Shown: positions 1-64,000 of the stretch, in pieces
How the letters are laid out: each line of letters starts with the position of its first letter
Position numbering within the stretch: the stretch's first letter is position 1
NCBI RefSeq assembly: GCF_964194155.1
Contig: NC_135889.1
Location: forward strand, 45,074,001-45,138,000
Length of the DNA: 64,000 nucleotides
Reading direction: 5' to 3'
Source of the DNA: Cetorhinus maximus
Lineage: Eukaryota
The notes under the pieces: model-generated
Told to the model about the DNA's origin: nothing
The model's input: only the letters and a program-made list of their open reading frames with translations
Database searches by the model: none
Made by a program: the position numbers and the translations under genes

Positions 1-1200
1 GATATTACTTCTAGCATTGATAAAGGAAAACCAGTGAATGTGGTATATTTGGATCTTCAGAAGACTTTTGATAAGGTCCCATACAGGAGGTTAGTAAATA
101 AAATTAGAGCGCATGGGATTGGGGGAAATATACTAGTATGGATTAAAAACTGGTTAACAGACAGAAAGCAAACAATAGGAATAAACGGACCATTTTCAGG
201 ATGGCAGGTTGTTACTAGTGGGATACCTCAAGGATCAGTGCTGGAGCCACAGTTGTTCACAATCTATATAAATGATTGGGGACCAATTGTAATATTTCCA
301 AATTTGCTGATGACACCAAACTGGATGGGAACATAAATTGTGAGGAGGATGCAAGAAGGCTTCAAGGGGACTTGGACAGGCTAAGTGAATGTGCTAGAAC
401 ATGGCAGATGAAATATAATATGAATAAGTGTGAAGTTATTCACTTTGGTAGAAAAAAACAGAAAGGCAGAATATTTCTTAAATAGCGAGAGGTTGGAAGT
501 GCTAATGTCCAAAGGGACCTGGGTGTCCTTGATTCATGAGTCACTAGAAGTTAGCATGCAGGTGCAGCAAGCAACTAGGAAGGCAAATTGGCCTTCATCG
601 CAACGGGATTTGAGTACAGGAGTAAAGATGTCTTGCTGCAGCTGTATAGAGCCTTGGTGAGATCACACTCGGAGTATTGTACACAACACAAAATTGGTCT
701 CCTTATCTAAGGAGGGACATACTTGCCATAGAGAGAGTGCAATGGAGGTTCACCAGATTAATCCCTGGAATGGTGGGATTGTCTTATGAGGAGAAACTGG
801 GGAGACTGGGTCTGTACTCCCTAACGTTTTGAAGAATGAACGGTAACCACATTAAAATTTACAAAATGCTTACAGGCGTGACAGGGTGGATGTAGATAAG
901 ATGCTTCACCTGGCTGGTGAGTCTAAAACCAGGGGACATAATCGCAGGATAAGGGGTAGGACCGTGATGAGGAGGAATTTCTTCACTCAGAGGGTGGTGA
1001 ATTTTTGGAATTCTCTATCCCAGAGGGCCGTGGAAGCTCAATCATAGAGCATGTTCAAAACAGAAATCAATAGATTTCTGGAGAAAGGCATATGGAAATA
1101 GTACGGGAAGTGGTGTTGAAGTATATGATCAGCCATGATTTAATTGAATGGAGGAGCAGGTTCAATTGGCTGAATGGTCTACACCTGTTCCTATGTTCCT
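1..1200 (+). mobile_element. CR1-clade LINE, decayed 3' part (RT and 3' tail)
   Basis: ORF fragments VVYLDLQKTFDKVP, SGIPQGSVLEP, SKFADDTKL are CR1-type RT motifs with frameshifts; ends in short tandem tail cctgttcctatgttcct near 1185-1200. Confidence 0.9.
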
Positions 1201-2830
1201 TGATGCCATACTCCATCAAATGCTACCTTGATGTTGAGGGCAGTCATTTTCACCTCACCTTTTGAGTTCAGCTCATTCACCAATGTTTGGATAAAGGTTG
1301 TCATGAGGTCTGGAATCGTGCCCCAGCAGAACCCAAACTGAGTATCGATGAGCAGGTTACTGCTGAATAAGTGGACTTCATAGCAATGTCAAAAACACCT
1401 TCCAACACTTTGCTGATGATTGAGAGTAGACTGATCCGGTGGCAATTGGCTGGATTGGATTTGTCCTGCTTTTTATGGGCAGGGCATTCCTGGACAATTT
1501 TCTACATTGTCAGGTAGATGCCAATGTTGTAGCTGTACTTAAAAAGCTTGGCTAAGGTGCAACTTGTTCTGGAGCATAAGACTTCAATACCACAGCTGGG
1601 ATGTTGGCAGGGTCTTTGCTGCGTCCAGTGCCATCAGCCGTTTCTTGATATCATATGCAGTGGATCGAATTAGCTGAAGAATAGCACCTGTGATGTTGGG
1701 ACTTCAGGAGGAGGTAGAGGTGTAGTCTTGTAGCGTAGCTTCATCAGGTTGGCATCTCATTTTTAGGTATGCCTTCGCTGCTGTCCTGCACTCCTCAGTG
1801 AACCAGAGTTGATCCCCTGCCTTGATGGTAATGGTAGAGTGAGAGAAATGCAAGCCATGAGGTTGCAGATTGTGGTTGAATACAATTCTGCTGCCACTGA
1901 TAGCCCACAGCACCTCATGGATGCCCAGTTTTGAACTGCTAGATCTGTTCTCAATCTATCCCATTTAGCATGGTGGTCATGTGACACAACACAACAGACG
2001 TTGTTCTCAGTGTGAAGACAGAACTTTGTCTCCACAAGGACTGTGCAGTGGTCAGTCCTACCAGTAATATCATGAACAGATGCATCTGCAACAGGGACAT
2101 TGATGAGGCCGAGGTCAAGTAGATTTTTTCTCCTGTTGGCTCTCACAACCTGAAGGTCCAGTCTGGCAGTATGTCCTTCAGGACTTGGCCAGTTCAGTCA
2201 TGAGTGGTGCTAATGAGCTACGCTTGATGATGGACATTGAAGTCCCTCACCCAGAGTACATTCTATGCCCTTGCCACCCTCAGTGCTTCTTCCAAGTGGT
2301 GTTCAACATGGAGGAGCATAAGGTCATAAGAAATTTAAGCAGGAGTAGGCCATTTTGCCCCTCTAGCCTGTTCTGCCATTCAATAAGATTATGCTGACCT
2401 GATTGTGGCATAACTCCACTTTCCTGCCTGCCCCCCATAACCCTTGACTCCCCAGACAATCATAAATCTGCACCGATTCATCAGCGGAGGGAGGGCAGTA
2501 GGTGTTAATCAACAGGTTTCCTTGCCCATCTTTGACCTAATGCCTTGAGATTACATGGGGGCCGGAATTAATGTTGAGGACTCCCAGGGGAGTCACTCCC
2601 TCCCAACAATTTACCATTGTGCCGCCACGTCTCGTGGGTCAGTCTGGCCAGTGGGACAGGAAATATCCAGGGATGATGATGGAGGAGTCTTAGACATTGG
2701 CTGAAAGGTATGCTTTAATGAAAATGACTACGTTAGGCTATTGCTTGACTAGTCTGTGGAATATTTTGGCACAAGTCTCAGGTATTAGTGGGGAGAACTT
2801 TGCCGGGTCAATTGGGCTGGGTGTGCCTTT
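1201..2830 (-). mobile_element. non-LTR retrotransposon (CR1-like) EN/RT remnant, interrupted by a CR1 3' tail at ~2318-2470
   Basis: Minus-strand translation gives SLLSIISKVLEGVFD and QFGF (RT N-terminal motifs) near 1330-1430, and TDHCTVLV...KWDRLRTDL (endonuclease C-terminal/linker) in ORF 1763-2146. Confidence 0.75.
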
Positions 2831-2869
2831 GTCAAAGCTGGGGGTACCTCATATTTTTCTGTAGCAGTT

Positions 2870-3200
2870 TGCTACAACTGAGTGGCTTGCTAGGCCATTT
2901 CAGAAGGCGGTTAAGAGCCAAACAGCTTGCTGTGAATCAGGAGTCACATCTAGGCCAGACCGAATAAGGACGGCAGGTTTCCTTCCCTGATGGACATTAG
3001 TGAATCATATGTGAGTTTTTATAATAATCCAGTAGTTTCCTGATTACCATTACCAATGACTAGCTTTTTATTACAGAATTATGCATTAACTGAACTTAAA
3101 TCCCCCCAAATGCCACAGTGGGATTTGGACTTGTGTCTCTGAAGAATCAGTCCTCTGGATTACTAGTCCCAGTAACATTACCACTATGCTACCATTACCA
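2870..3200 (-). mobile_element. tRNA-derived SINE (elasmobranch HE1-like)
   Basis: Reverse complement resembles the copies at 15740 and 35047 (ggtagcatagtggtaatg...actagtaatccagagg...gtccaaatcccac; core tccatcagggaaggaaacctgccgtcctt). Confidence 0.65.
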
Positions 3201-4933
3201 ATTTCAACTTCCTGATTTACCTCATCTTTTCTACTCTGTTAAACCTTGATGGTATCTTGGCCCTTTGTTTAGTTGGTACAGGCCCAGAGCAGAAAATATT
3301 GTCCATGTATGGCATGAACAAAGATACTCATTCAGAAAGACAACAAGGATGGTTAGGGAAGAAAGTAGGAAACTCTAGTGCAGTAAAGAATGCCCTTATA
3401 ACACTAGAATAAAGACATATTGTCAATTAAATGTGCATTGCTCATGGTGGATTCCATAGTGAGCAGTATTCCAATTCCCAGACCTACTTTTCTTTTGAGT
3501 AAGATAACATATACTTTCCTGAAATGAAACAGTTGACCATTTATTGCCTTGATAATTATTCCCATTCTTAAAAGCTAGCTTTAAGAAAAACATGCACCTT
3601 AAGACTAGGAACAAAGATATAAAAAAAAGCTGCTTAGCTTTTCCTCCATTTTGCTGGTAACAAGATAAAGTCAGCCTTTTAACAATTTCTTGGCAGCAAA
3701 GCTCCCTAAGAATGACTTGTCAAAAATAGACTAAATGCTTCAAGATTGGATCTGCATGGAATGTCAACAGTCTTAAAACAATGATTTATGAATGGAAACC
3801 GGGCATTACCTTGGTGAAAAGCCTTCAATATCTGCTGATCAAATACTTGTTCAGGACAGTGTAACACATTCTTTCCCGCCAATATTGTATTTTACCGTGT
3901 TTGATTCCAGATGGGTTTTTTTTTCTATTGAGATAAATGTCTAAGTAATACTCAAAGCAACACCAGCAGTGTTTCCGTCAGATGCTAATTGGAGTCATCC
4001 TGATTGGCCACAATTAAAATTACAAATATTCAGGGCCAGATGGGTAAATAGACCAACTCTTAAGAACATAAGAAATAGGAGTAAGAGTAAGACATACGAC
4101 CCCTGGAGCCTGATCAACCATTCAGGATGATCATTGCTGATCTTCTACCTCAACTCTACTTTCCCTCCCCCTCCCCATCCCCATATCCCTTAATTCCCTT
4201 ATGTCCTTAAGATTTGTTTTAAAATTGAACCCAGCAAAATAGGGTACTTGTGAAAGGAAAAGGAAAAAGATCATCTGGGCTATCAAACACAGCCCATCCA
4301 GGCATGCTGCAGCCTTTTGTGCCATTGACCTCAGGTCTCAATCAGGCACTCTCGCGAAACAGGTGAAAGAACAGTGTTAAAAAAGAAACAAATGTTAAAT
4401 TAGAAAAGTCTCTGGGAAATTTCTCATTGCCTGATTTCCTTAGTGAGTCAATGTTCCAGGAGACTAGAGCGCCCATAACTCGTCAGAATCCTATCCAATG
4501 TGCTCCTTTCTCAGAAAATTGTCCAACTCCCTTTGGAAGGACGGTAAGAAACCCATGGGTATCACATACTTCTGTAATCGGTTCCAGAGGGCAACGATTT
4601 TGTGTAAAACAAACTTCCTAATATCTAAAGCAAGTTTTTGCTCAAGGATAAAAGCCTCCTCTCCTTAAGGGCTACAAGACTTGTAACATGAAAGACGTTC
4701 TATTAGGCATAGGTTGACAACACAAAACTAACATAAGTTGGTAATCTCGCTCAAGCAGGTCATGGGGAGCTGCTACAGAAAACAGAGGAAAAAAAAATCA
4801 CACTTCTGCAACAGGTGGTTTCTGGAGGGCGATTAAAGTTATAGTTGGGGGCAGAAGAGAGTAAGTTGTTTGACAGGAGAACTAAAGATACTCTATTTTG
4901 TTAGTGATTTTTATAATCCTTAGAATGATCGAC

Positions 4934-5275
4934 CTAAACGGAGTTGGTGTATTTGGTGACCACTTTGGTGCCGTCGGAGACGGCGTATTTGGCCAGTTCC
5001 CCTGGCAGCATGAGGTGGACGTTGCTCTGGATCTCCCTGGCCAAGATGGTGTGGCGCTTGTTGTAGTGAATGAGGTGCGAAGACTCAGGGGCGATGCGCT
5101 CAAAAATGTCGACAATGAAGGAATTCATAATACTCATGGCCTTGGACAAGATCCTGGTGGAAGGGTGGACCTGGGTCAGCACCCTGTACACATAAGTGGA
5201 ATAGCTCTGCTTGCAAGATTTTTTCCGCTTCTTAGGCGGCCTCTTGGTTACTTTAGTCAGCAACTGCTTCGATGC
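4934..5275 (-). pseudogene. divergent histone H2B-like sequence, 5'-truncated
   Basis: Open frame [38 protein letters not shown]...[17 protein letters not shown]...[21 protein letters not shown] is a clear H2B fold; no ATG (in-frame TAG at 5278-5276); no canonical histone stem-loop downstream. Confidence 0.85.
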
Positions 5276-5283
5276 CTAAACTT

Positions 5284-7420
5284 GGTTCAAATTTTAACTT
5301 GTACAACCTGGTTTCTAGGGCTTGGGAAATTAACGTGAGTTTGAGCAGCAGTTCAGGTGGGCAATTTAACTTTCATTTCCCCAACTGAATACAAGCTCAA
5401 TTACTGTAACTGCTATCTCAGTTTCCTCTGGTAAATGTCTGGCAGGCAGTGCTTGGGGTGTTTTAAATTTTGAAGGATTTCAATTGACAAGATCAGGATG
5501 CAAGGTGCCCTGGATATGTATGACAGCACATCAGAAGAGGAAGACCATCTCTATTCATGGCAGTGATGCACTGCGGTGGGATTAGCACACGCACAGGAGT
5601 GAGGTGCACAGAAGCAGAGCCAAGGTCGTAATAGGTGCCACTTATGTTACAAATAGATGCCACCTATGTTACATGGTTTACAGACGGAGACTCAGCTTTC
5701 TCAACCTCTTGGAAGAGCAGCACTTCTGCAGACTAAGGTTGTCACATTAGGTGGTGGCAGACGTCTGCAGTCTCCAACAGAAAGACCTGCTCCATGCTTG
5801 GACCTGGTAGCTGTGCATTACCAGTGACCGTGATGGTGACTATTGCCATCATGTGTTTCACCAATGGATCCTTCCAGAGTACTATCAGTGACATACTCTG
5901 GCCTGTCAGCTGCGAGATACGTAAGGCAGGTCACTGATGAATTATTTGTCAGGGACAAATGTAAACATTCCCGTAGTTACTATATTCAGAATTAACAGAC
6001 ACTCAAATGTGTCTCTCTGGTTCACTTCTGATAGTGGGGTGCTGTGTCCTGTGCAACATTGTGCAGGTAGAGGGTGACATCGATTGTACACATGTGGCAA
6101 TCCAAGCACCATCACAACATCCAAGGCTTTTTATAAACCGCAAGGGGTATTTGTCCATCCAATGCGCAACCAGGCAGGTCTGCGCCAGATTCCCTCAGTG
6201 TTGTCATTCCTTCATAGTGCAGCAGTCCAACAGTCCAGGCATTTTTATTCCAAGAAGCAGACTTAAGCAGACTAATAGGAGACGAGGGTTCAAATTTTGC
6301 TTCTGACTCCCATCAGGAAACCCACCAATGAGGCGCTTGAATGATTGTGAGAACCAAATGACAACTAGGTATCATTGAGCAAGCTATGAGAATGTCAAAA
6401 ATGTGTTTCAGGTGCCTAGATAGGTTTGGAGGTGCCCTTCAGTACTCACCAGCCAGGGAGTCCAAAATGATAGCGGTGTGCTGTAGCCTGCAGGTGAAGT
6501 GGATGAAAGGGCTAATTACTCACCATTGGGTGAGGAGAACAAAGAGGGGAGGATGAAGATGGGGCACCCTTGCCAGATCAGCTGCTTATATCGCTGCCTG
6601 AGATGCCGCAGTATCACAAAGGCTTACCTAGTGTGAAACATTATGTCAGAAATTCTAAAGGCTATCACCAGAACCAAAACCACCAAGTCCCTGACTAAAT
6701 ATCTTTCAATCACCTGTCCACCAAAAAATCCCAACAGGTGTTGACAGACACCGTGAAGCAAGTGAAAAGATGAAACAAAAACAGAAAATGCTGGAAAAAC
6801 TCAGCTGGGCTGACAGCATCCGTGGAGAGAAACAGAGTTAACGTTTCGAGTCCGTATGACCCTTCTTCAGAGCTAAGTGAAAAGGTGAGTTGGCCCTCAG
6901 GCTGCAACAATGGGCAAGATGGGGAAGTGACACAAATCATTAAGTTTTGTGTAGGGTAATATAAAAAAAGAAATGTAGCATATTGACAAATACCCTTGGT
7001 GAACCATAATTTATCCAATTTACCCTTGCTACCACTTTTACATGGTGCTTCTTGAGTGGTTTTAACAGAGGTACAGGCAGGTTGCTAAGATCCACACTCC
7101 AACTCCTCAGGTGCTTTTGGCCTACATCATCTGCATTTTGGAGCCCAAGGGCCCCATCTGCACCCATGCAGGGGCAGCAATCATGAGATAAGGGAGCATG
7201 ATGAGCATTGGTTGAGGGGCAATGGATGAAACACTTTGAGGGAGTTCCCACTTCCATGTCACGTTTCGCCATCATCCTATCCTGGTATCCACATCATTCC
7301 TATCACTCTGCGGCGGACCAGATTGGTGAAGATTAGTGGAATGTTGTTTAAGGTCATGGATAAGGTATTTGCCATCCTGTTTAAGGCAGCATACAAGTTG
7401 CAACTTAAAGACCTGAATTC
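5284..7420 (+). mobile_element. PIF/Harbinger DNA transposon remnant (DDE transposase on +, probable second ORF on -)
   Basis: HARBI1-like motifs IDCTHVAI (~6080), NRKGY (~6137), MCFRCLDRFGGALQYSP (~6400) with frameshifts; TIR-like ggttcaaatttt at 5284. Right boundary approximate. Confidence 0.8.
6772..6876 (-). mobile_element. short Penelope-type terminal fragment with minimal hammerhead ribozyme core
   Basis: Minus strand 6874-6836 reads AGCT CTGAAGA A GGGTC ATACG GACTC GAAA CGT T AACT; same family as copies at 14.8, 22.4, 26.4, 39.2 and 55.1 kb. Confidence 0.75.
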
Positions 7421-8222
7421 TAACATTAACCATAAAAAGATTTCTCTCAAACAATGTTCCACATGATGCAGTGAATACCTGTACTAGATGTATGAAATAT
7501 TGGTTGAATTACAATAGAAATGACTGCACCAACATTGACCACTTAACTGTGTATTACACAGCATTCAAGGTACTGGAGACTAGAATAGGAAATATCAGCA
7601 TCCTCATTATAAATGGGATTGAGTCAGAGATTCATAACCTGATGCCTGTTAGTTTCCTATTGCAACGAAACATGAAGGACATCGAATCTGACAGTACGAA
7701 CAAAACCAAATGAGAAGATGAAGACATTATTGTAAATGGTCCTCCTCAAGACCTCAGCCAAGGATGCCATTCAAAATTGTCAACTTCAATATGGAGGAAC
7801 TCTCTGAGAGAAGTCCGGCATTCTTTTTGACATGAAATCAGACCTCATGTGCTTGAAAGAGACAGCAGCACCTAAGAAATTGTGAAACAAAAATAAGAAC
7901 AGAACAGCAGAATGAAATTTCTGACCTACAAAAGGGGTTCAAGATTTAGGCCTAGCACAATCTAAGGTGAAGCGCATGAATGCTTAAACCCTTAGGCAGT
8001 AGAACACCCAAACTCTGCTACCTTCACTGGAAGATGTCAAGCAGAACCTAAGTGTTTTACAGAGGAAAAGGGAGGAAAAAAGTAAATTACCTAGGGTTTC
8101 AACAACTTCTCATTATTGGATGGAATATTTTGAAGTTTGCAACACATGTTATGATCATTACCATAATATGGAAAACGTCCATATGCTCCAATTTTAAAAA
8201 ATACACACTAACCTTTCCTTAC

Positions 8223-8386
8223 CTTATTGTGTGTGAAAACAATTCTTAGGTCTGGTTTTATTATGCCATATGCCATTAGGAGGTCTTGAACTTTTTTCAG
8301 CTCTTCTTTGCATTTTTTGGCAGTGAAGTAAAATTGCTTCCTTACAGGGATATTCTTAAAGAGTTTGAGCACTGTCACAGTTGTTC
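8223..8386 (-). CDS. PMS1: PMS1 coding exon 4 ([18 protein letters not shown]...FTHNK)
   Basis: MutL-family GTTV..LF.N.PVRK motif; acceptor ttag|GA at 8387/8386, donor AAG|gtaag at 8223/8222; 164 nt, phase-consistent with the previous exon. Confidence 0.96.
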
Positions 8387-8559
8387 CTAATAGACATGAA
8401 CAACAGTAAATTGAAATTAGCAATGGACAAAAGGTGAGAGCAAGCACTGAAAAATAAAAGTACTTATCTTTGAAACATTTTTGATGACATAAATTCTGTC
8501 ATGTACATCTTCTGGTACAAACCTTTCTCCTGCTGTGCCCAAGCAGAAACAGTGGCAAA

Positions 8560-9268
8560 AGATTCCATAATAGCTGCTTCTGCCTCACTGCTGTTCTCCC
8601 GAGTCCTCGCTCACAGTGTGGGTTTAGGAGAGGGAAATGGCAAGCGAGAGCATTTTAAAAAACCATGATTGTAGCAGCAGCAGCAGCTGCTCAGCATTTC
8701 TGCACCATTAGGGCTCACACTTCCACAACATTGGAGTGGATCTGGATCATGAACAGGAACACGTCCAGGAGAGAGAGGCGGCGAGAGGGTGAATCAAGGA
8801 GCGGGGGGTTCGGCGAGAGGGTGGGCCGGGGAGGGAGAAGAGGCCGCAACTCAGAGGGTCAGAGAGTGGGGAGAGGCCAGAACGCGTAGCGTCGGGGAGG
8901 GGGGGAGAGAGGCCACAACTTGGAGGGTGGGTGGGGGGAGGAGGATCTGCAGCGACCAGGAGGATCAGGGAGTAGGCGGTTCGGAAAGCAGGATCGGCAG
9001 TGAGCAGGAGGTACTGTAAGTAGAAAGTTACATTTTTCTTTAAATAAGTATAAAATATACAAGTTAAAATATACATTTACCAATGTAGGAAGTTAGCAAT
9101 GTAAAATACTGTAAATTAGAGTTTTTTTTTCTGATAAGGAAGATCCTACAGAACCTAACTACAGTTTTAACATTGATTCCTATGGGAACCAATATTTCAC
9201 CTAAAGTCGTTTCACTTAAAGTCATGATTTTCAGGAACGCAACCACAACTTTAAGTTGGACTTACTGT
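8560..9268. mobile_element. probable Tigger/pogo-like non-autonomous DNA element
   Basis: Right end (tatgggaa...gttt..acttaa...ttttcaggaac...ggacttactg) resembles the right end of the MITE at 28468-28964; left end not identified. Confidence 0.4.
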
Positions 9269-9597
9269 GTTTAATTTCCCCAAGTGAAGAATAGTATGAT
9301 AATCATGCTTATTCTCATGGAATAAGTGTGCAGTTCAACATATTTATATAAGGTTCCGCAGAAAATTAGGAAATAAACTAAATTCTAAATTAATCCTATG
9401 TTTAAATTATTGTCAATTCTGCCACTAAACTCACGTAAAATCCAAAAATGCACTATGCCCAAGAAGCCAGGTAACCAATCTACTTTAAAAAATTATTTTA
9501 ACTTTATATTTTGCAAATATTTCTTAAGAACTGCACTGGAAATTTAAAAAAATTCTATAACTAGTCGATCTCCCATGACTTTTTCCATGGATTTACA

Positions 9598-10220
9598 GCC
9601 AGGATTTTTCCTATGGCGAATGGGCTGGGCGGGAGCAAGGGCGGGTGCGGAGCTGATCGCCACCCGCGATCAGCTCCGCACCACCATTTTACGCAGGTGG
9701 ACCAATTAATGCCCACCCAGTGTAATACGCGGCCGGTAGCGCTCAGTGCTACCTGTGCGGGTGGGGGGAGGTGGGGAGAGTCGGGGCCAGTGCTGTACGA
9801 AAGAGCGTAGCAATCTCCCTGAGGCACGGAGCTGCCTCGGGGAGATTGAATGGATAATACAACAATGGAATAAATGATGCAAAAATTTATTTAAACATGT
9901 CCTCTCATGTGCCAGTGTCACATGAGTTAGGACATGTTTGTAAATTTGTGACAATTTATTTATTTAATAAAAGCTTCAGGAAACCTCATCCCGCCCGTGG
10001 ACGGGCAGCATTCTTAAGTGTTTTAATTAATTTCTTAATGGCCTTAATAGGCTGTTGACATTTCAGTGGGTGCGCAGCCGACTCCAGTGTGCGCCCACCG
10101 AACAAAATATCACAATGGCGCATGATGACATCGGGACGCATGCCCAACTTCATCGTGCGTCATTTTACGCATTGGCGTGCCGGGCCCACCTCCCACACGC
10201 CGACCGGAAAATTCTGCCCT
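9598..10220. mobile_element. non-autonomous Harbinger-like element (MITE)
   Basis: Imperfect TIRs gccaggatttttcc / ggaaaattctgccc; internal sequence is the reverse complement of the copy at 55881-56530 (atctccctga..ca...gcctc.gggagat; aaacctcatcc). Confidence 0.65.
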
Positions 10221-10564
10221 AGGGTGAAACTAATTTTCCGCAGTGCATCTGTAATCCTGTGGGAATAGGTATGATAACCTACAGCTTTTGGATTTGAAGC
10301 AGCTCCATCTAGTGGTAGATGTGTGAAGCTGTGATATGACTTTTCAGAATGATGCTCAATTAAGGATTGGTTGTCACACAAATTTAGAACAGTATTACAG
10401 ATATAAATAGGAAAGCTGAAAATTTGTGCAAGTTTTAAATTCCACAAGATTAAAACACCTCCAAATTGAGGCATATTCAGCCTCTTAGTTCCTTTATAAT
10501 CTGCTTTTTGGCCTCTTGATTTCTGTATCATCTTTTAATATCTATCATGTTTTGAGACAATATA

Positions 10565-11005
10565 CAAATTTTAGCTTGGCTCATTGGCTATTATCCCTGG
10601 GTTAGAAAATTGCAGATTTTATGCCCCACTCTTAGAAACTCGAGTGCATAATCTATACTGCAGTGTAGAACCGATGGCCAAGGTGCCACCTCTCAGATGA
10701 GGTTAAATGGAGTCGACCCTCTTAGGTGGATGTGAAAAATACCATGGTAATATTTGAAGAAGAGCAGGGGAGTTTTCACCTGTGTTCTGTCAATATTTAT
10801 CCCTCAACCAATATCGCCAAAACAGATTATCTAATCATTATCTTATTGCCGTTTGTGGGGCCTGTCTGCGTGCAATTTGGCTGCATTTTCCAACATTGCA
10901 AGGGTGACTACACTTTAAAAAAAAAGTACTTCACTGGCTGTAAAGTGCTTTGGGACATCCTGAGGTTGCGACAGTCACACTATAACTGCAAGTTCTTTCT
11001 CTTTT
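10565..11005 (+). mobile_element. old SINE-like repeat (DeuSINE-like)
   Basis: Contains caatatttatccctcaaccaatatc and ends gtaaagtgctttgggacatcctgagg...tctttctttt; reverse complement resembles 26830-27200. Confidence 0.45.
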
Positions 11006-11118
11006 TTAGAATTATTAGATAGAACATAGAATTATAACTGGATCTCTGGATTCAGATAAGCTTCATAAATCATTCTGCAACATAATGGCCTGGATTTTGT
11101 GGCGGCAATGACAGAAAC

Positions 11119-13120
11119 TGTTAACATTCACGGTGATTACTGCAGTAATAGCAAGGGTAAATGTGGGACTAGGAAACAGTACTGCCCACAGTGTGATGTA
11201 AAGAGACATATGAGCTGAGACTAGAGTCAGTTGTGGACTGGACAGAGACCTCTGTAGAAACAAGCATGGAGTTAGCTCATAGCTTGGGCTATACCCTATA
11301 TATATGTACACAGTTATGTGCTTTCAATAAATAGTTACTGTTCAACCAAGCAAAACTCAGAACCTCTTTGTGAGACCGACTGAACACACAACATGGTGGC
11401 TGCTTTTTGAAAAACCTAGACCTCAGAGAAGCTGGAGCAGAAATTCAAAAGGTGGAAAACTAAAGGAGCAGCATTCTGACCTGACCCTGAAATGAAGACA
11501 GAGGGAAATCATCTGAAAGAAGCTCCATTGCAGAATTGGAAAAAGAAAGGCAGAAGAAAAAACTCCACTGTGCAGCTGAGGACTCTACAAGATCTCTGGG
11601 AGGTCAAAGGGCCCAGCAAGGATGACCAAAAAATTCAGTTCTAAGCCAGGATTAGTTTAAAAAGCTTTAGTGCTGTAAAAGAAATGTCAGAGCAACTAAT
11701 TTCTGAAAGCACCGTGGCCAACCCAGATTCAGAGTCGGCGCCATACCAAATGATAGCTGACCTTGGTGTAAGAGAAAAAAAACAAAAATGAAAATGGTTT
11801 AAAAGCCTCCGCCAAAGCCAGGAATCCATTGTAAAACACCCGAAAATCCTCCATTATCGCAGGGAAGGCCCAGAATAGTTGATTTGAGTAAATTGCTGCA
11901 CAAAACTAAGAGGTCAGGACCACCATCGCCACGAGAGCCTACCATAACGCGTCAAGAGTGACTCTTTGAAAAACGGTTACAGCGGCACCATCTTTAAAAC
12001 ATGCATAGCATTTAAAGCAGTACTCACCTGAACTTTAAAGCAACCATGGCCAACAAATCAACATTACCAGGCCAATTCTGACTTATCCAAGGACCAGACC
12101 AAACTCAAAATTGAGGACTTTGGCAGAAAAGATTCTTAAGATACATGATAGCTTCAGGATTAGATAAAAAGACAGAAGCTGAACAAGTGAATTCAGTAGT
12201 ACTTTATTCAGTAGGTCTGATCACCAATGATATTGCAAGGCAAGGAATAAATTAATCCTCAGAAATTTGAAGTTCTAAAATCCTTCAATACATATTTTAA
12301 TCTAAGAAGCTACAAAATTTTAGAGCAAAATTCAACAAACGTGTTCAATAACATTGAGAACCGGTTGACTCTTGTATAAACAAATTATACAGGTTGGCTG
12401 AAAGCCATGACTATAGTGGCCTTAGGTCAGAATTGAAAAGGGACAGGATTGTTGTCAGAATAGCTGACTATGCCCTTTCAAACATGCTGCAGGCCAAGGA
12501 AGATCTGACTCTAGAAAAGGCCATACAGATAGTCGGACAGTCTGAAATTCACAAACGGCATCGATCTATTTTACATAAAAAGCCATGTAAGCAAGCCTTG
12601 GCACAGGGCAACTCCAACTGTCCAGCTAGTGAAGCAACAAAGGGGCAGAGGCGCTCCAGGCCAAGGAAGGCAATACCCAAACTGACCACAGGAGGATGGG
12701 TGACCACATCAGCACTGTGGAGCCAAACAACCTCACAGGCGAGAGCAATGTCCGGCAATCTCAGTGCAGTGTTTCAACTGCAATCGCCTGGGATGCTTCG
12801 GAAAGCTATGCAAAGCTAAAACACCTAGATAGACGGAGGATCCCAAGACATTCCAGGAGATTGAGGTACCACACCAGGAAGAGACCCAGCAATGCTTCTT
12901 GGGTGAGGTCAAGGATCCTGGGTTCTCTTTTTGAAATGCAGAGATCTCAGTGAATGATCACCTCACCAGCCTCAAATTGGACATGGGAGCCAGCATTACG
13001 GTTCTCTCAGATAAGGAATGGTGGCTGAGACACCTCTGGCCGTGAACAACAGGCACACCACTCTACGTACCTGAAGGAATCTGACTTCCGGTCATAGGAT
13101 GATCCGAAAACCACTATGGT
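11119..13120 (+). mobile_element. Gypsy-like LTR retrotransposon remnant (5' LTR, PBS, gag, protease)
   Basis: LTR-like TGTT...AACA ending at 11393 with AATAAA, followed by PBS-like TGGTGGC at 11394; gag-like WQKRFLRY and ELKRDRIVV...LTLEKAIQI; degenerate zinc knuckle CFNCNRLG; protease-like KLDMGASITV near 12975. Confidence 0.8.
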
Positions 13121-13755
13121 ATGATTAAAAATTCACTTTTTTTAGTCTGTTCATGATATATTCCAGTTTATACCATATGTCCCATTTATTTTGCTATTTG
13201 CAATTTAAATAATATATGAAAATTTCATTGCATTTCACTTGCTGGTTTGCTATTAGTGAGAATATTCAATGTGATTTACCACTTAACCTGTTAACGTGCC
13301 TAACAATCCCCTTGACTCAATGCGAAATTCAAACTGACGATGGAAGGGGGAAATCCACACCAGAGATCACGAGAACATTTGTGGGCAGCTTTCTCTGAGG
13401 TTAGCAGCGAGTACCATTGATTCACCGCTGACTGCACAACCCTGGCCACAATGTTACTTGGAGGCTCAAACTAATCTGTAGCCTTACCATTGACACAGAA
13501 TCACCGTAAATGTATTTATTTTAAAAATTGAGAACTCCTATATGCATTGCATGCTATGAATCTGATTTGTTTTGTTAATAGTACTTCAGAATGTTTCCAG
13601 CTGTTATCTTTATTTTTAAATTAATTAAATTGAATTTAGCCTTAATTCTTTCCAAAATGTGTTACAACTATTGAGGGTCTACAGTTCAGATCAGAACCCT
13701 CTGAGTACACATGAACGCACATACGAACACAGGCATGCACACACGCACACACTAC

Positions 13756-13858
13756 CTTGGCCCATGTGAGAAGGCTTCTGTGAAATGATGTGTCCAGCAT
13801 TGTCCAAAGTATACTGAGTACTCACTTCATCAGCAGCTGTCTTAGTTGTGACGATAAC
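13756..13858 (-). CDS. PMS1: PMS1 coding exon 3 ([16 protein letters not shown]...SHMGQG)
   Basis: Acceptor tcacag|GTT, donor CAAG|gtagt; 103 nt; resembles PMS1 VLITTRTAAD...KPSHLGQG. Confidence 0.96.
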
Positions 13859-14879
13859 CTGTGAAAAAGTGAAGCTGAATGGCATTTATATTGTAAAAAC
13901 TTTATGGCAATAGTGAAGGCAAACCCCAATGACTCAATGAGTGAAAGCACTGCTATGCAGTGCTATGCAGACCAGGTCCAGGTTTAATGGCCGGTTAAAA
14001 GCTTATTGTGGGAAGGTACGTTTCAATTAGCCTCAGTGTTCCTGGGTTAGTAAAGAAATATCAACTAGCAGTCCTGTCCTGATCACTATTCAGTTGAAAA
14101 CTATGTGATTGTGGATGGCACATGAGGTAGACTAAGGCTCAACTGTTATATGCCACCACCCCACTCAGTGGGGCTGCACCCCAGCATGATGCTGTATTTC
14201 AACATCTTAGAAACAATGATTATACACTGGAAAAACTGTAGACAACATTTTGGTTAGTTCATAATGTTACTAATTATTCAGGGAAATTATGTTTTCTCAT
14301 TAAATAATGTCAAATCCAAAGTAATGTGGATCTTCTAAACTCAATTACTTCTTTCAGTTTTGTGTAATCGCCACCATGATTTAGATGACTAAAGTAAATG
14401 GAAGTAACAACACCAAACTTATCAAAAATATAGAGTTCTAGCAATGTGGTTAAAATGTGCATGTAACAAAAATGTTGCGCTTTATTTTATTTGATTAATA
14501 TGTTTTCAATTTTGTTTTAAACAAAGTCATTTTGTGCCTTCAAATGCAATTGGTTTATCTCCTTCGTAGCCATAGTAAAATTAAGCAGGTATGGCTGTCT
14601 GGTAATAGATTAGCTCTTATTCTGTGGTAACATAATTTGTACCCTGTATGAAGAGTACCTAAAACCTTATGAAAGGTCAGGAACAAAAGACCGTAGATTT
14701 AAGGAAATTGGCAAAAGAACCAGAGACGAGATGAGAATTTTTTTTTTCCCATTGCAAGTTATGATCTGGAATAAAAATATGCAAAATGCTGGCAAAATTC
14801 AGCAGGTCTGGCAGCTCCCTGTGGAGAGAGAGAGAGAGTTAACATTTTGAGTCCAATATGACTTCTTCAGAACCAGACC

Positions 14880-16740
14880 TGCCAGTAGAAAAACAAATTA
14901 CATACCAGAAATAGAGGATAACCAAGAGGCTAATAAGAAAGAGGAACATATGGGACGAAAAACTGACAAATCCCTGGGACCTGAAGACCTACATTGTAAA
15001 GTTCTAAAAGAGCTGGCTGCAGAGATAATGGGTGCACTGGGTATGCTTTTTGAAAATTATCTGGATTCCAGAACGGTCCCAGCAGATTGGAAATTTGCAA
15101 ATATAACACTGCTATTCAAGAAAGTGGTGGTGGGGGCGGGGGGGGAGAAAGAGAAAACAGGGAACTACAGGCCAGTTTGACATCAGTTGTCTTAGTAATA
15201 GCATTTCCCTGACAAGTCTTAATAGCGCACTTAGAAAATCATAGTTATGATCAGACAAAGTCAACATGGTTTTATGAAAGGGAAGTAGTGTTTGACAAAT
15301 TTAACAGACTTTTTTGAAAATGTAACTAGTGGGGTAGATAAAGGAGAGCCAGTAGATGTAATGTACTTGGATTTCCAACAGGTATTTGATAAGGTGCCAC
15401 ACAACAGTTAATATGCAATATAAGAGTTCATGGAATTCAGGAATAGAGAATTGGTTAGCAGACAGGAAGCAGAGAGTAGGGGTAAGTGGGGCATTTTCAA
15501 GTTGGCAGATTGTAACTAGTGGGGTGCCGCAGGGATCTGTGCTGGAGTCTCGGTTATTTACTTTCCAAATTAATGACACAAGCAAGGAAAACGAGAGCAC
15601 TGTATTCAATTGCTGACAATACGAACTTAGACGTGACTGTGAGCTGTGAGGAGGACACAAAGAGGCTGAAAAGAGATATAGACAGGTTAAATGGGTGAGC
15701 AAAATGAAGGCAGATGGAGTGTATTGTGGGGATGTGTGGAGGAGATGGTGATGTAGTGGTAATGTCACTGGACTAGTAATCTATGGGCCCAGGCTAATAC
15801 TTTGGGGACAGGGGTTCAAATCCCACCATGGCAGCTGGTGGAATTTAAATTCAATTAATAAAGTCTGGAACATAGACCTAGTCTCAGTAATAGTGACCAT
15901 TAGCTATTCAGTTTAAGGGCAATTAGAGATGGGCAACAAATGCTGGCCATGCCAACAAAAAACAACTTATTTGGTACTAAGAATAGGAAAGAGAAAATAT
16001 TTTTTAAATAAAGGAGTGAAACTTGTAAATGTTGATGTACCTACGAACATACAAATTTACGAATTATGAGGAGTAGGTCAAAGAGACTTGTGAGTGCAAG
16101 TACAGCAAGCAAGTAGGAGGGCAAATGGCATTATTTGCAAGGAAATTGGAATTTAAGAATTAGGAAGTCTTACCGCAATTTTACAGGGTTTTGGAATGCT
16201 GTGTGCAGTTTTGATCTCCATATCTAAGCAAGGATATACTTGCCTTGGCGGCAGTACAGCGATAGTACACTAGATTGGGATGAGAGGGTTGTCTTATCAC
16301 GAGAGGGTAAGTAAATTTGACCTATATTCTCTAGAGTTTAAAAGAATGGAGAGGTGATCTCATTGAAATAGATAAGATTCTGAAGGGGCTTGACAAGGTA
16401 AGAACAGTGTAGTTGTTTCCCCTTGTTAGGAAACCTAGAATTCAGGGGCACAATCTCAGGATAAAGGACCACTCATTTAAAACAGAGGAGGAAAAATATC
16501 TTCACACTGAGGGCTGTGAATCTTTGGAATTCTCTACCCCAGAGGGTTTGTGGATACTCCATCGTTTGATTATATTCAAGGCTGAGATCGATAGGTTTGT
16601 GGTCTCTCGAAGAATCAAGGAATATGGGGAGCAGGCAGGAAAATGGAGTTGAGGAAGATGATCACCTATGATTGTACTGAATGGCGGAGTAGACTGGAGG
16701 GTCCATATGGTCTGCTTCTGCAGCTATTTCTTATATAATG
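14880..16740 (+). mobile_element. CR1 LINE remnant with SINE inserted at ~15740-15960
   Basis: Fragments WKFANITLLFKK, NYRPV, WLADRKQRVGV, SGVPQGSVL and a CR1-type 3' region. Confidence 0.88.
15740..15960 (+). mobile_element. tRNA-derived SINE (HE1-like), internally deleted
   Basis: A-box-like TGATGTAGTGG and B-box GGTTCAAATCC; near-identical head to 35047-35415. Confidence 0.75.
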
Positions 16741-17783
16741 CTCTTATGGTCAGTTATTTAAATGATTAAAAATCAGGAGCATTACTAATCAGATACACTG
16801 TTTTACACCCTGTTTTCTGATCTGCACCTTTGTCAAGCAAGACTCCATCAGGAGCAGAGGCTCTCAATTTTTCGGGACTATGGTGCTAAGCCTGTAACAT
16901 CTATTAGCCTTGAATCAAAATTGTTTTATTCAGAGAATTGCATCAGCGCTTCCTGACGAATGGGTAGGTGCTACAATGAGTCAAATTATATGTTTTGTCA
17001 TATAAGAAATTGTTGTGCATCCTCTTGGCGTCAGCTCATGAATAGCCATAGAAAAGATCCCTATCCACACTTCAGACCAGGCAATGGTGCCTCACACTAC
17101 AAAAACAGTCTCTTAGATTGCTGCTAATCTACAGATACCACTCTCAAACCAGTTTGTGCATACTGCTTTGCACAGTTAGCAGTCCCGTTTACATTGCTGG
17201 CTGCCTCTCACATTAAGGTCAGTGGCAAAGAAGTACTGGGCATACCTACTGGAACATATATAGTGGTCAACTTTTTGTGTAACTAATTCTTAATGTAACT
17301 AGGGTACAAACAGCAGCATTGCTTGGCTCTTGACATAAGACAGGGTCAAAAGGTTATTTTCAAGGTATAACTATACATCCGGTGTGAACTTTCTGTAGAA
17401 TGATAAAGCACAAAAAGAGACCATTCAGCACATCATGTAGGTGTTGGCTCTTTGAAAGAGTTACCCAAGTTTTCAATTAGTTCCACTTCCCTGCTCTTTC
17501 CTCATAGCCCTACAAAATTTCATTCATCCCATTCAGGAAAACAACTGGTTTCTTCTCAGTGTCTTTCTATAGCTGTATAACTAAAAATGCTAATTTTGTG
17601 GAATGAGGGAACTGACTTTTTTTTAGCAATTCATAGCACCACAAATTGCCACCCTGACTCAAAACGCCACAGAAGTTAATTGTTACGTTTGCTGACAATC
17701 AACACCCTGAATATAATCTGAATGATCTGAATAATCTAAATGCGACAGCCTTAATAATGTTTGATAAAATATCACTCTCTTAC

Positions 17784-17966
17784 CTCAGACACAGTACAGA
17801 TAGAACCCAAAGCTTCACCACGAAATCCATATGTTTCTAGGGCTTCTAAGTCCTCATGATGACTAATCTTAGATGTGTAGTGTTTGAGTCCCATGACAGG
17901 GGTGTCAACAGCTTTGATTCCATCACCATTGTCTCGTACTTCTATCCTGTCAAATCCACTGTTTTC
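17784..17966 (-). CDS. PMS1: PMS1 coding exon 2 ([17 protein letters not shown]...[17 protein letters not shown])
   Basis: GHKL ATPase motifs DNGxG and GFRGEAL; acceptor aacag|GAA, donor GAG|gtaag; 183 nt. Confidence 0.97.
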
Positions 17967-19427
17967 CTGTTTCATGTGCAAGGAACTATGAATAGTTCTT
18001 TTAGCTTTATTATAACTTTAAATTAAGTTAATCAAGAATAGATGCAAAACACCCTTCATTTGCAGCAAATGGTTACAAAGCACTTAATAACCAACAGATT
18101 ATTAGACCAATTGCTGAGACTTTTACATCGCAAAAGAGAGTGTTGCAGTGTGCATGTGTACGTACTGTGGATGTTCAGTACAATGAATAAACTAGCATCA
18201 CTAAATTCTGCACCTATATCCCAGTTTGCATTTTAATATACTTGGTAGATGGGGGACTCTCAGTTAAGGTATAATTAAATGTGTGGAATAGTCTATCGCG
18301 GTGACAATGAAAGTAGGGAATGAAACACATTTTATGAGGTGATGGATGTTTGGTGGAAAGGACTACTGAACGATAGAGGTGAATTGGATAAACATCTGTG
18401 ACCTTTGAGACCATCCAATTGATTGGACAGTGTTGCTTCCAGTGTCTGTATAGTCCTACTTTGCTAAGGAAATTGGGATTATTCAGGAGGGGGGGAAAAT
18501 TTAGTTCTAGTCTGCCTGTTGAGGAATTACGAGTTACCAAGCTCTCTTGTTGCTTCAAGCAAGTGTAAATGAGCCAAGTTATGATCTGGGCTCATTATCT
18601 TAAGTTATCAACATATTATCCAACCAATTTGCACCCTTTTCTCCTGCAGTATAAATTGTTGTGATCGTTTCAAATTTGACATTTTTTTATTTGTTCTGAT
18701 GACAGCAATATGAAAAGCTTCTGCAACATGTCTCTCTTCAGCAACATTAGGATACTTGTTCCTATGGTGAATACTAGCGAAGGAAGTGGACACCCATTGA
18801 TTATGAAGCCATCATATTCATAAGGGAACTAATATTTAACTAGATAATTTTATTTTTACAGATGTCAAGTATCAATGTGAAGGATTGCACATATGATATT
18901 AAAGTATTGAAGTCAACTGAATAAATCATAGTTTGACAAAATAATGTACCATCAAGTTGGTAAGTAATAAAAACAGCCAAATGTAATAAGAAAATAAGTG
19001 TTCAAACATTAATTGCTAGCTGTTGAATTAGTTACCTCTGATTTTTAGAAAATTTTCTCAGTTTAATTTGGAAATAACACATGAACCTTTGCTAATAAAG
19101 CTAACAATCGACATATTAAAAAACCTGGTTTTCACTACGATATAGGAATGTCACATGGTCTCAGAATTCAGGGTAATGCTTTAATTGCTAGAATCCTATT
19201 GAACAGATTGGTCCTACCAATTATTGGCATTTTCAAATGACAGTAGATTTGGTTCAGCCCTCCAAGGGGCAGGGTGGGGGGTGGGTGTGTGAGTGTGTGT
19301 GTGTGTGCGCGCACGTGGGGAGAGCGATGCTTTTTTCCAATCACTTTCATTTATAACTTGCACAGAATGTGATTTTTAATGAGCTAAAATTAGTCCTGAT
19401 TGAAAAAATAAAAGCAATGCCACTTAC

Positions 19428-19559
19428 TAATTTGACTTCAATGCTTGTTGCATTAGCATCCAAGGAGTTTTCCACAAGCTCCTTCACTACATTAACAACA
19501 GAGGTTATTGTCTGAGAGCTTGAAAGAAGTCGAATGGTATCCGGTGGTAACTGTTGCAT
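19428..19559 (-). CDS. PMS1: PMS1 coding exon 1 ([35 protein letters not shown]...IEVKL)
   Basis: ATG at 19559; MutL motif [11 protein letters not shown] with PMS1-type LLSSSQ; donor TTA|gtaagt at 19428/19427; upstream acceptor tacag| gives exon start 19585. Confidence 0.97.
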
Positions 19560-20189
19560 GATGGTTTTCCTCAAGCCACGTAAGCCTGTAATAAGATGCA
19601 TTGCTTAGAAGAAAATATGGGCTTGTTCTGATTACCAATAGGAAATGGAAAAACCCATGAAACAATTAGACTAAACAATAAGTCTGAAACTGTTTCTCAC
19701 AAAGACTTGTATTATGAGCATGTTCAGACATATGGCCTCTTCTGCAACCACAGCTATACGTAGCTCTCCATACTGCTACAGTAAAAAGACAGATGGAGAA
19801 TTTAATATTCTCCTTTTTCATTATACTGGCATAAGCTTAAAGTTCCATTCATTGCTGATATACTTTTGTTGTGACGGAACAAAAATGTTATGAACATAGA
19901 ATATGCATACTGGCTACTCTGCTCAACAATAGATCCTAGTTGTAGGCTAGAAGGAACCCAGAGCAAAATACAGATAATAGAGGCATAAATATACAATAAT
20001 ATTTAGGTGCTGAAATTATTCCTAATATATTAAAAACTGTAATCCCTTCCCAGTGATGGAGTGATAAATAAGTGCTAAAAATGTTTTTTTTATAATTGGT
20101 AGCAGTGGACCAAAGCATTGTGTGGCAGAGAAGTTGATTTGTAACTTTTTTTCTCATGCCTATGAAACATTAAAAAATATCTTTGTAAT

Positions 20190-20465
20190 TTTTAAGATGA
20201 TGGACAAAAGAAGCAGAGGTGATATGAAGAGAAATCTTCTTTTAGAGTAAGTTGTTGTGATCTGGAATGCACAGCCTTTAGGGGTGGTGCAAGAAGATTC
20301 AATAGCAACTTTCAAAAGAGAATTGGATATATACTTGAAAAGGAAAAAAAAAACTTCAGGGCCAAGGGGAAAGAGAAGGAAAATGGGGTTAATTGGACAG
20401 CTCCTTCAAAGAGGCGGCACCAGCAGTGAGCCAAATGGCCTCCTTCTGTGTTGTTCGATTCTAAG
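20190..20465 (+). mobile_element. CR1 3' end fragment
   Basis: IWNAQPLGVVQEDSIATFKRELDIYL and tail ccaaatggcctccttctgtg. Confidence 0.7.
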
Positions 20466-22423
20466 TTGCTCCCAGAATGCTGAAGCTAATTGTCTACTGT
20501 TTAATTGGACCTTCCGATTTCACTTCACCCTCCGTGCAGAAGTGGGGGACAGGGTGGTGTTGGGTGGGTGAAAAAAAGTACTTGCTCCCCAATAAGTAAC
20601 TCATTGTATGGGATATAGCCATTTTGAACATGCATTTCACACATTCTGTATCAATAATATGGGAAAAGGATTATAATACACACCAACCAAATGATGGTGA
20701 CATCTCTTCTTCCAACTGTATCATCAGGTTGGCATTGCTTATTTATTTTCATATTACTGCATTGCTTCTCTGTAAAATTATTAATAAGTTTCATCTCCAC
20801 TAGTTGCTTTAGCTGAGAATTTATAATGTAATTAATTATAAATTGGAATAAACCTCTGCTAAGTGGATACATATTCTTTCCCTTTTCCGCTCCTCCAACC
20901 AAACATGTAATCCTTTACTTGCTGTTTTAAGACCAATTCTTGTTTACTTTACCTCACAATTGATATTATTACTTTACTCAATAATCAACGCAGGGAATTA
21001 TTTTATAAACAGCCAATTTTTGAACTGATTATGTGTGGTCTTTTAAGATGAAGATGTGCAAATGTTGGTTGTAACTCATGACAATTAGTCATTGCTGACG
21101 GACGATCTGGACTTAATGTTTCATAACTTTTCTCAAAACATGCTGATAACATTTAGAGTAAATTTTAAAAAACTATTACGCCCTCCCTCGCTTAAATCAC
21201 TACATGAATAGGGGACTGCTAACCACCCAAGGTAGAGTTCAATGTGGAAAAGTGTGAGGACTTTGGATCGAAGAAAATTAGATTGGAATATTTTTTAAAT
21301 GAAGAGGAGCTAGGAACTGTGCATGAGCAGAGAAATTTAGAGGCCCAAGCTTCCACTAAATATTAACAAAGCAAGAGTCAAAGCCATTAGTTTGTTTAAT
21401 TCTCATTATTATTGTTTTTAATTAAATGATTCTTTATAAAACGATCCTTTTTATTTAGGGATTAGATTGATGAGGTAGAGGGATGAAAACAAATAACTAT
21501 TTTAAATGGGATTTATTTTTTGGATTCTAACATTTCATAGCCTGTGAATGGCTTATGTAATGCATTCTGATGGAGACAGATTAATACAGGAAGTTGCTTC
21601 TGATTATTTTTATTTGCAGCATGTTTGAAATCTCACGTTGCATTGCACAAAGTCAGGACAGCTATTTCTGTCAATATAACTCCTTTCATTAAATCAATAG
21701 CTAAAAGCAACCATTGAAGTTATGTTTACAGGAATCATCACGTTAAAGTGAAAGATATAACCAAAATGTACATTTCTATCCTAATATACAATGCTGAAAC
21801 ACAGACATCATTTACTTATCTAGAGATTTTCCAGAACTAGTGCCAAAGACACATTAAAACTGGAACATGATTTGTCTAAGTGAAGCTTTAAGGTGAACTA
21901 ATTCTTCATGAATTGCCCAGACATCAGACATCCTTGTCGAATTAATGGAAAAAGATTCACAAATAATTAAGATAGAAAGAGATACATTTTTTTTAAAAGT
22001 ACTTAGAGACAACGAACAGATTTGCAGTGGAAATAAAGAAAGCATCAGAACAAATTAAGCACTGCCAATTTTGGCAAGAATAAAAGTCTCAGAGGCAGCT
22101 AATCATCAGACAATTCAATTTCTCAGAAGCACAATTTCTGATTAATATCCTTGGAAAGAAAAGAAACAAATTAATGGCATTGCGACAGAGCGTTTTAGTT
22201 CAGAATAACAAATTCTTTAGAACAAAGGATTAGCAGTTCTTCTGTATAACAAAGGAGGTATAGGAAATTGAGTAAGTACATTTGCCAAACAGGTAGCACT
22301 GATCTAAATTCTGGAAATATGGGATGCTGGAATTAAACAGCAGCTGCGAAAGCATCCAAAAGGATTAATGAAAAGACAAGCTAATGTTTCAATTAGAGAT
22401 TTTCATCCAAACTGGAAACCAGA

Positions 22424-22462
22424 AGTTCTGATGAAGAGTCACAAGGACTCGAAACGTTAACT
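22424..22462 (+). ncRNA. minimal type I hammerhead ribozyme motif in a Penelope-type terminus (element ~22310-22552)
   Basis: AGTT (stem I) CTGATGA A GAGTC ACAAG GACTC (stem II) GAAA CGT T AACT (stem I'); consensus core, palindromic ACGT in place of stem III. Activity untested. Confidence 0.65.
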
Positions 22463-23710
22463 GTCTTTCTCTCCACAGATGCTGTCAGATCTGCTGAGTT
22501 TTAAAGCAGTTTTTGTTTCAGATTTCCAGCATCCACAGTATTTTGCTTTTAATCACTTAATTGGTTTGTTCTCAAATATACAAGTGACTGAACCAAGAAC
22601 ACCAAATACAGCAAACTAGATTGTCTCACATGGATCAAGTTCTTGGGACACTAGTTAATGCATGTGCCAGTTCCCTGCAAAATGCCTGTGAAAGAACAAC
22701 TCGTGACAGAGGTGCTGGAAGAATGAAGAATGCCACAGACAGTTTCACTGGAAAACAAAAGCGGCAAGGAGAGCTGAAAATATTCTGGAATCACGTGTGG
22801 ATGATTTGATGTAAGAGAAGCGGGAAGAGAAAAGAATGAAACAGGAGTACGGGCAGAAGTGCAGCTGAGGCACCCTCCACTAGAGGAGAAGCTCAGCAAT
22901 GCAAATAATATTTAGAAATTATGGTGCAGAAAGTGAAGCCATCAGAGCATGTGCAATCAAGACGGAGAAACTGAAAGAAAGAGATAGGTTTTTTTTTTAA
23001 ATAAGGCTGACAAGAAATATTATGAAAGTGGTTGTAGAAGTGTCTTATCAGGAAGGTAACTGTTAAAACCCATGGGAAAAATGAACAGGAAAGGCATTTG
23101 TGCAGTGACTTTGAATGTTAAATTTATAGTGAGTATAGCACTTCCTGTATTAAAGCCTTCTCAAAGAGTAGCATGAAAAGAGAAGACTGCAACTTGAAGG
23201 ATGCATTAAGAAACTGTGAAACGGGTTCAGCTGTTTCTGCACTAAAACAGCTTTCCAGCAACAAAATTAAGTAAATTATTTTAGTTAATTCACACAATTA
23301 TAAATTGAAAGGTGATCTTGGGTTCCAAACGTTTCTGCCAAAATTTGGACTTTTATTTACATCTTCTTAAAATAAAGATAAGCCTATTAAAACTATGTAC
23401 AGCAGTGTTTTTAGGGACGCAGCGTGCACATATTTCATTAACTTATATGCACAGTAATTCCCCCGAGTTGTGCAATCAGTTAAATATTTCTAGTATAGAC
23501 CAGGCAAAAATACCTTGAATTTATATAGAACTAATAGAAGTGTCGTCACTGGTTCCATGGTGCAGCTAACCTAAGCACCTCTTATCACACAAATCAACTG
23601 CATGAAATACCGGCACTTCACATTTAATTTAAGAAGTCTTCCAGCTGTAAAGCCCTCCAGAGCCCCCACACCAGCGTTACTGGTCAAAAGGAGTCTAGGG
23701 TATCTTTGCA

Positions 23711-25337
23711 CAGCAGGGCAGACTGCTCACTCACACCCAGTATCTGCTGGATGTTGGGCTGGACACATTCTGCACTCACTCCCAGCGCCTGCGGGACACA
23801 CTCCGCACTCACTCCCAGCGCCTGCGGGACACTGAGCTGGACAGACTCCCCACTCACTCCCAGTACCTGCTGGACATTGGGCTGGACAGACTCCTCACTC
23901 ACTCCCAGTACGTGCTAGACATTGGGCTGGACAGATTCCTCACTCACTCCCAGTACCTGCGGGACAGACTCCTCACTGACTCCCAGTACCTGCTGGACAG
24001 ACTCCTCACTCACTCCTAGTACCTGCTGGACAGACTCCTCACTCACTCCCAGTACCTGCTGGACAGACTCCTCACTCACTCCCAGTACCTGCTGGACAGG
24101 CTCCTCACTCACTCCCAGTACCTGCTGGACAGGCTCCTCACTCACTCCCAGTACCTGCTGGACAGGCTCCTCACTCACGCCCAGTACCTGCTGGACAGAC
24201 TCCTACTCACTCCTAGTACCTGCTGGACAGACTCCTCACTCACTCCCAGTACCTGCTGGACAGACTCCGCACTCACTCCCAGTACCTGCTGGACAGACTC
24301 CTCACTCACTCCCAGTACCTGCGGGACAGACTCCTCACTCACTCCCAGTACCTGCGGGACAGACTCCAAACTCACTCCCAGTACCTTCTGGACACTGGGC
24401 GGGACAGGATCCCCACTCACTCCCAGTACCTGCTGGACAGACTCCTCACTCACTCCCAGTACCTGCCGGACAGACTCCTCACTCACTCCCAGTACCTGCT
24501 GGACAGACTCCTCACTCACTCCCAGTACCTGCTGGACACTGAGCTGGACAGACTCCCCACTCACTCCCAGTACCTGCTGGACATTGGGCTGGACAGATTC
24601 CTCACTCACTCCCAGTGCCTGCTGGACACTGGGCGGAACAGACTCGTCACTCACTCCTAGTACCTGCTGGACAGACTCCTCACTCACTCCCAGTACCTGA
24701 TGGACAGACTCCCCACTCACTCCCAGTACCTGCTGGACAGACTCCCCACTCACTCCCAGTACCTGCTGGACTCTGGACTGGGCAGACTCCTCACTCACTC
24801 CCAGTACCTGCTGGACAGACTCCCCACTCACTCCCAGTACCTGCTGGACTCTGGACTGGACAGACTCCTCACTCACTCCCAGTACCTGCTGGACAGACTC
24901 CTCACTCACTCCCAGTACCTGCTGGACAGACTCCTCACTCACTCCCAGTACCTGCTGGACAGACTCCTCACTCACTCCCAGTACCTGCTGGACATTGGGC
25001 TGGACAGACTCCTCATTCACTCCCAGTACCTTCTGGACACTGGGCTGGACAGACTCCTCACTCACTCCCAGTACCTTCTGGACACTGGGCTGGACAGACT
25101 CCACACTCACTCCCAGTACCTTCTGGACACTGGGCTGGACAGACTCCACACTCACTCCCAGTACCTTCTGGACACTGGGCTGGACAGACTCCTCACTCAC
25201 TCCCAGTACCTGCTGGACACTGAGCTGGACAGACTCCACACTCACTCCCAGTACCTGCTGGACAGACTCCTCACTCACTCCCAGTACCTGCTGGACAGAC
25301 TCCCCACTCACTCCCAGTACCTGTTGGACATTGGGCT
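23711..25337. repeat. minisatellite, 33-bp unit with 45-bp variant
   Basis: Unit ctgctggacagactcctcactcactcccagtac (33 bp); variant adds 12 bp (ttgggctggaca/ctgggctggaca); roughly 40-45 units by estimate; most degenerate at the left end. Confidence 0.97.
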
Positions 25338-25540
25338 CCGCGCGCTTCCTCTACTGACGGAAGCCCCGCCCACGAGTTCCCCAGCGGGCTCCCTGCTGAT
25401 TGGTGGAGAGTCCCTGCAGTGACTGTCACTCAAATAGCGTCACTGTGTTTCCGCTCTTGTGTCTGTTTCAATCCGGGATCATCGAGTCTGGGGGTTGGAG
25501 GCTGTCGCTCGATTAAAGCAGCGCCTCATCCAAACTCGGT
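25338..25540. promoter_or_regulatory. bidirectional PMS1/ORMDL1 promoter and ORMDL1 non-coding exon 1
   Basis: Local CpG cluster; ETS-like CGGAAG 25358-25363, GC box CCCCGCCC 25364-25371, reverse CCAAT (gattgg) 25398-25403; plus-strand donor CG|gtaagg at 25538/25539; lies between two divergent genes that are also head-to-head in human. Confidence 0.8.
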
Positions 25541-26369
25541 AAGGAAATCACTGGAGGAAAGCTGCCTTTGGGTATTTCTTGCAATACGTTGTGGGAAAAC
25601 TGCTTTTCTTCTATTGGAGATATCTTAGTGCAGTGAGGTGCAGCTGCCCACTCTGGTTTTCTTCTTTTTCCTTTGTGGCCTAGCCCTGCATAGCAGCCTC
25701 CCCCCCCCACTACTCCCAACACACAAGGTGCTCAAGTAGGATTAACACCACATATTGCAAGCTGCTTAACGTTTTAATGGTTTTTAAAGATGCTTGGTTG
25801 AATATTTAGCTAACAGTAGGTTTGAGAAATTAGGTAATACAATAGATCACTGCATTGCAAATGTCAGAACTGTCGATTGGAGCAGAGATGGTGGAATGTA
25901 TTTGTTATGTTCCTCTCTTTACAAAAGTATCGAAAGTACAATCAGCAAGTTGACAGATCAACGGTAGATACTGATCAAAGGTCAGAATTAAGGGAGTTTC
26001 CTCCGCATTTATACAGACTAAACGTGTAAACACAATCAGTACAGCTTGGCCTTTTGTTGTAAGCACTAGGAGTCCTTTTAACAAGGTTTTGATTTGTTAA
26101 TTGCCACCTTTTAGCCTCTGGTATTTTGAATCTACGTAAAATAGAAAATGAGACCTTTTAAAGTTCGTTAGTCAGAGTCCGTAATATGGAGAATGTTTAA
26201 CAATGAATGGAGGGTGGGCAGATTTGGTTTTAAGATGGCACATTGGTGTCAGTTGTAGTCTGGACTGAGTAGCAAGTGAAACGACATTCAACAATAAATT
26301 GGAATGTTGGAAGCATTAATAACGATGGAATAATAGTAGCTATAACTGAGCTGCATAAATTGGGACAGG

Positions 26370-26658
26370 AACAAAAATACCTGGAAAAACTCAGCAGGTC
26401 TGACAGCATCTGCGGAGAGGAATACAGTTAACGTTTCGAGTCCGTATGACTCTTCAACAGAACTAAGGAAAAATAGAAAAGAGGTGAAAGCTTATATTTC
26501 ACCTCTTTTCTATTTTCCCTTAGTTCTGTTGAAAAGTCATACGGACTCGAAACGTTAACTGTATTCCTCTCCGCAGATGCTGTCAGACCTGCTGAGTTTT
26601 TCCAGGTATTTTTGTTTTTGTTTTGGATTTCCAGCATCCGCAGTTTTTTGCTTTTATC
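26370..26658. mobile_element. Penelope-type terminus with inverted duplication (120-bp-arm palindrome)
   Basis: Arms 26370-26489 and 26497-26616 are near-perfect reverse complements around a 7-nt spacer; flanked by imperfect direct repeats taaattgggacagga (26356-26370) and taagtttggacagga (26659-26673). Confidence 0.85.
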
Positions 26659-26829
26659 TAAGTTTGGACAGGACTTGGAACTTACTATTCCTCACTATTA
26701 TCTTTTATAAGATGAGGAAAAAGAGTGCCACAACATAAAATTGTCCTGTGGATTGATTAAAAAAATCCATGTGGCTAAATTGAAAATAAGAAGGAAAATG
26801 TTACCATTCTTCAAAATGAGATCTACATA

Positions 26830-27200
26830 GAAAAAAAGGCATTCATAGTGTATTTCACAACTTCAAATTATCCCAGAGTACTTTATAGACAAGTGTATGC
26901 ACTATTGCAGTGTAGGAAACTCAGCAGCCAATTTGTGCACAGCAGTGAGACAATGACCAGTAGATCTGTTTTGTGATGTTGGTTGAGGGATAAATACGGG
27001 CCAAGACATTAGAGGAACTCGGGCTTTGTTAGTGCAATGATATCAGCTTAGTTCAATGTCTTTGTGTCTTGACAGTGGAGCACATTTTCAGTACTGCTCT
27101 GATGTGTCAATCTATATTCTATGCTCAAGTCTCAGATATGGGACTTGAACCTGTAACCTGATTGGGACATGAGTTCCATCACTGACCCAAGGCTGACACC
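26830..27200 (-). mobile_element. old SINE-like repeat (DeuSINE-like)
   Basis: gtgatgttggttgagggataaata is the reverse complement of the motif in 10565-11005; tRNA-like head toward 27200. Confidence 0.45.
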
Positions 27201-27629
27201 TAGGATAAAATGAAGAGTTATGTCAGAATAACAGGGCAATAATGTCAGGTGATTTCAATTATCCCAAGAGACTGGAATAAAGAGAATATATGTGAATAAT
27301 AAAGGACCAGAAGGATATGAGGTAAGGTTGGAGGGGGCAGGTGGAATATAAACACTAGCACAGAATTGTTAAACTGAATGAGAACAATTTTTTTGCATTA
27401 TGTCTGCAGCCCAATGAGGGAAGGAGCATTGCTCGATTCTTGGAAATAAAGTGGAGTAATTCACTGCTGGGAAAGCAATTGGAAATAACAACTGCAACAA
27501 CATTAGATGTAAATTTGCAAAAAGGCATAAAGAGTTGGGTGTAAAGTGCTAGTCTGGGAAAGGGCAAAGTTCAGGCCCAATTTAATTGGGTAGGAAAGTT
27601 AGCAAATGGGTCAACTGAATGATGTTGGG

Positions 27630-29280
27630 AAATCATAGAATGGTTACAGCACAGAACGAGGCCATTTGTCCAGTCAAGTCTGTGCTACCTCTGCAAGAAC
27701 AATCCAGGTAACCCCACTCCCCCACCCTTCCTCGTAGCCCTGCAAATATTTTCCTTCACATACTTATCTAATTCCATTTGAAAGCCTTGATTGAATCTGC
27801 CTCTACCACATAATCCTTCGCTGCGTTAAGAGATTCCTCAAGACACCTTTGGTTCTTTTACCAAGCACCTTAAATCTGTGTCCTCTGGTTCGCAACGTTT
27901 CCTCCAACAGGAATGTTTCTCTTCAGCTACTCTGTCTAAACCCCTGTGATTTTGAACTCTTCTATCAAATCTGCTCTCAATCTCCTCTTCTCAAAGGAGA
28001 ACAACTCCAGCTTCTCCAATCTATCCATGTAACTGAAGTCCCTCACCCCTGGAACCATTCTATTAAACCTCTCTGAGGTCTTAACTTCCTTCCTAAAGTG
28101 CAGTGCCCAGAATTGGGAACAATAATCCAGTTGTGGCTGAACTAATGTTAATAAATTTTGCCATAGCTTCCTTGTTTTTGTACTATTATGCCCCTGCTTT
28201 CGAAGACCTTGATCCCAAATGCTTTTTTAAATTGCTTTCTCATCCTGCCACCTTCAACAACTTATGCACGTATCCTCTCAGGTGTCTCTGGTCCTGCACA
28301 TGCTTTAGAATTGTACTCTTCTGTTTGTATTATCTGTTCTTGCTCTTCCTACCAAAATGTGTCATTTTGTACTTCTCTGCATTAAATTTCACATGCCACA
28401 GATCTGTCTATTCTACCAGTCTTTGTCCTCTTGAAGTCTATCACTATCCTTCTCACAGTTCACAATATAGGCAGTCCTCGACTTTCGACGTTTGAGTTAT
28501 GACAAACAGCACTCACAACGCTTATAATTGGACACCTTGTTTTGACCTTTCCACGTCAGTTTCGACTTTGACGGCATGCCAGTGAACAAGTTCAAATGTT
28601 TGTACGTGCACATCGATGTTCTGCCCTGCCCATCTCCCTGACTCAACACTCATTTGCTGTTCTGATGCTATTAGTACAGTACTGTACTATATTTCTATAT
28701 GTATCTTTAGCTTATGATTTTTATGTCAGTATGATGCTATTTACAATATAAATACGTTAATGTTGCTATATTACTCATCTGTAATTGATTGAGTTCAACA
28801 TTCTGGGTTATTTTGGTGAAAATAGGGTATCGGGCCTTGGTTCAGGAACCAATCCCCCATTTATAATATTGTTCTTATGGGAAAATAGGTTCCGAGGTTA
28901 CGACGTTTCGACTTAAGACACGGTTTTCAGGAACCAATTGTGTCGTAAGTCTGAGGACTGCCTGTAATTCCAAGTTTTGTATTATTTACAATTTTGAAAT
29001 TGTGCCCTGTACACCCAAGTCTAAGTCATTAACATACATCAAGAAAAGCGGCAGGCCTAGTACCAACTCCTGGGGAATACTACTATATACCTTGCTACAG
29101 TCACCAGTACCCCATTTCCTCTCACCCAGCACTTTCATTTCCATGTAGTCACTGCCCCTTTCATTCCATGGGCTTCAACTTTGCTAACAAGTTTATTATG
29201 TGGTGCTTTGTCATACATCTTTTGGAAGTCCATGTACACATCAACAGCATTGCCCTTATCAACACTCCCTGTTACCTGCA
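27630..29280 (-). mobile_element. CR1 LINE remnant (host of the Tigger-like MITE)
   Basis: Minus ORF VDKGNAVDVYMDFQKMYDKAPHNKL; CR1 tail (atcatagaat...) at ~27632. Confidence 0.85.
28468..28964. mobile_element. Tc1/mariner (Tigger/pogo-like) MITE
   Basis: TIRs (t)aggcagtcctcgactttcgac / gtcgtaagtctgaggactgcctg flanked by TA on both sides (28466-28467, 28965-28966). Confidence 0.85.
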
Positions 29281-30199
29281 AATCCTTAAATGTGAGATGG
29301 GCAGAGTACAAAACAAATGTATTTCTAGAAGGCAAAACCATTGTGAATCAAAGGATGGAGTTCCATAGATCAAAACTGAACTTGAGGGGGCTACACTAAA
29401 GATTGTGAGGTTCATGGAAAATATTATAGGGAGGTGAAATAATTAACAGGGCTAATAAAAGTAATAAAGGATTTTATAAGCAAATAAAAGTGAAAAAAAT
29501 AGAGGTTAAGGCTGCTAAAATATGAGGGAGGGAGCCTACTTTGTCAGCCTTATTACAGATTTAAACTGGTCAAACCTGGTCGAAAAATAGGTGGTCAGAA
29601 AATAATTGCATGTGATACAAAACCAGTTTATGCTCAGGGCAACAGTTGTACTTGCCAACAAAGATAGCCATGGACAGCTGAAGTGATAACAGGCAACATA
29701 CAATTAAACAAAAAAAATGCAAAAAGAGTATTGATACTGGCGAATGAAAAAATACAAAGAGCAGGAAAGGGTGATACAAAAAGGAAGCATGAAAAGAAAC
29801 TTGCAAGGCATATCAAAATCAACATAAATTTTTACATTTATATTAGAGAAAAGGGGGTCATAAGCAATATAGGTCCTTTGAAAACTGGTAAGTGATGTCA
29901 ATGAAAATAGAATCGAGGCGGGGCAGGCATCTCAAGAAAACCATTTCTGAATCAGACTAAACAAAATTAATGTAAGCCAGATGACCATGATGGAGAAACT
30001 AATGGCACTAAAGATTGACAAATTTGCAGATGGTTTCCATCCCAATGTTTTAAGTGAAGCATGTGAGAACATTGCAGATGCCCTAACTATAATCTTCCAA
30101 AGTTCTCACTATTTTGGAGCCATTCTCTTAGATTGGAAAATTGTGCATATTACTCTATTTAAGAAAGGTGATCAAGGGGAACCATGGAATTATAAATGT

Positions 30200-31740
30200 G
30201 CTCATTTGACATTGTTAGCCTATTCACCAATGTTCCACTTAAGGAAACCATAGATATTTGCGCTGCAGCACTATATCATGGTTATTTAGACCTGCCACCA
30301 TTGAGCTTATGAACTCGGCAACTCACGCAGTTGAGTTCATTTTTAATGACACCATGTATGCCCAACGGTGTTGCCATGGGATCCCCTCTAGGCCCGGCTC
30401 TTGCAAACATCTTTGTTGGGTTCCACGAGAAATGTGTCTTCGATAGAATGACACCTAATCTCCTACCTCTCGTATACTTCCGATATGTGGATGATACATT
30501 TACTATTTTTAAATCTGCAGCTGCATATAACAATTTCCTTACATGTCTTAATGGGCTCCATCCTGTGCTCAAATTCACCTATGAAATGGAGCAGTCAAAT
30601 TAACTCCCCTTCCTTGACATGCTAGTTGAGAAATTTGCCAGGGGATTCTCTACCACGGCCTACTGCAAGCTTACCTTCACTGGTCAATATACATGTTGGG
30701 ATTCTTACAGTTCCACACTCTATAAGGTTGGTCTTAGCAGCAACCTTGTAAATAGGGCCCGCCATGCAAGCTTGATGCTGAAATAGGCTGCATCGTAGGC
30801 ATCCTTCAGGATAACGGCTACCCTGATAGATCATTTCGCGCTGTGTATCTCACAAACTTATGAACGGGCCTAAGGCCGTTACTTTCGGCCCTGAAAAGTG
30901 TCCAGTCTACCTCAGATTACCTTGGAAGGGCAAGGTATCTCAAAAATCTGAACAACAGGTGAAGCTGTTTCACACTCCTACTATGCAGTAGCAACACAAG
31001 TGGTATTTGCCACTAACAGGATGCTGCCGTCAAGCCAGAAAGACATTCTGCCTAACATACAAATGATTAATGTGGTATATGAATTTCATTGCCAGTGTGA
31101 TTCTAGGTATGTAGGCTGTACGTCCCAAAGACTAGCGGATTGTATCAAACAGCATGTCCCAGCCGCTGTTTGCAATGGGCAGGGTACTGTACCCAACCAG
31201 CCTGTGCTTGCAAAACTCAAAACAGTGTCCAACATTAAAAGCGATTCTGCATTTGGACAACATTTGTTAAATAATTCTCATTGTGCTAAGAATTACGCTG
31301 ACGACCAATTTAAGATTGTCAGTCGGGCTTGCAATGTTGTGCAATTGCGTGTACTGGAAGCTACATATATTCATACAAAGGGCCCTGTTCTTTGCAGATA
31401 GAAAGAACATGTGCACATATTGCACCTGTTTCAGTTAAACAGAATAAGTGACAGCTATTTACTGACTCATTCCTCATGGCAATGCCTTGACCAATCAGGG
31501 TCAAGCTGCCTGGTTTAAATTTCGAACAATGCTTAGCAGTTAACTGTCAGTCATCATCAGTGGTGCATTCTCCATAGCAACACCACTTGCCAACCAATCA
31601 GCACTCTCTTCACATACAGTATAAATTGTTGTTTTCCCTCTTATATTGGTATTCTTGAGTGTCCTGATGAATGCAAGACGCAAAGCTTAGAATGTCTCCT
31701 TTTTCAGCAATACTCAAATTCTGTACTACCGAACGACTAT
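30200..31740 (+). mobile_element. Penelope-like element (RT plus GIY-YIG endonuclease), 5'-truncated and frameshifted
   Basis: RT motifs NGVAMGSPLGPALANIF and YFRYVDDTF; GIY-YIG domain VVYEFHCQCDSRYVGCTSQRLADCIKQH...SAFGQHL; 3' terminus with degenerate CTGATGA hammerhead-like core at 31664. Confidence 0.92.
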
Positions 31741-32089
31741 TAATTATTAATGAGTTAGCCTAACATCTCTTGTCAAGAAATTGCAAGAATTGCAGGGAAT
31801 GTCTGTGGATGTTGTTTATATGCACTTTGATAAAGCCCCTCATAAAAAAAAAAGACCGTTAGCTAAAATGAAGGTTTATGGAATTAAAGGCCACTTATTG
31901 ACCTGGTTAGCAAATTGGCTGAGCGGAAGAAGACAGAGTAGGGATAATGGACAGTTACTCTAATTGACGCAGTGTGGCTTGTGGTGTCCCACAAGGATCT
32001 GTTGGGGCCTCAACTATTCACTGTATTCATTAACCATAATGATGATGGACAGAAACCACATATCCACATTTACCAATGACAAAGTTTTT

Positions 32090-32427
32090 AATTTGTTCAT
32101 GGGATGTGTACGTTGCTGGCTAGGCCACCATTTATTGTAAATCCCTAATTGCCCTTTTTCGGAGGGCATTTAAGAGTCAACTACATGGGGTTGCTGTGGG
32201 TCTGGAGTCACATGTAGGCCAGACCAGGTAAGGATGGCAGATTTCCTTCCCAGATGGAATTTTACAACAATCAGCAATGATTTTGTGGTCATCATCAGAC
32301 TTGTAATTCCAGATTTTTATTGAATTCAAATTTCACCATCTGCCATGGTAGGATTTGAACCTAGGTCCTCAGAGCATTACCCTCGGTCTCTGAATGACTA
32401 GTGCAGTGACAATGCCACTACACCATT
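32090..32427 (-). mobile_element. tRNA-derived SINE (HE1-like)
   Basis: Reverse complement has head ggtgtagtggcattgtcactgcactagtcattcagag...ggttcaaatcc and tail gggcaattaggga...aataaatg. Confidence 0.75.
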
Positions 32428-33299
32428 GAGGCACTGCAAGCAGTATAGATGGAAGCATTAAATTCCAAAGCAGTATTGATAGATTAAGTCAATGGGCATA
32501 TGGATTTAAATGTACAGATGTGAGGTCATCCACAGGGTACTTTCTAAATAGTGAAAAGCTCAAAACACTGGAGGTCTAAAGAGACTTGGGGATCTAGGTA
32601 CACAGATCACCAAAATGTCATGAATACATACAAAGGAATAGAATATAAAAGTATATAAGTTAAGCTTTAGCTATACAAAGCCCTGGTTAGATCGCACCTA
32701 GTGTAATTTGAGCAGTTCTGGGCACCATACCTTAGGGAGGACATATTGGCTTGGAGAGAGTTCAGCGTAGATTTACCAGAACGATATCTGGATTTCAAGG
32801 ATTAAGTTATGGGAGAGATTACATAAACTAGAATTGTATTTCTTGGAAGTTAGTAGATTAGGGGGTGATTTGATCCAATTTTTTGAGATATTAGGGGGAA
32901 CTGATAGGGTAGATTGGGAGAACTATTGCCACTAGATGGGGGTGCTATAACAAGGGCATGGTCAAGAAACGTTAGAGCCAGACCTTTCAGGAGTGACACT
33001 TCTTTAGAAGACAATTCTTCACACAGAGGATGGTATAATATGGAACTCTCTTCTTTCTGCTAACAGTAATTGATGCTGGATTAATTGTTAATTTTAAAAC
33101 TGAAGTGTTTTTTTGTTAGCTAGTGGTATCAAAGTATATGGGGCAATGGCTGGTAAATGGAGTTAGGTTATAAATCGGTCATGATCTGATCGAATGGTGG
33201 AACAAGCTCAAGGGGCGAAATGGCCTACTGCTGTTCCTATGTGGAGGAGATATTAAATATTTTACATCATTTTTTAAATGATAGTAGCATTGAAAGTTA

Positions 33300-34800
33300 A
33301 GGTGTAGTGGAGAAGGATGTTGAACAATTACTAGAAATCACTAGACTGGGTTTGCAGAAACACAACTGCAGATGGTTAAGTCACTAGGTCTCGATGACAT
33401 TCACTTTAGGCTGCTATAAAGATGTAGAAGAAGCATGGAGACTTTAGCCACAATTTTTCAATCCTCTTTAAATATGCAAATTGTACTTTGGCACCAATAA
33501 TAACTCTTTTTCAAAAAGTGATGATGAAGAAACCAGTAAGTAGAGACCAACTAATCTCATGTCTGTTGGCCTCCTGATCTAAAGATTTATGAATTCTAAC
33601 TTTGTGAGCATTAGTACAACATGTGTTAATCGAAGACAATTAGCATGGATTTGTTAAAGGCAAGGCCTGTTTGAGAAATGTAATTTTTGAATTTTATAGA
33701 GAAAGATAATACAGTAGATATGGATTTTCAGAAGGCATTCAATAAGATGTCTCAAAAAAGGCTTGTTAGAAAAAATTATATGTATAGTATAAGAGGAAAT
33801 GCAATGGCTTGAAAACTGCTGGACAATCCAGAAACAAAGAATTAGGAAAAATTGGTATTGCTTAGATTGGGAATAGGGTAAGAAGTTCTGCACCCCAGGG
33901 GTCAATGTTGGTCCACCTCTGATCTTGGTATGTGTAGATGTTTTGGACTGGGGGGAACAGGGAATACAATCTTGAAACCTGCTAACTACTCCAAAAAGGG
34001 GGGTTGACAAACAATGAGGTAATGGGCCTCAGGAAGACGTACACAAGTTAATGGCCTGGGCAGATGCAATTTAATTTGGACAAGTGTGAGTTAATATGTT
34101 TATTGTGGAAAAACAAATGGGAGTATGCGCTCGATGTAAAGAGGCTGAAGAGTGTGGATGAACAATTGAGACATTGGAGTTCTAAATATATAATTGTCTG
34201 CAAGTGCAGGTAGATTAAGCCAAACATTTTGCCAACAGTAGGCCATTATTTTGGGTTTCATAAATAGTTCCATATAGATAACAAGAGTAAAATGCTAAAG
34301 ATAAATTTGAATCAAACACTGGTTAGCCACAGTCAGATTGCTCTGAACAGTTATAAAAAGGACCGTTTTAAGTGATAAACCATGTACAGTGTCACCAGAA
34401 TGAGACAAAGATGGGAAACAACAATTCTGAGGAGAGACTTGAGATACTGAGACTATTTTCACCAGAACTGAGAAGTTTAAGAGTGCTCTATAAATATTCT
34501 TAACATTAAGAAGGGTTCTTGGGGGCAGGAGAATTTGCTCTGGTTGCAGAGTCCGAGAACAGGGAATATTATTTTAAAATTGTCATACTGAGTAAAGAGA
34601 TCAGGAGAAATTCCTTTATCCTGAAAGTTGTTGGAATATTTAATTATTTGCCATTGATGGAGTAGAAAACATTGCATCTTTTAATGGAAAACTGGATAAA
34701 CATTGGCAGCAAAAGGAGATAAAGGGTCATGGGGAGAAAAGGGACAGCAGGATTATAGAAAGGTTGGGCCAAATTACCTTTGCTGTACTATTCTGCATTG
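33300..34800 (+). mobile_element. older, heavily decayed CR1 LINE
   Basis: Residual motifs catggatttgttaaaggc (HGFVKG), atggattttcagaaggcattc (MDFQKAF), ccccaggggtca (PQGS). Confidence 0.7.
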
Positions 34801-35046
34801 CATCAGTTAGCAAATTTCAAAATTCACATTGCATGTTGTTGTTTACCCTATTGGGTAAATGATGGCCTTTATATAAAATACGTACCTTGATGGATATTAT
34901 ATAAGCTATCAGTATGCATTACTGTGCTGGATATAAGATGGTTAGTTTATAATTATATTAAAATGTTATCAAAATATTACTGGAAGAGTTTTATGATTAA
35001 TTTTATTTCTGTGCCACACTTATTCCACATGCATTGTTAAATTTTG

Positions 35047-35415
35047 GGGAGATGGTGGTGTGGTGGTAATGTCACTGGACTAGTAATTCAAAGGCCCAGG
35101 CCAATGTTTTGGGAACACTGGTTCATATCCCATCATGGCAGCTGGTGAAATTTAAATTCAATTAATAAAACCTGGAATTGAAAGCTAGTCTCAGTAATGG
35201 TGACCATGAAACTATCGTCTACTGTCATAAAAATCCATCTGGTTCACTAATGTCCTTTAGGGAAGGAAATCTGCTGTTCTTACCTGGTCTGGCTTACATG
35301 TGACTGAGATTCATAGCAATGTGATTGACTCATAACTGCCCTCTGAAATGGCTATCAAGCCACTCGGTTCAAGGGCAATTAGGAATGGGCAACATACGCC
35401 CACACCCCATGAAAG
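35047..35415 (+). mobile_element. tRNA-derived SINE (HE1-like), near full length
   Basis: A box TGGTGTGGTGG, B-box-like GGTTCATATCC, core tcctttagggaaggaaatctgc, tail gggcaattaggaatgggcaac. Confidence 0.8.
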
Positions 35416-35647
35416 AATACATTTTAAAAATGAGAGCAGACTGGAAGAAAAAGGGATGTTTTATTAAAAGTTCAGAGAAATCCGAACAATTGAGTTAAGT
35501 GCATCATGAAGAGCACCCATCTTTCATTGTCTAACGGATAAGGCTTTCAACAGCTCTTGTTTTCATTTGAGTCAAATAACTTAAATACTTGACTCTAAGG
35601 AGGCAGATATTTAAACCGTTTTTTTTTTAATCCTTGCAGATAAAAAG

Positions 35648-35821
35648 ATGAACGTTGGCGTTGCACACAGTGAAGTGAATCCGAACACAAGAGTAATGAA
35701 CAGCCGTGGAATATGGCTGACATATGCACTTGGTGTTGGGATGCTTCATATAGTGCTGTTGAGCATCCCCTTCTTCACTGTTCCTGTTGTGTGGACTTTA
35801 ACGAATGTAATTCACAACTTG
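35648..35821 (+). CDS. ORMDL1: ORMDL1 coding exon 1 ([21 protein letters not shown]...IHNL)
   Basis: ORMDL N-terminus; acceptor ttgcag| at 35639/35640; donor TTG|gtgagt; 174 nt; adjacency to PMS1 supports the ORMDL1 paralogue. Confidence 0.97.
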
Positions 35822-36799
35822 GTGAGTAACTGACCACTTGTGCTCCTACTGTTTGCTGTTTTATATGTCCTATTGAGCTTTCTGCAAAAGATCATGTCAT
35901 AAAACTTATTGCATTCATCAAAGAATCAAATACTGACAGACCTGCAAGGTTGATTAGAAAACTGTTACGGATTTTTAATTAGAAATTCTTATTTCACGAT
36001 CACAACTACTTTCATTGTGTTTCACGGATTGAAAATAAAAAAGTGCACTGGAGGACAGCTTTTGGTAACTTGGAATGCACTTAATTTGCTTTGAGCCTTG
36101 TCCAAAATGTCAGGTTGCTTTCTACAATCAAATACTGGAAAAAGTGAGAGGGGCTTACAATTTTAATAAAATATTTTGATAATCTACAACTAAGGTCACA
36201 AAAAAGATATAATTCACTGCAATTTTATGTTTGAACTTATTTTTCTGTTACTATTATACTTGGGAAGCAGAGATCACCTTTTAAAAAGAATAATGAACAG
36301 GTGGGGAATATCTAGATAGTTCAAAGGAATCCAATATCTCCAGCCGAATGTGATTGTTATAGGGGGTCCCACAGATATTATGCAGTTAGAGATAAATAAC
36401 TTGCAGCCATTTTATTTTTGCAGTTGTTTTGGATGAAATTTAAGTATCCCCTCGGAATAATTCATTAATGTGGCCATGGGCAAGAATAAAATGTATTTAT
36501 TATTTTGCAATAATGCTTGCTGGAGGCATTACATTCCATCAAGTATTGGTTTTAAATTCTCGCGCTAAAGTTGGGAAATACTTGTCTCTCTCTCTTTTTT
36601 TCTTCCTACTTGGCTAGGATAATTGAGCTGAAATTACAGCTAGAGGTAGAAGGTGGCATTGGGCGGAAATGAAAGGACATTTTGATGGTAAAGAAAAAAA
36701 TGGTGTTGATTTAAAAGTTAATGTTACCTGGCAGAAACTGCATATTAATGTCTATCCTTGATCGAGAAAAGAGGGCACAATTTACATCAAGGAGCGTGT

Positions 36800-39020
36800 A
36801 TGATAGGATAAGGCAAAAAACAGGAAGCTAATGTCCGATATCAAGAGCTCCTTACTGCTGAAAGCCTAGAGGAGTACAGAAAGCACAGGGGTGAAATTAA
36901 TAAGGAAAATTTAAGGAAAACCCAAATATGTTTTATAAGTACAAAGAGAAGAGGAGGATAAATACGTGCCTGTCTTCACAAAAGAGGGGGACAATGCAGA
37001 TATTATAGTTGAGAAGTGTGAAGTGGGATAAGCATAGTGAAAGAGGAAATATTTAAGGGGTTTAGCATCTTTGAAAGTGGATAACTTGCAAGGCCTGGAT
37101 GAAATGGAACCGTGGCTGTTAAGAGAATCTGGGGAAGTAATAGCAGAGGCTCTGACCACCATTTTCCAATCTTCTCTGGTTATAGGCAAGGTGTCAGAGA
37201 GGTGCTAATGATGTACAGTTTTAAAAAAGGAGAAAGGGTAGACTTAATTATAGGACATTCAGCCTAAACACTGGTGGGCAAATATTGGAAAAAATTCTGA
37301 GACACTATTAATCAACAATTTAGACAAATTGGTCAAGGAGAGTCTACACAGTTTTAAGGGAAGTTTGCATCTGATTGACTTGATTTAATGTTTTTGAGGA
37401 GATAAGGAGGCTTGATGACAGTAGCACGTTTGATGCAGTATGCATGGATTTTAGGAAGGTTTTTGATTAGGTCCCACATGGCAGACTGGTCAGAAAGGTG
37501 AAACCTGATTGTATTCAAGGGAAAGAGGCAATTTGGATACAAAATTGGCTCATTGACCATTATCCTTTTCTTCCTGCCAATAGATGTTTTTGTACTGGAA
37601 GGCTGTTTCCAGTGGGGTTCCGCCAGGCTCAGTTCGAGGTCCTCTGCTTTTCATGTTACATATCAATAATTTAGACTTAAATGGAGGGGCGATAATTTAG
37701 AAGTTTGCAGATTTTACGAAAATTGGTTGTGTGGTTAATATTGAGGAAGAAGGCTGTAGCCTGCTGGCAATTACCAATGGACTGGTCAAATGGGCAAGAC
37801 AAGTGGCAAATGGAATTCAACCCAGAAAAGTGAGTTAATGCATTCAGACGGGCAAACAAGGCAAGGGAATACACAAATGGTAAGATTTTGAGAAATGTAG
37901 AGGAACAGAGTGCATGTCCACAGATTCCTGAAGGTAGCAGAATAGGTAGATAAAGTGGTAAAAATGGTATATGGGATACTTTTCTTTATTAGTTGAGGCG
38001 TAGTATATAAGAGCAGGGAGGTTTTGCTCAAACTGTTAAAAGAAAACCATTTAGGCCACAGCTAGATTACTACATACAGTTCCGGCCACTGCATTACAGG
38101 AAGGATGTGATCGCACAAGAGCGGGTACAAACAAGATTTATGGGATTTGCATTCTACCCTGTGTAAACTTGAGGTCATCCAGATCTCTGCTGTCCCTCGC
38201 AGCAAGTCTGCTTCCCCTATAAACCGTGTTTGTCAACCTACATTGGCCCCTGATCAAGCAATGTCATAATTTTAAAATTCTCATCCTCCTTTTCAGATCC
38301 CTCCCAATCTCTTTAATCTCCTCCAACGTATAACCCTCCCAAGATATTTGCACTCCTCTAATTCTGGCCTGTTGTGCATTCCCAATTATAATTGTTTCAC
38401 CATTGGTGCCCAAGGAATTCACCTCTCCATCTCTCTACCTTCCTTTCCTCCTTTAAGACACTTCTTAAAACCTATTACTTTGACCAAGATTTTTATCATC
38501 TGACCAAATATACCCTTATGTGGCTGGGTGTCATACTTTGTCTTATACTGCTCCTGTGAAGCGCCTTGGGATGTTTCATTGTGTTAGAAGTGCCATACAA
38601 ATATTTGTTATATTGTCAGGACTGGAGCAATTTAGCTATGAGTGAAGATTGGATATACTGAGGTTATTTTCCTTGGACCGGAGGAGGCTGAGGAGAGATT
38701 TAGGTGTACAAAATTGAGGGATCTTGATAGAGTAGATAGAAAGGACCCGTTTCCCATAATAGAGCAGTCAGTAACCAGGGGGCATAGATTCAAAGTAATT
38801 GGCAGAAGGATTAGAAAAGAATTGAAGAGAAACCTTTTCACCCAAAGGATGATGGAAGTCTGGAACTTACTGCTTTAAAGGGTAACAGAGGTAGAAGCTG
38901 TAACTGCATCTAAAAATAACCTGGATGTGCACTTAACATGCTGTAATCTAAAAAAAGTGGGATTCGGCTGGTAACTCTTTTTCAGCCAGTATGCAGATGA
39001 TGGGCTGAATAGCCCCCTTA
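36800..39020 (+). mobile_element. CR1 LINE remnant interrupted by an L2 3' fragment (~38150-38615)
   Basis: IAEALTTIFQSSL, agtggggttccg (SGVP), aagtttgcagat (KFAD), TRGHRFKV...FTQRMMEVWNLL. Confidence 0.82.
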
Positions 39021-39211
39021 AGCCAGGTGTAGCATGGTTAGATGCAGAGTAAAGCTGCTTCTACTCTGCATGAGCCTCATCTCCAGAATACCACCACCTT
39101 CACTGATGTGACACATTTTCATTCCCTACATCACAACAATTTTGAGGCCTCCAAGACTGCTAATTTGCAAATTGCATTGAGGTTGTATAAGCATCGAAAG
39201 ATATGTTCAAG

Positions 39212-39325
39212 AGTTCTGATGAAAGGTCAATGACCTGAAACTTTAATTTTGTTTCTCTCTCCACAGATGCTGAGTGCCTCCAGCATATTCTGGTTTCCAG
39301 TATCCACAGTATTTTGCTTTTGTTT
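39212..39325 (+). mobile_element. short Penelope-type terminal fragment with hammerhead-like core
   Basis: AGTT CTGATGA A AGGTC AAT GACCT GAAA C then ...tctctccacagatgctg...ttccagtatccacagtattttgctttt. Confidence 0.7.
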
Positions 39326-39611
39326 CAATCAGGACTCTATCTGTCTGACCTGTACATTTACTACTTCTACTTAACTTTGCTTTCAAAGATTCTTTTAACA
39401 TCTAATCCTTCAAAAAGTGTTAGGAAAAAATCCAACTACTGTGGGAAGCCTTATTCTTTCTTGGTTTCTTAATTTGGGCAAGATTAGATTTTCCTGGGAG
39501 AATTGCTTAAATTGCAGTGATTCAAGTCCATTATTTTTGGTATTCATTTCTGGCTGGAGTATGATCATTTTATAATGTTACTTGTAATTTAACCGATCCA
39601 CTTATCTGCAG

Positions 39612-39763
39612 GGAATGTATGTGTTCTTGCATGCAGTCAAAGGGACACCCTTCGAAACACCTGATCAAGGGAAAGCAAGACTTCTGACACACTGGGAACA
39701 ACTGGATTATGGAGTACAATTTACATCTTCCAGAAAATTCCTTACTATCTCACCAATTATTCT
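39612..39763 (+). CDS. ORMDL1: ORMDL1 coding exon 2 ([50 protein letters not shown])
   Basis: Translated by hand; acceptor ctgcag|GGA, donor CT|gtaag; 152 nt. Confidence 0.97.
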
Positions 39764-40259
39764 GTAAGAACCAACTTTGCTTAAGTAAATGCAAATAAGC
39801 GCACTCATAACTCATTCACTATTCTTTGCTATTGTGGTGACTTGTGATAGCTTTATACCATTGCATGGCTGCACTGATGATAAGGTTCTGAAATTGAGCA
39901 CTGCATCGGAGATAATACCACAAGGTGTCCTCAGTATCAAATGGGTTGTGTTTTTAAATGTCATACTAAAATAAGACAAAATATAATGCAACTTTACATC
40001 AAAATAGAATTAAATTAAAAATGAATTCAAACATTACTAACCTTTCTACTTTCCTCTTGTGTGATTGCATCAAGCTGGAAAGAGAAGTTAAATTATTTTA
40101 ATTAGCTGTTATAAAGTGAACCAATCAGAACTGCACTTGCCAAATTTGAAGTTTGTAATGAAACAGCAAAGCAAATATGATAGAACAACATTGATATCAA
40201 AGCTGTGTTATTGGTTGCTGCATGTTTAGGTGCTTTTATGAACCAGTAAGATACAAGAG

Positions 40260-40345
40260 AGCCAGTTAGCTCAGTTGGCTATATGGCTAGGGTGTGAATC
40301 AAATTAACACCAACACTATGGGGCTTCAATCCCCGTTCTGGCTGA
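40260..40345 (+). mobile_element. degenerate tRNA-like head, probably of a SINE
   Basis: gccagttagctcagttgg...ggcttcaatccccgttctggc has A and B boxes and acceptor-stem-like ends but no proper anticodon arm. Confidence 0.5.
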
Positions 40346-40619
40346 GGTAGACTTGGGGCCTCCCTCCTTGTCCTGCCCACAATTAAAAATCACAGCACTT
40401 TGTCATGGTTCGACAAAGAGTCACCAAAGACCTCCTTTTGGGCAGAGAACTCAAGAAGCAGGTATCTATAATAACATTAAACCTGTAAACAGGCCACCAG
40501 AGTGAGTGAGCAAGCCAGATGTCTCACTGCTGACAATGTATTATAGAAAAAATCTGATGGAAAAGTGGGGGAAATATATTTTGGTATCCAAATTAAAGTT
40601 TTCGCACATATATACAAGT

Positions 40620-41160
40620 AATTGCTTTTAAATGGTACCTGTAGTGTCCCAAAAAACCCCAAGATGCTTCGTATATAGACCTAAAGAAAATGTAGTGACA
40701 AGTCTGGGAAGATTAGATTAGGAGAAATAACCAAATAATTGGCTGAAGAAATGGAGTTTTGCAAGTTTTTTTCAAATGAGGTGCAGGTGTTTCTTAGGAT
40801 GGGGTGGGATTCCTTCAAGTAGGACCCATACAGTTCAAGGCTTTGCACCAATCTGATCATGGGAAGGGATGATGTTCAAAAAGCCAGAGTCAACGGAGCC
40901 AGATGTTTAGGTGAAATATAGGGCTGGGGAAGGTTACAGAGATAGTGCCCAGACTATCATGGAAAGATTAAGGACTAGGATGAGGGTTTTAAATGAGTTA
41001 TTGGAGGACATGGGGAGCCAATTTAGGTCAAGAACAAGTGGGATGAGCCACGAGAACTCAGTGCAGACTTGATATGAGCACAAAGGTTTATGGAGGGGTG
41101 GAGGATGGATGGCCAACAAAAAATGTTAAAATGGTCAAATCTGCAGGCGATGAAGGCATA
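40620..41160 (-). mobile_element. L2-like LINE 3' fragment
   Basis: Minus ORF IPLVLDLNWLP...FKTLILV matches the L2 ORF2 C-terminus; similar to 48660-49050. Confidence 0.65.
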
Positions 41161-41886
41161 TATAACTCAGTAGTGGCAGAGGCAGACTGTGTTGTAGAGA
41201 TGGAAGAATGTTAAATTGATTTGCAGGAATGATTGGTTCTGAAACTTGCTTCCAGTTTGAACAGTTTCCCAAAGTTGAACCAGCAAAGCAAATATGACAA
41301 TGCTGATGTTAGCAATTTGGATTGAGTTCAGCTTAATCAGAACATTAAACTTTGAAAAAAAGAGTTTAGTAAAATACAAAATTTATGATGGTAGAAGTTG
41401 CTGCATTGGAATATTATACAATGCAGGCTCACATCTATAAGAATGAATTCTCTCTTGGTTTGGATGGAGTTAAGGAAGATCAAGCACTTTCTCACAAGAG
41501 GAGAATCGAAGTAAAAGGATTATTCCAGCACATTGTGGCCAGCTCAATGATGGGCAGAGAACTGGGAGCAGGTCACCTGTCCTCCTTAACTCTAAATAGC
41601 TGGTGTGTATATTTAAAGATATATAGAATATTTTAAACCTGAATTCTTGTTTTTGTAGCCTGTTGCAGAAATAATAATGATGAACAATGGAAATATATCA
41701 TGAGAAAAAGTGAATTTAACAAATGCTTGCAAACTTTTTAAAAATGTCTCATGGAGATGCAGAATCCCATGAATAAAAATTATATTGGTATTGGTAGCAA
41801 AGGATCTTTGTTTAACTACGTAGATTTGCAAGGAAATATTGTTGTTTTTCATCTGAGCTTGCTAAATATAATTTTATTTCTTGCAG

Positions 41887-42022
41887 GTATTTCCTGGCCA
41901 GTTTTTATACCAAGTATGACCCAACACATTTTATTGTCAATACAGCATCTCTCTTAACAGTGTTGATTCCTAAGCTGCCTCAGCTGCATGGAGTTCGGAT
42001 CCTTGGAATAAATAAGTACTAA
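41887..42022 (+). CDS. ORMDL1: ORMDL1 coding exon 3 ([44 protein letters not shown])
   Basis: Acceptor ttgcag|G; TAA at 42020-42022; exons total 462 nt = 153 aa plus stop, the usual ORMDL length. Confidence 0.97.
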
Positions 42023-45000
42023 TTTGGAACTCATCACCCATATTCTAACTAGCTTGTTATATTTACTGGGAAGACTTAAAGCTGGTAATCTGCTGTACTG
42101 TTAACTGTAACTAGAGTGTACTGAGCAGTCTATGTGTGTCTTGATGCCATTTTCATTGTTTGTATCCATTTCAAAAACGGATTTGTATTTTTGTTTTGTA
42201 AAAGGAGAAAAAAACAAATGAAATCTGGTAATTGGAGCAGATATAAATACTTAAATTGTAAAAAGCTTCCCACAAGAAACTGGGCAGGCCCAGCTCTGAA
42301 ATTGGAAGGAGCTTTATTGTACTGAACAAATTGTGCACAGCTTTATGAAGATGGCACAAGTGTTTTAGAGGAAGGAGTTGCACAGAAGTACAGCAACTCG
42401 GGACACTCGAGGAGTGAAAAGCTTGTTTATTTACCATGAGGTACAGAGGAATGAGTCACTACCATTATCAAGAGATGGTAGGTAGCTTGAGTTCTATTTT
42501 TGTCATAAGTTTTGATTAAAAGCATACTGTTGCTTCTGTTTTTTCATTACAGAATAAGAAAATGATGGTACAGGAGCAGATTTGGTGGAGAATCATAAAC
42601 TAAATGTTAAATATTTTGAGCTATTGTAATCCATTTTTATGGGTTATACTAGTAAGGTTTCTGTTTAATGGCTTCACTTTTATCAACTATCTAAATGAAA
42701 TACTTCATTGCTTGGAATATACAGTAGGATACATGCTTCTGTTCCATGTAATGTCACCTGACTAAGTGCAGTCAATGTATAAAAGTGATATTACAGTGCA
42801 CAGTGCTTCTTATGTATGTTTCGTGTTCGAAGGAATTACTATGAAATTGTATTTCAGAAAAAAAAACTGGTGGTTTGTAGGGAGTTTTTGCTGATGACAT
42901 TTCAGAGTTTGGTTGATACCAATTGTTTCTCCCTTTCTGTACCACTGATCTATTTGAATTAGTTTCAATGGTGAAGTAAATATGTCAGTGTTCATGCATT
43001 TACAACTCATGCTAATTTCTCAATGTGTTGCTTGCTTTCAGGAAGATGTGTTGAGCAGGAGCTAACTAGCTTCATATTTTTTTAAAAAAAGAGGTTGGAC
43101 CTGTCACTCCAGCTGCCCTTGCACAAATCTTGGCATCTGGCTTAATAGTGGCACTTGTAGAGTATTGAGAGTTGGTTGTCTACCTTCTCGGCCATGATTT
43201 TTTTTTTCTCGCAACTCCGTAACTCTTGGAATTGCTGTAAGGAATTGTATAAGCAACGCATTCTTGACGCATCAACTTGTGCTTGCTGACGCATCAAAAT
43301 CTTGCAGTCTGCCATTGCAGGTTATCAGCAGCACAATTAATTGAGATTGGTTTAATATTCTGTATTAGGGTAAGTGTTTACCAAAAAATTGCAAGCATTA
43401 CCCCAGACCACACATTTGATTGGTTTATTCGAACCTTTGATTTGTGAAACAGGTGTGAGTAGAGCTTACTATTGGTAAAAATAAAAATCAATTTTAAAAA
43501 GCTTGAGACAATTGAGCTTTCTACTAGTATTTCCAAAAATGCAAAACATCTGTATGTTTCTTCTATGCAATTAAAACAACTTGGGGGAAAAGTTAATTCT
43601 TTATAAACAATAAAACAGTTTTGACCTTACAGTATTGTGGCTGATATTTTGTTAAAACTGTGCTGATTGACTTCTTTATGCTGTATTTTGAATGCTTACT
43701 GACTCCATTTAAAATTGAAAAAGCAACATGAACTGGCATAATGTTAAATGCTAAAATAATGGAGAGATAAATGTATATTTTGCTGTAATCCATTGTTTTA
43801 TTGCATAAATTTATTTTTGTATTTGGTGTTGCTTTTTTCCCTTAATTTATTCAGGTGCTGTTTCTATTCCAACCACCTTTGGCATTCCTAACTATCTTAT
43901 AAACTTTGTCACATGCAGAAAAGTATTGTTCATGTTAAATTCAGATGGTGATAGTGAGCAGTTGGCTATACAGTATAATTGTGATAACTTTGAAAATAGC
44001 AGAAAGGCAATTATTAAAAGATTATTCAAGAGCCCATCCCTGTACATATGGTGTGTCTTAATCTGCTAAACTCTTACTTTAGAGTCATATGGCTTTGTAT
44101 TCAACTTTTATCACAGCATATTCAAATAGACTTAATTGTACTATATACTCTAGCTGAGTAACACTTATTATACACTAGACAAATACAGGAATTATTTCCA
44201 TAAAAAGTAAATATGGGTTAGTTTCTATTTTCATGGGCAGCTTCTTTGAGTTTTCTCCAAGGTGGAAATTTTATAATCTATTGGTCTTAAGTTAGACACC
44301 AAGAAAAAACAAAGACATTTTAATGCAATTGGATCCTGGACTGTGCACAGTAATATCTGAATTTATTCCAAATTGTTGCAGAAAATATTTTTCCGGTTTC
44401 TAAACTGCATTCAAGTTACCCACCTTTCTTACTGCATGGTGCAAATCTAAATTTTGTTTGTCCTTAATTGCAAATCTGTAGTGCATTTCCAAAATTAAAC
44501 AACTTTAGCTGTGGTTCAGTTTTCAATTAAGGACTGCATTAATAATATTTCCACTGGTAATACAAATCGGAGACTGAATCAATGATATTGAGGATAAATG
44601 TAGAATAAATTCAGAAGACTGCACAGTGGCATAATTTACAGTCAAAATAGCTGTAATTAGTTCCAGGAATTGGGGAATATTTGTTGACCATTTCAGTGGA
44701 ACAACTACAGATACAAGCTTTTGATCACCTGACCTATTTCTCCTTATGCAGCCTGGTATCATAACTCTCTTTTATGATGCTCCTATGAAGCACCTTGGCG
44801 CAGTTCATTACATTAAAAACGCTATGTAATGTTATTGTTGAAGAACACTTTGATTTCAAAAAGTGTCCAGAATGAAAAGAGAACTTGATTTTTTTAAAAA
44901 TCATTTTTCTCTATCATAAGTCAACCAATGTTTCTTCAAATAAGTGATCAAACTGCAACTCTGGAACTAGTCTAAATACATCACCTTGGATTGTTATAAA

Positions 45001-45369
45001 AACTGGAAAATGCTAGAAATCCTCAGTCTGGTGACAGCTGTAGACTGGAAAATGCTGAATTGAAAGATGAGGTGCTGTTCCTTGAGCCTACATTGAGCTT
45101 CATTGGAACCATGTGGGCATTTGAGGTCAGGGTGGTAATGGGATAGAAAACTACAATGATGAGACACTGGAGGCTCTGGACTTCTTTCAATTTAGTATAC
45201 TATATTTGCTGCTCATGATGCAGCCTCCTGTACATTGGGGAGGCCAATGTGGACCACTTTGTAGAACACCTTCATTCACCCGAATGTGACTGTGGATTTC
45301 TGATTGCCAGTCATTTTAATTCTCCACCTACCCCATTCTTGACAAAGCGGGGTAAATCAGTCTAGTTCC

Positions 45370-46990
45370 AAGATCATGAATGAAGTTGCTTCACAATCTC
45401 ACACGAGCATAGGTGGTAGCACACTGGAGGGCCGCAAACTAGTTCCACTGCAAAGGAATCAGATGAAAACTGTGACAGGCCAGGCTACAGCAAAAGACTG
45501 AAAGATGCACACAACTAAATCCTTGGTGCACTAAAGAGTTTGCACAAGATGTCAAGGTGTATAGAGGAACCTGCATCAATTTGGTCAAGGGCTTTGCCAT
45601 CATTTCCATCAGTAGCATCTGATGTCACATCTTCCATCAAAGGTCTGAGTGCTCTAATGGAAGCTCAGATTATTACCATCGTGGCTTTGGATACCACTAT
45701 TCAAAGGGGCTTCCATGACATTACAGCACTCAAGCAATTTGTTTTCCAATAGATGAGTAGGAGTGCGGAGGCAGTGCCCCGGGTGAGTGGATGTGGCTTC
45801 ATAAAATACAAACATGCTTACCTCTCAGAATGACAGCATCCTGCTTCCACCCCTACCACCCCACCAGTGCCCCTGCTGTTGTCTGTCAGCCAGCCCAGAA
45901 TGAGATGGTGTTCTGAAGCCAGGCTCTCTAGGCCCAGGGCTGTCCAAGGCCATCCTTCAAGGCAATCTCCTCAATTGAAGGCCAACAACCTTCCACCAGC
46001 TATGCTGTGGCCTATGAGGAAGCACCTTGTAAGAGTATTAGGATAGGCAAAGGTACACAGAAGACAGGCACGAAGAGAATACACAAGGGTGATTATTTTG
46101 GTATGCATTATGTAATGATTAGATTGGAATATGCATTTTCTAGTGATTTTTGCTTTGTGCTAATGGAAATGATGACACAATGGTTAGTGATTGAGGAAAG
46201 GAGTGTTAAACTGTTGGTGAATGGAGAGGTATGGCTGAAGTTACTGGTAACACTCATTATTAATTTGATTGTCTAGAACCCGAATAGAAAGTTGCAGAAT
46301 GTTGGAGCCTCCCTTCCTCTTTCTCTACTTCCTGTTGTACTCCCTCCTCCTCAGCTTCTCTCTGATATGAGGGAAAAACACTTGCCAGTAGCTAAGGAGG
46401 CGTGGTTATGCAGCATACAATTGCAAACCTAGATGTCTGTTTAGCTAAGTGTTGCAGAGTTCCTCCAGAGCAGTCTAGGCAGCAGAAATGTTGCTTCAGG
46501 ATGCTGATAGTGTGCTCTATAATGTTCATTGTAACAGGATGGCTGTCATCGTAGGTATGCTGTGCATGGGTACCAGTCAAAGCTATGTCAAAAGTAGATA
46601 CCCAAAGCAGTAAAGGTGTTAAATCCTTTTTGTAATAAAAATGGCCAAGTTCACAAAGCGTTTGTAAGGCAATGTACGTGCAGTCAATAGCACCTTGCAC
46701 CATGAGGAAGCCTCAAATCTGTGCCAACCTTTGTGCTCGCTCTGCTTCTTGTCTCTAGCAAAGACTGAATAAGATTAAACTGTTTGTGCATAGTCTGTGA
46801 CACCCTCTATGGAGCAAGATGTTGTTTTGATCTCCCAACCTCAGCCTGGAAGGAGCCAGATGCACGAAAGTTATGTATCACTGTCACCTTGATAACCACA
46901 AGCAATACTGTCCTCACTCCACACTGAACGCAGATCTGGTTTGTGGCAGCAGCAGTTGGCAAATTTCAGTCACAACCTCAATGAAGAATT
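45370..46990 (-). mobile_element. PIF/Harbinger DNA transposon remnant
   Basis: Minus ORF VQGAIDCTYIA...IIEHTISILKQHFCCLDCSGGTLQH (HARBI1-like); probable convergent second ORF remnant at 45400-46090. Confidence 0.8.
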
Positions 46991-47429
46991 GGTCTATTGT
47001 TACCTAGTTTATTCTTCTCTCCTTTTTGAACAGAGTTATTAGATAGGCTGTACTCCAGGTCTCCAGCACATTTTACATTTCTAATGAGGACTGAGGTTTC
47101 TCCAAGCCTTTGCTATCTCCTCTTTGACTTCCATCAAGAGTTGCTGACCATTCAGCACTACAAATGCTAAACTTGCACACTATTTTACAGTGAGCTTTCC
47201 AGAATCTTCCATTTGAGCTTTTGGAGGTTGTTACTTCACTCCATGGAATTCCATTTTACCACAGCATTGTGACACAAGACAAGTGAAGATATGGTAGAAA
47301 TCTGTTGAATATGCCCAGACAAAATGCCTCCAAACCGAAAGTTATCAATGAAAATAAAAGGACCTTGACAAAGCCATACATTGTTGAGGGTTTGCATATT
47401 CAGTAATGTTTTGACAAGCCATAATTGGA

Positions 47430-48220
47430 TCAGATATGTCCATTTTGGCAGGAAGAATAAAAGAGAAGCATATTATCTAAATGGTGAGAGATTGCAGAGC
47501 TCTGAGGTGCAGAGAGATCTGGGTGTCCTATTGCATGAATAACAAAAGGCTAGTGTGCTAAGTACAGCAAGTAATTAGGAAAGCTAATAGAATGTTATCA
47601 TTTATGGTGAGAAGAATTGAATACAAGAGTAGGGAGGTTATGCTTCAGTTGTACAGGGTACTACTGAGACCACATTTGGAGTACTGTGTACGGTATTGGT
47701 CACCTTATTTGAGGGAGGATGTAAGTGCGTTGGAAGCAGTTGGGAAGGTTTACCAGACCAATATCTGGAATGGGTGCGTTGTCTTACAAGGAAAGGTTGG
47801 ACAGACTAGGCTTGTATCTGTTAGAGTTTAGAAGAGTAAGAGGCAACTTGATTGAAACATATACGATCCTGAGGGGTAGATGTGGAGAGGATGTAACCTC
47901 TTGTAGAAGAATCTAGAACTAGGGGTCACTTTTTAAAAATAAGGGGTCATCCATTTAAAACTGATGAGGCAAAATGTTTTCACTTAGAGGGTCGTGAGCC
48001 TTTGGAACTCTCTTCCTGAAAAGGTGGTGGAAGCAGAGTCTTTGAATATTTTTAAGACAGAGGTGGATAGATTCATGGTAAGCAAGGGGGTGATAAGGTA
48101 TCGGCAGTAGGTGGGATGCAGATTTCAGGTTACTATCACATCATCCTTGATCTTATTAAATGGCGGAGCAGGCTCAAGGGGCTGAATGGCCTACTCCTGC
48201 TCCTTGTTTGTATGTTCATA
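47430..48220 (+). mobile_element. CR1 LINE 3' part
   Basis: IEYKSREVMLQLYRVLLRPHLEYCVRYWSPYL, YKERLDRLGLYLLEFRRVRGNLIETY; tail cctactcctgctcct. Confidence 0.9.
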
Positions 48221-48659
48221 TGAAAGATCTCTGACCTGTAGTCTCCACTGGTCCCAATTTTGTAGCCAAAGGAATAGACAGTTTACATCTTAACATTAGT
48301 TATTTTAAAACTAAAGTTATTAAAACACTACCAATATTTAAAATTTGGAGCAGGACAGAGTTCTGCCTGTGGAATTTTTAGATGGGAGTGTCAATGTCCA
48401 CTTTTATCATAAATCACCTATATAAACTTGTGCTATAATTATCCCATCATGGCACACTGCAGCGCTTCAATTCATGTCTCCAAGCTCCACAGCCTGTACT
48501 CCACAGAAACTCCTGTGCTACAATCAACTACTTCTCCTTAAACTGCTGTAAGCTTTGTTGGGGTTTGTATAACAGTAAGGACATCATTTTGGTCTTTGGC
48601 TTCCATTCTTGTCAACTTTTGGCAACTTACCCTCTGGCTGTAGCACAAATTATATTTGA

Positions 48660-50300
48660 ATAGCGCTCTTAACTTAATACAACATCCCAAGGCACTTCAC
48701 AGAAGTATAATGAAACAAATATGACACCAAGCCACATAAGGAGATATTAGATCAGATAACCAAAAGCTTGGTCAAAGAGATAGGGTTTAAGAGTGTCTTA
48801 AAGAAGGTAGAGAGGCAGAGAGGTATAGGGAAGGAATTCAAGAGCTTAGGGCCCAGGGCAGCTCAACAGAGAACCATCAATGATGGAGCAATTTAAATTG
48901 GGGATTCTCAAGAGTCCAGAATTGGATGAGCACAGATAGGTGAGGGTTGTGAAGGAGATTAGAGAGATAGGGAAGGGAGAGGCTGTGGAGGGATTTTAAA
49001 AACAAGGATTAGGATGTTAAAATCAAGACATTGCTTGATCTGGAGCCAACTTAAGTCCATAAGACCATAAGACATAGGAGCAGAAGTAGGCCATTCAGCC
49101 CATCGAGTCTGCTCTGCCATTCAATGAGATCATGGCTGATCCAATAATCCTCAACTCCACTTTCCTGCCTTCTCCCCATAACCCTTGATTCCCTTACTGA
49201 TTAAAAATCTATCTCAGCCTTGAATATACTTAACAACCCAGCTTCTACAGCCCTCTGCAGTAAAGAATTCCACAGATTTACTACCCTCAGAGAAGAAATT
49301 CCTCCTCATCTCTGTTTTAAATGGGCAACCCCTTACTCTGAGATTATGCCCTCTGGTCCTAGGCTCTCCCACAAGGGGAAACAACCTCTCAGCATATACA
49401 CTGTCATGCCCCCTAAGAATCTTATATGTTTCAATAAGGTCACCTCTCATTCTTCTAAACTCCAATGAGTACAAGCCCAACCTACTCAACCTCTCCTCAT
49501 AAGAAAGTCAGCAAGGGCAGAGGTGATAGGTGAATGGTACTTGGTGAGAGTTAAGACACAAGCAGAGTTTTGGATAATAATGGAGGGTAGAACATGGGAG
49601 ACCAGCCAGCAGTCTGTGGGAATAGTCAAGTCTGGAAGTAAAGGCATGAATGGGGGTTTCAGCTGAAAATAAGCTGAGATGGGCAAGTCAGGCAAAGTTA
49701 CAGGGGTGAAAATAGGCAGTCTTAGTGATAGTATAGATGTGTGATCAGAAGCTCACCTTGGGGTCAAATATAACACCAAAATTGTGAACATATTGGTTTA
49801 GTCTAAGACAGTTGCTACGGAGAGGAATTGAGTTGGTAGCTAGGGAACAGAGTTAGGAGGAAGGACTATAAACAATGGTTTCATACTTCCCAATATTTAA
49901 TTGGAGGAAATTTCTGTTCATCCAATACTGGATGTCAGATGAACAGTCTGATAATTTAGCAACAATGGAGAAGGTGAGAGAGGTGGTGATGAGGTAGAGC
50001 TGGGTGTCATGTGAAAACTAATATGTTATCAAATGATATCACCGAGGGGAAGCGTGTAGATGAGAAATAGGAGGGGGCCAAGGAGAGATCCTTGGAGGAC
50101 AATAACGGTAAGGGTGCGGGGAGTGGAAAGAGCAGACATTGCAAGTGATACTCTGGCTACAATTAGGTAGATACGAATGGAACCAGGTGAGTGTGGTCCC
50201 ACCCAGCTGGATGACAGCGGAGAGGTGTTGGAAGAGGATGGTGTGGTCAACCATGTCAAAGGGTGCATACACTGTGAGAAGGATGAGGAGGGATAATTTA
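48660..50300 (-). mobile_element. L2-clade LINE remnant with a younger CR1 3' end inserted at ~49058-49504
   Basis: LLILLTVYAPFDMVDHTIL and QGSLLGPLLFLIYTLPLGDII (L2 RT); the CR1 insert (LGLYSLEFRRMRGDLIETYKIL) is flanked by aagtc on both sides. Confidence 0.85.
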
Positions 50301-50699
50301 CCTTTGCACAATTTTGTTAAAAATATGTTGCCACTTTATCGCTATAATCTCTTCAACAATTTAAAGAATTGCAAGTATGCTTTTAAAGAAATCTGCATTT
50401 TACAGCATTTAATTGCGCTAACATTCCCTAGAGCCCATTTGCAGGCAAATGGCCTAATGAATAAATAGTCACCCTCTATCTCTTGCAGCTTAGTTGTAAG
50501 TATGTTTGAATCATGAGCACCCTCAGAACTCAAGGGTCAACCACTTCTAGTAATGGGCTGGTTTTTCATCTTTGAAAGGATACTTAGATATTGTGATACT
50601 GTGAAGTCCAGTAAGCAGGTAAACATAAATGATCTCGTGTAAAAACATGGTACACTACTTGGCCAAGTCGTAGCTGCTTTGATCCATTACCAAGGCTGC

Positions 50700-51260
50700 T
50701 TTATCATCCCCTAAACACTGCTCGCCTCTAACCAACATCTCCCCGCTGCACAGTGGAAACCCTAACTTATGCCTCTATTACAAAGACTGAAATTCTCTAG
50801 CATTCTCCTTATTGGCTTTCTCCACTTCTGTCCTGCATAAATCACAACTCATCCAGAACATCTCAACGATATTCTCACCTGAACTAAGGCCTGCATCCCT
50901 AAACTTTCCAGGATCAATAGCTCCCCATTGAATTGACTTCAAGATCCTTGTTTTCACCTTAAAATCACTTCAGTCTAGCATTTTCTTCCCACTAAGGTGC
51001 CTTTGCATACACTTTTGCTACAGCCTACTTCCTGCTCCCCAATGTACTATTGATTGCTTCTTCCTAAGCCACTATATTCCCATTCAATGAAACTCTCTCC
51101 CTCCTCATCTCCTTGCCATCTGTCTTGTCATCTCCCTCTCTACTGTCGAAAGACTATCAACCCTCCTCTTTGGCTGTCTGCATTCCCTCCACACAATCAT
51201 TGTAAAGTACTTAAGGCACTTCTCAGTGTGAGGAAAGCTATAAAATACAAGCAGTTGATT
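50700..51260 (+). mobile_element. old L2-like 3' fragment
   Basis: caactcatccagaac (QLIQN), attgacttcaagatccttgtt (IDFKILV), 3' gctataaaatacaag. Confidence 0.55.
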
Positions 51261-51668
51261 CAAACATTTTTAAAAAATCACCTATATTAATTCCTGACCT
51301 GATGCTATTCATGTTCCAACATATACAACCTTTATGATCAACTTTGTTGTTACATGTCCAGACCTTTTGTCTTCAATAGTGGATCACACAAAAACCCATA
51401 TGGTTGACTCCACTTTTGTTGCTGAGTCTAATGCCATGATGAATTTTTGTACATTAATACAAAGAAAAACCTGTATTCATTGTTTAATAAATAACAAAAC
51501 ATCAAGGAGTTACACAACTCTTCAAAATAGTAAATATTTACTTAGAATTTAAGAGTCGATGGTCCATTGGAGTTAAAACAGTATATAAAATGAAAATGCA
51601 TTTAAAAATGAAATTTGTAATAAAAATACATTTTGTTCCACAAGCAAGACTGAAACTATTGTTCAACG

Positions 51669-52742
51669 TTAAGACAAAAGAAGCTGACATTCTTCTTCCA
51701 TCAATCCTTTAAAAACATCATAATGGTGATTAAGATCCTTTTTTGTATGTATTTTATATTTAGTGCCCAATGCTCCATCAGGAGAAGATGTTGCATAAAA
51801 AACTGTGCGTATTCTGGAGTGGACCAGTGCCATAGCACACATTACACATGGTTCTCTTGAAACATATAGATCATAGCCAGTGCATATGTAGGGCAGCCCA
51901 TTTACAATAGCTCCTGTGGAACTATAATCCTTTGAAGGAAGCAAAGGTTTACCAACGTTGATTACGTAGTCATCGGAAAAGGATTCTAAAGACTTAAAAT
52001 GACAGTTAGGATATTTGTTATGATTAAAAGCACCACCACCTTGTCCATAGGCAACTAGATCAATACACACCATAACTGCATGAAGCAGTGGATTTGGTCC
52101 ATTTCTGCAGTCATGACCTACTGCAATAATCTCATCAGTGGCTGGGTTAACAACCACTGCACCTACTGGCTCCATCCCCATTTCCTTTCCTAATTTAGCC
52201 GTTTCGATAGCTTTTTCCATAAAAGTCTGCATTTTTGCTCTCTTTTCAGCATTAAAAAGACGACCTTGGAGGGCATCAGTCACCTGCTTGTTTTCATGGA
52301 AAGTTGTTGGCCAGTGCTGGCTAGCTGCTTCAAACTGAGGTCTGGTCAATGGTTGGTATGCTGGTATCTTGACGTGAAAAGGTTCTCCAAGTCCAATGCC
52401 ATCAGCCTTTCCTTCAGGAAAGAGGTCACTGAGAGATACTTCTCCATTTGGTACATCCGTGTCATTCAAATCCCTGAGCAGACAAATTATAATTTCTAAA
52501 GCATGATCAGTGTTCTTCTCCCTGCATGTTCGTACTCTCTTGATATGTGGAAGGTTGTTCAGTGGATAGAGACAAGCCAATTGTTTAATGAGACAAGATG
52601 TTTGTTTTTTATTGATAATAGGGGCTGCATATGCTTCTAGAAGTTCAACTTCACACAATTTCTCATCTGAAAGTACAGGCCTCAGCTCCCAAGTGAAAGT
52701 GCTGATTGCCCTTGTTTTTCTCTTTTTGCACTCTGGCTCCAT
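51669..52742 (-). CDS. ADAT3: tRNA-specific adenosine-34 deaminase non-catalytic subunit ADAT3, 357 aa, single coding exon
   Basis: HLKRV-like PHIKRVR, PLTRPQFEAASQHWPTTFH, LLHAVMVCID (V replaces the catalytic E of HAE), YICTGYDLYVSREPCVMCAMALVHSRI, LNHHY. ATG at 52742; acceptor tttccttcag| gives exon start 52792, so the TTG start of the ORF track is intronic. Confidence 0.96.
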   Translation of the reverse strand: MEPECKKRKTRAISTFTWELRPVLSDEKLCEVELLEAYAAPIINKKQTSCLIKQLACLYPLNNLPHIKRVRTCREKNTDHALEIIICLLRDLNDTDVPNGEVSLSDLFPEGKADGIGLGEPFHVKIPAYQPLTRPQFEAASQHWPTTFHENKQVTDALQGRLFNAEKRAKMQTFMEKAIETAKLGKEMGMEPVGAVVVNPATDEIIAVGHDCRNGPNPLLHAVMVCIDLVAYGQGGGAFNHNKYPNCHFKSLESFSDDYVINVGKPLLPSKDYSSTGAIVNGLPYICTGYDLYVSREPCVMCAMALVHSRIRTVFYATSSPDGALGTKYKIHTKKDLNHHYDVFKGLMEEECQLLLS

Positions 52743-53379
52743 TATACCTTCAACATAAGAATTGGGAGATTTGTTATAGTGAGTGTCAGAAGCTGAAGGA
52801 AATAGGAAAACAGTTAAACAATCAAAGTCCAAAAGTTGTATCTTCTATTCTTCCCAAATAGTTCCTTTACAAAGCAGTAGCCAAAAATATACAATCCATT
52901 TGGAATGCACACTGAGACTGTGAAAGATCACAATTCCTAGCTACCAGAGCTCCAACTTAGATTCTATTTTACTTAAGAGTATTTGCTCTGTGTAACCTAT
53001 CTACCTGCCTTTAGTCTTACTGCACCTGTTCTTAAAATTTGTGCCATCATGATGAGGGATGTTAATGCTGACAAACAGAACACTTTCCATTTTGTTACCT
53101 AAAATTAGCATCAAGTATTTCCAGTTGAGCTGTTGGTACTTAGTTAAAAAGTTAACATCAATATGCCATACGTATTCTTCAGGATATATTTCACAGTTCA
53201 TCTGAATGTCCTTTGGCACTAACACTTATGAGCAGAGTATATAATGTGCTAGCCAGGGATCAGAGAAAAAAACATACACAAGTAATGTAGTGACTGATCA
53301 TACTATAATGAACCATTCCTAGTTCCCATGATACTATGGTCATCTCTTATGGTATCACTGCACAAATGAATGAGAAATT

Positions 53380-54420
53380 ATTATTGAAACATATAAGATG
53401 AGGGGACTTGACAGGGTGGGTGCTGAGAGGATGTTTCCCCTTGTGGCGGAGTCTAGAACTAAGGGACGCAATATAAAAATTAGGGATCTCCCATTTAAGA
53501 CTGAGATGAGGAGAATTTTTTTCTCTGAGGGTCGTTAATCTGTGGAATTCTCTTCCCTGGAGAGCAGTGGAGGCTGGGCTATTGAATATATTCAAGGCCG
53601 AGTTAGATAGATTTTTGATCGACAAGGGAGCCAAGGGTTACTGGGGGCAGGCAGGAAGATGGATTTGAGGCCACAATCAGATTGGCCATGATCTTGTCAA
53701 GTAGCGGAGCAAGCTCGAGGGACTGAATGTCCTATTCCTAATTCTTGTGTGAGAGAAATAGCTGATATGGTCTCCTCAAATGGTGTAAAATTGATGGGAA
53801 CAGGTAAAGGGGCTTCAAGATTGTTAAACACCTTAATACTCAGCGTGCCGAATCAATGCAGCGCAGTAATCAACAAAGCCAACAGAATGTTTAACTACAT
53901 AACCAAAAGAAAAGGAGACAAATCAGGGGAAGTGGTGAACAAAATGTATAGTGGCTGTAGTACTGTGTTCAGTTCTGATTGCTGAGGTACAAGGGAGACA
54001 TCCAAGTACTGGAGGCAGTGCAGAGAAGGGACACAACATTGGCCCCTTACGTCAAATTTATGGAAAAAGGTTGGAGAAACGACCCATTTGAAATGAGGAT
54101 TTAGAGGAACCGAAGATAGTTAACGGACTTAAGATGTTAAATCCAAGATATTATGTTAAAGTGAGACTGCAGATTGTGAAAGTAGAACAGGCGACACAGG
54201 TTCAAATCAGTAACAAGTTAACTTAGAAATGTTATCAGGAAATTATTCATGGCAGACTGATCAGCACTTGAGATGGATCTGGAGATCGACTACTTGACGT
54301 GAAAATCCTGGAATTATTCCAGAAATTATTGCATATGCAATGGTCGGGGTGTGGGGCGTTGCGAGATACTAAACAGTCCCAATGAGAGGAGGAGCCAAAA
54401 TAAGCCACTTGGTCCTCTCT
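53380..54420 (+). mobile_element. two CR1 3' fragments (younger 53380-53750, older 53800-54420)
   Basis: attgaaacatataagat...ctgtggaattctcttccc...tagatagatttttg; second copy INKANRMFNYI...YSGCSTV. Confidence 0.75.
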
Positions 54421-54599
54421 ATCCTAGTATGGATTACCCACTCTTCCAGGCTCTTTACCGTCAGTGTTAGAATGGGCGAAGAAGGTGGCGTCAACAATTT
54501 AAACATTCCAGTGAAGTGCTGCGATACCAGCTGGAAACCAAGCTAACATCAGATACCCAGCCCCAAATTGCTGCTGTTTATTCGGTAGCTGACGGTGTC

Positions 54600-54790
54600 T
54601 CCTTACCCGCTAACAGTGCGACCCCTTGTCAAACACCGGCTACCGGATCCGAGTCCCACCCTGAAACAGCACCCACAGGCTTCTTCCGCCGCCTTCGGTG
54701 CACCGACACTAACCGATCCCCCGCCCAACATCTCTGGTCCCCCTGCAACAGTACCGGGCGCTTTCAGAGAGCAGCAGGCTGCAATATTCA
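54600..54790 (-). promoter_or_regulatory. probable ADAT3 promoter and non-coding first exon
   Basis: CpG cluster, GC box (ccccgccc 54719-54726), ETS-like CGGAAG on minus (~54682-54687), donor GCGG|gtaagg at 54607/54606, 1.8 kb upstream of the ADAT3 acceptor. Confidence 0.7.
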
Positions 54791-54834
54791 CTCAGTTGTT
54801 CATTTCAGAAACTCAATTTTTATGAAGGTATCAG

Positions 54835-55246
54835 TTATCATATGAGGATTTCCAGAAACATCAACTTAATTGTATTTCCATCCATTGTTTCATATCTGCC
54901 TTTTAGCCCATTTCGATCCCTCCCCGCTACCCCCCAACTAGGGCTATCTGTACCTTTATTATCACATTCCTTAGATAATATCACCAGCTTCAACACCTCT
55001 TTGTGACATCTTTTGGTTATCTCCACCTATCACTGGCCCTCTATCCAGCTCTACCTGTTCCCCCACCCCCTTTAAACCAGCTTATATTTCACCTCTTTTC
55101 TATTTTTCCTTAGTTCTGTTGAAGAGTCATACGGACTCAAAACGTTAACTATGCTCCTCTCCGCAGATGCTGTCAGACCTGCTGAGTTTTTTCAGGTAAT
55201 TTTGTTTTTGTTTTGGATTTCCAGCATCCGCAGTTTTTTGCTTTCA
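54835..55246 (+). mobile_element. Penelope-type 3' terminal fragment
   Basis: 55080-55245 is nearly identical to 26490-26655; hammerhead-like core has GAAA changed to AAAA. Confidence 0.8.
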
Positions 55247-55524
55247 ACTTAAATAACTTAAGTCATGCCAACACCATTCTCATAAATCAAGAGACAAAAT
55301 CTTCAAAAGATCAAGACATTTGTTGTAAAAATAAAGTAGTTACTTCCAAGCATAAACCAACATAGATTGGCAGTTGGGTTGGTTTATAAATTTATAATGG
55401 TTTATTGGTGGCTTATTTAATCTTAAACATGGTGCTTTCACAAACTACTTTCCAATGTGAGCCCATTTTAACACTTGAAAAATAATGTAACTCAGATGCC
55501 AACAAAAACAATAAAGCAGCATAG

Positions 55525-55820
55525 TTTTTTCATGGAATGTAGGCTTTGCTGGCTGGCATTTATTGCCCATTCCTAATTGCCCTTGAGAAGGTGGTGGTGA
55601 GCTGCCTTCTTGAACTGCTGCAATCCATGTGGTCTGAGGGAGGGAGTTCCAGAACTTTGACCCAGCGACAGTGAAGGAATGGCAATATATTTCCAAGTCA
55701 GGATGGTGAGTGACTTGGAGGGAACTTCCAGGAGGTGGTGTTCTCATCTATTTACTGCCCTCGTCCTTCCAGATGTTGTGAGTTTGGAAGGCACTGTCTA
55801 AGGAGCCTTGGTGAATTCCT
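55525..55820 (-). mobile_element. LINE 3' end sharing the SINE-type tail
   Basis: Reverse complement ends ...ccttctcaagggcaattaggaatgggcaataaatgccagcc...; a similar piece in plus orientation lies at 62610-62770. Confidence 0.65.
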
Positions 55821-55880
55821 GCGATGGCAGGAATAGTAACATTCAGCATATGATTATTAAAGTTTGCATATCAACGTACA

Positions 55881-56530
55881 GGGGAGAATCTTCCAGTCGG
55901 TGAGTGTGGGCGGGGCCCGCTCACCGACGCATAAAATGATGCAGGATGATGTCGGGCAGAACTCCCGATGTCACCCTGCGTCATTTCAATTTTCAGGTCG
56001 GTGGGGGTGCAGCCGAATCAGCTGTGCCCCCGCCGATCTGTCAATGGCCTATTGAGGCCATTAATAAACCAATTTAGGCAATTGACAGGGTTGCCCATCC
56101 GGCCGGCAGGCCGGAAGCCCTGGCGAGCTTAAGAAAAAGCATGAAACCTCATCCACGGGCGGAATTAGGTTTCATGAGGGCTTTTAAATATTTAATAAAG
56201 TTTTCAGTTGAAGTGATGGACATGTCCCAACTCATGTGACAGTGAGGGGACATGTCAGCGAAATTTTTTAAACATTTGTCTTAAAAGTTTTAATTCCGAG
56301 GCGATCTCCCTGAAGCAGCACTTAGCCTCAGGGAGATCTATGCGCTCATTTGCACACATATGCGAAAGAGCGCACTCTCGGCTGAGGGAATTCCCCCTCC
56401 CCCCATTATGTGCTCCCTGGTGGACATCATGCTGGGCGGGCCTTAATTGGCTCACCCATGTAAAATGGCAGCGCACCCCCTGCACTCCCACTCCCCCCCC
56501 ACAATGTGGGGGGGGAGGGGGATTTTTCCC
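55881..56530. mobile_element. non-autonomous Harbinger-like element (MITE)
   Basis: Imperfect TIRs ggggagaatcttcc / gggatttttccc; same family as 9598-10220, opposite orientation. Confidence 0.65.
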
Positions 56531-56654
56531 ATAATAAACAATATATAGTATAAATATAAAAATCTGTTTTTAAAGTACTTTGTAAACATGTCAATATTTT
56601 ATGTACTCATGTTTCATGTCAAGTTTTCCATATTCATCAGTGACAGTGGACTCA

Positions 56655-56900
56655 CTGTAATCAGCCCCTCTCCCCCTACAGTAATCAGCCCCTCTCCCCT
56701 CTTCTCCCTACAGTAATCAGCCCCTCTCCCCTTTCCCCATCCACACACAAAGTAAACTGTCCATCTCATCAACCCCTCTCCCGTATCTCTCCCTCGCCAC
56801 ACACAGTAATCAGCCCCCTCCCCTTCCCCCACCCATACACACAGTAATCAACCCCTCTCCCCTCCCCCAAACATACAGTAATCAGCTGCTCTCCCGTCTC
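56655..56900. repeat. irregular minisatellite built on cagtaatcagcccctctccc
   Basis: About 6-7 copies of the motif with variable C/A-rich spacers. Confidence 0.8.
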
Positions 56901-58251
56901 CCCCACTCGCCTCACACCTTTTGCTCTAGTTGCCAGTACCTATGCAGCCCAGGTAAAGAGCCTATACAATAGGGTTTAACTGTGTCTAAATGTATTTTTG
57001 GCGGTTTCATCACATGACTTGCCCCTATGCTCCAGCCATTAGTTGGCCAACACATCCATCCTTGTAATGCACTGCCTTCCTATGTCAACTGGAAAGCAAA
57101 AAGACTCATTACGCAATTGGATGATGCTTAAATGTCAGCCAAACAGCCTTTTCCTCCTCAATTTTCAATATTTTTATATCTGGTAAAGAGAAATGTTGAA
57201 AGAAAATGACAAAAAAAAATCCTTTCAATGTTCCGATGATTTTTCTCCAGGATTGCACAGGACAGTGTCCTGGAGATTAATCTTTAATTCCTGGAGACTC
57301 TGGGCTAATTTTGGAGGGTTGGCAACCCCACTGTACAACAGGAGCAGAAACACAATAAAGTTTGAAGCCGCTATTCAGCTTCCTGGCTCAGTCGCACGAC
57401 CTCCTGGTTTTGGCTTTTCCAGCTCACAGTCAGTGCCTGAGTTACACTTGCCTGCCTCTGTCTGCACCAATTCGGTGCACAAACATTCAGGACCCAGCAG
57501 CGCTTGCTGCTAAAAGTGTTTTCTGAGGTTAAGGAGCGTTTGGGCTCATCATCCGCCCTGCACTGTTTGGTGACAAGCCATCAGTGAGTCCAGGGCTGTC
57601 CCACCCAATTGTCTGCTCCACAGTCACCATTGTTGCTTCAGCGGAGGGGGATCACGCAACCTTAATTGCTACATTTATGACTCCATCGGGTCAGAGTTTG
57701 GAAACCCCTGCTGTAACAGGGCAGAACTCTTTACTAAAACTATTTCTCAAAATGCATTACGAAAACTTATTGTTAAAACATCCTACCTATCCCCACACGT
57801 ATTAAAGAAAGATCCATTTGCACTGTTAAAACCCCCATGATTTTGAACACTTTTATTTACAAACGTAATCAACTAACTAACCCAAAGACTAAAGCACATA
57901 AGTTTAGTTATATTGTTATATTATTCATAAAGAAATAGGAACTAATTGTTATACAAATGTACATCCAGGGTGATACATTTACTGCTGCACTGCAGTAAAG
58001 GTGCCAAGCGACAATGTATCAGTCCACCAGCCACATGGAGAGCTGTAAGAAGTACACTTAATGAAGCTCCAGCAGTTTGAGTTTAAAAGTGTGATTATTT
58101 AGAACTACTGAGAACCAGAAAACATAACAGCTTCAAACTGGTTCCTTGCATCCTGCCATTATAAAGCCATATTTTATATCAAAAATTATTTTATGGATTT
58201 ACTGGCTGAAAACCACTAATTGTGTTTTAAAAGACTGAAACCGCATCCCAG

Positions 58252-59020
58252 TGTTATGACCCAGCAGTTGTTAAAGCTGAGTTATTTAAAAATCCCAGAG
58301 GCATACTTTAAACAACTGTCATAACTTATATTTTCATGAATGTTTGAGATGCAACTCTAAATTCAGGAATCAGACCACCAATTCTCGAGAGGTTTTATAT
58401 TAAACTAAATGAAACATTTTATTGATTTACACAAGCTAAATAAACACACTTGGCTACAAATTGCTACTATCATAACTTTTAACAAATTCCCAAACTAAAT
58501 CTCCATTAAGGCAACAGCAACCCATAGGCTTAACCAGATACCAGGTAAAGCACTTTCACCTTACAAATTCAAAATGAGGTTCTTTTCACTTTGGTTTCTG
58601 TGGAGACAATTGGAGGCTTACTGCTGCTTTGATCTTACATTGCCTCTGCCCTGCACACACAAAACTGTTATTGGTTATATCCAGCACATCTCATTGAATG
58701 TAAGTTCTCATTGTATCACCAGCCTCGTTGAACTCCACCTCTTCTAACAATAAAACCCCTTTCATAGTACCAATTTTATTAGTAATATAAACATATTGCT
58801 TGGTCTCTGCTCACTAGGTGCCAGATTTCACCCCACTTCTTGAATGCTCTGTTCAAAAAAATGCAAATGCAACCTACCTCTCTTACATTTCAAAACCAGC
58901 ACACATTAAAACACCCAGGTTAGCTGGCTTTAATCCAATTAAGGCACACCCACAGACTAAACCTCTATTTTAAAAGAAAACTATTTCCCCAATAATATAA
59001 ACATTAATAGCTTTATGACA
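58252..59020. mobile_element. solo LTR with 4-bp target-site duplication
   Basis: Starts TGTTATGA, ends TTATGACA; flanked by CCAG at 58248-58251 and 59021-59024. Confidence 0.75.
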
Positions 59021-59024
59021 CCAG

Positions 59025-60042
59025 TGTCTTGAAACAGCAGTTTCTAAGGTGGCTGAACTATTGCATGATGGTACCTTAGACATTCGAGAACCATTAAAAT
59101 GGAGTCAATCTGTCATAAAAACCCCAAGAGAGACAATTACCTTGAAGGAGTATGAATGGGATCATCTCCTAACCCATTCACAGAACATCCAGACAATCAC
59201 TTGGTTATTCACCTGGGTGGGGACTACTTAATAGATGAAATCATCTCAGACAATGAACTCTAGCTGAAAAAGGAATTCACTCAGCCATAATCTAATCATG
59301 TAAACTATGAACCCAGAATTCACTAGCCACGACCATGTTTGGGTTACTGGTCAACTGAAGAGAGAGGGTCATGTAACAAACCAACTAACTCTCTTTTGAG
59401 TTTAAGAGACTGTTTTTCTCAAGAACACAAGGACAGAAGCCAAAGAGACGCCAAAGAAGCAGGACCCTTGAGTGGGCCTCTCTCTCTCTCTCTCTCTCCA
59501 TCCTACCTGAAAGTTTGAGCCCTGTCCACTGATTGACCATCCACTTGCTCCAGGCAGTGATTTAAGAATTAACCCAGCAGCTGCTGACTTCATAAGAACA
59601 GAGGTAACAGAGATCTGACAACATATTTAAATTGCCTTGATGCCAGATCCAGTGGAACCACCAAGCTCAGCCTGAAACCGTCCCAGTCATCAGCCTACAA
59701 GACCCATATACCTTTAACTTTTATTGGACTCTAAAAAATCTCCTTAATCTATCCTCCAACTCTGTAACTTGTGAGTGTGTGTGAACTTTGAGTGTGTATG
59801 TGTGTGTCTAAGTTGCAGCGTTTTTATTTTTTATTAGATTGGGTGTTAAGTACAATAAATACTGTTCTCTTTTCTTTTTAAAAACCTACAAGGAAACCTG
59901 TCTGTGTATGTTCTTTTACAGTTACAGCACGAAAACAGTTAAACACTCACTGAATTGGCAAGCATATCCTTTTAAAAAATCTGTTGCGGTTAAACGAGAA
60001 GTAAAGGGTAAGTCATCCTACCCTTCTTCACCTGATTGTTTC
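59025..60042 (+). mobile_element. probable second solo LTR
   Basis: Starts TGTC, ends ...cttcacctgattgtttCA; contains (TC)n, (TG)-rich tract and AATAAA near 59855; no clear TSD. Confidence 0.45.
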
Positions 60043-61507
60043 ACTACGTCCTGGTCTAACTGACACTTTCAAAGCTGCAATGATTTATTTTTGTGACTTT
60101 AACCAGGACTCTCATTCAGATGAAGGCCTCCAAAACCTCTTCCCCCAAAACCAGCAGCTGAACCTGGGCTACAATTCACAGAACAAGCCATTACTTCAGA
60201 CCAAGACTAAGACACCAACCTGGAGCTTCCCTCCAGTTACACCTCCACATCTCCAAGAGCCACCTCCACACCAAGGTGTGTCACAAAACTGGCAGCAACC
60301 ACCAGCCCATGCTTTCTCTCTCTTCCCTGAGCTTTCGTCTTTCCGTTTCAGGGTCTTGTACATGGCCACCATTATCCACCTCTTTTACTATCCTCATCTC
60401 TAATCATTCAGCACCATCAAGTGGTGGCTCCAATGGGGGAAATGACATGTAGTAGAGAGATCATGTTCACTTGGCTTAACCACAAGAGAAAATATGTTTT
60501 TGCAAAATTCCATAATTTCTGAGGCATCACACAATTTCACAACTGACGTTTCACTCTTCTTAGAAATTGAGTCTCTGTAACTTTCAAACTTCAGCTTAAT
60601 TTAATTGGGTTCTTTTCATTACCCAGTCCTGTGTCCTTAGGAATCATAAGGTACAACCAACACTGAAAATTGTCACTCAGGAGCCTATGTTATTAGTGAC
60701 ATTTTTAAAGGTAGGATATGCTCTTATTGGTTAAGTGCTTTGCAGTCTGAAGAAGCTGCCATTCAATATTCAATGGCAATACAGACAGGGGAAACTGTAT
60801 GAGACTACAGCTGATAACATGCAGAATTACAGTTTGAAAATGTGCTGTCTTCGAATTAGGATCCATGAGCATTTGGTTGATAATGTCCAGTTACAGCCTA
60901 CTCAGACAATTGTAGTCTTAATTGAATATATTTGCTACTCTGGAAGTAATGCATAAGTGTTAGTTTACTTCTCTCCTAAATTTTCACTGTTGTATACTAA
61001 TGTTTCAAATCTGTAAATACAATGTTATCCAAGTTGTAGAATAGGTGTTGCAATGCAAATTTAAAAAGCTGTGAAATGAAATATATTGAAGACTGTCAGT
61101 TAACTGTAGTGCACAACAGAAATTCCCAAATAACAGCAATGTCCTGAAGAAACTCCAAAATTACTATAATGGCTTAGGGTGGCTTTCAAATGGCTACAGT
61201 GTACTGGAGGACATCAAAATAGCTGTAATATAGTGGAAAGATTCTCACAGATCTAATGTGCATTGGAAATATCCCAGAATAACTCTTGTATACTGAAGCA
61301 ACTCAAATTACTTCAGTCCACATGTCAAATAGACTTATATTTATAGTACCTCAGATTTTACTTAGATTGACATTACTCCCAATATAGTAAACAATGTAAG
61401 GGATGAGCAGGTTGTTACATAATATTAGGAATACGATCCACAGTTGCACAGAATTCATCAACATGAGAATTACAATAAAAGGATACCATTCCTCTCATTG
61501 TGATTGT

Positions 61508-62240
61508 TGGCTCAACTAGGCCAAGTTCCAAACCATAGGATTTCAAGTAAATTAGTGATAAAAGTTGGAAAGCTAATCAATCTCCTTTACAAAGACTATT
61601 AAAAGATTACGTGAAACATATCTTGTTCTTAATTAAAGTACAAAATAGACAACTCTTGATTTTTAGTCAAATGTTCCAGATGTAATTTTGCTTTAAAACC
61701 AGAAACAACATCTTTGTCAATTACTCAGATTGAGCTCTACCATTTGATTGGTAGTTTAGTTTTCCACTGATGAATCAGGCAAGGCTTTGATAATGAGCCA
61801 ACCCCTCCCACCGCCGTCCCAAAAATAACATTTTGATTATAACCCTTTGCGGTGAAGTAGGTTCAGTTACACATGGCCAGGTTTCCAGTCAAATGTAGCT
61901 GCATGCTCCTGTACTGCTAATGATAAGCCTGTGCCAATATGTGAACATGATTTGTCAGATGATATTGTGTTTCCTGCCAGTGTTCTGTGAGCTGACACGT
62001 AGGCCTGCAAAAGGAATCCAATCCCTCACTCTTGGCTTAACTAGGCTCAGTTCCAAACCATAGGATTTCACATAAACTGAATGATAGAACTCAAAAAGCT
62101 AATCAAGTTCCTTTACTATTGAAACCTGATACGAATCTCGATCTTAAATTAAAGTACATCAGGAATAACTATGATTTTTAAAATTAAACAACCAAGACGT
62201 GATTTTGTTTAAAAACCACGGGCAAGATCTTTGCTAACTA
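61508..62240. repeat. diverged direct duplication (~61508-61725 and ~62033-62240)
   Basis: Shared blocks tggct.aactaggc..agttccaaaccataggatttca, aagctaatcaa..tcctttac, aattaaagtaca, catctttg/gatctttg. Confidence 0.8.
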
Positions 62241-62804
62241 CTTCTCCAGTTTGAGGTTATCACTGCTCTTTTGGTATGGTGGATAGAGCCACATATCTAC
62301 CAGTTTATGCACATCAGGTGGACAATCATAAAACACAATATACTACAACCGCTGTAGTCTATATGGGTGCTCACACAATACTGTTAAGTCAGGGATTTTA
62401 GGATTTTGACTCAGCAACAACAAATGAACATAAATCACATATAGGCCAGACTGGGGAAGGACAACAACTTTCCTTCTCTAAAATACATTAGTGAACTAGC
62501 TTTAATATGCTAGCTAATACCAGATTTTATTTGAAGTGTTTTAAAAACTGAATTCAAGTTCTCCAACTAGCTTGGTTGGTTTTGCTTGCACTATCTAGTT
62601 TATTAGTCCAGTTAAAATCCTGGAATTCCCTTCCTAACAGCACCATGGGTGTGTCTACATCACATGGATTGTAGCAGTTCAATAAGGCACCAACCACCTT
62701 CTCAAGAGCAAGTAGGGATGGGCAACAAATGCTGGTCTTGTCAGTGACATCCACATCCTGTGAATGAGTAATTAATAAAACTACTACTGCAGCCCTTGTA
62801 TGCA

Positions 62805-63090
62805 TGAGTGGTTGTCTGTGAGTGTGGATGTACGTGTGTGAGTGAGTGTGTGTATGCATGTGAGAGTGTATGTGGGAGTGAGTGTGTGTGAGTGTGAATC
62901 TGTGTGTATATGTGAGTGTATGTGTGTGATGCGTAAGTGTGTATGTGAGTGTGTGGGTGTGACTGTCTGTATATGAGCAAGTGCATCCGACTTGTGAGTG
63001 TATGCGTGTGTATATGCATCTGTGCAAGTATGTGTGTGTTTTTGTGTTTGTGTATTTGTGTGTGTGTGTCGGCAAGTGTGCGTGTGTTTG
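62805..63090. repeat. imperfect (TG)n-rich simple repeat
   Basis: Long gtgtgt/atgtg tract; produces the THTH ORFs. Confidence 0.9.
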
Positions 63091-64000
63091 CTGATATGTC
63101 TGTTTGCTGAAAGGAAAATATTTCAGTCCTGGTTTGTGTTAATACACCGAACACTTACATTTATGTAATGGCATGAAATGAAATAATGTAGGGAATATAC
63201 CCAAGGGCTTCACAGAGGAGAAACAGCAAATAAAAAGTAGGAGCAGGAGGAACATTGAAAAGGCTCTCAATGGCTGGTAGAAAAGTAGTGAAGTTCAGCA
63301 AAGAACTTCCAATGATTGGCTGAGACAGCTGAAAGCTAATACTAGCTCTAGTCTTCCAGTGCATTTTTAGAAGCTGAGTTAATTCCAGATAGGTTGTCTA
63401 TTGTTATCTATCTCTAAACCCAGGACACGCTTTGTTCTTAAGGAACTGCAGGAGATGAGAGAACATTTTGTCAGTGAGTTACATGAATTGGTTTTCTATC
63501 ATGCAGTGTTGATACCAAGAAAGAGGTGAATAGAAAGTTTGTAAATGCTAGGAATCTGAAACAACAGAAAATGTTGGAAATACACAATAGGTAAATCAGG
63601 GTCCAGAAAGAGAAAGGGTGTCAGTGGACTCCTAACCGAACTGTTAACCCATTTCTTCCCTTTTCAGGGGCTGTTGGTTCCGCTGTGTAGTTCCAACAAT
63701 ACTAGAAGGTTATGCCAATAGGGTTAGATGAAGACGGGGAGGAGGAGGCTCGTGTGGAGCATAAACAATACCATGGATCAGCTTTGCCAAGTGGCCTGTT
63801 TCTGAGCTGTACATTCTCAATAATTTTATGTAACACACATCATGGGCTAACATGAACTTCCTCGCCTCCAATTTTTTTTTTTCTCCCTTTGCCAGCTTGT
63901 ATCTTTCTCCCTTGCCCAGTTTGTGTTTCGCCACTCCCCACCTCAACTTGTGTTTCTCTCTGTCTCAACATCCCCAGTTTGTGTTTCTGTCTCACTCGCC

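What the first reader, a model, noticed from the sequence alone, without database searches (positions are those of the whole stretch)
22424..22462. Intact minimal hammerhead ribozyme motif in a dispersed short repeat family
Seen: AGTT-CTGATGA-A-GAGTC-ACAAG-GACTC-GAAA-CGT-T-AACT. This is the CUGANGA/GAAA core, a perfect 5-bp stem II, a 4-bp stem I, and a self-complementary ACGT where stem III should be. Related copies occur at 6836-6874 (-), 14837-14873 (-), 26427-26464 (-), 26522-26560 (+), 39212-39248 (+) and 55112-55150 (+). Stem II differs between subfamilies but keeps pairing (GAGTC/GACTC, GGGTC/GACTC, AGGTC/GACCT). Established: Penelope-like retroelements carry minimal type I hammerheads with palindromic stem III, thought to cleave as dimers. 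Inference: about seven such motifs in 64 kb imply a very large ribozyme-bearing short-element family in this genome, with predicted cleavage after GUU at 22458.
Basis: partly seen in the sequence, partly recalled or inferred. Interest (0 to 1): 0.7.

Follow-up and report, generated by a model that had tools for sequence, protein, structure and literature searches.

The report
Penelope retrotransposon end with hammerhead motif
The motif is real and is the short end-piece of a very abundant Penelope-type jumping gene that carries a known small RNA motif predicted to cut itself; this copy has the standard core but is likely inert, and the family's youngest branches replaced a normally fixed core letter (A6) with U or C, which likely slows cutting while the family kept spreading.

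Summary
The motif at 22424-22462 is confirmed letter for letter. It is not a free-standing short-element family. It is the pseudo-LTR end of a Penelope-like element: full copies run hammerhead, RT + Zn-linker + GIY-YIG ORF, hammerhead. About 4.4e5 ends are estimated genome-wide, but only about 1e4 keep an intact canonical motif (11,140 exact). Of the seven window copies, one is perfect, one has a stem I mismatch, three carry U at core position 6, and two are decayed.

The youngest lineages carry A6U (26,041) or A6C (21,265) cores, as do 15 of 16 long-ORF copies. Copies start mainly at the first base of stem I, 29-30 nt behind a TATA-like box (20 of 60), and rarely at the predicted cut (1 of 60). 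Uncut RNA is therefore likely the main template. Cleavage is untested.

Minimal hammerheads in Penelope-like elements are published (PMC4209133); I found no paper on a fixed A6U/A6C lineage. This scan has reported the same family, the A6 change and the shared start point before, on other DNA of this and other genomes.

The parts
22424..22462 (+). Minimal type I hammerhead motif, canonical A6 core; predicted cut between 22458 and 22459
   Evidence: cleavage not tested
22424..22552 (+). 129-bp stub of the PLE pseudo-LTR: starts at stem I, ends at the long ('tail') 3' end
   Evidence: 74-78% identical to the pLTRs of full-length L115, L121, L125 over its length
22303..22413 (-). Much more decayed inverted copy of the same end, head to head with the stub
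   Evidence: alignment score 57 versus at most 44 in 500 shuffles; nhmmer E 0.009 in the window
6763..6874 (-). Stub with A6 core (CUGAAGA), C.A mismatch in stem I, 10-bp target-site duplication
14764..14874 (-). Decayed stub (G12A, C15.2U, stem II deletion)
26370..26663 (.). Head-to-head inverted pair of A6U ends (26427-26464 minus, 26522-26560 plus), folded back at about 26489, 33 nt upstream of stem I; only one arm has the tail
39212..39322 (+). Old AGGUC/GACCU-stem subfamily stub; ACGU palindrome lost
54866..55251 (+). Longer pLTR/3' UTR copy with TATA-like box upstream and A6U + G12A motif at 55112-55150
44999..45329 (.). Old PLE remnant: GIY-YIG fragments and a decayed pLTR piece
   Evidence: tblastn E 2e-7 and 0.001; nhmmer E 0.005
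63539..63700 (.).

Best explanation
The motif is the minimal hammerhead in the pseudo-LTR of an endonuclease-bearing Penelope-like retrotransposon, and this 129-bp copy is likely a complete reverse transcript of the first ~130 nt of the element's uncut RNA and likely inert where it sits. Shown: full elements are pLTR(hammerhead)-ORF(RT, CX4CX2C linker, GIY-YIG)-pLTR(hammerhead). Copy 3' ends fall at two sites about 35 nt apart. Copy 5' ends pile up at the first base of stem I, 29-30 nt behind a TATA-like box. Young lineages have U6 or C6. Inferred: transcription starts at stem I. The element's RT primes internally about 100 or 137 nt downstream. Priming in the 5' pLTR runs off the RNA end and leaves stubs like this one, often folded back into inverted pairs; priming in the 3' pLTR gives long copies. 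The hammerhead would cut only slowly, as a dimer through ACGU or with help from the element's protein, removing a 35-nt 5' piece. Cutting is not needed to make new copies, so the A6U and A6C lineages, predicted to be slower still, could take over.
For: Architecture: (RVT_1 E 1.8e-6 and GIY-YIG E 5e-4, both just under Pfam's curated cut-off; DKG motif in L055; hammerhead about 375 nt after the stop codon and about 175 nt before the first ATG). 3' ends: 31 of 60 at +96..+109 and 22 of 60 at +130..+146, matching the PLE tail that PMC11167929 ties to two internal RT start sites. 5' ends: 20 of 60 at -4..+4 and 1 of 60 at the cut. TATAW at -29/-30 in 38 of 47 long copies although the spacer sequence differs between subfamilies; TATA and Inr motifs are described in rotifer pLTRs (PMC3846280). 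Neighbours within 1 kb: 29 inverted, 8 direct. Age: CpGs kept 16 of 80 in A6 versus 51 of 62 in U6+C6; median nearest-neighbour distance 0.107, 0.033 and 0.016. All 8 recurrent haplotypes keep 5 of 5 stem II pairs, including U-A to C-G inside the C6 lineage; 95% of cells paired, above all slid controls. In an anole PLE, hammerhead mutants insert normally and the ribozyme needs the protein (PMC11167929). A6C slows a hammerhead about 1e5-fold at 0.3 mM Mg but not at 10 mM (PMC7151607, Table 1).
Against: No cleavage or transcription-start data: all runs offered were contigs, most only guessed to be RNA. No excess of G at -1 that would betray a copied cap (533 G versus 970 A). The same sequence also reads as a 3' splice site (pyrimidine tract + YAG). 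Core conservation after A6 loss is not statistically separable from the flank (0 of 10 core columns versus 12 of 61 downstream columns polymorphic). The alignment was hand-picked and its rows are related. A small share of C6 copies does start at or near the cut. The longest stop-free frame (920 aa) has an internally shifted segment, so no fully intact ORF was shown among the 16 examined. The pLTR tree is midpoint-rooted, so the A6 to U6 to C6 order is inferred from copy ages and the known consensus.
Confidence: 0.72

Rival explanations
1. The hammerhead is still an essential, active cutter in all lineages; A6U and A6C are tolerated because the element's protein, or Mn2+, restores activity, and the change tunes cutting down rather than off.
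For: All other core positions and all stem II pairs are kept in the recurrent young haplotypes, with a compensatory change after A6 loss. U6 is the majority letter among reference-like contigs in three other coded organisms, so it persisted across speciation. By eye, about 11 of the insertion events among 100 listed rows (of 299) start exactly at 1.1, and more are ambiguous. A natural phage A6C hammerhead is slow but active and prefers Mn2+ (PMC3088659, PMC7151607).
Against: Cut-site starts are at most about 1-2% of copies versus about a third at stem I. About 14 events start at 15.2, so 1.1 is not a lone peak. 19 of 20 inspected loci are fold-backs near a palindrome. Single and double mutants in the CUGA turn were low-activity in a saturation screen (PMC9901934).
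Confidence: 0.2
2. The motif is kept as a folded binding or promoter element (for the RT/endonuclease or the transcription machinery) and has stopped being catalytic in the young lineages.
For: It lies exactly at the inferred RNA start; stems are kept while a catalytic-pocket base is lost. Naiad PLEs proliferate without canonical hammerheads (PMC8557442).
Against: G8, G12, A13-A15.1, U16.1 and a pyrimidine at 17 are all kept, which a non-catalytic element need not do, although few lineage-level changes were available to test this.
Confidence: 0.3
3. Stubs start at stem I because it is a 3' splice site, as at helix I of Drosophila virilis Penelope, or because of self-priming on an antisense template, not because transcription starts there.
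For: A pyrimidine tract and YAG precede the motif. An intron end maps to helix I in D. virilis (PMC4209133). Antisense self-priming was proposed for head-to-head palindromes (PMC3846280). No cap-G signal.
Against: By eye 12 of the 20 copies starting at -4..+4 keep the AG and none shares an upstream exon. No GT..AG joint is among the 15 joints shown of 18. TATA spacing is fixed at -29/-30.
Confidence: 0.15
4. An independent ribozyme-bearing SINE or retrozyme family.
For: Most copies are short (42 of 71 sampled copies show no upstream homology to one young reference). Non-LTR retrozymes derive from pLTRs and occur in one chondrichthyan (bioRxiv 10.64898/2026.07.22.740005).
Against: Stubs match the pLTRs of ORF-bearing elements, subfamily by subfamily, and grade continuously into long copies. 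No head-to-tail array of the motif in the window, and direct neighbours are rare.
Confidence: 0.05

Closest known systems
[quoted passage not shown]
   Same: No helix III, palindromic 15.2-16.2, extra base between 9 and 10.1, G10.1-C11.1, short helix I, position in both pLTRs, most copies solitary and truncated, opposite-strand pairs.
   Different: Stem II is 5 bp rather than 7-8. The copy number (about 2.6e5 covering the motif) is far above the 4,000-9,000 motifs reported for coelacanth and Xenopus, though counted differently. The youngest lineages fix U6 or C6; the only core variant named in the text I read is U3-A8.
Neptune/Nematis-type EN+ Penelope-like elements (PMC8557442, passages)
   Same: Single ORF, RT then C-terminal GIY-YIG, CX2-5CxxC linker, DKG motif, pLTRs, inverted 5'-truncated partners, optional 30-40-bp tail.
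   Different: Clade not placed on a tree here; Neptune is assumed over Nematis from the vertebrate range.
Poseidon element PAc of Anolis (Frangieh et al. 2024, PMC11167929; parts 1-2 of 4 read)
   Same: Two 3' ends a tail apart, and uncut RNA as the apparent template.
   Different: There the ORF starts inside stem II and RT starts inside the ORF; here both 3' ends and the motif lie upstream of the first ATG.
Natural A6C hammerhead of phage Bcep176 (PMC3088659, PMC7151607; passages and Table 1)
   Same: Same core substitution as the C6 lineage.
   Different: A single full-size phage ribozyme with stem III, not tens of thousands of dimer-type copies; no A6U data found.

Membership tests
EN+ Penelope-like element | Single ORF with PLE-type RT and C-terminal GIY-YIG | tested here: met
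   (both Pfam hits just below curated cut-offs; DKG and YIG motifs seen); met by full-length relatives, not by the window stub
EN+ Penelope-like element | Direct pLTRs flanking the ORF, inverted truncated partners, 30-40-bp tail | tested here: met
Neptune clade | CX2-5CxxC linker between RT and EN | tested here: met
   (C-X4-C-X2-C); shared with Nematis
Neptune clade | RT phylogeny groups with Neptune | not tested
   no named reference PLE proteins were at hand; PDB search gave nothing
min-HHR (type I) | CUGANGA / GAAA / UH core | tested here: met
   met at 22424 and in 11,140 exact genomic copies; not met at position 6 in the U6 and C6 lineages
min-HHR (type I) | Stem II pairing kept by compensatory change | tested here: met
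   G-C/A-U at 10.1-11.1, U-A/C-G at 10.4-11.4; few independent events
min-HHR (type I) | Stem I pairing kept by compensatory change | tested here: inconclusive
   only one-sided wobble changes recur, and an old subfamily has a fixed C.A mismatch
min-HHR (type I) | Palindromic 15.1-16.1 for dimer helix III; extra base after A9 | tested here: met
min-HHR (type I) | Self-cleavage after position 17, as a dimer | not testable with these tools
   only contigs available; genomic footprint weak
Non-LTR retrozyme | Head-to-tail tandem units each with a type I hammerhead | tested here: not met
   tested on the window and a 1.17-Mb sample only

The most novel reading that the evidence does not exclude
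A vertebrate retrotransposon lineage replaced the invariant hammerhead A6 first with U and then with C and out-spread its canonical ancestors while keeping the rest of the fold. The motif sits at the very 5' end of the element's RNA as a deliberately slowed, protein- or metal-gated switch that removes the capped 35-nt leader. The genome thus holds a natural A6/U6/C6 series for testing why Penelope-like elements keep hammerheads.
Probability: 0.25. Interest if true: 0.7.

Novelty: new variant of a known kind. Interest (0 to 1): 0.4.

Why it matters
The role of the hammerhead in endonuclease-bearing Penelope-like elements is stated to be unclear (PMC8557442), and the one in vitro system found it dispensable for insertion (PMC11167929). 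This family offers matched natural variants (A6, U6, C6) with tens of thousands of dated copies each, and a genomic record of which RNA ends were copied. The window copy itself is an ordinary old-type stub and is most useful as the canonical control.

Tried and rejected
Rfam found no hammerhead in the window; its two hits only reflect the 26.4-kb inverted repeat. A PDB sequence search with the ORF gave no match. Folding z-scores are uninformative for so short a motif.

Cap-G test: no G excess at -1 (533 versus 970 A). All 40 inspected loci lack upstream pLTR and many abut an inverted partner.

The cut-site test for the window's own subfamily failed by design: a 2-nt-longer subfamily shifted the register and filled the 100 listed rows of 2,112. 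No fusion to foreign RNA was seen in the 20 C6 loci inspected; this is too few to test an earlier report of rare fusions.

Sequencing runs were contigs only, with RNA status guessed for most, so starts, ends, strand and level could not be read. An alternative register that would restore a CUGA in the U6 or C6 motifs was looked for by eye and not found. Exact-pattern counts favour young copies (two CpGs), and the C6 pattern was looser than the others, so the counts are not copy numbers. The first RT search used a frameshifted query and so favoured copies with the same shift.

Full report
Observation. The six other copies exist. A core pattern matches 4 times against 0.53 expected. Rfam does not detect the motif. 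Only the 22424 copy is fully canonical. 6836 has a C.A mismatch in stem I. 26427, 26522 and 55112 read CUGUUGA; 26522 also loses the 10.1-11.1 pair and 55112 has G12A. 39212 has lost the ACGU palindrome, and 14837 is decayed. Further decayed ends lie at 22303-22413 (inverted, abutting the focal copy), about 45000 and about 63600.

What it belongs to. The host genome is 3.99 Gb; that it is a shark is my recalled impression and comes from no call. Several best-matching loci share 1.3-1.7 kb upstream of the motif, which encodes RT and GIY-YIG fragments. An RT search gave 37,363 first-look candidates, 148 scored. Sixteen loci with long frames were cut out. All 16 have the motif downstream of the ORF in sense orientation, typically about 375 nt after the stop codon. 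Seven (L115, L116, L117, L121, L123, L124, L125) have a second direct copy in a 5' pLTR, about 175 nt before the first ATG where an N-terminal frame was listed. The longest stop-free frame, 920 aa, hits RVT_1 (E 1.8e-6) and GIY-YIG (E 5e-4), both slightly under the curated cut-offs. It carries the C-X4-C-X2-C linker that PMC8557442 (passages) gives for Neptune and Nematis. It also has an internally shifted segment: the DKG motif is in frame in L055 but not here. No fully intact ORF was shown. The stub at 22424-22552 is therefore a pLTR end of an endonuclease-bearing Penelope-like element.

How many, and how intact. In 117 systematically spaced 10-kb stretches there were 130 profile hits and 0 in the reversed control, or about 4.4e5 ends genome-wide (bootstrap 3.5-5.4e5); 76 hits cover the motif (about 2.6e5). 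Of 72 with the core columns and downstream sequence, 40 have A6, 16 U6, 15 C6 and 1 G6, and only 3 are canonical and intact. That extrapolates to about 1e4, in line with 11,140 exact canonical matches. Exact matches with U6 number 26,041, with C6 21,265 (looser stems) and with G6 589; backwards controls were 0.

The young lineages lost A6. CpGs in the motif survive at 16 of 80 sites in A6 copies and 51 of 62 in U6 and C6 copies. The median nearest-neighbour distance downstream of the motif is 0.107, 0.033 and 0.016 (p 1e-8; this measure also depends on how many subfamilies a class holds). Fifteen of the 16 long-ORF loci have U6 or C6 in their 3' motif. In a tree of 48 long pLTRs the 11 A6 rows form one side of a branch (98/91) and C6 arises up to three times within U6; the root is only a midpoint. 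In contigs from organisms A, B and D laid on the U6 copy at 55085-55175, A at position 6 makes up 9-27% of depth, so U6 is shared beyond this genome (biased to reference-like contigs). Among 153 distinct rows not chosen on the motif, all 8 haplotypes seen three or more times keep five stem II pairs, with U-A to C-G inside the C6 lineage. In young copies 0 of 10 other core columns are polymorphic at 8%, against 4 of 5 loop and 12 of 61 downstream columns, which is suggestive only. In old copies 31 of 61 rows have a C.A mismatch in stem I. A hand-picked 26-row alignment gives 95% paired cells and 3 pairs with two-sided change, above slid controls. A6C cut a mouse-gut hammerhead from 0.30 to 3.6e-6 per min at 0.3 mM Mg but left 0.33 per min at 10 mM (PMC7151607, passages and Table 1). 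The natural phage A6C ribozyme is slow but active (PMC3088659, passages). Mutants in the CUGA turn were low-activity in a saturation screen (PMC9901934, passages). I found no A6U measurement.

How the stubs arise. Sixty loci picked by sequence downstream of the motif (the first 30 of 30,822 and the first 30 of 7,643 matches) were mapped against 38 long references. Twenty start within -4..+4 of stem I (two pairs among them are arms of one insertion), 1 starts at the predicted cut, and 24 extend further upstream. Their 3' ends cluster at +96..+109 (31) and +130..+146 (22). This is the PLE tail, which PMC11167929 (parts 1-2 of 4) ties to two internal RT start sites; the same paper reports that hammerhead mutants insert normally and that cleavage needs the protein. 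A TATAW lies at -29/-30 in 38 of 47 long copies, and stem I begins in an initiator-like context (consensus recalled); TATA and Inr motifs are described in rotifer pLTRs (PMC3846280, passages). The simplest reading is that the RNA starts at stem I and that stubs are run-off copies of uncut RNA. Against it: no cap-derived G (533 G versus 970 A), and the site also resembles a 3' splice site like the one at helix I in D. virilis (PMC4209133, parts 1-2 of 4). However, by eye 12 of the 20 keep the AG and none shares an upstream exon.

Does it cut? Untested. Following a lead from e1-8661026, I listed C6 copies that begin in the 12 bases around the cut: 299 matches. By eye on the 100 rows shown, about 11 insertion events start exactly at 1.1, about 14 at 15.2, up to about 9 at each other position, and about 13 are ambiguous. 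Of 20 loci inspected, 19 join an inverted copy (17 flagged by script, 2 by eye) and 1 is an internal deletion. A small cut-site excess is possible but is confounded by fold-back at the palindrome spanning the cut. The same test on the window's subfamily was uninformative. The focal copy's nearest same-strand motif is 4.1 kb away and defective, its lowest-energy fold is an inactive one, and close neighbours are mostly inverted (29 versus 8). It is likely inert. Published minimal motifs showed no monomer activity and low dimer activity (PMC4209133).

Known and new. Minimal hammerheads in pLTRs, including fish Neptune elements, are published (PMC4209133; PMC6155905, passages). A 2026 preprint covers pLTR-derived tandem retrozymes with one chondrichthyan (part 1 of 5 and passages; supplements closed). 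Searches for shark or elasmobranch hammerheads and for fixed A6U/A6C lineages (and the supplement search) returned no such report in the held library. The scan's earlier notes, read after my own analysis, describe the same family, the A6 change and the shared start point on other DNA; they are not independent support. Verdict: the focal motif is an ordinary canonical member of a known kind, and its family is a new core variant of that kind. Interest 0.4.

Noticed in passing
window 51669-52844 (-): A 391-aa single frame with a cytidine/dCMP deaminase domain (E 1e-15) and HAV in place of the catalytic HAE; it looks like ADAT3 (name recalled).
   Followed up: partly
window 23761-25337: 1.6-kb GC-rich tandem array of 33/45-bp units with several open frames on both strands.
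   Followed up: no
window 30364-30675 (+): RT-like remnant only 34% identical to this family's protein (E 4e-10): a second, distant Penelope-like family.
   Followed up: no
window 26370-26663: Fold-back centre at about 26489 lies just upstream of the TATA-like box and makes it palindromic; the flanks share an imperfect repeat ending GGACAG, possibly the target duplication.
   Followed up: partly
L036 (G000:C2979:4000-13900): Inverted pLTR pairs carried inside a 2.16-kb higher-order repeat made of a 37-bp satellite, three units; next to a zinc-finger-like exon.
   Followed up: no
L118 (G000:C8:102025500-102033500): A near full-length C6 element inserted in a long satellite array.
   Followed up: no
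L042, L043, L047, L049, L054: Several long copies share the same frame shift at a C-run upstream of the RT; probably selected by my shifted query, but a recurrent slippage site is not excluded.
   Followed up: no
all recurrent haplotypes, positions 16.2-1.3: Every common variant keeps GTYRAC across the predicted cut, a palindrome or near-palindrome on which fold-back junctions are often centred.
   Followed up: partly
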